IMG/VR virus record: IMGVR_UViG_3300032212_000069
Location: 1 to 38,598 of that record
Strand: one strand, 5' to 3'
DNA: 38,598 nucleotides
Source: a virus
Lineage: Duplodnaviria; Caudoviricetes
Shown here: positions 1 to 38,598 of the stretch, one piece after another
How the letters are laid out: every line of letters begins with the position of its first letter
Numbering within the stretch: position 1 is the first letter of the stretch
Made by a program: the position numbers and the translations under genes
Notes under the pieces: model-generated
Databases searched by the model: none
Seen by the model: only the letters and a program-made list of their open reading frames with translations
Told to the model about the DNA's origin: nothing

Positions 1-134
1 CTCGCTGACCCATAACCCTGATTGGACGGGTAGTCAGTGAAGTTGATTAAATCTATAGCCTTCCCGTACTTTTTATCGTACTTGGCGCTATGTGGCTGCT
101 TTACATGCTTACGCTCTAGGGGTATAAAGCTCAT
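1..134 (-). CDS. 5' fragment of a structural gene running off the window edge (probably the N-terminus of the LamG-like gene whose 3' end is at 38393-38598)
   Basis: ATG at 134 directly after the TAA-TAG of the 169-aa gene; open to the edge (MSFIPLERKHVKQPHSAKYDKK...). Confidence 0.55.
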   Translation of the reverse strand, partial: MSFIPLERKHVKQPHSAKYDKKYGKAIDLINFTDYPSNQGYGSA

Positions 135-137
135 CTA

Positions 138-647
138 TTACGCCGATGTGTAAGTGATGCCGACAGAGTTAATTACGTTTCCTGTAGTCATGGCTGAGCC
201 TGTGTTGTTATGCAAAGCCAGAATAAAATGCTGTGGCATAATTCCACCAAAGGCCTGCGCAATTGATACCGGCCCCCAAATATAATCCTGAGTCGTATCG
301 GGTGCAGTCGCTTCAACGCTGACGCTTGTTAGGAATACAAAGTTTAACGGGGTAAAATCTGTATCCTCTGTCTCTGCCGATGCTGCCGCAAGGCTAGTAC
401 CTATACCACCTCCGTATGATGTGGTTACGTCTTTGTCATAACGGGCAGCAACGTAAATATCGAATGACTCACCTGCGGCGATAGTGGTTGCGGATGCTGC
501 AATCTCACCACCCACAAGCATATCAATATACAGGTTTGACGTGTTATCGACGTTGGCTGATGTAGCCCATGAGTCTGCGGCTAGTGATTCCCATGCGGTT
601 ACAGCAATAGCCGTGTCTGCTGAATATGCGATATTTGAAGTAGTCAT
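138..647 (-). CDS. putative virion structural protein
   Basis: Ala/Thr/Ser-rich, beta-strand-like sequence; tightly packed in the late operon after the portal. Confidence 0.5.
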   Translation of the reverse strand: MTTSNIAYSADTAIAVTAWESLAADSWATSANVDNTSNLYIDMLVGGEIAASATTIAAGESFDIYVAARYDKDVTTSYGGGIGTSLAAASAETEDTDFTPLNFVFLTSVSVEATAPDTTQDYIWGPVSIAQAFGGIMPQHFILALHNNTGSAMTTGNVINSVGITYTSA

Positions 648-648
648 A

Positions 649-1080
649 TTAACCTCGCGCCTTTCTTACTGTTGCTTCATAAACTTTACCTGCGCCGATT
701 TCCTGTGCGCGTGATACTGTCTCACTACCCATAGCAATAATTGTATCTGCTTCGGGTTGAGTGATTAGATTGGCTGCAACTAATGCACCGAGTCCTTGAG
801 CAAAAGGCTCGACCGATACATCAATATCTGTAATGTGTGGGTTTTCAAATAAAGAAAACACAGCTAAGACAGGTTTGCGTTTGGCTGCGCTTGCATCAGA
901 TTTGGCTTCAATGAAGTCACCCAATTTACCAATGCCGCCTAAGTATTTAAGTAGTTCTGATACCGCGACACGTTTAGTAATTGGACGGTTCACAGCGTTA
1001 ATAACTGTAACCACTTCGGCATCTGTCATGCCTGCGTAACCTAATCCTAATGGATCGTTTAATAGTTCATCTTTTAGCAT
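649..1080 (-). CDS. phage hypothetical protein (late operon)
   Basis: TAATG-coupled to the portal; N-terminal LKDELLNDPLGLGY. Confidence 0.6.
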   Translation of the reverse strand: MLKDELLNDPLGLGYAGMTDAEVVTVINAVNRPITKRVAVSELLKYLGGIGKLGDFIEAKSDASAAKRKPVLAVFSLFENPHITDIDVSVEPFAQGLGALVAANLITQPEADTIIAMGSETVSRAQEIGAGKVYEATVRKARG

Positions 1081-3332
1081 TATTCTTCCTCAACCTTTCC
1101 GGTCATTGTGTCGCCGTGTTTTTCTATGGTGATTGTTTTATTACCGCCCTTATCAACATGAACGTCTGCGTTTACATTAATTACGGGGGTTTGGTCTACA
1201 GGTTCTTCTTGAGGTTGGTTTGCGGAGATAATCATTTCTTTTTCTTTTATCGCTGCGTTTATCTCAAGCTCTCTTTCTGACAGGGCGAGTTTTCTTTCTT
1301 CAATTCCAATCTCGGCTCTGACTTTTAACTCGTTAGAGTCTGATTGCATTTGTGCTGTATCGCGTTTAACAATAAGCTCGGCTTCTTTCGTCTCAAGACC
1401 TGATTCAAGTTTCATTCTTTCCAGATCTAGTTTCATTTTCTCTATGCCGATCTTTTCTAGCTCAAGCTGCATTTTGGCTTGATCGCTTTGGGCTGACATT
1501 TGGGCTTTCTGTTGGTCAGCCTGTAGCTTCATTTGCGCTTCTTTTTCCTGCTGTTGGACTAACATCATTTCAGGAGAAGGGGGTTGTTGTGGTTTTTGAA
1601 CTTCTTTGGGGTTAGCAAAGAAAGATTCAACGCTGCCTAGATCTGTGGTGTCTACTAGCTTAGAAACAGATGAATAAAGTTTTTCATCAGGGACTAAATA
1701 CCCCTTGCCTGCTGCAACAAACTTCTCTTGAAGAGTCAGCATCATCATGGCTTGTTGGGTTTGTTTGTCCTTTTCTCCTGTACCAAGACCGACGTTAATG
1801 GTCATGTTGGTGCGGTGCTTCCATTCTGTAGGGGAAACTTCTACCCATTTGTTTCTTAACTTAATAGCTTTCTTTTTAGTGTTGTGGGTTAGTTCTAATT
1901 TATGTATGTCTAGGAAAAGACCCTTAATGCCTGTTTCTGCGAAGTTACGGGCGATCAATTTAATTCTTTCTTGTGATGCGCCCATTATTTGATCAATACC
2001 GTGAGCGGTCTTATTTAGGGTGTTAGCGTCTAATCCTTGGTTGTACTTTGTGATACCAGTGCGGTTTTCAAGCATTGAGTCAAGCTGTTGAACCATGCCA
2101 AAAGCACTTCCGGTAAACGGTTGGACGGGGAGAGGTAGCGCCATATTGGGCTGCTTCATTCTCACAATACCACCCGGGCGAGAAGTTAAGAGGTCGTCTA
2201 AGTTGACCTGCCCTTCTACAACGGCTGTGCGTACGTTGTTTTGGTGGTACATATTGTCTAGTAGTTGTCGGATGACAACTGACTTAACTCGTTGGGATTC
2301 CATTGATTGATCTGCCAATGAAACGCCTGTGAATTTGTGCGGCATGATCGTAGGAGTGATCGCCCTAAATGGGATTTCGTCAATAGGCTCGTTATCTAAA
2401 ATAACATTAGCGTTACCGCCTACTGTGACCTTTCTAAGCTCTGCTATGCCGTCTCCGTCGTAATCTGAACGGATGTAACACTCTGTTACCCAAACTTCTC
2501 TCATGGACTCGTCATGCGTGTCAGATCGGTGTGGGTACTCTTCATCGTGATCGTGACGAGCTAAATGCTCTTCATTAAACGAATAATCATCTTCGCCTAA
2601 CTGTTTAACAAGATCTTTATCAAAACCGTCTTCAATGAGGTCTGAAACAAAACGACGACGACGATGACCCACAAAAGGGGCTGTCTTAACATCAATTGAA
2701 TTGTGGCGGCGAGATATTAAAAATTCTTCTGGCGGGACGTTTTCAATCACTGTGCCTGCCATTGTTCGCTTAATGGCTACGTCAAAGACTTCAATCTCTG
2801 CTGTCTGCCCCTGTACGTCAACTTCTTCAATGCGAGGTGTGTGTTCGATGATTTCTACACCGTCCTCTTCTGCAAGCATAATTAGTTCGTCTTCTGAAAT
2901 ACCCTCGTATTCTTCCCGGGAAACAGATTTGGTTTCGTCCCAATAGGTTTTAACAATACCGTTCTTTTGCAAGAGAGCGTCTTTAAACCAGTTATACAGG
3001 ATTAAAAAGCCGTTGTTCTCTTTGTAGAAAACGTAGTTAATGGTATCGGTTTCTTGTTTGGCGGCTTCCTCGTCTTCCATTCCCTCTGGGGTGAACTCTG
3101 CGGCCTTATCAGATGAGGTGAAAATCTTTAAAAGAGAAGGAAGCATCCACTCAATTGTGTTGGATACGTCATGGGATATGTATTGAGAGCGACCTTCTAC
3201 CTCGTCACCAAAAGGCTCGCCGTGATAATACTCAAGCGCGGTCTTACGTTCTTCTGAAAGCTCACCCCCCATGTAACCAAGGGAATTGGTGATTTCCTGA
3301 TTTAGTATTGATTTAAACTCAGTATCGTTCAT
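1080..3332 (-). CDS. portal protein (P22-like podovirus type, long coiled-coil C-terminus)
   Basis: 750 aa directly after terL; ALEYYHGEPFGDEVEGRSQ, NWFKDALLQKNGIVK, IENVPPEEFLI motifs; Q/K/E-rich helical tail. Confidence 0.92.
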   Translation of the reverse strand: MNDTEFKSILNQEITNSLGYMGGELSEERKTALEYYHGEPFGDEVEGRSQYISHDVSNTIEWMLPSLLKIFTSSDKAAEFTPEGMEDEEAAKQETDTINYVFYKENNGFLILYNWFKDALLQKNGIVKTYWDETKSVSREEYEGISEDELIMLAEEDGVEIIEHTPRIEEVDVQGQTAEIEVFDVAIKRTMAGTVIENVPPEEFLISRRHNSIDVKTAPFVGHRRRRFVSDLIEDGFDKDLVKQLGEDDYSFNEEHLARHDHDEEYPHRSDTHDESMREVWVTECYIRSDYDGDGIAELRKVTVGGNANVILDNEPIDEIPFRAITPTIMPHKFTGVSLADQSMESQRVKSVVIRQLLDNMYHQNNVRTAVVEGQVNLDDLLTSRPGGIVRMKQPNMALPLPVQPFTGSAFGMVQQLDSMLENRTGITKYNQGLDANTLNKTAHGIDQIMGASQERIKLIARNFAETGIKGLFLDIHKLELTHNTKKKAIKLRNKWVEVSPTEWKHRTNMTINVGLGTGEKDKQTQQAMMMLTLQEKFVAAGKGYLVPDEKLYSSVSKLVDTTDLGSVESFFANPKEVQKPQQPPSPEMMLVQQQEKEAQMKLQADQQKAQMSAQSDQAKMQLELEKIGIEKMKLDLERMKLESGLETKEAELIVKRDTAQMQSDSNELKVRAEIGIEERKLALSERELEINAAIKEKEMIISANQPQEEPVDQTPVINVNADVHVDKGGNKTITIEKHGDTMTGKVEEE

Positions 3333-4723
3333 ACGATTCCCATAGGTGGATATTCAATCTTTCCTGAATAATTTGTTTGATAAGTGGGTGTTGAGGCATA
3401 GCGAAGCATCATTACGGCGTAACGAACTGCGGATATAACATCATCACGAACAGGTACAACTTTCCCGTTTTTGCGGTGGTACATTCTGAACTCTTCCCAA
3501 AAAGCGGCGAGATGAGGGGCGACTTTAAATCGGCCTGTTTGCATCCGGTTTAAAATATCCGCAATAGAGGCTTCGACTGAATTACCTCTGTCCCCTTCGT
3601 ATTTGGCGTGTTCAAAGACCATGTTCAGGCCTTCTGCTTTGTATAGGTCTGATACTTTTTTGCCTTCGTTTGTACCTCGCGCAGCCATGTTCCCATCGTG
3701 AGGCCACGCTACAGGGGTGTATTCACACATCGCTTTAATGCCAGAGGCGTGAACCGCTAAGGAAGGTGATTTTTCTCGATACTCTTCGTAAACGTGAACA
3801 ACGTCAGCGTCGGTGTCTAATGCGACCATCACGGCTGCTGTGGGGTGATCTCCCCAACCAAAGTCAATCCCGCAAATACGAGGCCAATGGTTAGGCATTT
3901 GAGATACACGGTCTGTTATTTGTTCTTCTGCGACAGGAAAAACACGACCCTCCCCTAACATGGGAATCCCTTTAGCCCGGGCTTCACGCTCATGTTCGGG
4001 GTATTGGGCTATGATCTTCTTTTTAATCTCGTCAGAGTAATGATCTACATCATCAATCGTCATCGAGATTATTTCGCGCTCGTCGTCTTCGTTATTCCAA
4101 AAACGCGCTACAACTGAACTCATGCCCTTAAGGGGGGTGAAGGTGATCATGACCCGACCAAACCCTTCATCGAAAGATTTATTAGTTCGGGTTATCCCTT
4201 CTGAATAAACATCGGCTGGGGGTTCTTCATCAAACCAAAGACCATTAATAGTCTCACCCTGCCACTTTTCTCGCCCTTTACCGTAGGACTTAAAATATAA
4301 ATGGGATGTACCACCGGATACGTGTTTGATGGAAATGTGATCGACTAAATCAGCCACACCTCTTGCCATTGATTTTTTACCAATGCACTCTTTAGGGATC
4401 GTACCTGTGCCTAACTCTCCGATCTCACCTAAAAGAAGTCGTTGCGGGTTGTCTCGCGTTGACTCACCCGACTCACCGGCTACCCACCACTTGTTAGGTT
4501 TGTTTATACGCGCACCCTGCCACCAATCAGGATAAAGACCCGTTAGGTGCATAGCAACCTCGTAAGCTCCCGCCCATGTTTTGCCTAATTGGTTTCCCGC
4601 CATAAAGAGGCGTTCACGTTTAGGGCAGTGATGGAACTCTTTTTGTTTTTCGTAAGGCGAGTAGAAGTGGAGTTTGAAGGTTTCTACTAATTCGTTGAGT
4701 TCTTCTAGTTCGGCTAATTCCAA
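3329..4723 (-). CDS. terL: terminase large subunit, P22 gp2-like
   Basis: Walker A AGNQLGKT, Walker B WFDEEPP, nuclease GIDFG and DDVISAVRYA; start placed at TTG 4723 behind AAGGAG (ORF track extends to 4816). Confidence 0.95.
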   Translation of the reverse strand: MELAELEELNELVETFKLHFYSPYEKQKEFHHCPKRERLFMAGNQLGKTWAGAYEVAMHLTGLYPDWWQGARINKPNKWWVAGESGESTRDNPQRLLLGEIGELGTGTIPKECIGKKSMARGVADLVDHISIKHVSGGTSHLYFKSYGKGREKWQGETINGLWFDEEPPADVYSEGITRTNKSFDEGFGRVMITFTPLKGMSSVVARFWNNEDDEREIISMTIDDVDHYSDEIKKKIIAQYPEHEREARAKGIPMLGEGRVFPVAEEQITDRVSQMPNHWPRICGIDFGWGDHPTAAVMVALDTDADVVHVYEEYREKSPSLAVHASGIKAMCEYTPVAWPHDGNMAARGTNEGKKVSDLYKAEGLNMVFEHAKYEGDRGNSVEASIADILNRMQTGRFKVAPHLAAFWEEFRMYHRKNGKVVPVRDDVISAVRYAVMMLRYASTPTYQTNYSGKIEYPPMGIV

Positions 4724-4747
4724 TGGGTCGCTCCTTAGAGTTCCAAG

Positions 4748-4760
4748 AATCAATGACTTA
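4748..4760 (+). promoter_or_regulatory. IHF consensus site
   Basis: AATCAATGACTTA matches WATCAANNNNTTR; identical to 5336-5348. Confidence 0.55.
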
Positions 4761-4799
4761 TAAATAGGGGAATATCGGGTATATCTGTACTGGCAGATG

Positions 4800-5252
4800 T
4801 TAGATTGATTTAGCAACCATCCTTAATAGATCTGCTTTATTTGGTATTGAGATATTTAAAGATGGGTTGTGATATTCGATGTTGAAGGCTTCAATAATCA
4901 ACATATCTTCCCTGCGGCATACGCGCCAAGAGACAGAATCAAACTTCTTCCCATCATGAACATGAGTCGCTAATCTTGCTGCTAAATGGCTTGTTTGACC
5001 TACATAGGCCACATGCCCTTTCTGCATAAGGAAATATACCGAGTTGAACTTATCCCACGGCACGGCTCTTTGTTTCATTTCTTGTGGGTGCTTAATCACT
5101 TCTTCTGAGAAATCCACGTAGCTCTGTAGCAAATCATCTTGATCTACTGGCTCTTTCAGGTTTCGGAATACTCTAGCTATGTCCGCTTCTTTTGTTTCCG
5201 TTTCTTGTGCCACAACAGATAAATCCATAAAGTGTTTCCCCCGTGGAGACAT
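4800..5252 (-). CDS. GIY-YIG nuclease-domain protein
   Basis: SVYFL...AYVGQT..LAARLATH...E...I...NPSLN fits the GIY-YIG pattern. Confidence 0.75.
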   Translation of the reverse strand: MSPRGKHFMDLSVVAQETETKEADIARVFRNLKEPVDQDDLLQSYVDFSEEVIKHPQEMKQRAVPWDKFNSVYFLMQKGHVAYVGQTSHLAARLATHVHDGKKFDSVSWRVCRREDMLIIEAFNIEYHNPSLNISIPNKADLLRMVAKSI

Positions 5253-5335
5253 GGCATTTTTATTTTTTAACTACCTGAAATATAAAGAAATAGTAAATTG
5301 GGCTTTTTCCAGAACCCGAAAATTTCAGAACCATA

Positions 5336-5539
5336 AATCAATGACTTAGAGATTTAAGGGGTGATTTGGGGGAATCTGGGGAAAAAAAATAATCTATGTT
5401 GGGTTGGGTGTATATAAATATATGTACCCGTATGGAACCAAAGTGAGGTATACGGGGGGTCTTTCCTACATAGAAATCAATAGTTTAGGACTAATGCGGG
5501 TAAGTATCCCGCCATAGTACCAATACAATCAATGGCTTA
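5336..5539 (+). promoter_or_regulatory. cluster of three IHF consensus sites with palindromes (candidate packaging/terminus or recombination site)
   Basis: WATCAANNNNTTR at 5336-5348, 5475-5487, 5527-5539; imperfect palindrome 5406-5429; GCGGG-N7-CCCGC at 5496-5512. Confidence 0.6.
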
Positions 5540-5559
5540 TGCTGTTTATCCCCTAATAT

Positions 5560-5979
5560 CTACCCTACGCCCTTCAATTTCTGCTGTAATTCTTTGACTC
5601 TTTCTGCCTGTTGGGCTGGTGTACGACTGTCTATAAGTTCTTGTTTTTCCGCATGTTTATCGCCTGCTCTGTCCATTAATGCGAGCGCTGCATCCTTTCT
5701 CACTGAAGCAGGGTTACTGTCATCAACCATTATCTCATTTAGTATTCTTTTGGCTACACTGGCGTCTGTCTGGTACTGTTTGCGTCTCTCTTTGCCTATG
5801 CCGTCAAGTATCTTAGGGTCTTGCAGTAGTTCGTGTGCTCTCTGGTATGCCGAGTCCTTGGCGTATCCTGCCCTTTCTGCTGCCTTAGTTCCGTTCTTTT
5901 CACCTATTGATACAAATTCACTGATAAAGGCTCTTTGCTTTGCCGTGAACCCGTCTTTGTCTTTAGGTTCTGCTGGCAT
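5560..5979 (-). CDS. terS: terminase small subunit
   Basis: FTAKQRAFISEF...NGTKAAERAGY...AHELLQDPKI is the Terminase_2-type HTH; upstream of terL. Confidence 0.88.
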   Translation of the reverse strand: MPAEPKDKDGFTAKQRAFISEFVSIGEKNGTKAAERAGYAKDSAYQRAHELLQDPKILDGIGKERRKQYQTDASVAKRILNEIMVDDSNPASVRKDAALALMDRAGDKHAEKQELIDSRTPAQQAERVKELQQKLKGVG

Positions 5980-6124
5980 TGTCTGTCCTCTTATCGGTTA
6001 ATTGTTTTAGTGCTTCTCTATACTTCTCTTTGGTCTTTTCGCAAGCTGTCATTGCCAAGTTCCATCTTATTGTTTCTTCTTCATGGCTTACCTGTGAAGG
6101 TCTACGTGCTGAGCCTTTACCCAT
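5963..6124 (-). CDS. small hypothetical protein, 53 aa (MGKGSARRPSQVSHEEETIRW...)
   Basis: Hand-translated; TAATG-coupled to the upstream peptide and overlapping the terS start. Confidence 0.6.
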   Translation of the reverse strand: MGKGSARRPSQVSHEEETIRWNLAMTACEKTKEKYREALKQLTDKRTDNASRT

Positions 6125-6177
6125 TAGTATTTAGGTGTCTTTGGTTTAGGGGCTTTGCGTTTCTTCTTCTTTGGCAT
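6124..6177 (-). CDS. 17-aa lysine-rich peptide MPKKKKRKAPKPKTPKY
   Basis: GAGGT Shine-Dalgarno before the ATG; stop overlaps the next start (TAATG). Confidence 0.5.
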   Translation of the reverse strand: MPKKKKRKAPKPKTPKY

Positions 6178-6231
6178 GATGACCTCATTAGTTTGGTTGA
6201 TAGTGATTATTGTAATTAATTGGAAATTGCC

Positions 6232-6260
6232 TTGTATTATCCGATAACTTCCATTATGCT
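6232..6260 (+). promoter_or_regulatory. sigma70-like promoter for the rightward small-gene cassette
   Basis: TTGTAT-17 bp-TATGCT with AT-rich upstream DNA, 33 bp before the first ORF. Confidence 0.6.
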
Positions 6261-6293
6261 GTATTTAACGTCAATCAATAAAGGTAAATAGTT

Positions 6294-6491
6294 ATGAATT
6301 ATTCTATTGTTTTGCATGATTTCTACTCGGAACATCAAAGTACCTGCTTAACAGATGCGTCTGAATTTGTCGCTAGATGCGGTATGAACCGTTTTATTTT
6401 TAATATGCAACATAAATGGGTATGGGACGTGCGTGGGCAAGATGGTTATGATGCCGACGGTGCTTGTGTTTTTATTCAGTTTAACACTTAG
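6294..6491 (+). CDS. hypothetical protein
   Basis: AAGGT SD; first gene of the cassette. Confidence 0.6.
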   Translation: MNYSIVLHDFYSEHQSTCLTDASEFVARCGMNRFIFNMQHKWVWDVRGQDGYDADGACVFIQFNT

Positions 6492-6497
6492 GCGTAA

Positions 6498-6656
6498 ATG
6501 ATCATGAAGAAAATAAAACTGTTTAATATGGCCGCTGCTGGTACTGGGCAGCCAACCTTTGACACCATTGATGAGGCTACCGCTTATGTTGGTAAAAATA
6601 ATGTAGTCCGCATTGATGGCGATGTTGTTTATTACTACATAGCGCCAACATTCTAA
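6498..6656 (+). CDS. hypothetical protein, 52 aa
   Basis: Hand-translated MIMKKIKLFNMAAAGTGQPTFDTIDEATAYVG...; fills the gap in the cassette. Confidence 0.55.
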   Translation: MIMKKIKLFNMAAAGTGQPTFDTIDEATAYVGKNNVVRIDGDVVYYYIAPTF

Positions 6657-6691
6657 CCACTATAGCCCCATAAGGGGCAAAGGATATTGAT

Positions 6692-6883
6692 ATGAAGCAA
6701 TTTATAGGTAAGACGTTAATCGGTAAAGATGCCATACAGGATGCTAGATTAAACTCTGGTCGTGTTATTGGTTGGACTTATGTTAGGGCAGATGATGAAG
6801 ATCCGCGCCGTGACACTTGGCTATATCTTTATAATGGCGTAGAAATAACAGATCCTAAAACAATCGCCAGCCTTTACGAGTGA
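6692..6883 (+). CDS. hypothetical protein
   Basis: AAGGA SD; co-oriented with the cassette. Confidence 0.6.
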   Translation: MKQFIGKTLIGKDAIQDARLNSGRVIGWTYVRADDEDPRRDTWLYLYNGVEITDPKTIASLYE

Positions 6884-6890
6884 TGTAGCT

Positions 6891-7037
6891 ATGCCTAAAC
6901 AACTCTGCATAGCAGATACAAAGTCTAAGCCTATTCCCTTCAAGGAACTGGCGAAACTGGCAAAAGCTGATGATCGTAACCTTTCAGACTATTGTCGATT
7001 AGTTCTTATTAACCATGTAAAGGAGAAAAATAAATGA
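6891..7037 (+). CDS. ribbon-helix-helix (Arc/CopG-like) DNA-binding protein, 48 aa
   Basis: Hand-translated ...FKELAKLAKADDRNLSDYCRLVLINHV; ATGA-coupled to the next ORF. Confidence 0.65.
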   Translation: MPKQLCIADTKSKPIPFKELAKLAKADDRNLSDYCRLVLINHVKEKNK

Positions 7038-7243
7038 TTAACTCTAACGTAAGCCAAGCGGATAAAGATGCTGGCGTTGTTGCCATCTCCGAAACTGTCT
7101 ACCCTTGCCCTATTTGCGGGAGAGATACAAACACATTCTACAAGAACCCCGTAGACGGTAAGCGCCACATTGTTTGTAGCTCAGAATGTGCAGATAATAT
7201 ACAAGCCGCTTTGGTTTTGCCGAATAGGTTCCTTAAAAGATAA
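7034..7243 (+). CDS. small zinc-binding protein
   Basis: CPICG...VCSSEC; AAGGAG SD. Confidence 0.65.
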   Translation: MINSNVSQADKDAGVVAISETVYPCPICGRDTNTFYKNPVDGKRHIVCSSECADNIQAALVLPNRFLKR

Positions 7244-7313
7244 ATAATCGCCCCCTCTACCTGCTGTAACAGGTAAAGAGAGCTAATCATAATCAATAAT
7301 TGGAGTATTAACT

Positions 7314-7655
7314 ATGACTACATCAAATGATAACACATACAATGGCTGGACAAATTATCCTACTTGGAACGTTAAGCTATGGATGGATAACGACCAAGGC
7401 TCTTACGAATACTGGCAAGAACGTGCAAACGATTGCTTTCAAGAGGCAGAACCTCAATACGAAGGCCAAACTAAACTTGATGACGCTATCTTTAATCTAG
7501 CCAGTGAAATTGAGTGCTACTACTCTGAGTATTACGGTGAAATCAGCGGCCTGTCCGAAAGTCCTTTTGGTGACTTGCTTGGATGGGCTTTAAATCAAGT
7601 TAACTACCGCGAGATTGCCGAAAATATGCTATCTGATCTTGATGAGGTGGCATAA
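7314..7655 (+). CDS. acidic phage protein (YNGWTNYxTWNVxLW type)
   Basis: GGAG SD; 22 Asp/Glu versus 4 Lys/Arg in 113 aa. Confidence 0.7.
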   Translation: MTTSNDNTYNGWTNYPTWNVKLWMDNDQGSYEYWQERANDCFQEAEPQYEGQTKLDDAIFNLASEIECYYSEYYGEISGLSESPFGDLLGWALNQVNYREIAENMLSDLDEVA

Positions 7656-7810
7656 TGTATAAATTAACCATTATCACTACATGGGGTCAAAAGATGGTGT
7701 CTTACTTTCAGACTCTTATTGCCGCTCAAATTCACGCTTCACGGTTTCATTGTGTTGACTGTTATCAAGTAGCTAGTCCAGACGGAAAGGTTATCTGGTT
7801 AGTTAAATAA
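7655..7810 (+). CDS. hypothetical protein, 51 aa
   Basis: GAGGT SD, TAATG coupling; MYKLTIITTWGQKMVSYF... Confidence 0.6.
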   Translation: MYKLTIITTWGQKMVSYFQTLIAAQIHASRFHCVDCYQVASPDGKVIWLVK

Positions 7811-7820
7811 GGGGGATATT

Positions 7821-8132
7821 ATGCCATTACAAAGACTTAAAAAAGGCCACGAATATATTATTACTACTGCTGGCGTATCTTCTGTTGATGCTTGTCGATT
7901 CAATGAATACGTGGGTAATATTTCGTTTACATTCTTTTACCATGTTGATGCTACAAATATGGTGACTGTATCGCATCGTGATAGCGGCAAAAGGATTGCT
8001 CAAGTTATGCGTGATGACTATAGGGTCAAAGAAAAAGACTACGCCAGAGATGCTGTATCCGATCTTGTGGCTAAATATGGCGCGGATAAGGTGCGCTGCA
8101 TCTTAACAAGCGCAAAGACTTTAGACTTATGA
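7821..8132 (+). CDS. hypothetical protein
   Basis: AAGGGGG SD; co-oriented with the cassette. Confidence 0.65.
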   Translation: MPLQRLKKGHEYIITTAGVSSVDACRFNEYVGNISFTFFYHVDATNMVTVSHRDSGKRIAQVMRDDYRVKEKDYARDAVSDLVAKYGADKVRCILTSAKTLDL

Positions 8133-8212
8133 ATAAATATATTGACCCGTCCTTATGGCCTGTCGTTGTATATGTTGTTGGGGCTATTTTATTAACCGAG
8201 CTTTTAGGATAG
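8129..8212 (+). CDS. 27-aa hydrophobic micropeptide
   Basis: MNKYIDPSLWPVVVYVVGAILLTELLG; ATGA-coupled. Confidence 0.45.
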   Translation: MNKYIDPSLWPVVVYVVGAILLTELLG

Positions 8213-8265
8213 CAACATTGCCAAGGATGGCATTCTATATTCCAGAATATGAAATAGGGGTTACT

Positions 8266-8367
8266 ATGGGTGCTTTAATTATGATCGGCTTTATTGTTTG
8301 GGTGTTCTTTATGAACCCCATTGTTGGTATGTTGTTACTAATACTGCTCGCAATCATGGCAAAATAG
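8266..8367 (+). CDS. 33-aa hydrophobic micropeptide
   Basis: MGALIMIGFIVWVFFMNPIVGMLLLILLAIMAK after AGGGG SD (3' part of track ORF 8155..8367). Confidence 0.55.
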   Translation: MGALIMIGFIVWVFFMNPIVGMLLLILLAIMAK

Positions 8368-8482
8368 CCCTTGCCGATCAATTTGTCGCCCTGTAAGCCG
8401 TTTAAATCGACTATCTAGCCTTGATTAATGCTAATGGGTGACTATTACTATGATCGCTTAAAAGAGGTCTGCTGCGGTATTC

Positions 8483-8506
8483 AAAAAAATACCCCTATTA
8501 AGGGGC
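8483..8506 (-). terminator. intrinsic terminator
   Basis: Minus strand GCCCCT-TAAT-AGGGGT then ATTTTTTT. Confidence 0.55.
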
Positions 8507-8580
8507 TAATGTCGCGGAGTTTCTAGCTTCTTAGGGGCTAAATAACTCGAATTTTGGACGCAACTATATCGTAGTTACCC

Positions 8581-8605
8581 AAAAACCCCGCACTATGGCA
8601 GGGTT
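8581..8605 (-). terminator. intrinsic terminator
   Basis: Minus strand AACCCTGC-CATAGT-GCGGGGTT then TTT, just after the T5orf172 gene. Confidence 0.6.
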
Positions 8606-8629
8606 GGAGGGGAATATGTAGCTTATATA

Positions 8630-9088
8630 CTATGAATAATTGCTGATTATTGCCTCAATTTCTTCCTTTTCGGTGTCGGGGCATATCGCCGAAAGGTTAT
8701 TTGGCATACCATCAACCACTTCCCAGAAATTATTTAGTGCGTTGCCTATGTTTTTCTCTCTTGCTCTGTTTATCCCGTCAATTGGCTCGTATGTTGCTTT
8801 TATTTCAAGTTTTTTGGCGCAATCCTTGGCTGCTTCGTTTGCCTTCTTCCATGAGCAATTAAACCATTCACCCCGTATTCTCTTGTCCTCACCAGCCAAA
8901 AGCAGATGGATGGCATGCTCAAGATCGTAAGCCGATTGTTTGTCGGGAACATGATAAAGAGTCTCAAGTGTCAATAGGCACGGATTTGCATTCTGCAAAG
9001 CATCTAGCCGCCCCATCATGTTATTAGAAACGCCCACCTTCCTTACGGAGGTTTCATCTAGTCTTACAATATATACAAAATACTTCAT
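8630..9088 (-). CDS. T5orf172/MUG113-type GIY-YIG nuclease
   Basis: FVYIV...KVGVSNN...RLDALQNANP...LEHAIH...RIRGEWF. Confidence 0.85.
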   Translation of the reverse strand: MKYFVYIVRLDETSVRKVGVSNNMMGRLDALQNANPCLLTLETLYHVPDKQSAYDLEHAIHLLLAGEDKRIRGEWFNCSWKKANEAAKDCAKKLEIKATYEPIDGINRAREKNIGNALNNFWEVVDGMPNNLSAICPDTEKEEIEAIISNYS

Positions 9089-9127
9089 TTATAACGCCTA
9101 TATATTTAAAACTATCCCATTAGTACA

Positions 9128-9156
9128 ATTTTCTCATTTTTTTTCTCTATTGTCAA
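9128..9156 (-). promoter_or_regulatory. candidate late promoter (pR'-like)
   Basis: TTGACA-17 bp-GAAAAT with extended TGn, downstream of the Q-like gene. Confidence 0.55.
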
Positions 9157-9368
9157 TAGATTTTATAACTGTTATTAGTTTTACTTATGCTCTGTATAGA
9201 AAACCCTCTCTATCTGCAAAACCAAATCGCTTATATCATTCATTACTTGTAGTTCGGTATAGGCTGTGTTTGTAGATAGCGTTTTTCTTATCTGCTTCCA
9301 ATCCTTTGATTTAATTGTAAATTATAGGGTCGCTTGTATTTCATCTGGGTTCTTGATTGTAGTTATGC

Positions 9369-9932
9369 TCATTCACTTAATTTCCTTTGTAGGTGGTTTT
9401 CTAGTTCGTTCTTCCAATCTGCCAACTGGCTAAGGGCTGCACTATAATCCCATGCCCATTGTCGCCACTTGAACCGTGTATATTCTTCTCCTAATTCATC
9501 AGCTATGATTCGTCCTTTTTCTTCTGGGGTCATTCTGTAATTGCCTTCAACGCATTGAGTTGACGCGCAAGGGATTGTTAGCATCCCATCACTATCAACG
9601 TCTTTGGCCTCGTCTGGGTGCTCTATGGTTCGGTAGATAAAACCGCGCCCTTCGCATACATGGCATTTGGTATCCCCTATTTCTTCATGTACCGCTATGA
9701 GTGAGACTATTTGCGCTATGGCTGGATTAACGTCTATTGCCTGTTGTAGTTTGTTTTCAAGTTCCCGCCTTGCCTCGTTGTCTCCGTGCATTGCATAAGC
9801 GTAAAGATATGCGCCCCCATTAAGCCCTGATAATGCTTGTCCTATTTGTTGAGGGGTCAACCCATCGAAGCCACCTGTAGAAGTCCAGCTTGAAGTCTTG
9901 GCGTTTAATAGTGTCATTAGATCGGATTTCAT
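9369..9932 (-). CDS. antitermination protein Q-like late regulator
   Basis: Last gene of the nin-like region; CHVCEGRG...CASTQCVEG zinc motif; ATGA-coupled start at 9932. Confidence 0.6.
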   Translation of the reverse strand: MKSDLMTLLNAKTSSWTSTGGFDGLTPQQIGQALSGLNGGAYLYAYAMHGDNEARRELENKLQQAIDVNPAIAQIVSLIAVHEEIGDTKCHVCEGRGFIYRTIEHPDEAKDVDSDGMLTIPCASTQCVEGNYRMTPEEKGRIIADELGEEYTRFKWRQWAWDYSAALSQLADWKNELENHLQRKLSE

Positions 9933-10123
9933 CTTCTCTCTTTCTCCCCTTCTAGGCACTCATAGCAAAACCATTTCATTTTTCCGCGTGTCTGGAGTTC
10001 TTGCCAGCCAAGCTTAAATACATCGTGTTTATGGTCTTTCATAAAGCAAATAGAGCAAGTTACTTGATTCTCTTTTGCTCCGAGGTTGTATAGGTTCTGT
10101 CTATTCTTGTATTTCATAATCAA
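9929..10123 (-). CDS. small zinc-finger protein
   Basis: CSIC...WFCYEC. Confidence 0.55.
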   Translation of the reverse strand: MIMKYKNRQNLYNLGAKENQVTCSICFMKDHKHDVFKLGWQELQTRGKMKWFCYECLEGEKERR

Positions 10124-10409
10124 TTTCTATTGTTGTTTTTTCTTCTTTGCTCTTTCGGCTTTCAAAAGTAACGCTCTTGACTTGTTCGGTCGAATCATCT
10201 GCCAATATTCCAGCTTGGACAATTCCGTCAATGACTGCTTTGGCTGATATACCGTCAGGGTCGTGCTTGAGTTTTCGGTAACTGATAATTCTGATATGGA
10301 CTTGTGAAGCCACTTGCGCAAAGCTATTCTTTGGAAGTGTTGCATGGCTAAGATTCTGTTCCATGTCGGTAGCGGGTAAGGTAGCTCTATTCTTATTTTC
10401 ATTTGACAA
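10101..10409 (-). CDS. RusA-like Holliday junction resolvase, catalytic C-terminal half (frame B)
   Basis: HDPDGISAKAVIDGIVQAGILADD resembles the RusA DxD..K...D...AG...DD motif; start uncertain (TTG 10409 or ATG 10364). Confidence 0.7.
   Translation of the reverse strand: MSNENKNRATLPATDMEQNLSHATLPKNSFAQVASQVHIRIISYRKLKHDPDGISAKAVIDGIVQAGILADDSTEQVKSVTFESRKSKEEKTTIEIDYEIQE
10127..10402 (-). CDS. overlapping ORF carrying a RusA-like N-terminus (frame A)
   Basis: MKIRIELPYPLPTWNRIL resembles the RusA LPxPPSxN start; ATGA-coupled to the upstream gene. Confidence 0.55.
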   Translation of the reverse strand: MKIRIELPYPLPTWNRILAMQHFQRIALRKWLHKSISELSVTENSSTTLTVYQPKQSLTELSKLEYWQMIRPNKSRALLLKAERAKKKKQQ

Positions 10410-10713
10410 CGATTAATCCTTGTTCAATTAGCAATTTTTGCGTCCTCATAACACCCTCGAAGTGCATTAACTTTATGTCTGACTCCATCCATCCAAATTC
10501 TTTTATTAGATTGCGCCTAAAATCTATTGCATCATGGCAATCACTACAGCAATATGCGCCTTGATAGTCTGGGTTCTTCATCCCCATGCCGCCGCCGTTA
10601 AGGTGCGCGAGTACGGTTGTCTCAGGGTTGAAGTTGCAAACGTGGGGTATTCTTACTTGACAGTCTTGACCCCTTGCGCTTTTTCTTATCTTGCTATTCT
10701 TCTTTGCCGCCAT
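10399..10713 (-). CDS. DUF1364/YbcO-like putative nuclease
   Basis: IRKSARGQDCQVRIPHVCNFNPETTVLAH...GAYCCSDCHDAID. Confidence 0.85.
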   Translation of the reverse strand: MAAKKNSKIRKSARGQDCQVRIPHVCNFNPETTVLAHLNGGGMGMKNPDYQGAYCCSDCHDAIDFRRNLIKEFGWMESDIKLMHFEGVMRTQKLLIEQGLIVVK

Positions 10714-10921
10714 TTATCACCTTTAATTCTGGCTTTGCTTGATCTTCTGCCAGCCTTAATAAAACTTCGCTTGCTTTCTGCCTTAACTCCGCTGCCCTGT
10801 TAGCTCTGCCCTGACTTCTCATTAAATCCCTTGCTGATTCGCTTTCTAATCTCTCAGCTTCGACCTTGTAGACCGCTGCAAGGCGTGTGATTGTTTTTAC
10901 TTGTTCTTTGCTTAATTTCAT
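10694..10921 (-). CDS. hypothetical protein
   Basis: Coupled ORF in the nin-like operon. Confidence 0.55.
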   Translation of the reverse strand: MKLSKEQVKTITRLAAVYKVEAERLESESARDLMRSQGRANRAAELRQKASEVLLRLAEDQAKPELKVINGGKEE

Positions 10922-11229
10922 ATCATTGGTGGTTCGTTAGATGGGAATGGAATTGACACCCCAAAGTTTTCAGCCATGTGCCGATCTAATACCTTGTGAA
11001 CCTCGCTCACTTCTTTTGTATCGAGCTTTGCGGTTGATTCTTTGTCAAACATGGCTTGTTGAATAGGTTTCCATAAAGCCGCTTTAACGCTTTCTTGTGT
11101 CCACGGCACTTGTGCTGTCTTGACCTCAAAAACTGCCTTCATGTCATAACCTGCATCGTTAAGCTGCTCGGCTAGTAGCTCGCAGTATTTGTGCATTGCT
11201 GCGTTTTGGGTAAGGGTTCTATTTGTCAT
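10918..11229 (-). CDS. NinB/Orf-like recombination accessory protein
   Basis: RTLTQNAAMH...STAKLDTKEVSE...FGVSIPFP. Confidence 0.7.
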   Translation of the reverse strand: MTNRTLTQNAAMHKYCELLAEQLNDAGYDMKAVFEVKTAQVPWTQESVKAALWKPIQQAMFDKESTAKLDTKEVSEVHKVLDRHMAENFGVSIPFPSNEPPMI

Positions 11230-11447
11230 GCCCCACCCGACAATCTTTCATCAAAAAAATGTAATAGCTTTCTGTACAACTCCGGTCTATCCGACAAAGC
11301 CCCTTGTGATGAGCTAAAATCAACTAGAGCGATATAAGCGTCCAATAGATCGTCTGCTGCCTCTATACGGCAACGAAGGGCTTGATAACAAGTAGATGCT
11401 TGTAATGGCTCATTAAGGTCACATACGGTAGCTGTTGATTCGCTCAT
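11226..11447 (-). CDS. hypothetical protein
   Basis: ATGA-coupled on both sides. Confidence 0.55.
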   Translation of the reverse strand: MSESTATVCDLNEPLQASTCYQALRCRIEAADDLLDAYIALVDFSSSQGALSDRPELYRKLLHFFDERLSGGA

Positions 11448-11767
11448 AAAGCCTTCTCCATAATTGACCGATTAACGATTGGAATATTATTTAGGTAATA
11501 CTTTTCGATTGATTGGCTCATACCGTCCGATATTCCGTGATCGGTATAAACTGCGATTAAATCCGCTTGCTTGCCCCATGCTTGACCGCACTCTATCCCC
11601 TGCTTTCTTTGTTCTGGGTCGTTATCGTCTAGGAATTGAGTGTAAAGGGCGTGACTAGCGTAAGGGGCTTCACCTCTTGCCAGAGAGTCAGCAAAACATA
11701 GAGCAAGGTATTCTTTGTTTTTCTCTGTGTCGCCAGCAAAGGGTGATTCGATTATGATTTTTTTCAC
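11444..11767 (-). CDS. nucleoside deoxyribosyltransferase-like fold protein
   Basis: IIIESPFAGD...GEAPYASHALYTQFLDD...AVYTDHGISDGM. Confidence 0.65.
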   Translation of the reverse strand: MKKIIIESPFAGDTEKNKEYLALCFADSLARGEAPYASHALYTQFLDDNDPEQRKQGIECGQAWGKQADLIAVYTDHGISDGMSQSIEKYYLNNIPIVNRSIMEKAL

Positions 11768-11928
11768 TCTGTGTCCTCATAAATGTTTACGTTGTATGAA
11801 TCCCATCGTTTGTTTGCTTCTTTCATGCTTTCAATCTTAAAACCTGATGGCTTACCAAATGTCTCTGATAGTTCTTTGTAGAAACTCATAAAGGCTTTGT
11901 CTTGTTTCATGGTTTCCGTTGGGTTCAT
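11764..11928 (-). CDS. hypothetical protein, 54 aa
   Basis: Hand-translated MNPTETMKQDKAFMSFYKELSETFGKP...; ATGA and GTGA coupling. Confidence 0.55.
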   Translation of the reverse strand: MNPTETMKQDKAFMSFYKELSETFGKPSGFKIESMKEANKRWDSYNVNIYEDTE

Positions 11929-12890
11929 ACGTAGCTCTTTGTGAATTTAGGCACTTTCCTTTGAAACTGTAGTGACTTCTCTAGGAAATGAAGCCCTATC
12001 GTTCCTTCGTATTCGCTGTTACGTTGCTTCTCAACTTTAAGTTTTACGTCCCATCTTGCAGGGTCATTCAAAACAACATGATCTTCTGGTGTCAGAAAAG
12101 CATCTGGCTTTTGCTTAATGGTTTTCTTCTCAACGTCAGTCCACACTATGAATATGCTGGATGCTTGATTACTAATATCGCTACCGCCACTAATATCGTA
12201 ACGATCTGGAACATATCTCTTGTCGTTTGGCGGCTTTCTCATGTGTGCTACTAGGTGAATATCCATGCCCGTATCTTTGGCGATAGAGTCGAGAGAGTTA
12301 AGAAAATTTTTCTGAGCAGGGTAATCATCTGGACTCATGCCGGATTTCATTAAACTGTCAATTACGAGAAAATCTAAGCCAAGTTCTGTGCCACAATAGC
12401 CAGCCATTTTTAATATTCGTTCAGTGGGTACGTTGTTTTGTTGGTCGTAAAGGTAAAGTTTGTTTTGTATTGTTGGGAAAAATTGATCTAATGATTTTTC
12501 TGATAGCTCTTGATACCCTACCGCTTGTGCTGCGATTCGCTTTAGGGTAACTACTGGTTTCATTTCAAGACTTGCTATACAACCTGATAGCCCTTGTTGA
12601 ATCCAGTGGTAGGCACAAAATCCAGTAAGCATGCTTTTCTTGTGACCGTTGTACCCTGTCCACAAATGAACGCCTGCCTCGTTAAACCTCACTTTGTCGT
12701 GAGTATCCGCCCAAGGTAATGTTGCGCCAGTGGCGTTTTCTGGTGAGTTCAGGTGGTTAAGTAATTCATCCCTGTAGTTTGATGCCTCCTTGATGTTTAC
12801 TGAGTCGTCAGGTAATACAAACGAGTCGATTCTATTTTGATCTATCAACATATCGTCTGCGATTTGGGCTAGGTGTTGTTGGTAGCTCAT
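11925..12890 (-). CDS. SF4 (DnaB/T7 gp4-like) replicative helicase
   Basis: Walker A-like GYNGHKKS, ASLEM, FLVIDSL, HLVAHMRK, DISGGSDI, VEKQRN. Confidence 0.85.
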   Translation of the reverse strand: MSYQQHLAQIADDMLIDQNRIDSFVLPDDSVNIKEASNYRDELLNHLNSPENATGATLPWADTHDKVRFNEAGVHLWTGYNGHKKSMLTGFCAYHWIQQGLSGCIASLEMKPVVTLKRIAAQAVGYQELSEKSLDQFFPTIQNKLYLYDQQNNVPTERILKMAGYCGTELGLDFLVIDSLMKSGMSPDDYPAQKNFLNSLDSIAKDTGMDIHLVAHMRKPPNDKRYVPDRYDISGGSDISNQASSIFIVWTDVEKKTIKQKPDAFLTPEDHVVLNDPARWDVKLKVEKQRNSEYEGTIGLHFLEKSLQFQRKVPKFTKSYV

Positions 12891-13255
12891 CCTTGTACCC
12901 TCATAATTGCTGATTCAAATTGGTTAATCTCAAGCGGGTCAAGTTTCTGACCGCGATCATGTTTAGCCTTAAAGTTCTTTATCGTGTTTATATCTGCTTG
13001 GCGCGTACCTGTTCTTGAAACACCGTTGTCGTTAGGGAATAAATCACTAGCGTTAAGCCCCAGTGCGTGTGCCACGTCTATTCCCGATGCTCCGCAGCCA
13101 AAACAATTCATAATGACTTTCCCGTCGGGTAATTCTTTAATGCCGAGTGATGGAGTCTTTTCGTTATGGCAAGGGCATAAGGCTTTGTACTGGTTCTTAC
13201 CTGTAGGCTTGCAATCAAGTAATGACGTTATAGTGTCGATTGGGTTACATGACAT
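12887..13255 (-). CDS. stand-alone primase-type CHC2 zinc-binding domain protein
   Basis: ALCPCHNEKTPSL...NCFGCGA; 122 aa with no TOPRIM domain. Confidence 0.8.
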   Translation of the reverse strand: MSCNPIDTITSLLDCKPTGKNQYKALCPCHNEKTPSLGIKELPDGKVIMNCFGCGASGIDVAHALGLNASDLFPNDNGVSRTGTRQADINTIKNFKAKHDRGQKLDPLEINQFESAIMRVQG

Positions 13256-13916
13256 AATCGTTACTCGCTACTGATTCGCCGCTTAGTCTCTCGTCTGTCC
13301 ACTTTTCTTTAAGCAGGTATTTGCGAGGGCTTGGTATGTATTGCTTTTCTGTTTCGTTATAGCGAGTGCGGCAATCTTCTATTGCTATAGCTCTTTTCTT
13401 GTCACTTAACTTGTTCCATGCTATCTCTGCATCTACCTTGTCCACCCTCTTAGGCCATACATTCCAGAAATCAGAAAATGGAATTGAGCATATGTTCTTA
13501 TGGTTTTCTTTAAGATCTTTATGGTCTTCTTTATATATGCTGTTTACCGAGCGTATCGGATCTCCGAGAGTCCGGTTTTCAGCACCCTCGGGAATATCAA
13601 TGACTTGCGTGTGATTTACCCATGTAACCGATCCTTGAAGATTATTTGTATCTGGGTCTTTGATATAGGCTTTTGTTAGTAAGCCTTTGTTTACAAGCTC
13701 TTTTCTTGCTCTTGAGTAACGTGTTTGCCCTAAAGAGAATCTTTCCATCAAATCTACCTTGCGAACCACCCAATTTTCAGGTCGCGTAATGAGGTACAGC
13801 CAGATAGCTAAAGCGTCTGGATTCTCTATCACATTCACAGTCGCCCTAGGGATAATCTCGTAAGGGATTTTTGTCTTACGAAGGTATTGTCCGTCAATTT
13901 TATTTACTGGCATCAT
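13245..13916 (-). CDS. replication initiator (O-like)
   Basis: N-terminal wHTH-like ALAIWLYLITRPENW; C-terminal FSDFWNVWPKRVDK...AWNKL...YIPSPRKYL; upstream of the helicase. Confidence 0.75.
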   Translation of the reverse strand: MMPVNKIDGQYLRKTKIPYEIIPRATVNVIENPDALAIWLYLITRPENWVVRKVDLMERFSLGQTRYSRARKELVNKGLLTKAYIKDPDTNNLQGSVTWVNHTQVIDIPEGAENRTLGDPIRSVNSIYKEDHKDLKENHKNICSIPFSDFWNVWPKRVDKVDAEIAWNKLSDKKRAIAIEDCRTRYNETEKQYIPSPRKYLLKEKWTDERLSGESVASNDYVM

Positions 13917-14007
13917 AATGTTCCCGTTATTTTTATTAAAATCACCACATGGACTCCGCAGGTTAGGAGGGTTACAGCGCGAGCCTGCGAAGCCCTAACG
14001 ATTGTGG

Positions 14008-14439
14008 CTAACCGTGCAATAACCCCGCGCTGAGTGTTTCTGGTTTGTATAGCTTTCTGCCGTAGTCTTGTACTGGTGCGATAGTCTTTAAGTGCTTAAC
14101 TTCGCGTTGTGTTGGTAGTTCATCTTGATCCCAACGGTAAGGAACACCACACGAATGATTAACCCATTGACCACAACCGTTGCCATGTTCTGCCTCAATA
14201 GCGTCTATATGAGCATCATTAGCAAGGATTTCATTGATGGCGGCTTGAACTTCAACCTCAAAATCTTCATAGGAAATATCTTTGGTGAAAGACCCTAAAA
14301 AACGATCTTCGTATTTAGAGTAGATGCTTGGAAAGCCCTGCTCTGAACAGGCTGTAATTCTTGTTTTTCCCTTCATAAACAGGTATCTAGGGTTTTTTGA
14401 TGTACGGTTCTGCAACTGCTCAAAAGCAAGTTTAATCAT
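14008..14439 (-). CDS. hypothetical protein, first gene of the pR-like operon
   Basis: GGAGGGAG SD; no HTH recognisable. Confidence 0.6.
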   Translation of the reverse strand: MIKLAFEQLQNRTSKNPRYLFMKGKTRITACSEQGFPSIYSKYEDRFLGSFTKDISYEDFEVEVQAAINEILANDAHIDAIEAEHGNGCGQWVNHSCGVPYRWDQDELPTQREVKHLKTIAPVQDYGRKLYKPETLSAGLLHG

Positions 14440-14546
14440 GTCTCCCTCCAGAGTAGGTAATTGCTTACGGGTACTTAGGCAACTACTTACATATTTATTT
14501 TTAGAATTGGTATAAAGTAATGTCCAACATGGACGTTACAGTTATC

Positions 14547-14575
14547 ACTGTACACAATCAGACTACACGGGTCAA
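14547..14575 (-). promoter_or_regulatory. pR-like early promoter with overlapping 19-bp operator (14549-14567)
   Basis: TTGACC-17 bp-TACAGT; operator TGTAGTC-TGATT-GTGTACA on the minus strand. Confidence 0.8.
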
Positions 14576-14584
14576 GAGTGTAGG

Positions 14585-14613
14585 ATGAAAAGGGACATTA
14601 AATTATGTATAAT
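14585..14613 (+). promoter_or_regulatory. pRM-like repressor promoter, probably leaderless
   Basis: ATGAAA-17 bp-TATAAT with ATG 14620 at the expected +1; no SD. Confidence 0.6.
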
Positions 14614-14619
14614 GTACAC

Positions 14620-15012
14620 ATGAAAGATTCAACGGAGTTTGGGAAGCGGTTTTGTGCGGCACTTGAGTATGCTGGCTACAAGGATATGTCTGTTAGAAAT
14701 TTGGCAGATAGATTAGGGGTCGGCTTCACATCAATAGACTGTTGGAAGCGAGGCGCTAAGACACCAAGTGCAGAACGTCAAATCCAATTAAGCGATCACT
14801 TAGGCGTTGACGCTGGCTGGTTAATTACAGGTCGTGGAGTAATGAATGACGATCCAGCTATTAAAATCCTAGCTCAAATCGTTTCACAGATGAATGATAT
14901 ACAGCGTAAAGAGGTGTTTGACTACGCCGCATATATTCTGGAACGCGGCGCAGACAAATCTAAGAGGGAAGGTGAACCTCAATCAAACACTGAGAATCTC
15001 CGCGAGCTATAG
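14620..15012 (+). CDS. XRE-family HTH prophage repressor lacking an S24 peptidase domain
   Basis: FGKRF...SVRNLADRLGVGFTSIDCWKRGAKTPS...LSDHLGVDAGWLITGRG; about 130 aa; lies between divergent early promoters. Confidence 0.88.
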   Translation: MKDSTEFGKRFCAALEYAGYKDMSVRNLADRLGVGFTSIDCWKRGAKTPSAERQIQLSDHLGVDAGWLITGRGVMNDDPAIKILAQIVSQMNDIQRKEVFDYAAYILERGADKSKREGEPQSNTENLREL

Positions 15013-15340
15013 ACTTCTTGATTTCAACAGTTGCGCCCTCACAGCAAGACTGAGCCATTTCAGAAAAAACCACCTGAGTAACCCTGCATAGCTCTGGGCT
15101 ACCCTTAGAGTTACCGAAAGGACACCTACACCCCTTTAGAACTATCTTGTCTGTATCTTTGGATTCGATCCAAAAAACACCACCGATTTTATTCTTTAAC
15201 TTACACAAGCAATCACCGATTGTATTAACGCCCAGACTTCTGCCTGCTAATACCTTTCCAGCAAATTCCTTTGCGCTGGCATCTATATCCTGATTCCCCG
15301 CTACCGATCTTAATAAATCCCCAAAAAATTCCCCATGCAT
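14960..15340 (-). CDS. 4VR-fold, methanogen output domain 1 (MetOD1)-like protein, 126 aa
   Basis: IVLKGCRCPFG...PELCRVTQVVF...VEIKKSIARGDSQCLIEVHL; AAGGAGGT SD before ATG 15340. Confidence 0.75.
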   Translation of the reverse strand: MHGEFFGDLLRSVAGNQDIDASAKEFAGKVLAGRSLGVNTIGDCLCKLKNKIGGVFWIESKDTDKIVLKGCRCPFGNSKGSPELCRVTQVVFSEMAQSCCEGATVEIKKSIARGDSQCLIEVHLPS

Positions 15341-15366
15341 AACGACCTCCTTTTGTTGTTGAAATG

Positions 15367-15395
15367 AGTATAGACCAAAAAAATACAAATGTGTA
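15367..15395 (-). promoter_or_regulatory. promoter of the MetOD1-like gene with a degenerate operator (15369-15387)
   Basis: TACACA-17 bp-TATACT; TGTATTT-TTTTG-GTCTATA in the same register as the other operators. Confidence 0.5.
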
Positions 15396-15406
15396 CACTT
15401 TTGCGC

Positions 15407-15435
15407 TTGCTTTTTGTAGTCAATTAGTCTACAGT
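15407..15435 (+). promoter_or_regulatory. pL-like early promoter with overlapping 19-bp operator (15415-15433)
   Basis: TTGCTT-17 bp-TACAGT; operator TGTAGTC-AATTA-GTCTACA. Confidence 0.8.
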
Positions 15436-15441
15436 CTTGAT

Positions 15442-15693
15442 ATGGACATGAGAGATAAGGTCATTCAACGGGAAAAAAGCAAGGTTGGCTTGAGAGGCCG
15501 AATCAATGCTTTTTGCGCTCACTGTATTTATGACCCAATCGCAGGAAACGGCACTTGGAGAGAGCAAATAGAAAAATGTACGTCATACGACTGTCCGTTA
15601 TATGAAGTTAGACCTCATAAAAGGGGCGGGAAGGCACAAATAAGCGATCAATTAGACGAGAACTCGGAAATTTCGATTCAGGATATGGGTTAG
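15442..15693 (+). CDS. small Cys-rich (zinc-binding) protein, first gene of the pL-like operon
   Basis: INAFCAHCIYDP...CTSYDCPLYEVRP; ATG at the expected +1 of the promoter. Confidence 0.65.
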   Translation: MDMRDKVIQREKSKVGLRGRINAFCAHCIYDPIAGNGTWREQIEKCTSYDCPLYEVRPHKRGGKAQISDQLDENSEISIQDMG

Positions 15694-15766
15694 AAATTAT
15701 CGCCGCTAATTGGACGCTTAATTGATATGTAAGAGAACTCTAATAAACAACAATAAGGAGACTCAA

Positions 15767-15940
15767 ATGGAAGGAATTGATGAAGCAATAGACGAGATTC
15801 GAGATTTAGATATGTTCACCTATAAAACGTATCGGGACGATGGGCTAACCCCGTTTGAGATTGCCTACAGGGTTTTGAGCCATTTAACCAGTGAACAATG
15901 TGAAGACTTAGAGCGGAGGTATAAAAATGACAAGGGATGA
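15767..15940 (+). CDS. hypothetical protein
   Basis: TAAGGAG SD before ATG 15767. Confidence 0.6.
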   Translation: MEGIDEAIDEIRDLDMFTYKTYRDDGLTPFEIAYRVLSHLTSEQCEDLERRYKNDKG

Positions 15941-16223
15941 TTTAAGAGAAGACCCACCTGAATATTGTTTTGTCTTTGCCAGCGTTATTCAGGAATTGGG
16001 ATATTCGTTTGGGGGTCAGTCGTTCTGTAATGACATGGAAGATTTAATTGGTAACAACAATAGACCAGACAGTGATTGGAAAAGTAACTTTGCTCACATT
16101 CTTAACATGGTTGATGCGGCCTTAGAAGAAAAGATTGAGGACGAAGCAAAAAATGAGGCGTTAAAAAGTGATGCTGAGTTGCAGGCTGATTATATGGAGG
16201 CACAAGGCCATGATAGAGACTAA
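15927..16223 (+). CDS. acidic hypothetical protein
   Basis: GGAGGT SD. Confidence 0.6.
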   Translation: MTRDDLREDPPEYCFVFASVIQELGYSFGGQSFCNDMEDLIGNNNRPDSDWKSNFAHILNMVDAALEEKIEDEAKNEALKSDAELQADYMEAQGHDRD

Positions 16224-16473
16224 GCATACAGAGTTGCCTTGGGAACTAGAGCAAACTGAAAAAAATACAAATAACTTAGATATTCTCATAAAGACCAATG
16301 ACGAGAAATGGGTGTCATGGTCGTATAAAGAGTCTAACGCCGAGTTCATTGTTAGGGCATGTAATAACCATTACAAATTATTGGACACCCTAAAGGATAT
16401 TGATAACGGCGATCTATATGTTCTTGATGTAACCCGCGAAAGAGTCAGGCAAGCCATAAAGGACGCATCGTGA
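16210..16473 (+). CDS. phage hypothetical protein (KHTxxPW...NAEFIVRACN type)
   Basis: GGAGG SD; motif typical of phage early regions. Confidence 0.65.
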   Translation: MIETKHTELPWELEQTEKNTNNLDILIKTNDEKWVSWSYKESNAEFIVRACNNHYKLLDTLKDIDNGDLYVLDVTRERVRQAIKDAS

Positions 16474-16592
16474 CTAAGACAATAATGGCTATTTTAGTCT
16501 TTGCTCTGATCTTAGGCGCATGGACTATTGAGGCAAAGGCTTATTGGTCAATGGATATTCCCGAACGGGAAGAATCTAGGGGGTGCGAGTAA
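16470..16592 (+). CDS. 40-aa peptide with a signal-peptide-like N-terminus
   Basis: MTKTIMAILVFALILGAWTIEAKAYWSMDIPEREESRGCE; AAGGA SD, GTGA and TAATG coupling. Confidence 0.6.
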   Translation: MTKTIMAILVFALILGAWTIEAKAYWSMDIPEREESRGCE

Positions 16593-16810
16593 TGGCCGTT
16601 TACCATTGTAACGAGTGCGATCTATTTTTTGATGGTGATTATTTTCCTTGTGAAGAAGATCCAAGAGAGCCATTAGCCCTACTTTGTCCAACGTGTACTG
16701 ATGAGTTTTACGATGAAGATGGAAATTTAATTGAGCCAGTAGACCCATCTAAAGATGATGGTGATTACGCTTACGATAATTGGAAAGATAAGCAGTTGGA
16801 GGACAAATGA
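16592..16810 (+). CDS. acidic zinc-finger protein
   Basis: CNEC...CPTC; TAATG-coupled start. Confidence 0.6.
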   Translation: MAVYHCNECDLFFDGDYFPCEEDPREPLALLCPTCTDEFYDEDGNLIEPVDPSKDDGDYAYDNWKDKQLEDK

Positions 16811-16992
16811 CTAACGATGAAATGTTAAAAGCTACTAGCGGCAGGGATACGGATGCAGAAGATCATCTTGACCCTTTGTTGATGTGTTACGACCCGTTAA
16901 AAGAAATAGATGATTTGATTAAGAATACTTTTCCAGAAAAAGAGAGAACTGATTATCCATTAAACGAAGAACGGGAAACATACCATGAGTGA
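16807..16992 (+). CDS. hypothetical protein
   Basis: GGAGG SD, ATGA coupling. Confidence 0.55.
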   Translation: MTNDEMLKATSGRDTDAEDHLDPLLMCYDPLKEIDDLIKNTFPEKERTDYPLNEERETYHE

Positions 16993-17596
16993 TTTGAATA
17001 TTTATCAAAGGTTAAACGAAGTAAGAAAGCTGATTGAGTACATCAAGAAAGATGCTTTAGTTCAGGGTTATAAGGCCGTGTCACACGATATGGTTACTTC
17101 TGAGGTTCGAGATCATCTTATTTCGCAGGGAGTCATTATTGTTCCGCGTTTAATTAAATCAGCAATGATTGACACGGGTACAGCGACCAAAAGCGGAAAT
17201 GCTTGGTTGAGGTATGAGGCATGGTATGAAATTGATTTTGTGAACATGGATAAACCAGAAGATAAAGTGACTATGCCTATTGAGTCTCATGCTCTTGATA
17301 CAGGAGACAAGGCCACTGGTAAGGCGTGTTCTTATGCAACTAAGTACGCAATTCTTAAAATATTCAACATTGAATCAGGTGATGATGAAGAATCTCGTCA
17401 AGAGTCAAAGCCTACCGTTAAATTCAAGAAGAACGAAAAGAAAGAGTTTTACGCGCAATCTATTAAATGTATGGCTGATGGTGATGTTGAGGGCTTGCAG
17501 GAAATATGGGGCGAATATGACGCAGACGCAAAAGCAATATTGTGGAGTCTGTTTAATTCTCAAGAAAGATCGGCAATTAAGGAGCTAATGAAATGA
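16985..17596 (+). CDS. erf: ERF-family single-strand annealing recombinase
   Basis: NIYQRLNEVR...DTGDKATGKACSYATKYAILKIFNIESGDD. Confidence 0.88.
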   Translation: MSDLNIYQRLNEVRKLIEYIKKDALVQGYKAVSHDMVTSEVRDHLISQGVIIVPRLIKSAMIDTGTATKSGNAWLRYEAWYEIDFVNMDKPEDKVTMPIESHALDTGDKATGKACSYATKYAILKIFNIESGDDEESRQESKPTVKFKKNEKKEFYAQSIKCMADGDVEGLQEIWGEYDADAKAILWSLFNSQERSAIKELMK

Positions 17597-17865
17597 GTGA
17601 TAATAAATTTGTAGATGGATTAATGGTTAAAGCACCACATGATAAAGCACCTGATTTCGTTAAAGGGTCTATTTCAATTAAGCGAAAAGATTTAGGTAAC
17701 TGGTTGCGCCAACAAGAAGGTGATTGGATTAACTTGGACATTAAAGAATCTAAGGGTGGCAAGTGGTATGCAGCGGTGAATGATTGGAAGCCAGAACAGC
17801 AAGCCGCGCCAGCAGCGCCGAATAGTGATGATGGGTTTAGTGACTCCTCAGACATCCCTTTCTAA
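17593..17865 (+). CDS. single-stranded DNA-binding protein-like
   Basis: Follows erf; acidic tail ending SDIPF. Confidence 0.7.
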   Translation: MSDNKFVDGLMVKAPHDKAPDFVKGSISIKRKDLGNWLRQQEGDWINLDIKESKGGKWYAAVNDWKPEQQAAPAAPNSDDGFSDSSDIPF

Positions 17866-18305
17866 TGGCTATTAACGGACAAATCAACCGCCAGCTAATC
17901 ATCAGGGACGATGATAGTGGCTGTTGGAATTGGGCTGGAACAGCGAACCCCAAAACGGGGTACGGAAAGAAGCAGTGGTTTGCTAGAACTGAGTTGGCGC
18001 ACAGGTGGGTTTGGACAATGTTTAACGGGAAAATACCAGAAGGGCTTGTTATCAATCATAAGTGTCGAAATCGTAAATGCGTTAATCCAGACCATCTTGA
18101 GGTGGTAACACAAACGGAAAATTGCAGGCATGGAAAAGGATGCGCTCTAACGAAAAAAGAGGCTCAGTCCATTTTAGATCATAAGCAATTAAGGGTCTGG
18201 GGTGATGGCGCAAAGTTAGCAAGGAAGTATGGCGTAAGCACTGCACTGATTCACGATATTTGGAATGGTCGAGCATGGAAAGAACTAGAGCCTGTAGATT
18301 TTTAG
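17865..18305 (+). CDS. HNH homing endonuclease with C-terminal HTH
   Basis: GCWNWAG...LAHR...INHKCRNRKCVNPDHLEVVTQTEN...LARKYGVS. Confidence 0.9.
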   Translation: MAINGQINRQLIIRDDDSGCWNWAGTANPKTGYGKKQWFARTELAHRWVWTMFNGKIPEGLVINHKCRNRKCVNPDHLEVVTQTENCRHGKGCALTKKEAQSILDHKQLRVWGDGAKLARKYGVSTALIHDIWNGRAWKELEPVDF

Positions 18306-18311
18306 TCTTAT

Positions 18312-18376
18312 GAGCAGCCTACCTAAACACTTATTGTTTACTAGTTGTGGTAACTAATCGGGTGGGTTGCTCACCA
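18312..18376 (+). ncRNA. candidate three-way-junction RNA ending in ACCA (C4/CI antisense-like)
   Basis: 13-bp stem 18312-18324/18360-18372 with G-U pairs, two inner hairpins, 3' ACCA. Confidence 0.5.
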
Positions 18377-18397
18377 TTTAATACACATAAAGGATAG

Positions 18398-18619
18398 ATG
18401 ATGAATAATTTACCAAAAGAGCCGCCAGAGGAATTGATTTTAAGTATGGCTATCAGGTACGACCACGGGTTAGCAATTGACGGATATTACGACACGCTCC
18501 CCGTCCAGCTTGGTGCAACCCATAAGCAAAGGCTTGAATCTACGCTCAAGGTGATGCGCCAGTTATACGAAGAAGTTTCCGGTTATGGTTTTTATAAATA
18601 CCCAGACAATGACGGCTGA
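18398..18619 (+). CDS. phage hypothetical protein
   Basis: AAGGA SD; SMAIRYDHGL...MRQLYEEVSGYGFY. Confidence 0.65.
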   Translation: MMNNLPKEPPEELILSMAIRYDHGLAIDGYYDTLPVQLGATHKQRLESTLKVMRQLYEEVSGYGFYKYPDNDG

Positions 18620-18728
18620 ATAACACAACACCAGAGAGGGGTGTAATGATAAGCAAGAAACGATTTAACACTGTTGGTTGTAAGATTTATCCGAACCCGC
18701 ATGAGAAGGTTAATTAAGAATTATGGAT

Positions 18729-18911
18729 TAAATATTTTGATTTGTGTATTAGCGGCGTGGAAAGCAGAAGCTAGGCCGGATAGTTTCAAGAGACACGCGA
18801 GACAGGGTTGTAGGGAGCCACGGCCTCCTGACCTGTTGCCACACAAGGCATGCCGTTATCTGAGTGTGAGCTAGAGTAGCGACTGGCCTAGTACACAATT
18901 CAAAGTGTTTA
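18729..18911 (+). ncRNA. structured tRNA-like non-coding RNA
   Basis: 24-bp closing stem (23 paired) enclosing D-like, central and T-like arms. Confidence 0.65.
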
Positions 18912-18930
18912 TATTGAATATAGGAGATAG

Positions 18931-19251
18931 GTGAGTGATATGAGACATGACGATAAAGAACAAATTGAAGCTGCTAGAGGCTTCGCAGATGATGAACAAG
19001 GCTCAGGTAGTGAGGCGCATTGGGGTGATATGACTAACACAATAGAAAGGGCTGAAAATGAACTATCAAGAAATTTCCCGCGTGAAAATAGCGATGATAT
19101 TATCCGCGACCTACTAACTGAGCTTAAAGAAACGCAAGCCAAACTAGAACGGGCTAAAGTAAACTACGCCGAGTTACATAAGTATGCTTTCCAGAGTAAC
19201 TGCTTATCAGGGGTGGATAATTTTGATGCGCCGTATAAAGAGGATAAGTGA
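18931..19251 (+). CDS. hypothetical protein
   Basis: AGGAG SD before GTG. Confidence 0.6.
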   Translation: MSDMRHDDKEQIEAARGFADDEQGSGSEAHWGDMTNTIERAENELSRNFPRENSDDIIRDLLTELKETQAKLERAKVNYAELHKYAFQSNCLSGVDNFDAPYKEDK

Positions 19252-19486
19252 ATGAAGCCAGATAAATACATAAGTTTTGGTGATGCACCTGACCAGATAA
19301 ACCTATCTTATGTGATTCATTTAGAACAACAACTAGCAGAAAAAGATAAAGAGATTGAACGGTTGCGGGGTGTGATTATCAAATACTTGCAAGGCAGGCC
19401 AAATTTATCGACACAATCACCTTTGCAGTGGGATATGAAGTTACGCGAAGAAATGGAGCAAGCACTACAAGATAAAGAGGATAAGT
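19235..19486 (+). repeat. 15-nt direct repeat ATAAAGAGGATAAGT at 19235-19249 and 19472-19486
   Basis: Exact match at the 3' ends of two consecutive genes. Confidence 0.8.
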
Positions 19487-19488
19487 AA
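19252..19488 (+). CDS. hypothetical coiled-coil protein
   Basis: LEQQLAEKDKEIERLR; GAGG SD. Confidence 0.6.
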   Translation: MKPDKYISFGDAPDQINLSYVIHLEQQLAEKDKEIERLRGVIIKYLQGRPNLSTQSPLQWDMKLREEMEQALQDKEDK

Positions 19489-19679
19489 TGAATTGGGTGC
19501 TTACTTCCAAGTTTTGTGAAATGACAGGCTATACCGATGAGGCGGTGAAGTCTAAGATAAGGCATGGTCATTGGTTACAGAATGTAATATGGTGTAAACG
19601 TGGAGGAAGGCGGCACATTAATATAGAGGAGTATGAGAAATGGGTAATGGGGTTAGACCAGCATCCAAGTCAACAATAG
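19488..19679 (+). CDS. xis: excisionase
   Basis: 63-aa basic wHTH WVLTSKFCEMTGYTDEAVKSKIRHGHW overlapping the int start by 40 bp. Confidence 0.85.
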   Translation: MNWVLTSKFCEMTGYTDEAVKSKIRHGHWLQNVIWCKRGGRRHINIEEYEKWVMGLDQHPSQQ

Positions 19680-20818
19680 AAATACGTTTTTATCTTGATG
19701 GTATTCGATGTGAGGAGAGGGTTAAGATGCCCCCTACTTCGTCTAATATTAAGTTCTGTGAGAACTGGAAGAAACGTATTGACCATGAGATTGCTACCAA
19801 TACATTTGATTACAAGTCACACTTTCCTAATTCCAAGAACATAGCTCTGTTCTCAAGATATAAGGGTGATGCGATTCTTATATCAGAATACCTTGATAGT
19901 TGGCTCAAAGAATCCAAAGACTACCTTATGTCTTCTACCTATAACGGTTACAGGAAGATAATAAAAGGACACCTATCGCCTGTATTTGGGCATCTTAAAT
20001 TAACTGACTTCTCAAGAAAACACGCTAAGGAATGGATGCGTGATAACCCTGATATGTCCAGCAAGACAATAAGTAACGTCATATCTCCTTTAAGAATTGC
20101 GCTAGACGACGCTTTAGAAGATGAGCTAATTAATGCCAATCCTTTAGCTGGATGGAAGGTAAAGCGTAAACGTGGGCGTAGCCGTAAGGCTGATGCAATA
20201 GATCCCTTCTCTTACCAAGAAACACAACAAATCCTTGCGGCAATGAATGAGCCTGATGTGAATATGTTTGAGTTCTGGTTTAACACCGGACTACGGGTAA
20301 GCGAGTTGGTTGCTTTAGATTGGGGTGATATAGATTGGGGAGGCAGGAAGATAAGGATTGATAAGGCTTTAACAATGGCTGCTGATGAAACTGAGCAAAC
20401 CAAGACTGATGCGGGAGATCGGGACGTATGGCTTAACGAAAGAGCATTACAGGCACTTGAAAGACAAAGAGCGCATACGTTATTAAAAGGAAATGAGATA
20501 TTCCAAAACACACGCACTGGAGAGAGGTGGACAGGTGATGCACCTATTCGACTAGGGGTGTGGGCTAAGGCATTAAAGAAGGCAAAAGTACGTTACCGCT
20601 ATCCATACCAGATAAGGCATACACGTATATCAAACCTGTTAATGGCTGGTGAAAACCCTATGTGGGTAGCTACTCAGGTAGGCCATACAGATTGGGCTTT
20701 TACTGCTAGAACGTATAGTCGGTTTATACCGGATAACGCGCCAGATGCAGGAAGTAAGGAACAAGAGGCTTATATGAAAGGGGTAGAATCGGGGGATCGT
20801 AACGCTACAGGCCAATAG
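19640..20818 (+). CDS. int: tyrosine integrase with DUF3596-type arm-binding domain
   Basis: IEIRFYLDGIRCEE...FDYKSHFPNS; TGLRVSEL, TKT, YQIRHT, QVGH, RTYSRF. Confidence 0.95.
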   Translation: MGNGVRPASKSTIEIRFYLDGIRCEERVKMPPTSSNIKFCENWKKRIDHEIATNTFDYKSHFPNSKNIALFSRYKGDAILISEYLDSWLKESKDYLMSSTYNGYRKIIKGHLSPVFGHLKLTDFSRKHAKEWMRDNPDMSSKTISNVISPLRIALDDALEDELINANPLAGWKVKRKRGRSRKADAIDPFSYQETQQILAAMNEPDVNMFEFWFNTGLRVSELVALDWGDIDWGGRKIRIDKALTMAADETEQTKTDAGDRDVWLNERALQALERQRAHTLLKGNEIFQNTRTGERWTGDAPIRLGVWAKALKKAKVRYRYPYQIRHTRISNLLMAGENPMWVATQVGHTDWAFTARTYSRFIPDNAPDAGSKEQEAYMKGVESGDRNATGQ

Positions 20819-20835
20819 AATTAAGGATGGTGGAT

Positions 20836-20860
20836 GGTTCGATTCCCGCCGTCTCCACCA
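20836..20860 (+). other. attP core: 3' fragment of tmRNA (ssrA), less likely a tRNA-Ala
   Basis: GG-TTCGATT-CCCGC-CGTCTCC-ACCA just downstream of int; the 5' T-stem strand is truncated. Confidence 0.85.
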
Positions 20861-20873
20861 AACAATCATTATA

Positions 20874-20886
20874 AATCAATAGGTTA
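20874..20886 (+). promoter_or_regulatory. IHF site of attP
   Basis: AATCAATAGGTTA matches WATCAANNNNTTR. Confidence 0.75.
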
Positions 20887-20938
20887 TGATATTAGTTACC
20901 CCCTAAAAGGGGCAGAAAGTGGCTATGAGGGGCGGTAT

Positions 20939-20970
20939 TTGGGGGATAAATTGGGGGATATTGGGGGTAA
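20939..20970 (+). repeat. three direct repeats TTGGGGG(A/T)(T/A)A, candidate integrase arm-type sites
   Basis: TTGGGGGATA at 20939 and 20951, TTGGGGGTAA at 20961. Confidence 0.65.
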
Positions 20971-20972
20971 AT

Positions 20973-21185
20973 ATGACAAAGCATGGCAGACGGCATTTAG
21001 AGATTGCTATTGATATGGCAAGGCGAGGCAAGAAGGTTTTGTATGTCGTTGTTGATAAGGAAAGGGCTGTGGATAATGTTGAGTCAATTACTGGTAAGGG
21101 TGTGTGGCCTATCGGTCTTAAATTGCGTGATGTAAACCATAAAGAGAGACAACAGCCTGAGATGATATGGATTGATGATTATTAG
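20973..21185 (+). CDS. small hypothetical protein, 70 aa
   Basis: GGGGGT SD-like sequence before ATG 20973; convergent with the late operon. Confidence 0.5.
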   Translation: MTKHGRRHLEIAIDMARRGKKVLYVVVDKERAVDNVESITGKGVWPIGLKLRDVNHKERQQPEMIWIDDY

Positions 21186-21250
21186 GCAAATAACTTAGGC
21201 TTATATTTCTTTAGGGGCACACCTTCATATCTGCGACAGAGATAGTCTAA
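21182..21250 (-). pseudogene. displaced original 3' end of the metallophosphoesterase gene
   Basis: Translates LDYLCRRYEGVPLKKYKPKLFA*, versus LSYLCLRYEGVPLSKFKPKIFA* at 21873-21941. Confidence 0.9.
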
Positions 21251-21876
21251 GCGGCAACTGAGTTACTCTTTCTAAGATTATCCTCAGCAAAAAGCAACTG
21301 CATATTGTCCTCACAGTGCAGGCCGCAAACTTCCTTTCCTTGTAATGGGATAATGTGGTCTACGTGGACTTTTCTGCCAGTTCTATCAGCTTCTTTTTTC
21401 GCAAGCAAATACCATAACGCAATATACTTATGATTAGCCCAAGATGGCGTTGCCTTAATCCTGTTAGCCCTACGCTTTGCTGCGTTGGCATATACTAGGT
21501 GGGAGTTTTCCTTCTTCCATAACCTTGTTCTTTCATTTAATATGTCTGAGTTTTTAGCTCGGTACGCCTTGGCGTGCGACCTGCTTCTAGCCCTGCTTTC
21601 GTCTATGGATGCGTAATATCTAATCTTTGCCTTCCTGTTGGCCTCATCCTTATTCCTTTGATGCCACTCTCTGCCGATTTTGCGCTTTTTATCTCTGTTA
21701 TCTGAAACCCATTCGCTTACCTTCACCTTAATGTAGTCAGCGTTTTTTACGTAATATTTTTTCTGACTAGAAAGCATACATGCCTTGCATTGAGATTGGA
21801 GTCCGTCAGTCTTGCGAGAATCCTTATAATAATCCCGCTCTGGTTGTCTTTCTTTGCACTTACTACAAGTCTTCAT
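21247..21876 (-). CDS. HNH homing endonuclease with N-terminal zinc finger
   Basis: KTCSKC...CKAC; HVDHIIPLQGKEVCGLHCEDNMQLL...NLRKSN. Confidence 0.9.
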   Translation of the reverse strand: MKTCSKCKERQPERDYYKDSRKTDGLQSQCKACMLSSQKKYYVKNADYIKVKVSEWVSDNRDKKRKIGREWHQRNKDEANRKAKIRYYASIDESRARSRSHAKAYRAKNSDILNERTRLWKKENSHLVYANAAKRRANRIKATPSWANHKYIALWYLLAKKEADRTGRKVHVDHIIPLQGKEVCGLHCEDNMQLLFAEDNLRKSNSVAA

Positions 21877-22652
21877 GCAAAGATCTTCGGTTTAAACTTG
21901 CTCAATGGGACTCCCTCGTAGCGCAAACATAAGTACGATAAACTAATCTCCATAATATCATAGTCACCACCTTTGACCTCATGTTTGAATATGATGCCTC
22001 TCCAGTGGTTGTTCCCCTGATAACCCTTATACCCTTCGTCGTGTAGGTAACATGCTCCAGCTACTAATGCTCTGCGAGTGTCACCGTTACCAAGATCAAG
22101 TTGAGCAATATCTTTAGTTTGCTGGTGTCCCATAGTGAATGAAAAGCCAATATTCTTTAATCGAGTATGCGCTTGACCACCATAAGGCTTGCCTGTCATT
22201 GGGTTATAGAAGTAATGGGCGTAATGAACACCGTCTATACAAACAGGTTTAAGGAAGTCGTGAACCTCCCACTTGTCTTTCTTTAGATCGAAATCGTTAT
22301 AGGTGAGTTTTCCTGATAGTTCAGGGTTGGCGTTTACATGGCGCATAATGCGTTCTTCATGGTTGCCAATAAGGAATACTTTGCGGGGCTTATACTTTTT
22401 CTTGCGTTTAATCGGGGCTAATAATACACCCATAGCTCTTATTCCAGCATCTATATCATCCTGATACCTAGCGCCTTCTGCTTTGAGTGTTTTCTTGTCG
22501 TAATGAGATAGGGAGTGCATGTCGAAATGATCGCCAGCATGAATGATAACGTCAGGCTGTTTCTCTGCTATGTATCGACCAATCCACTTTAAATGGTCTA
22601 TGGGGCAATCAGGCTTAACTTGCGTATCTGGAATGAAACAATGAGTAGTCAT
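21873..22652 (-). CDS. calcineurin-like metallophosphoesterase
   Basis: IPDTQ, HAGDHFD, LIGNHE, YAH, MGHQQ motifs. Confidence 0.88.
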   Translation of the reverse strand: MTTHCFIPDTQVKPDCPIDHLKWIGRYIAEKQPDVIIHAGDHFDMHSLSHYDKKTLKAEGARYQDDIDAGIRAMGVLLAPIKRKKKYKPRKVFLIGNHEERIMRHVNANPELSGKLTYNDFDLKKDKWEVHDFLKPVCIDGVHYAHYFYNPMTGKPYGGQAHTRLKNIGFSFTMGHQQTKDIAQLDLGNGDTRRALVAGACYLHDEGYKGYQGNNHWRGIIFKHEVKGGDYDIMEISLSYLCLRYEGVPLSKFKPKIFA

Positions 22653-22714
22653 ATATTATTCCTATACCGGTATAAGTAAATCTTATAGTAACCGTTAGCC
22701 ATTGAAATAGCAAG

Positions 22715-23128
22715 CTATTTGCGCTTTAACGTCTTAACCGGAAGCCCTGTGGAGGTGTCTATTTTACAAGCAATCTTAACTGCCTCTGTTGGGGTCTTAC
22801 CGCAATACATAGCGGCTAATGCTGCATCTGCACCAGAGCCTATGGCATAGAATTTATTGGTAAAGCGCATTGGGTATTCTGATTCATCCCATAGCTCTAT
22901 TTTGCCGTTACTCTTTAATATGATGATGTTGGTGTCGCTTAAACTAGGAGGTTCTTCTTTTCTTGTTTTGTACCAATCAATGAAAGCAAGTCCAGCACCT
23001 AAAGATCCAGCAAGACCTACAATGTCGCCATTAACTCTGAATATCTTGGTGCATCTAGCTCTTGTTCCGCCGTCGTCTACCGCAGAATCACCTGCCATTG
23101 ACTTTGAATCACATGCAATGGTTGTCAC
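22715..23128 (-). CDS. Ntn-hydrolase (HslV/proteasome beta-like) protein
   Basis: N-terminal MTTIA, AGDS, KIF, GLAGS, YAIGSG, D..TG. Confidence 0.75.
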   Translation of the reverse strand: MTTIACDSKSMAGDSAVDDGGTRARCTKIFRVNGDIVGLAGSLGAGLAFIDWYKTRKEEPPSLSDTNIIILKSNGKIELWDESEYPMRFTNKFYAIGSGADAALAAMYCGKTPTEAVKIACKIDTSTGLPVKTLKRK

Positions 23129-23379
23129 GAACAGCGCATCTGTGGGTAAAAGACTTTAAGGTTAATTTCATATACCTGAGATTGGCCTAACTTAATAAGG
23201 GCTATCTCTGCAATGAGTCGAGAGTAGTCATCTTCATTTAGCCCTTGATTGATGTATTCGGCTGTATAAATACTTTGGCCTACCTGCATCCCTAAGAAAC
23301 CACAAGCATCGAAGTAGCGCGTAATATCGGCATATAATAGATTTGGTACGAGTAACAATAGAGCTAAAATGTATTTCAT
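23125..23379 (-). CDS. small exported protein
   Basis: MKYILALLLLVPNLLYA|D signal-peptide pattern; no lipobox. Confidence 0.6.
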   Translation of the reverse strand: MKYILALLLLVPNLLYADITRYFDACGFLGMQVGQSIYTAEYINQGLNEDDYSRLIAEIALIKLGQSQVYEINLKVFYPQMRCS

Positions 23380-23949
23380 TTAAACCTCCGCTAAGTAACC
23401 AGCCATGTTGTGATCGTCAAATACCCCATCAGCACCCTTTAACGTAGTTTCTTCGCGATCGTGCGTATAAGGGAAAAGAAAAGGGATATGCACCGGAATA
23501 TGAGGTATTGAATCGCCATCACGTACATATCTGCGTCCTTTGCATCGAGATGATAATTTGCATAGACCTTTCATGCCCGCTCTAGGTGCGCCAAAGGTCG
23601 TTAGTTCGGGCAGGAAGCCCTTTTTTACGAGGTAGGCGGCGTATATCTGCGCTAATGCACCCCCAAGGGAATGTCCTGTTAAAACGACCTGCTTGCCATT
23701 AATTCGGCTGTCTAGGGTCTTTATGAGGGGTCTGAGGGACTTTAGGAAGCCAGCATGACACCAGACTCCTATCTCTCTTGAGTACCAAGGGACGACTCTA
23801 ATGTCCGTGATAAAGTCTTCTGCTTCTTCTGTTCCTCTGAATGCTATGTAGAGAACATCAGGCTTTTCAACAACGAGGACTTGTGTGCTGTCTTCTGAGT
23901 ATGTTTCTTCTGTGTAGGAACGTAGGGAATATTCAGCCAGTACGCTCAT
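23380..23949 (-). CDS. class 3 lipase
   Basis: IAFRGT, HAGF, TGHSLGGALA, TFGAPR, GDSIPHIP, DHNMAGY. Confidence 0.92.
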   Translation of the reverse strand: MSVLAEYSLRSYTEETYSEDSTQVLVVEKPDVLYIAFRGTEEAEDFITDIRVVPWYSREIGVWCHAGFLKSLRPLIKTLDSRINGKQVVLTGHSLGGALAQIYAAYLVKKGFLPELTTFGAPRAGMKGLCKLSSRCKGRRYVRDGDSIPHIPVHIPFLFPYTHDREETTLKGADGVFDDHNMAGYLAEV

Positions 23950-24257
23950 TACATTCTGCCGTTGTGTAGCATGGAGTAATGATTGCCGTCGTTAAAGCGC
24001 CCTCCCCATCTATTCATTGGGTGTAGCGATTCCCAAAACTCGCCTAACTGTCTGTGATCTTCTGTTTGTGTGAGGTACTTACCATCTTTAAACAGGTTTA
24101 GATCGCCAGCTAGTTTTATGTAGTGGTTAGAGTTTGCTTTATGTCCGTTATTAGCAAGCACGTCACCCATTCTTATGCGGTATCCGTTGTTATAAGCGAA
24201 CATAATAAGCAAGGCAAAATTCATAGAGAATATTTCTTGCTTTTCACCAAGTCTCAT
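23949..24257 (-). CDS. endolysin, peptidase M15 family
   Basis: SNHYIKLAGDLNLF...WGGRFNDGNHYS. Confidence 0.88.
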   Translation of the reverse strand: MRLGEKQEIFSMNFALLIMFAYNNGYRIRMGDVLANNGHKANSNHYIKLAGDLNLFKDGKYLTQTEDHRQLGEFWESLHPMNRWGGRFNDGNHYSMLHNGRM

Positions 24258-24427
24258 TACGGATTCCGGTCTTTATACATAGCGATTATTCTGTAAACAA
24301 CCCATGTAATCGTAACGACTACAAGTATGGTGTCGAATATCGGGTTAAGAAGATTAAGCCATGCTGTTACGCCTGCTGGTACAACGCCAGCATCGGCAGC
24401 GTGTTTAACTTGGTCAGGGATGCTCAT
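24257..24427 (-). CDS. holin-like membrane protein, 56 aa
   Basis: Hand-translated MSIPDQVKHAADAGVVPAGVTAWLNLLNPIFDTILVVVTITWVVYRIIAMYKDRNP; coupled to the endolysin. Confidence 0.7.
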   Translation of the reverse strand: MSIPDQVKHAADAGVVPAGVTAWLNLLNPIFDTILVVVTITWVVYRIIAMYKDRNP

Positions 24428-24660
24428 TTAAACTTGACTTTGGCTTGGGATATTTCTACCTCTTTACTTGTACCTTTTAAGGCTGCAAGCTCATCAAACA
24501 TATATTCAATCAGCGGATCACTTGAAATACGCGCGTCAAAAGCGGCTTGCTTTTCTGCAATGACTTCTTCTGTTGTTTTTACGGGGGTAGGAACAAAGGT
24601 GTATTCTTCTTCGGTTACTTCACCTGTTTTTACGTTTTTAACAATTCTTAAAGCCTTCAT
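24424..24660 (-). CDS. small tail-fibre-associated protein
   Basis: ATGA-coupled directly after the tail fibre gene. Confidence 0.5.
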   Translation of the reverse strand: MKALRIVKNVKTGEVTEEEYTFVPTPVKTTEEVIAEKQAAFDARISSDPLIEYMFDELAALKGTSKEVEISQAKVKFK

Positions 24661-25874
24661 ACGTCACCTCTGTAAATGCGGATTTTAGTTCCGATGCCGA
24701 AACCGCCAGCCGCACCTACTGAGAAGCGCAAAGAAGTCAGGTTGGCTGTTAGCTCTGCATCTTTTGTTGCTACATATCCTAAAACCTCTACGCCAGAACC
24801 TATATACCTAGATATTTGAGATGCAGCACCAAAATACCTGCCTGTCATGTATCCCACATTGATAGTCGCCCTTGATAATTGATTTGCTGCCGACATACTA
24901 GAAATTTCAGATGCGTTAGTTCGCGCCGCCCCTGTCGTTGTCCCTACACCTTGCAGGAATTGGCTGTGATAATTTGTGGCGGTATAGTCACCATTGGCAT
25001 ATATAGATATAATCGCGGTCGCTACTCCATTATTCAAATGCTCAATTTCAACTCTATAAGATTTATGTTTATCTAAGTCTAAACCTGTAAAATCAATATT
25101 AGTGGCTGCACTACCTGTTACTTCATGCTCTGCTAATAGGCTTCTATTAGGCGAAGCGGTACAACGCCAATCACCAGAGGCATATTCAACAAACTCTAAT
25201 TCATCACCTGCGGTTGTTGTTATGTCTAAACCATTAGGGAGTATTAAGTCTGTGGCGTGATGAGTAAGCGTTAAAGAATCATCAAAATGTAATTTAATGA
25301 CCGAACCTACGCCTAGTGAGTCAAAGGACGTTATATCGGTTGTGCCTGTTACATCAAAGTAGTTGCCATCAGATATTAAGGGTAAGGCTGCGGCACTAGC
25401 TACATCAGCGCCCTTATTAAGTGTGTTAAGCCCTGTGAATACGTTAGTGTTGGCTAGTTTCGCCACATGCTCGGGGATTGAGTCACTAGGGGATAAGATA
25501 CCTAGTTCAACAGAGGCTAATGAACCTGACAAGGAACCAGAATCTAGCACAACCGTTATTGTCGTATTAGGGGAAGAGTAAGACGATACCGAGATATAGC
25601 CATATAAAGTAGTCGCATCAACACACTTAATTCTTCGGTTAACGGAGTAGTCTGCGGTTACATCTGTAGGAATGGTGAACGATGTGGCAGATACGTAAGT
25701 AGGTGTATGGCCTCTATCGAACCACTCTGCTTGTTCCCATTGAGTGCGTACCGATGCCATAACTTCGCGGGCAGAATCATTAACTCCGCTAGGAGGCATA
25801 CCCTCTGGGAAGCCATCAGGTGAAGCTGAACTATTACTGGCTGCGGTTTTTGACCATGTGCTTATACTGGACAT
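24657..25874 (-). CDS. tail fibre / receptor-binding protein
   Basis: Ser/Thr-rich; N-terminal WSKTAASN...PEGMPPSGVNDSAR anchor; position after the ejection genes. Confidence 0.75.
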   Translation of the reverse strand: MSSISTWSKTAASNSSASPDGFPEGMPPSGVNDSAREVMASVRTQWEQAEWFDRGHTPTYVSATSFTIPTDVTADYSVNRRIKCVDATTLYGYISVSSYSSPNTTITVVLDSGSLSGSLASVELGILSPSDSIPEHVAKLANTNVFTGLNTLNKGADVASAAALPLISDGNYFDVTGTTDITSFDSLGVGSVIKLHFDDSLTLTHHATDLILPNGLDITTTAGDELEFVEYASGDWRCTASPNRSLLAEHEVTGSAATNIDFTGLDLDKHKSYRVEIEHLNNGVATAIISIYANGDYTATNYHSQFLQGVGTTTGAARTNASEISSMSAANQLSRATINVGYMTGRYFGAASQISRYIGSGVEVLGYVATKDAELTANLTSLRFSVGAAGGFGIGTKIRIYRGDV

Positions 25875-25913
25875 TTATAGCCTCTTGATGTAAGGTGTGT
25901 AAAAGGAGGTTTT

Positions 25914-26006
25914 ATGGATTACTTAATTGCTGGATTGCTGGTTGTTCTTTGTGTGATTTGTAAAGCCGTGCTTAATACCCTAAATGAGATTAGAGAAGCT
26001 CTTTAG
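25914..26006 (+). CDS. 30-aa membrane peptide antisense to the late operon (candidate superinfection exclusion)
   Basis: MDYLIAGLLVVLCVICKAVLNTLNEIREAL; AAGGAGGT SD; TGGACA-17-TAAGGT promoter candidate at 25868-25896. Confidence 0.65.
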   Translation: MDYLIAGLLVVLCVICKAVLNTLNEIREAL

Positions 26007-28687
26007 TCGGATTCTTCTGTTGCCCCTGCTAGCCAGCCTATAATTGCTTTCTGCGCCTTTTCCTGACGAGGTAGGGTTGCTGTGTTTTTGGTTAAGAGAG
26101 CCTCTAATAATTTCGGGTCGTCTACTGCATCCGTAAGTATTTGAGTTACCCTGCCCTGCGTGAAACTTTCCAACGCCTCTTGGAATCTCTTTGAGCCAGT
26201 TTGTGCTGATTTAAGAGAGCCTGCTCCACCAACGCCTACCGCCTTACCGCCAACAATACCCGCCTTTGTTCCAATAAAAGTAAATATTGTGTCTAAAATC
26301 TTGCTGGCTTTTTGTCCTGAAACAGAGCTACCGACATTAGGGAGGCTGTCTACTTGGTTTTTCTCAAGCGTATTGATAATGGTATTTAGCCGTCGCATCT
26401 TGTCTTTGTTTACAGGGATTGATAGTAGCTGCTTGTTTGCCTCATATAGATTTCGCATCTTCTTGGCGTTATGCACAGCGAAGCCTGCTGCATCTTCTGT
26501 ACCCTTCTCTAATGAGTTCTTCATGATCCATTTGATCGCGTCCGAGGCTAACCCCTCTCTTCCTACGTCGTCGGCTTCGGCATAAAGTGATCTCATCGCT
26601 TTAATTGGATTGGGGTCATCAAGAATTGTATTCATTGCGTTTTTGGGTTTCGCTGTAGAGAATTTACCCTGCAAAGATTTATCTAGTGCTGTCGCTTCGG
26701 CCTTGGCTGAGGATCTTGTTGACGCAAGGCTTTCAGATGCAGCTATACCCTCTTCTAACGCCCTTCTGACCTGCGGGAATTGCGCCAAAAGTTCTTCGTT
26801 GGATCTAATGAACTTGTCTGCTGCGCGAGGATTCACAACCCCGTCTTTAATCACTGTTGAGTTTTCTATTTTAGCTAATAGGTGCTGCTCAATATTTTGA
26901 GGGTTGCCGCCAGCTTTTATGATTGCCTCTGACCCTAGAGCGCCTTTAATGCCTGTGCCTACCCCTTTTTCAAGGAATAATTCTGGAGAGGTCTTCGCGC
27001 CACCATCCTTACCAAAACCTAGCAGTTTTCCTACTTCGCCTTTTGTGTAGGTTTCATTTAATGCTCTTGATACGCCTACGGCATATTTAACTTCTTTTCT
27101 AGCTACTTTAGAAACGTCCTCAAGCAAATCGTCGCTTATATTCTTCAATATACGCGCTTGGTTGTATTCTCCATTCGCCCTGTGTTTAGCTGCCATCTGT
27201 CCCAATTCAGACCGAAAGGTGTTGATTTCTGTTACGGTTGAATTTTTTGATAATGCGCCGGCAACGAATTTCCCATTCTTGAACTCCCCCAGGAACTCTC
27301 TAACATAAGGAGGTATGTCGTTCTCTGGGCTTGTGCGAGATCGCTTACTAAGCATAATCCTGTAATTACTGATTGTGCTGTCAACAGGCGCTTTAAGTGT
27401 TTCAGGTATCTCATTCCATGCCTTGGTTTCTTTTGCCCTTGCTCTGAGAAGTGAAGCTGACACTTCTTCTTCGACCAGTTGACTAGATACTGATCGCGGG
27501 GTATTGGGCTTTAATTCAGATGCTTTGGCTTCCGCGTTGGCTAACGACACTCGCAGGTCTTCTTCTAATCCTGCTTTCGTTCTAGCGATGTTATTGGCGA
27601 TACCTTCTTGAGTTTTTGTTATCTTGCCGCCACTTGATAATTTTTCAGCCTCTTCTCTAGCAATCTGGTTGACTCTTGCAGTATCTTGATTGCCTTTTAA
27701 TTCAAGCGCAGGATCTTTGCTTCTGACTAATTTTTCTTGAGCCAGAAGGTGTTTGTCGCCTGATTTTTTAGCAGGAGATAATGGGGCTTCTTTTAAAGTG
27801 TCTCCATAACGCAAATTCCTTAAAGCGGCTTGAGAGTCTTCGATAAGCGATTGGACTCTATTCTCTGCTCTTATTGTCCCGCCTTTCTGTGTTCCTGCCG
27901 CAAGCTCTTTGGTTAGCCAATCAAGGCTTGATTTAGCCACTTTAGCTACTGGGCTAAACTGCTGAACACCTTTTACTACGGCGAGGGGAGATAATGGTGC
28001 TGCTAGTGCGCCAACAGCAGACCCCAGTTGAGGATGATTTGGGGAAACATCTTCCCCGAACTTAGATCCAACCCCAGCTAAGGTAGAAACACCTGCATCA
28101 ATCGCCGCCGCGCTACGGGGGGAGTTTAAATAAGGGTTGATAATAGTGTTCTTAATGTTGGTTAATGCGCTACCAGACCTTGCTGCTGTGTTGCTTGCAG
28201 CGACCCCTTGTGTTCCTGCTGTTGATGCTCCACCCAGCCAACTAGGTAGGCTGTTTCTGACGTTGTTTAAAAGCCCACCTGATTTGCTGGCAGCGACTGT
28301 ACCTGTGCCTGCGCCGAATCCTAATCCGTATTTAATAAATTCCCCGGCTCGCTCTGGGTATGTTTCAGCTTTCTTGATCGTGCCGATACCTGTTAGGTTT
28401 TTAAAGTAATCAGAGCCATAGTCGGCTTTAATGTCCTTGCCATGTATGCTGCTTTGAATCCAGGCCGCGAGATCGCTAGGCGCTCCCAGAACGTCTGGGA
28501 CTAAGTTATTAACCTGAGAAGCAAGTCCAACAGAATGATCCATAAGAGAAGGAGTCTCTTTAGGTGCTTGAGGTTTAGGTGGCTTGTAAGTCATTACCTT
28601 GCCGCCAGAGTCTTTTACCTTAAAGCCGCCCTCTACATCCTCTAGTCGCTCGTATTCCTGACCATTAATCATTACTTTATTGGTCAT
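26003..28687 (-). CDS. large ejection (DNA transfer) protein
   Basis: 894 aa, Ala/Gly/Lys-rich and helical; third of three genes in the P22 gp7/20/16-like position. Confidence 0.7.
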   Translation of the reverse strand: MTNKVMINGQEYERLEDVEGGFKVKDSGGKVMTYKPPKPQAPKETPSLMDHSVGLASQVNNLVPDVLGAPSDLAAWIQSSIHGKDIKADYGSDYFKNLTGIGTIKKAETYPERAGEFIKYGLGFGAGTGTVAASKSGGLLNNVRNSLPSWLGGASTAGTQGVAASNTAARSGSALTNIKNTIINPYLNSPRSAAAIDAGVSTLAGVGSKFGEDVSPNHPQLGSAVGALAAPLSPLAVVKGVQQFSPVAKVAKSSLDWLTKELAAGTQKGGTIRAENRVQSLIEDSQAALRNLRYGDTLKEAPLSPAKKSGDKHLLAQEKLVRSKDPALELKGNQDTARVNQIAREEAEKLSSGGKITKTQEGIANNIARTKAGLEEDLRVSLANAEAKASELKPNTPRSVSSQLVEEEVSASLLRARAKETKAWNEIPETLKAPVDSTISNYRIMLSKRSRTSPENDIPPYVREFLGEFKNGKFVAGALSKNSTVTEINTFRSELGQMAAKHRANGEYNQARILKNISDDLLEDVSKVARKEVKYAVGVSRALNETYTKGEVGKLLGFGKDGGAKTSPELFLEKGVGTGIKGALGSEAIIKAGGNPQNIEQHLLAKIENSTVIKDGVVNPRAADKFIRSNEELLAQFPQVRRALEEGIAASESLASTRSSAKAEATALDKSLQGKFSTAKPKNAMNTILDDPNPIKAMRSLYAEADDVGREGLASDAIKWIMKNSLEKGTEDAAGFAVHNAKKMRNLYEANKQLLSIPVNKDKMRRLNTIINTLEKNQVDSLPNVGSSVSGQKASKILDTIFTFIGTKAGIVGGKAVGVGGAGSLKSAQTGSKRFQEALESFTQGRVTQILTDAVDDPKLLEALLTKNTATLPRQEKAQKAIIGWLAGATEESD

Positions 28688-29847
28688 TCAAGTGTGCCTC
28701 CTGTGAATGATTGGACTTTAGGCGGGATGATGTGATCTATATTTAGCTTGCGATCTTTAGCGATTCCCTTGTAATAAGATTCGCGTTCATTAAGAACAGG
28801 CGTGTAAATACCGTCTCTAAACTGAGTAAGCGTGGCAATAATATCTGCGCGAGCTTCGTCAGAGTATTGACCGCTGAACGCTTTATTAAATGCTGTCTTG
28901 ATTTTGGTATCAAGCGCACCAAAGTTACCGAACTTCTCAAGTTCTGCTTGTGCGCGAACATTGGTATCAACAACTTGTGATAATGCTTGTTGTAGAAGAA
29001 CGTCAGATAATGGGTTTTGAGATTCGGCTGCTTGAATAGCAATGTCAATATTTCTCAATGCGCCTTTAACTGGTTTAGTTTCCTTTTCATACCTTACAGC
29101 TATGTCGTCCGTATTCTTGATTTCATGTTTGTTTCTTGAAAACTCAAACTGCCTCTCTTTGAAATCCATGTTTTCTCCATGTCTGCTCTGAACTCCTTGA
29201 GCGTTTGATTCAATATGCCTGTTGTCATACATTGTTGGGGACACTTCACCTGTGGAGCGATTCCCCGTAAAAACTCCGTTACCTGTATTTAAGAAGCTAA
29301 ATTTATTGCCCGATCTCTGTGGCGTTGAGTAAGGGGCTTGTCCGTTAGCTTGCGCTGCGGTTCCGTATTTAGGATTGCCTTGCTCGTCAAGATACTTATA
29401 CTGAGCGCCTAGCGGCTGCTGTTTCATCAAAGCAATACCCGCAGATGGATTGTCTTGCATCATTAAGAGGCCAAGATTGGCTCGTTCTGATTGGTCTATT
29501 GCTCCATCGGAAAGGATACCCGATCCTTCTTGTGTGATGGTTGAGTTGCCTTGTAGTGGCGCTTCTCCCGGGAATGTATCGGCTTCAAAGTTCTCTGTCT
29601 GCTGTTGTTGTCCGATGAATTGTGACAGTTTGGCCTGACGCTGACGCTTCGCTTCACGCTCCTGTTTCCGGTCTTCAATGTCGGCAAGGCGAGCCTCTAA
29701 CAGCTTGTTCTTCATTTTGTTGTCTTGATGACGCTGTAACATTTGGAAGCCATTAGCAAGTCCCGCACCGGGTGCTTGACCTTGTGCGCCTGCTTGTAAA
29801 AGACCTAGACTTAACTGAGTAAGCGGGTTATTTAAAAATCCCTTCAC
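28684..29847 (-). CDS. ejection protein
   Basis: Gln-rich, N-terminal LSLGLLQAG; position. Confidence 0.65.
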   Translation of the reverse strand: MKGFLNNPLTQLSLGLLQAGAQGQAPGAGLANGFQMLQRHQDNKMKNKLLEARLADIEDRKQEREAKRQRQAKLSQFIGQQQQTENFEADTFPGEAPLQGNSTITQEGSGILSDGAIDQSERANLGLLMMQDNPSAGIALMKQQPLGAQYKYLDEQGNPKYGTAAQANGQAPYSTPQRSGNKFSFLNTGNGVFTGNRSTGEVSPTMYDNRHIESNAQGVQSRHGENMDFKERQFEFSRNKHEIKNTDDIAVRYEKETKPVKGALRNIDIAIQAAESQNPLSDVLLQQALSQVVDTNVRAQAELEKFGNFGALDTKIKTAFNKAFSGQYSDEARADIIATLTQFRDGIYTPVLNERESYYKGIAKDRKLNIDHIIPPKVQSFTGGTLE

Positions 29848-30668
29848 GAGAACAATCCTCCTAAAAAGCTGCCACTTCCTCCCCCAAAGGCCGAAAGCCC
29901 CAGACCCAATAATCCTAACCCTGTTGATGTTCCGTTAGTGGGTGTTTCTGAGGTTGATTGAGAGCCATAATTACCGCCGACAAAGTTTGTGTAATCAGCA
30001 AGTCTTTGCTTGTCTTGTGAGTAAGGATCGTTAAAGTCATGACGGGCTTTTTGCTCATCAATGAATCTCTGACCCATTGCTTGACGTGCATCACCCGCTT
30101 GGGCTAGTTGAGCAATATCGAAGTAATCTTGATTAGCTAGTTGAGGGGCGTATGAGGCTGCTCTGAGTTGGTTAGTCCGTTCATTACGGTAATTGTCGCC
30201 GTAGAACTGTCCTGCTGCCTGACCTATCTTGTCAGCTATTTCTGACTTGTGAAGCCCCGATCCATAACGACCTGCTTTAGAGAAGTTTGAATTGATGCTG
30301 CTGTTGATCTTATCTTCTACTCGGGAGAACTCCTGATCTAAGTAAGGGTTAGCGCCTAAGTAATCACCTGATAAAGTTGAGTCGATCTGTTGCTGAGACT
30401 TACCGACTAAAGGAGAACCATTTAAAGCACGATTGGTCTGTGCAGTAAGAGCATAAGCCTGTTCTGGCGCAAAGGGGGCAAATGTCTGACCCGGGTAAAA
30501 TTGCTGGAATTGAGAATTGTATAAATCTTCCGCTCGCTCAAAGCCGCGATCTAAGTAAGGCTGTTGTGCAGAATAAGGCTCTACAGTCTGAGTCTGTGAC
30601 TGACCGCCTCCACCACCCCCGAAAGAGAAAGGAGCAAAAAGCTGTTTATAAAATTCTAAAATCATCAT
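29844..30668 (-). CDS. ejection/pilot protein
   Basis: GGGGGGQSQTQT N-terminus, NPYL motif, Gly/Leu hydrophobic C-terminus. Confidence 0.7.
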   Translation of the reverse strand: MMILEFYKQLFAPFSFGGGGGGQSQTQTVEPYSAQQPYLDRGFERAEDLYNSQFQQFYPGQTFAPFAPEQAYALTAQTNRALNGSPLVGKSQQQIDSTLSGDYLGANPYLDQEFSRVEDKINSSINSNFSKAGRYGSGLHKSEIADKIGQAAGQFYGDNYRNERTNQLRAASYAPQLANQDYFDIAQLAQAGDARQAMGQRFIDEQKARHDFNDPYSQDKQRLADYTNFVGGNYGSQSTSETPTNGTSTGLGLLGLGLSAFGGGSGSFLGGLFS

Positions 30669-31066
30669 AATACCTCTGTGTCAAAAAAGGACATTTCTTT
30701 TTGTGGCTTGAATTTCTTTACCCATCCACGTCTTCCATAAATTCTTACTGACGCACATCCGGTGTCTTTTGCGAATTTCTTTAGGTCTTCCATTACCTCG
30801 ATCCAATTAACCTTTCCGTCTTTACCGCCTGCGAACATGGCAACTAGAACTTTTCTTAGTGGATAAATTTGAATCTCAGTAACCACAAATCCGTCTATGT
30901 TTTGCGTTACCCATAACTGCATCTTTGCTTGCTTGCAGTAATACTTGATGTGGTCGTGAGAGTAGTCAGGTTCTTCTTTTAAAACGCCTCTCATCAATCC
31001 AATGACTTGAGGCCATACTTCATCTATCTGTGAGGATTGAATCCCTACTAGGTTAGAACTTGCCAA
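30665..31066 (-). CDS. GNAT-like virion assembly protein
   Basis: QLWV...VVTEI...FAKDTGCASVRIYGRRGW; position before the ejection genes. Confidence 0.6.
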   Translation of the reverse strand: MASSNLVGIQSSQIDEVWPQVIGLMRGVLKEEPDYSHDHIKYYCKQAKMQLWVTQNIDGFVVTEIQIYPLRKVLVAMFAGGKDGKVNWIEVMEDLKKFAKDTGCASVRIYGRRGWVKKFKPQKEMSFFDTEVL

Positions 31067-31598
31067 ACGGGTTTCTTGCAGTTGGGTTTATGCCGTTACC
31101 GTATAAGGGGTTGGCGTAAGCGTTCTGGAAGTTAAAGCCGTGATATTTGCCCGTCTCAACTGGTCTATTTAGGATGTTTGAAATACCCTGATATAAAGGC
31201 GACTCAAAAGGGTTCTGACCAATATCTTGAAGGCCGGGATTAACTACGCCGTTCTCTTCGCCTAAGTTTGTGAAGGTTTGTTGGATGGGCTGTTCAAAAG
31301 GATTTGCCGATTGAACTGGTGCTGGTGCTTGTTGTGGTTGTGAACCATAGCCAATATAAGCGCCAGCCTCATCGCCTGAATCAGCGCCTTGTTGACCATA
31401 TCCGTATTGTTGTACGAAGTCAGATATTAAGGGTTGATTGCCTAGCTTATTTTGCTTGCCGCTCCATCTATCCCAATCTGCTTTTAGTTGATTAGTCCAA
31501 CGGTCTGTCGCAAGTTTGCCGTTTTTGTTATCTGAAAAATAGCCATCCCTGAGAGCTAGGTATTGGCCTGCATCATCGTAAACAATTCCGTTATTCAT
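31053..31598 (-). CDS. low-complexity (Asn/Gln/Gly/Pro) virion-associated protein
   Basis: Coupled ORF in the tail operon; contains NPF repeats. Confidence 0.5.
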   Translation of the reverse strand: MNNGIVYDDAGQYLALRDGYFSDNKNGKLATDRWTNQLKADWDRWSGKQNKLGNQPLISDFVQQYGYGQQGADSGDEAGAYIGYGSQPQQAPAPVQSANPFEQPIQQTFTNLGEENGVVNPGLQDIGQNPFESPLYQGISNILNRPVETGKYHGFNFQNAYANPLYGNGINPTARNPFGKF

Positions 31599-31915
31599 CC
31601 TGTCACCATATAGTTGAAAGTTCTGTCTGTGGTTGCTGCGTTAGCGTGTGTAATTGTGAAATCCCCATCACCTGCAACGATGTAAGGAGACTCCCCTGCT
31701 GCGTTTGATGTAGTGGCTGTTAGAAATATTGAAGAGTCAGGGGATACAACTGAGTTTGTCACTGTTGTGGTAGTGACGTTCTCAGTTAAAGTCACTTCGC
31801 CTGTATTGTTTGTTTTCCCATCCATCATGTTGTTGATGATGTTGGCGAGAGTGCGAAGGTGTATAGAAACTGAATTTGCGTGGATGGGGGCTTTGTTGAA
31901 ACTGGACTTACTCAT
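31595..31915 (-). CDS. small tail protein
   Basis: GKTNNTGEVTL...FTITHAN...DRTFNY; follows the nozzle gene. Confidence 0.6.
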   Translation of the reverse strand: MSKSSFNKAPIHANSVSIHLRTLANIINNMMDGKTNNTGEVTLTENVTTTTVTNSVVSPDSSIFLTATTSNAAGESPYIVAGDGDFTITHANAATTDRTFNYMVTG

Positions 31916-33369
31916 CGTTTACCCTGTGGTACGATTGTTGGCTCAACGCCTTGTGCGTGATTGAATCCACCAGCAATCTTAACTCTTGCTTTGTGGTATC
32001 TGGCACTAGATCGAATATTGGCCTCCCCTATAGAATTAAGGGAAGTTTCTGCACTCCATGTCACTGAGTCGTCTTGTGTCTCTCTTGCGCCAAGTTGAAC
32101 CGTTGCTGTTCCGTCACAAATAGGTCTTAGTGATGTGATAACCGCCCTACCCATTTGCACAGGTTGGGCTTCTGTTGTTTCAAGTGTTGCGTCTAACGCA
32201 TCACCTGAGAAGTCACACAATTTATTGTCTGAGTTAAAGCAACCTAATACAGAAGATGTGCCTGTCCATGCCCTTGAATCGAGAGATTGATTAAGCGCAT
32301 CTATTGAGGTATTTACGCTATCAAGAGAGTCTAGGGTGTACCCTTGCGGTGAGTAGTTAAATAGTTGCTCTGTGTCTATTTCTGCAAATGACCACTTGCC
32401 TGTTGTCCAGTTATATATAATTATTTTATTAGGTCTGCCATCAGTATTTCCTGATCCGGGATAAGCCCAAAACACTAAAGTATTGGTCGTATCAATTGCA
32501 GAGCTAATTCTGTCGTAATAAGACTCATCGAGATCTGCAAAAAATGTTTCGTCTACTTTGTTAGCGCCTATTGGCTGATTCTGAATGCCGTTAGTAAGAG
32601 AGTAAAAACCATCTATACCTAAGTAAAAGATAACATCACCATATTGAATAACTGAGTTTGGTGCGGGTGTTCCTCTACCGGGCTGAACCTCGTCGAACTG
32701 AAATACAATCGGAGTCCCTACATAAGTCATGCGCCATATAGATCTCTCTTGAAATACAACGCCATATTCACCACCAACTACTTTTTGAACCCATCCACCA
32801 TTACCTTGCAGGTCTTGTGCGTCAGATTGAGTTGAAGATGAAGCTGTCCATGTTGCTGAGTTGTTGATGCCTGACCATCTAACCCTATTTGGTACGTTTC
32901 CATCTGTTGTGTCGTAAGTATTACCAACTACAACAAAATCCCTCACTACAGAAATGTGCCTTGCTTTAGGTGGAGATCCCCCTAAATCAGCAAAAGTTGT
33001 ACCGCCTGCTGTGATGGTCTGAGGGGTGTCTGCGAAGTTCGTTCCAATAACATCTTCACCCCACTTAATGAACTCCCAAACCTCGCCGTCACCTGTTGAA
33101 TACCCGCCAACCTTTGAGTAATCGGTGAAAGCGCCATCAGAAAGGCCGTATAGTTTTGTTTCATTTCCTGCGTAGGTAAGTCCGTTACCATCCTTGTCTC
33201 GAATAGATATAGCGCCCCGTGAACGTGCGTCAAGTGCATCAGACAGTACGTTGAGATCATTAAGACAGCCATAACTATTAACCAAGGGAACAACATTTTT
33301 TGCGACAGTTGCACCGGGGTTCTGGAAGTCAGGAAGGTCTGGTAAGTATTCGCCAAATGGAAGCATCAT
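31912..33369 (-). CDS. tail nozzle / DNA stabilisation protein (P22 gp10-like)
   Basis: 485-aa beta-rich protein; FGEYLPDLP, RVRWSGIN motifs; follows the adaptor. Confidence 0.8.
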   Translation of the reverse strand: MMLPFGEYLPDLPDFQNPGATVAKNVVPLVNSYGCLNDLNVLSDALDARSRGAISIRDKDGNGLTYAGNETKLYGLSDGAFTDYSKVGGYSTGDGEVWEFIKWGEDVIGTNFADTPQTITAGGTTFADLGGSPPKARHISVVRDFVVVGNTYDTTDGNVPNRVRWSGINNSATWTASSSTQSDAQDLQGNGGWVQKVVGGEYGVVFQERSIWRMTYVGTPIVFQFDEVQPGRGTPAPNSVIQYGDVIFYLGIDGFYSLTNGIQNQPIGANKVDETFFADLDESYYDRISSAIDTTNTLVFWAYPGSGNTDGRPNKIIIYNWTTGKWSFAEIDTEQLFNYSPQGYTLDSLDSVNTSIDALNQSLDSRAWTGTSSVLGCFNSDNKLCDFSGDALDATLETTEAQPVQMGRAVITSLRPICDGTATVQLGARETQDDSVTWSAETSLNSIGEANIRSSARYHKARVKIAGGFNHAQGVEPTIVPQGKR

Positions 33370-33983
33370 GGATTATTAACATCCGATCTAACTTGGAGTG
33401 TTGCGCCAGAATGTTCGCCGTCCCAATCCTGTGTATTAAGTTCCTCAACCGTATCCATCGCGTACTGTTTCCACATAGCAATGCGTTGATCGTTCATAAT
33501 GAATGCCTCTGCTGGACTTAGGCAGGCCGCAAGATAAAGATCGGGATGGTTGGTTAGAAGCCAATTGGTTGTATTGGAGTCATCAAGCGCAGTAAAGGCT
33601 TTGTAGTAGAGAATTTTCCCCGTATAGGCGGAATCTGGAGAAGGTGCAAATAAGATATTATTGCCTTCAATTGTAAAGATTTTAGGCTTGCCAGTTTCAG
33701 ACCCGGCATAAACGCTATGGAATTGCTCAGGAGTCATGTAATCAAGACGGGCTTTTGGATCTGAGTTTATGTAAATCCTGCGTGCCCTAATCATTCCTGT
33801 AGGCTCTGCTATTGAACCAGAGTCAATCGTTAGATCGGCTGTGGTTTGCATCGCCTTAACTCTTAGCTTCCTATTTAACCACGCTTCGCCAAAGTCAATA
33901 AACGAATCTACTTTGGAGGTTAGATCTGCCCTAGCGAGCCAATCAGCAATCTCTGTCTTTAACTCTGTATAGGTGGATGCCAT
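33366..33983 (-). CDS. head-tail adaptor protein
   Basis: YTELKTEIADWLAR...TNWLLTNHPDLYL. Confidence 0.8.
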   Translation of the reverse strand: MASTYTELKTEIADWLARADLTSKVDSFIDFGEAWLNRKLRVKAMQTTADLTIDSGSIAEPTGMIRARRIYINSDPKARLDYMTPEQFHSVYAGSETGKPKIFTIEGNNILFAPSPDSAYTGKILYYKAFTALDDSNTTNWLLTNHPDLYLAACLSPAEAFIMNDQRIAMWKQYAMDTVEELNTQDWDGEHSGATLQVRSDVNNP

Positions 33984-34351
33984 TAAATCTTCCCTTCAAA
34001 GACTCTGAACTTTGAATAATCAGGGTCGTTCATTATTCGGTGGATGTGTTCGTTATTGTTTAGAAATTCGTGATAAGAAACGCCATGAACTTTGCAATAC
34101 TCTTTCCATACAACATCAGGGATAGTGCCGACGAAATACCCCAAAGAGGTATCCCCCCGACCATCCCAATGCTGCTTAACGGCTTTTATTCTATCGACTA
34201 ATGGCTCAAGGTCTTCTTCATGTTTTACGTAAAGACGATCTTCTCCGTCGTCGTAGTGGTATTTCTCAGTCAAGGATAATTTCCACTGCGCCTGACTTTT
34301 GCAGTTTCTTAGCGTCCTTAACAGAGAGGGATGTTTCGTCACCCGGCTCAA
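33983..34351 (-). CDS. phage hypothetical protein (true start probably near 34273)
   Basis: VGTIPDVV...MNDPDYSKFRV; between capsid and adaptor genes. Confidence 0.65.
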   Translation of the reverse strand: MSRVTKHPSLLRTLRNCKSQAQWKLSLTEKYHYDDGEDRLYVKHEEDLEPLVDRIKAVKQHWDGRGDTSLGYFVGTIPDVVWKEYCKVHGVSYHEFLNNNEHIHRIMNDPDYSKFRVFEGKI

Positions 34352-34496
34352 TACGCTTTGTCATACCGGCGGCTGTTTTGCCATCTTTGAGTCGATCATT
34401 AATTTGTTTGATTTCGTCTTTTGAGTATTCGACGAAAATTGTTTTAATTGCTTTTACTGATACAGATTCCGTTACCTTTGTAGGTGTCGCGGGCAT
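34266..34496 (-). CDS. hypothetical protein after the major capsid gene
   Basis: GGAG SD. Confidence 0.6.
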   Translation of the reverse strand: MPATPTKVTESVSVKAIKTIFVEYSKDEIKQINDRLKDGKTAAGMTKRIEPGDETSLSVKDAKKLQKSGAVEIILD

Positions 34497-34510
34497 TTTA
34501 TTTCTCCGTT

Positions 34511-34538
34511 AAAAGTGGGGAGAGCCGAAGCCCTCCCC
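34511..34538 (-). terminator. terminator after the major capsid gene
   Basis: GGGGAGGGC-TTCG-GCTCTCCCC then ACTTTT. Confidence 0.75.
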
Positions 34539-34544
34539 TATAAG

Positions 34545-35501
34545 TTAGCCGTTAGTGTCAGCTACGAGAGCAAGTGCGCCTTCGTTACAGACTTCTAATG
34601 TGCCTTCCCAAGTGATTTCCTTGCGAGTTGAGTCACCAGTGACCGCAAGATTCTTAGCAGTGATGCCTCGAAGCTCTGCGAATTTCACGAAGTCGTGATC
34701 AATTGCTAGGACGTTATCACCGACGATGTGGCGTGAAGGTACAACTTTCAGTGTGTGGAAATCACCCACATACACGTCAATGCCTGTATTCAGCTTGCTA
34801 TCGTCAGTTGTTACATAGCGAGTCGCGCCGCCTGCTGTGAAGTCGCCTACAACTGTTTTATTAGTTGGAGAGACATATAAGCAGTCAGGGTTGCCGCCAG
34901 TTGAGTAAGTAGTTGCAAGAACAGTGTCCAGAATAGCGGCTGTTAAGTCGCGGTCTGTACCCGTTGTCATTACGTCACTACCATCGCCAGTTGAGTTCGC
35001 ACCCGTAGAACCCAAAGAAGTATTTGAGGTCATGTAGGTGTAGATAGAACCCATTTCACGAGCAGTTGAGTCGTTGCCTGCTACTTTAGCGTTACCAATT
35101 GCTGCGCCACCGATCATAGAGGCTTCAAGATCTCGCTTGATTTCCTTCATACGGCGAGCCATTTGATAAGCCATTTCTGACTTACGACCAGCTTTATCTA
35201 CAGTCTCTTGAGTGCCTGTAACAACGGCGTGTTTCTTGAGGATCTGAGTGTAGTTGGTCAAGCGAGTAGTTGCTGCTGGTGCTGCTGGGGTTGCATCGTC
35301 GCCTTCAATGTGAGCATTGGTCGCGCTAACTGCTGTCAGTGCGTCTGTCTGCCATTCGTGAGTTGTTGCTTTAGCCTTGCCTTTACCGATAGCGGAAAGG
35401 AAAGGGGTTTCTTCTGGTGAAACGTCAAAGATCATATCTGAAAGATCTTCGCGATTACCTACTGCGTCATAACTTGAAAAAGTACCTGTTGGTTGTGCCA
35501 T
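34545..35501 (-). CDS. major capsid protein (DUF5309/SU10-type)
   Basis: GNREDLSDMIFDVSPEETPF, HEWQTDAL, NYTQI, KEIKRDLE, LAVTGDS. Confidence 0.92.
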   Translation of the reverse strand: MAQPTGTFSSYDAVGNREDLSDMIFDVSPEETPFLSAIGKGKAKATTHEWQTDALTAVSATNAHIEGDDATPAAPAATTRLTNYTQILKKHAVVTGTQETVDKAGRKSEMAYQMARRMKEIKRDLEASMIGGAAIGNAKVAGNDSTAREMGSIYTYMTSNTSLGSTGANSTGDGSDVMTTGTDRDLTAAILDTVLATTYSTGGNPDCLYVSPTNKTVVGDFTAGGATRYVTTDDSKLNTGIDVYVGDFHTLKVVPSRHIVGDNVLAIDHDFVKFAELRGITAKNLAVTGDSTRKEITWEGTLEVCNEGALALVADTNG

Positions 35502-35504
35502 TGT

Positions 35505-36566
35505 TTAGCTCCATCGTTCCATAAGAAGTGCGGCGGCATCATCGGCCTTTCCGCTTTTTCTTAATCGGTTTCTCAGTGCATCATCCTTTGTGCTTTCGCC
35601 TTTTGGTGTCGATCTGCCGGGCTTTTGGAATTTAGGGGTCTTAATCACTTTCTTTTTAACAATGGGGGCTTTCTTCTGTAGCTCGTCATATCTACGAGCC
35701 TTATCAGCTAACCTTATTGTTCTGTGATCAATGACGCTCCCGATTTCCTGATTAGAAAACCCTTCGCTAACCAAATAGCTTGCGATAGCTTTATTCCCCG
35801 CTTCCATAGCGGCTGGATCGCTCCACTCTGGAAAGTCGCCTAGAAGTTTCTGGTACTCGTCAGCCTTAACCGCATCAAGACGCTGCTGCTGTTCTTGTGC
35901 TGCTTGCTGAGATAATCCTTCTCTCTCAGCTTTAAGGTTGTTGAATGCTTCAATCTTCTGTCTGCGGTCTTCCATAGCGGCTGCGTATTCTGCCGGGTCG
36001 GTGTCACGGAGGTGTTCAATGCTTTCGCCTTCAATTGATTGGCGTAGAACTGTGCCTAGTTGGTCGATTGCTTGGATGTGCTGTTCACGTACAGACTGAA
36101 TAGCTTGTCGCTCGGCAAGTATTTCATTGCGTTGCTCTGCTACTTCTGCTGTCTTTCTTGAGTAATCCGATTCGCGCTGGTAGCCTGCAACTGCTTCACT
36201 TAAGGTGACTTCACTCTCTTCGCCGTTTACCTTAACTTTGACTTTTAATTGATTCATTGAATCAGGTTCAATATCAAAGTGATCGGCAAGATCGGTTAAA
36301 GAGGAAAGCTCTAGCTCTTCAGTTTCCGGTTCTTGTTCTTCGGTTACTTCCTCAGATTCTTCCTGTTGTTCAGGATCGTCTGTGGTTTCTTCTGTAGATT
36401 GCTCTACGACTTCTTCTGCTGGTTCGTCGGTTGACTCACCTTTGGGCGCTTCCTCGGGAGGTGTCACGTCCATTCTTGCTTCAATTATATTTGTTGCTTC
36501 TTCTGTTGATAGTTCTGTACCGGGGGTGTGGTCAGTTCCCGTTTCCGGGGTCGCTGCATCTTCCAT
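35505..36566 (-). CDS. capsid scaffolding protein
   Basis: Acidic N-terminus, VKVNGEESEVTLSEAVAGYQRESDYSRKT, basic C-terminus; directly before the capsid gene. Confidence 0.88.
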   Translation of the reverse strand: MEDAATPETGTDHTPGTELSTEEATNIIEARMDVTPPEEAPKGESTDEPAEEVVEQSTEETTDDPEQQEESEEVTEEQEPETEELELSSLTDLADHFDIEPDSMNQLKVKVKVNGEESEVTLSEAVAGYQRESDYSRKTAEVAEQRNEILAERQAIQSVREQHIQAIDQLGTVLRQSIEGESIEHLRDTDPAEYAAAMEDRRQKIEAFNNLKAEREGLSQQAAQEQQQRLDAVKADEYQKLLGDFPEWSDPAAMEAGNKAIASYLVSEGFSNQEIGSVIDHRTIRLADKARRYDELQKKAPIVKKKVIKTPKFQKPGRSTPKGESTKDDALRNRLRKSGKADDAAALLMERWS

Positions 36567-36589
36567 AGTTTTGTCCTTACAGGAATGTG

Positions 36590-36603
36590 TCGCCTCACGG
36601 CGA
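36590..36603 (-). promoter_or_regulatory. GNRA hairpin in the scaffold gene leader
   Basis: TCGCC-GTGA-GGCGA upstream of the SD. Confidence 0.45.
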
Positions 36604-36605
36604 GA

Positions 36606-36884
36606 TTAAAAATTACTTACTGCTAGGTTTAGTTTAGATCTCTTCTCTTTTTCTTCATTGATTGCCGACTCCATAGTTCCTTCATCAGCAATAATTTGGA
36701 AATACCTATGCACCTCTTTAAGTGCGTTCATTTGTAACCAAGCTCTTTCCCTGCCCTTTGAGTCTTGTGCGTCTGAATTTTCAAACATACCCAATAGGTT
36801 TTCTCGTATATGATCAAAAGCTTCGTTAAAAATATCGTCTTTAAGCATTTCTTTGGCGCGATTACCTCTTGCTACTTTATCCAT
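36606..36884 (-). CDS. small head-assembly protein
   Basis: RGNRAKEMLKDDIFNEAF...RERAW; position before the scaffold gene. Confidence 0.65.
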   Translation of the reverse strand: MDKVARGNRAKEMLKDDIFNEAFDHIRENLLGMFENSDAQDSKGRERAWLQMNALKEVHRYFQIIADEGTMESAINEEKEKRSKLNLAVSNF

Positions 36885-37400
36885 TTATACCTCTGATAGA
36901 ATTAAGATAAGGGCTAATATGTCGTCCTCATTGAAATCGTAGGGGTCTAATATTTCTTGCAGTTTTTCTAATTTTTCAGGTGTCTTGATAACTCTTTTAG
37001 CGTGAGTTGTTATATCTGAATAACTACTGGATAGCTCTTGTTCTTCTGAGTTTTCAAGGGGGTCTATAACATTAAGAAGATTATTAACTTCTTCTTGGCT
37101 AAACTGGATCTTTCTGTGGATACGTCCATTTGAGCGTATCTTTTTACCTGCACCGTCAAGGTCTGCTTCTGCTTTAGCTGATATTGTGTAAGATAACCCA
37201 ACACCACCAACGCCAATCCTTGTTATTCTTGATGAAGATCCAGCTTCATTTTTATCTGTTACAGAATATTTCTGACCAACGCCGCCTACTGATATTCGAG
37301 TTAGCGTCTCAGAGGTAGCTACTCCTGACTCTGATTTGTTGGCTACTGTGCCGTATGATTTTCCTACGCCACCTACTGAAATGCGCGTTAATAGCGCCAT
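36885..37400 (-). CDS. repeat-containing late protein
   Basis: Three (L/I)TRIxVGGVGxxY repeats; C-terminal EDDILALILIL. Confidence 0.6.
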   Translation of the reverse strand: MALLTRISVGGVGKSYGTVANKSESGVATSETLTRISVGGVGQKYSVTDKNEAGSSSRITRIGVGGVGLSYTISAKAEADLDGAGKKIRSNGRIHRKIQFSQEEVNNLLNVIDPLENSEEQELSSSYSDITTHAKRVIKTPEKLEKLQEILDPYDFNEDDILALILILSEV

Positions 37401-37403
37401 GAC

Positions 37404-38393
37404 TTAAACCAATACGGCTGTATGGCTGCTTGTAACTGCTGTAGTGACTGCTGAAATAGTCGCTGTTGTGGTAGAACCAACATAGTCTGTTATCTGGCAA
37501 ACCTGCTCATCTAACGTGCCTGCGTTAAATACAAGCAATCTTGAGTTGTAAACATCATCTGTGCTGCTTGCGGCAGAACCGTCCACATTACCTAAGATAG
37601 CGGTTGTGGTTGTGCCTCCTGTAAAGGTAACAGGCTTAGCAGTTGCGGCGTGTCGAGTCATGTAAAGAAGCTGTGCTGCTGTGGGTGTACGGGCTTCCAT
37701 TTCAGTATTAGTTGGCGGGTCGTAGTCAGTCAAAGCAGTATCGGCTTCTGTATTTACCTGTGCTTTCATTGTTGTTGACATGCCACCTAAATCGGTAAGT
37801 CCTGCGCCTGCTGTGCCAATCTCTGCGGTATCAAGAAGGATAGAATCAACAATACCATCAATAGTCGCTAGGGTTGCGGGGAGAGTTGTGCCTGTATCGA
37901 CAAGTACAGCGTCTACGTTGGTATCTACTGTATCAATCAATGTCTTTAATGCGCCTAAGCCATCAGTGGCATTACTTAAATCCGTTTGAATGCCGTCAAC
38001 AACCGTATCTACTGTTGCAAGGTTTGCTGCCGTAGCAAGTGCCGCATCAGATATAGCTGTATCACATTGAGCGTTTACGTCTGCTGCTGACACGTTCTCA
38101 AGCCCTAAGTCTGCCGCAGTCGGATCAAAACTAACAGGCCACACATTAACTGTCTGGCTAACTGCACCGCTTAATACTTGAGTAAAAGCTACGTGGTCGC
38201 CATTAGTCTCTGCCTGTGCGGGGACATAAGACCACTCACCGTTGCCTTCGTGAGTTGATGTGCCTGTACCCGTTGCTTGTGTGCCACCGTCAATAGTGTA
38301 GTAAACAGTTGGCGTACCAGTGGTTACATCAGAGCCATCTGTTGTGCTAACAGCGTGAAAGCTGACGTTTTGACTTGCTACATTTTTACGCAT
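37404..38393 (-). CDS. Thr/Ala/Asp-rich fibrous virion protein
   Basis: Repeated ATVDTVVDG/ATIDGIVDS helical segments between beta-rich ends. Confidence 0.6.
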   Translation of the reverse strand: MRKNVASQNVSFHAVSTTDGSDVTTGTPTVYYTIDGGTQATGTGTSTHEGNGEWSYVPAQAETNGDHVAFTQVLSGAVSQTVNVWPVSFDPTAADLGLENVSAADVNAQCDTAISDAALATAANLATVDTVVDGIQTDLSNATDGLGALKTLIDTVDTNVDAVLVDTGTTLPATLATIDGIVDSILLDTAEIGTAGAGLTDLGGMSTTMKAQVNTEADTALTDYDPPTNTEMEARTPTAAQLLYMTRHAATAKPVTFTGGTTTTAILGNVDGSAASSTDDVYNSRLLVFNAGTLDEQVCQITDYVGSTTTATISAVTTAVTSSHTAVLV

Positions 38394-38598
38394 TAGCTGA
38401 AACCTTGCATTGATTGTGTAATGGTTGCGTTAGTTGCCCAGAAAGGATTAAAGCCTTCCTCTACTACTGCTGCCGCACCTGCTTCTATGTATTGGGTTTG
38501 GGGTTGGAACAAAGACCACGCGTTGCTTGATAGTTCTTTAGCCTGCGCGTCTGGTAATGCTTCCTCGAAAGAAGCAAACAGTTTTGTTTCAGAGTTTG
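38393..38598 (-). CDS. 3' fragment of a LamG/concanavalin-like structural protein
   Basis: ...ALPDAQAKELSSNAWSLFQP...GFS*; TAATG-coupled to the 329-aa gene. Confidence 0.55.
   Translation of the reverse strand, partial: NSETKLFASFEEALPDAQAKELSSNAWSLFQPQTQYIEAGAAAVVEEGFNPFWATNATITQSMQGFS

Follow-up and report, generated by a model that had tools for sequence, protein, structure and literature searches.

A stand-alone MetOD1 gene convergent with a phage repressor: a candidate cue-gated switch

In switches of the ImmR/ImmA type, a short XRE repressor has a linked partner protein, which is already there during dormancy and responds to a cue. In TF-smORF/VP882-type modules, as described in the available text of Silpe et al. 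(2023, PMC10432266), expression of a small antirepressor, directed against an autoproteolytic cI, is switched on by a transcription factor; according to the same text, the natural signals other than DNA damage that induce prophages are largely unknown. Oxidative, SOS-independent induction has also been seen, with no phage-side sensor named in the accessible portion of that report (PMC12628705).

The locus described here lies in a record of 38,598 bp, analysed over its full length (the window), which is classed as linear and rated 52% complete. An SU10-type portal and capsid, terminase, integrase, excisionase, ERF recombinase and replication initiator are all encoded in the window, and the presence of structural, integrase, excisionase, ERF and replication genes indicates a temperate tailed phage; the nearest relatives of the integrase are those of Pseudomonas phages (46-48% identity). 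As in ImmR/ImmA, a short XRE repressor without a peptidase domain has a linked partner. In contrast to ImmA, however, the partner is a MetOD1-domain protein rather than a zinc metallopeptidase, of which none was found among 67 ORFs scanned, and its gene converges on the repressor gene from a promoter of its own instead of being co-transcribed with it. With the TF-smORF modules, as far as the available text portrays them (PMC10432266), the locus would share a sensing route, encoded by the phage itself, by which induction can proceed in the absence of DNA damage, which here is a proposal; it differs in having no such gene pair, a peptidase-less repressor, and a candidate sensor without a DNA-binding domain. 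Partner-gated induction of a repressor is thus already known; the use of a MetOD1 sensor, placed in a PRM-like slot, would be a new and apparently undescribed form of it.

The convergent repressor and MetOD1 genes

The pair and its immediate signals are as follows.

14620..15012 (+): XRE/RstR-like repressor, 130 aa, predicted leaderless; from Pfam, PHROGs and alignments
14960..15340 (-): stand-alone MetOD1 (V4R/H-NOX/TRAPPC3-fold) gene, 126 aa from the ATG at 15340; from Pfam, fold and alignments
15345..15352 (-): MetOD1 Shine-Dalgarno site AAGGAGGT, 4 nt before the ATG; similar in relatives
14960..15012 (no strand): convergent overlap of the two genes, 53 bp here and 32-53 bp across loci

An earlier note on this DNA had described a 126-aa ORF with a Shine-Dalgarno site, 8 Cys and a C-P-F-G...L-C...S-I-A-R-G-D..C pattern, overlapping the 3' end of the repressor gene by 53 bp. 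All of these features are present at 15340-14960 (-), and the repressor stop codon lies at 15010-15012. The repressor start had been placed at 14605; ATG 14620 is most likely the start, because its Met is invariant in relatives and it lies 6 nt after a TATAAT. The view that the repressor lacks a peptidase domain agrees with our searches of Pfam and NCBIfam, which found none, and among the 67 ORFs scanned against Pfam and also PHROGs, no protease, antirepressor or Cro family was recognised. The window contains no perfect LexA box and 5 one-mismatch matches against 12.6 expected, none of them near the switch. Since the repressor is peptidase-less, no protease, antirepressor or Cro was recognised, and a perfect LexA box is absent, an inducer would be needed, though an antirepressor could lie elsewhere because the record is rated as little more than half complete.

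Alignment of the repressor against metagenome contigs yielded six loci: the window's contig and L010, L011, L012, L013 and L014. The recurrence beside repressors that the earlier note proposed to look for was found, as a convergent MetOD1 gene is present at all five loci with a full-length repressor match (the window and L010-L013, from two datasets). L011, L012 and L013 were located via the repressor and not via MetOD1, whereas L014, with 35% identity over the HTH only and no MetOD1, falls outside the count of five. Four of the five contigs carry one assembly prefix, and the loci form three sequence classes. Compared pairwise, the repressors are 57-95% identical and the MetOD1 proteins 46-96%. 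At every locus the MetOD1 stop begins 340 nt past the repressor ATG; the conserved part of the repressor ends there, and the tail beyond it varies between loci. The flanks, in contrast, turn over: the first gene of the rightward early operon is replaced in L011 while the pair stays, the 3' part of a 143-aa gene on the other side is replaced in L012 with MetOD1 kept, and the window, L010 and L012 have three different replication initiators. Two further candidates, L001 and L002, were dropped, as they were weak 28-residue matches, L001 lying inside a long unrelated ORF. Positions 4821-5869 of L014 belong to an unrelated, GC-rich element that carries an XRE gene and, behind it, a small gene that is ImmA/IrrE peptidase-like by eye, together with a recombinase.

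Viral contigs scanned with the repressor, 143-aa and four-Cys protein alignments returned only the L003/L010 contig and a weak HTH match, L005. For MetOD1, there was no match in 50,697 GenBank phage records with either a phage or a cellular query, none in PHROGs for three of three phage copies, none in BFVD at E<=0.001, and none in PADLOC, NCBIfam or PDB sequences. A scan of species genomes matched solely three methanotroph sigma-54 activators, and no prophage copy of the phage gene. No phage immunity module with MetOD1 or V4R was found in the literature, searched mainly as non-subscription full text; mentions of V4R alongside phage and repressor included predicted ParA conflict systems and a primer name. 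The cassette is conserved but narrow in distribution. One public run, labelled microbial mat metagenome, is listed with the stretch and is possibly the sample it came from. Contigs assembled independently from one public run span 14470-15536 and show 0 differences, and no RNA dataset carrying the stretch was listed in the public-run look-up. In run X1, over 13900-16400, an L010-like relative is ~30x deeper than the window's phage (contig depth ~1050 versus 35), so that at least two operator classes co-occur in this run.

Elsewhere in the window, the neighbours of the lysis module include, listed in this order, a class 3 lipase (23380-23949, -), a metallophosphoesterase (21873-22652, -) and an HslV-family peptidase (22715-23128, -). 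At 6294-8367 (+), a cluster of small orphan ORFs opposes the direction of the late genes and could be a second regulatory region; one of them, ORF 6891-7037, has no Pfam or PHROG match, and we take it by eye to be ribbon-helix-helix-like.

Fold and cysteines of the MetOD1 protein

The 126-aa protein matches Pfam MetOD1 (PF18546) with 52.9 bits against a cut-off of 23.8 (E 5.2e-14). No match to Pfam V4R (PF02830) was found at E<=0.01, MetOD1 being the only family reported, although by features V4R clusters are near neighbours of the protein. An AlphaFold2 model built from 94 sequences (pLDDT 84, pTM 0.78) was compared with 48,161 chains, and Foldseek agrees with the outcome. The closest folds include TRAPPC3/Bet3 (Z 9.0, rmsd 3.5, 125 aligned), PoxR (Z 8.6, rmsd 3.5, 123 aligned), V4R MJ1460 (Z 8.1, rmsd 3.6, 116 aligned), DmpR (Z 8.1, rmsd 3.6, 119 aligned) and H-NOX (Z 7.3). 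Because designed proteins also give Z 8.0-8.1, it is the Pfam match that bears the weight of the fold call. Together, the whole-domain match of the model places the protein in the predicted H-NOX/V4R/TRAPPC3 fold superfamily, so the MetOD1/V4R-type domain named in the earlier note is borne out as MetOD1 with a V4R-like fold, Pfam V4R itself not being matched. The haem motif of H-NOX proteins is YxSxR. The MetOD1 protein has no Tyr and is ~60 aa shorter than H-NOX chains, and an H-NOX haem sensor was rejected.

MetOD1 was described from methanogen response regulators and is uncharacterised in the available text of that description (Galperin et al. 2018, PMC5847659), where three Cys shared with V4R and a stand-alone architecture are also known; the phage copy has both of these. 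It differs from the described MetOD1 in being phage-borne, N-terminally shortened, equipped with three extra invariant Cys and placed next to a repressor. A homologue search of 1.84 billion representatives gave 246 matches, and conservation was counted on 148 sequences (from the best 150 of the 246). Among these 148, C73, C85 and C118 are retained in 147, 148 and 145, and T88 in 143, while C71, C99 and C100 occur in just 5, 3 and 2. Thus, three of the eight Cys are family-wide, alongside the conserved T88; six are invariant across the five phage copies, with C71, C99 and C100 phage-specific. The phage copies are ~45 aa shorter at the N terminus than cellular ones and sit on a long branch. Five short relatives cluster with them (support 0.89, FastTree), and viral contigs scanned for these five gave no match.

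Outside the overlap, dN/dS of MetOD1 is 0.04 in the one unsaturated pair and 0.07-0.34 in eight near-saturated pairs, one pair not being computable, which indicates from codon comparison that the protein is under purifying selection. This bears on a reading in which convergent transcription alone matters, through antisense or interference effects on repressor level, and the protein is incidental. The fixed overlap and the absence of a terminator-like hairpin across the pair at all five loci would suit such a role. Yet the strong selection on the protein outside the overlap and its invariant Cys set argue against it, and we consider it very improbable. The missing hairpin does make antisense overlap of the two transcripts likely, as the earlier note had suggested.

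The three family-wide Cys recall a triad in redox regulators. In the available parts of two recent reports (bioRxiv 10.64898/2025.12.26.696629; PMC12343034), SufR, which has a TRAPPC3/MopR-like domain, holds a [4Fe-4S] cluster via C179, C192, E195 and C220, ArnR is an NO sensor that binds a [4Fe-4S] cluster through three Cys, and TRAPPC3 is known in zinc-bound form. On these partial sources, the triads are spaced by 13 + 28 residues in SufR, 14 + 30 in ArnR and 12 + 33 in phage MetOD1. However, SufR and ArnR are fused wHTH regulators, whereas phage MetOD1 is a separate 126-aa domain without an HTH family, and the proposed fourth ligand, Glu or His in SufR/ArnR, is replaced at that place by Thr88. 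C71 could serve as a substitute fourth ligand; the resemblance to SufR and ArnR appears to be one of spacing only, and one cellular MetOD1 homologue scored E 0.072 against NCBIfam SufR_cyano, far under the cut-off. By analogy with these proteins, C73, C85 and C118 very probably form a metal site, with the balance between Fe-S and Zn about even.

The fold is also like that of the phenol-sensing V4R domains of PoxR, DmpR and MopR (Z 8.6 for PoxR, 8.1 for DmpR), and the nearest fused MetOD1 homologues are sigma-54 activators, as these are. Nevertheless, identity to them is 6%, with no Pfam V4R or XylR_N match. In three methanotroph genomes (L015, L016 and L017), a MetOD1-sigma-54 activator lies, by eye, downstream of a beta-carbonic anhydrase-like gene, a neighbour that is a possible clue to the family's ligand.

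Promoters and operator-like sites

In phage lambda, the starts of PR and PRM lie 82 bp apart, OR2 is located at -42 of PRM, and cI is leaderless. Activation of PRM by CI is both direct and indirect, the latter because CI keeps polymerase off PR, as set out in the available part of one account (PMC3167631). The corresponding elements of the present locus are listed by position.

14008..14439 (-): 143-aa orphan gene in cro position; in 4/4 loci reaching it
14547..14575 (-): early promoter predicted to point leftward ('pR', for the replication genes), start ~14540
14549..14567 (no strand): OR1 operator-like site, centre -18 on pR
14579..14597 (no strand): OR2 operator-like site over the -35 of the repressor promoter, centre -32; may serve in autorepression
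14585..14613 (+): promoter predicted for the repressor, its -10 hexamer 6 nt upstream of ATG 14620
15367..15395 (-): predicted MetOD1 promoter, -35 at 15390-15395, -10 at 15367-15372, start ~15360; -10 hexamer the same in 5/5 loci
15369..15387 (no strand): OL3, operator-like, over the MetOD1 -10; strong only in the window phage
15392..15410 (no strand): OL2, weak, one good half; 23 bp from OL1, centred at -41 relative to the start predicted for MetOD1
15407..15435 (+): early promoter predicted to point rightward (called 'pL' by analogy; ERF, xis, int), with a leaderless start at 15442
15415..15433 (no strand): OL1, palindromic 19-bp operator-like site, centre -18 on pL
15442..15693 (+): first pL gene, 83-aa four-Cys protein; in 4/5 loci, replaced in L011

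The 19-bp palindrome type occurs at 14549, 14579, 15369 and 15415; the motif was chosen after inspection, and the operator matrices were built from four half-sites each. At all five loci, the best two operator-like sites are centred at -18 on the two outward early promoters, and the sequences of the OL1/OR1-type sites shift with repressor class. An ATG follows 6 nt behind a -10 hexamer for both the repressor and the first pL gene at all five loci, which suggests that both mRNAs are leaderless; in L011, a different gene is swapped in behind the same first two codons of the first pL gene. A standard promoter scan performed at chance level (6 found versus 4.6 expected).

The predicted MetOD1 and pL starts are back-to-back and 82 bp apart at all five loci. 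Given this spacing and a slot 23 bp from OL1, OL2 is centred at -41. Its good half, which overlaps the -35 hexamer of the MetOD1 promoter, ranks in the top 0.02-0.14% in four loci and at 2.9% in L013; the window's OL2 half scores 9.1 on the L013 matrix against 9.6 on its own, and separation of classes by cross-scoring is poor. A 19-mer at 24305-24323 outscores OL3, OR2 and OL2, leaving only OL1 and OR1 above it; it lies within an ORF for a small membrane protein (24427-24257), located upstream of the endolysin. A weaker operator-like 19-mer, 15008-15026, falls on the repressor stop codon. With lambda PR/PRM the locus shares, by prediction, back-to-back promoters 80-83 bp apart and a leaderless repressor, and with lambda its left side shares the 23-bp operator spacing. 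In contrast to lambda, the PRM-like slot of a second switch would drive MetOD1, and Cro was not found. By this analogy, the PRM-like layout predicts that MetOD1 is expressed in the lysogen.

A different circuit had been put forward in the earlier note, in which the repressor shuts off MetOD1 through a site over its -10, and lytic expression of MetOD1 together with its antisense RNA substitutes for Cro in a double-negative loop. The operator-like site is there in the window, where OL3 is in the top 0.02% of 19-mers and its better arm is the -10 hexamer itself; there is also no recognisable Cro and no terminator-like hairpin between the genes. This part of the claim does not carry over to the relatives, however, as the OL3 position is at background in all the relatives (9.6%, 24.7% and 24.9%) but L013, where it is weak (0.8%), and the conserved 82-bp arrangement, read with the logic of lambda PR/PRM, favours MetOD1 activity when pL is shut. 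MetOD1 itself lacks an HTH and lies outside Cro's usual place as first gene of the early lytic operon. With a -10 operator that is not conserved and a PRM-like layout that is, MetOD1 is predicted to be on with the repressor bound, and we regard the Cro-like loop as improbable.

The usual place of cro is taken instead by the 143-aa gene. For its product, no HTH and no Pfam or PHROG family was found, and searches of an atlas and of known folds turned up nothing usable (best Z 4.3); residues 1-80 are modelled confidently as an alpha/beta N-terminal domain and the C-terminal half poorly, and a W-V-N-H-S-C-G stretch is invariant in 4/4 loci. MetOD1 might gate the switch through another phage protein, most likely this one, encoded first behind pR, or the four-Cys protein encoded first behind pL. 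The presence of the 143-aa gene at all four loci that reach it, with its invariant stretch, speaks for such a role, but MetOD1 stays both in L011, which has lost the four-Cys gene, and in L012, in which the 143-aa C terminus is replaced, and we give this route only a small chance. The pR leader (14440-14540, -) contains a 9-codon ORF (14530-14501), of equal length in L010 and L012 and 5 codons long in L013, and a hairpin preceding the ribosome site of the 143-aa gene. L010 has this hairpin in near-identical form, whereas L012 has another one in its place. The leader has no Rfam match; its ORF and hairpin are a candidate for translational control.

Possible targets of MetOD1

Only one neighbour of the repressor is constant, and it is a sensory domain with predicted expression in the lysogen; on this ground we favour a cue-gated partner of the repressor. 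Specifically, we tentatively propose, at somewhat below an even chance, that MetOD1 is a lysogen-expressed Cys-metal or Fe-S sensor that gates the peptidase-less repressor on a redox-type cue. First, the repressor at OL1 would probably shut pL and thereby free the back-to-back MetOD1 promoter, as lambda CI does for PRM, and it might also activate that promoter from the weak -41 site. Second, C73, C85 and C118 would, with high probability for the metal site, hold a cofactor like the similarly spaced triad of SufR and ArnR. Third, with roughly equal odds for and against, MetOD1 would act in trans on the gene it adjoins, as its cellular stand-alone counterparts may do. The candidate contact is formed by the conserved C-terminal helices of the repressor; a complex prediction for repressor residues 1-116 with MetOD1 scored 0.02 against a mark of 0.32, and with controls not run is no evidence either way. 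Cofactor-loaded MetOD1 could be a co-repressor that is lost on oxidation, or its damaged form could be an antirepressor, and both would give cue-gated induction. Antisense RNA from read-through would lower the amount of repressor somewhat, and so act in negative feedback rather than as a Cro-like toggle.

Cellular relatives bear on the third step. Among 61 homologues scanned, the longer ones carry, as fusion partners, histidine kinases, receivers, sigma-54 ATPases, LuxR, RsbW-like ATPases and ANTAR, with a weak HTH_11 in one and an XRE fusion in none. Of 17 plasmid matches, five were examined: at four, a stand-alone MetOD1 gene overlaps the start of a signalling gene, annotated as histidine kinase (2), response regulator (1) or PP2C phosphatase (1), and at the fifth MetOD1 faces a STAS gene. 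Because plasmid copies adjoin kinase, response-regulator and PP2C genes, stand-alone MetOD1 is likely a trans-acting input.

These same neighbours and fusions are what one would cite for MetOD1 as lysogenic-conversion cargo in the PRM-like slot, its target being not the repressor but a histidine kinase or PP2C/partner-switching stress pathway of the host, to which it would add an input or present a decoy in stress signalling. Accessories of the rexAB or sieB type sit between cI and pL in lambdoid phages. Moreover, L011 has a near-identical repressor (92-95%) beside a MetOD1 that is only 79-80% identical and contains a DNA patch at 58-72% identity, an allele exchange without repressor change that speaks against tight cognate pairing. 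On the other hand, accessory slots usually differ between relatives, whereas all five loci keep MetOD1 at the same offset while the flanks change. The ~45-aa shortening, long branch and three extra invariant Cys of the phage copies also count against cargo, which would in addition leave the repressor without a visible inducer. We judge it somewhat unlikely, whether as input or as decoy, although it is the strongest competitor of the favoured reading.

Direct gating of the repressor by MetOD1, our preferred reading, is supported by the 5/5 linkage, the fixed 340-nt offset, the flank turnover, purifying selection, the 82-bp spacing, the cysteine triad and the fold. Counting against it are the small number of loci (five), the lack of XRE fusions (0/61), the L011 mismatch, Thr at the SufR Glu position, the single good half of OL2, the coding-region site at 24305 and the chance-level promoter scan. 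A bolder form, in which a phage Fe-S redox/NO sensor made from a repressor-activated second PRM gates the repressor directly, in an SOS-independent, Cro-less switch that reads oxygen or redox state, seems to us rather unlikely. If true, it would fit phages of microbial mats, with their steep daily redox swings.

The 900-bp cassette of two genes and four promoters is small enough for rebuilding in the laboratory and bears on direct redox or metal sensing by phage; for the MetOD1 family, it would provide a cofactor and a partner that are amenable to study. Even if MetOD1 addresses host signalling instead, the phage has captured a cellular signalling input domain. If the favoured reading is true, the phage could wake on a chemical cue rather than on DNA damage.
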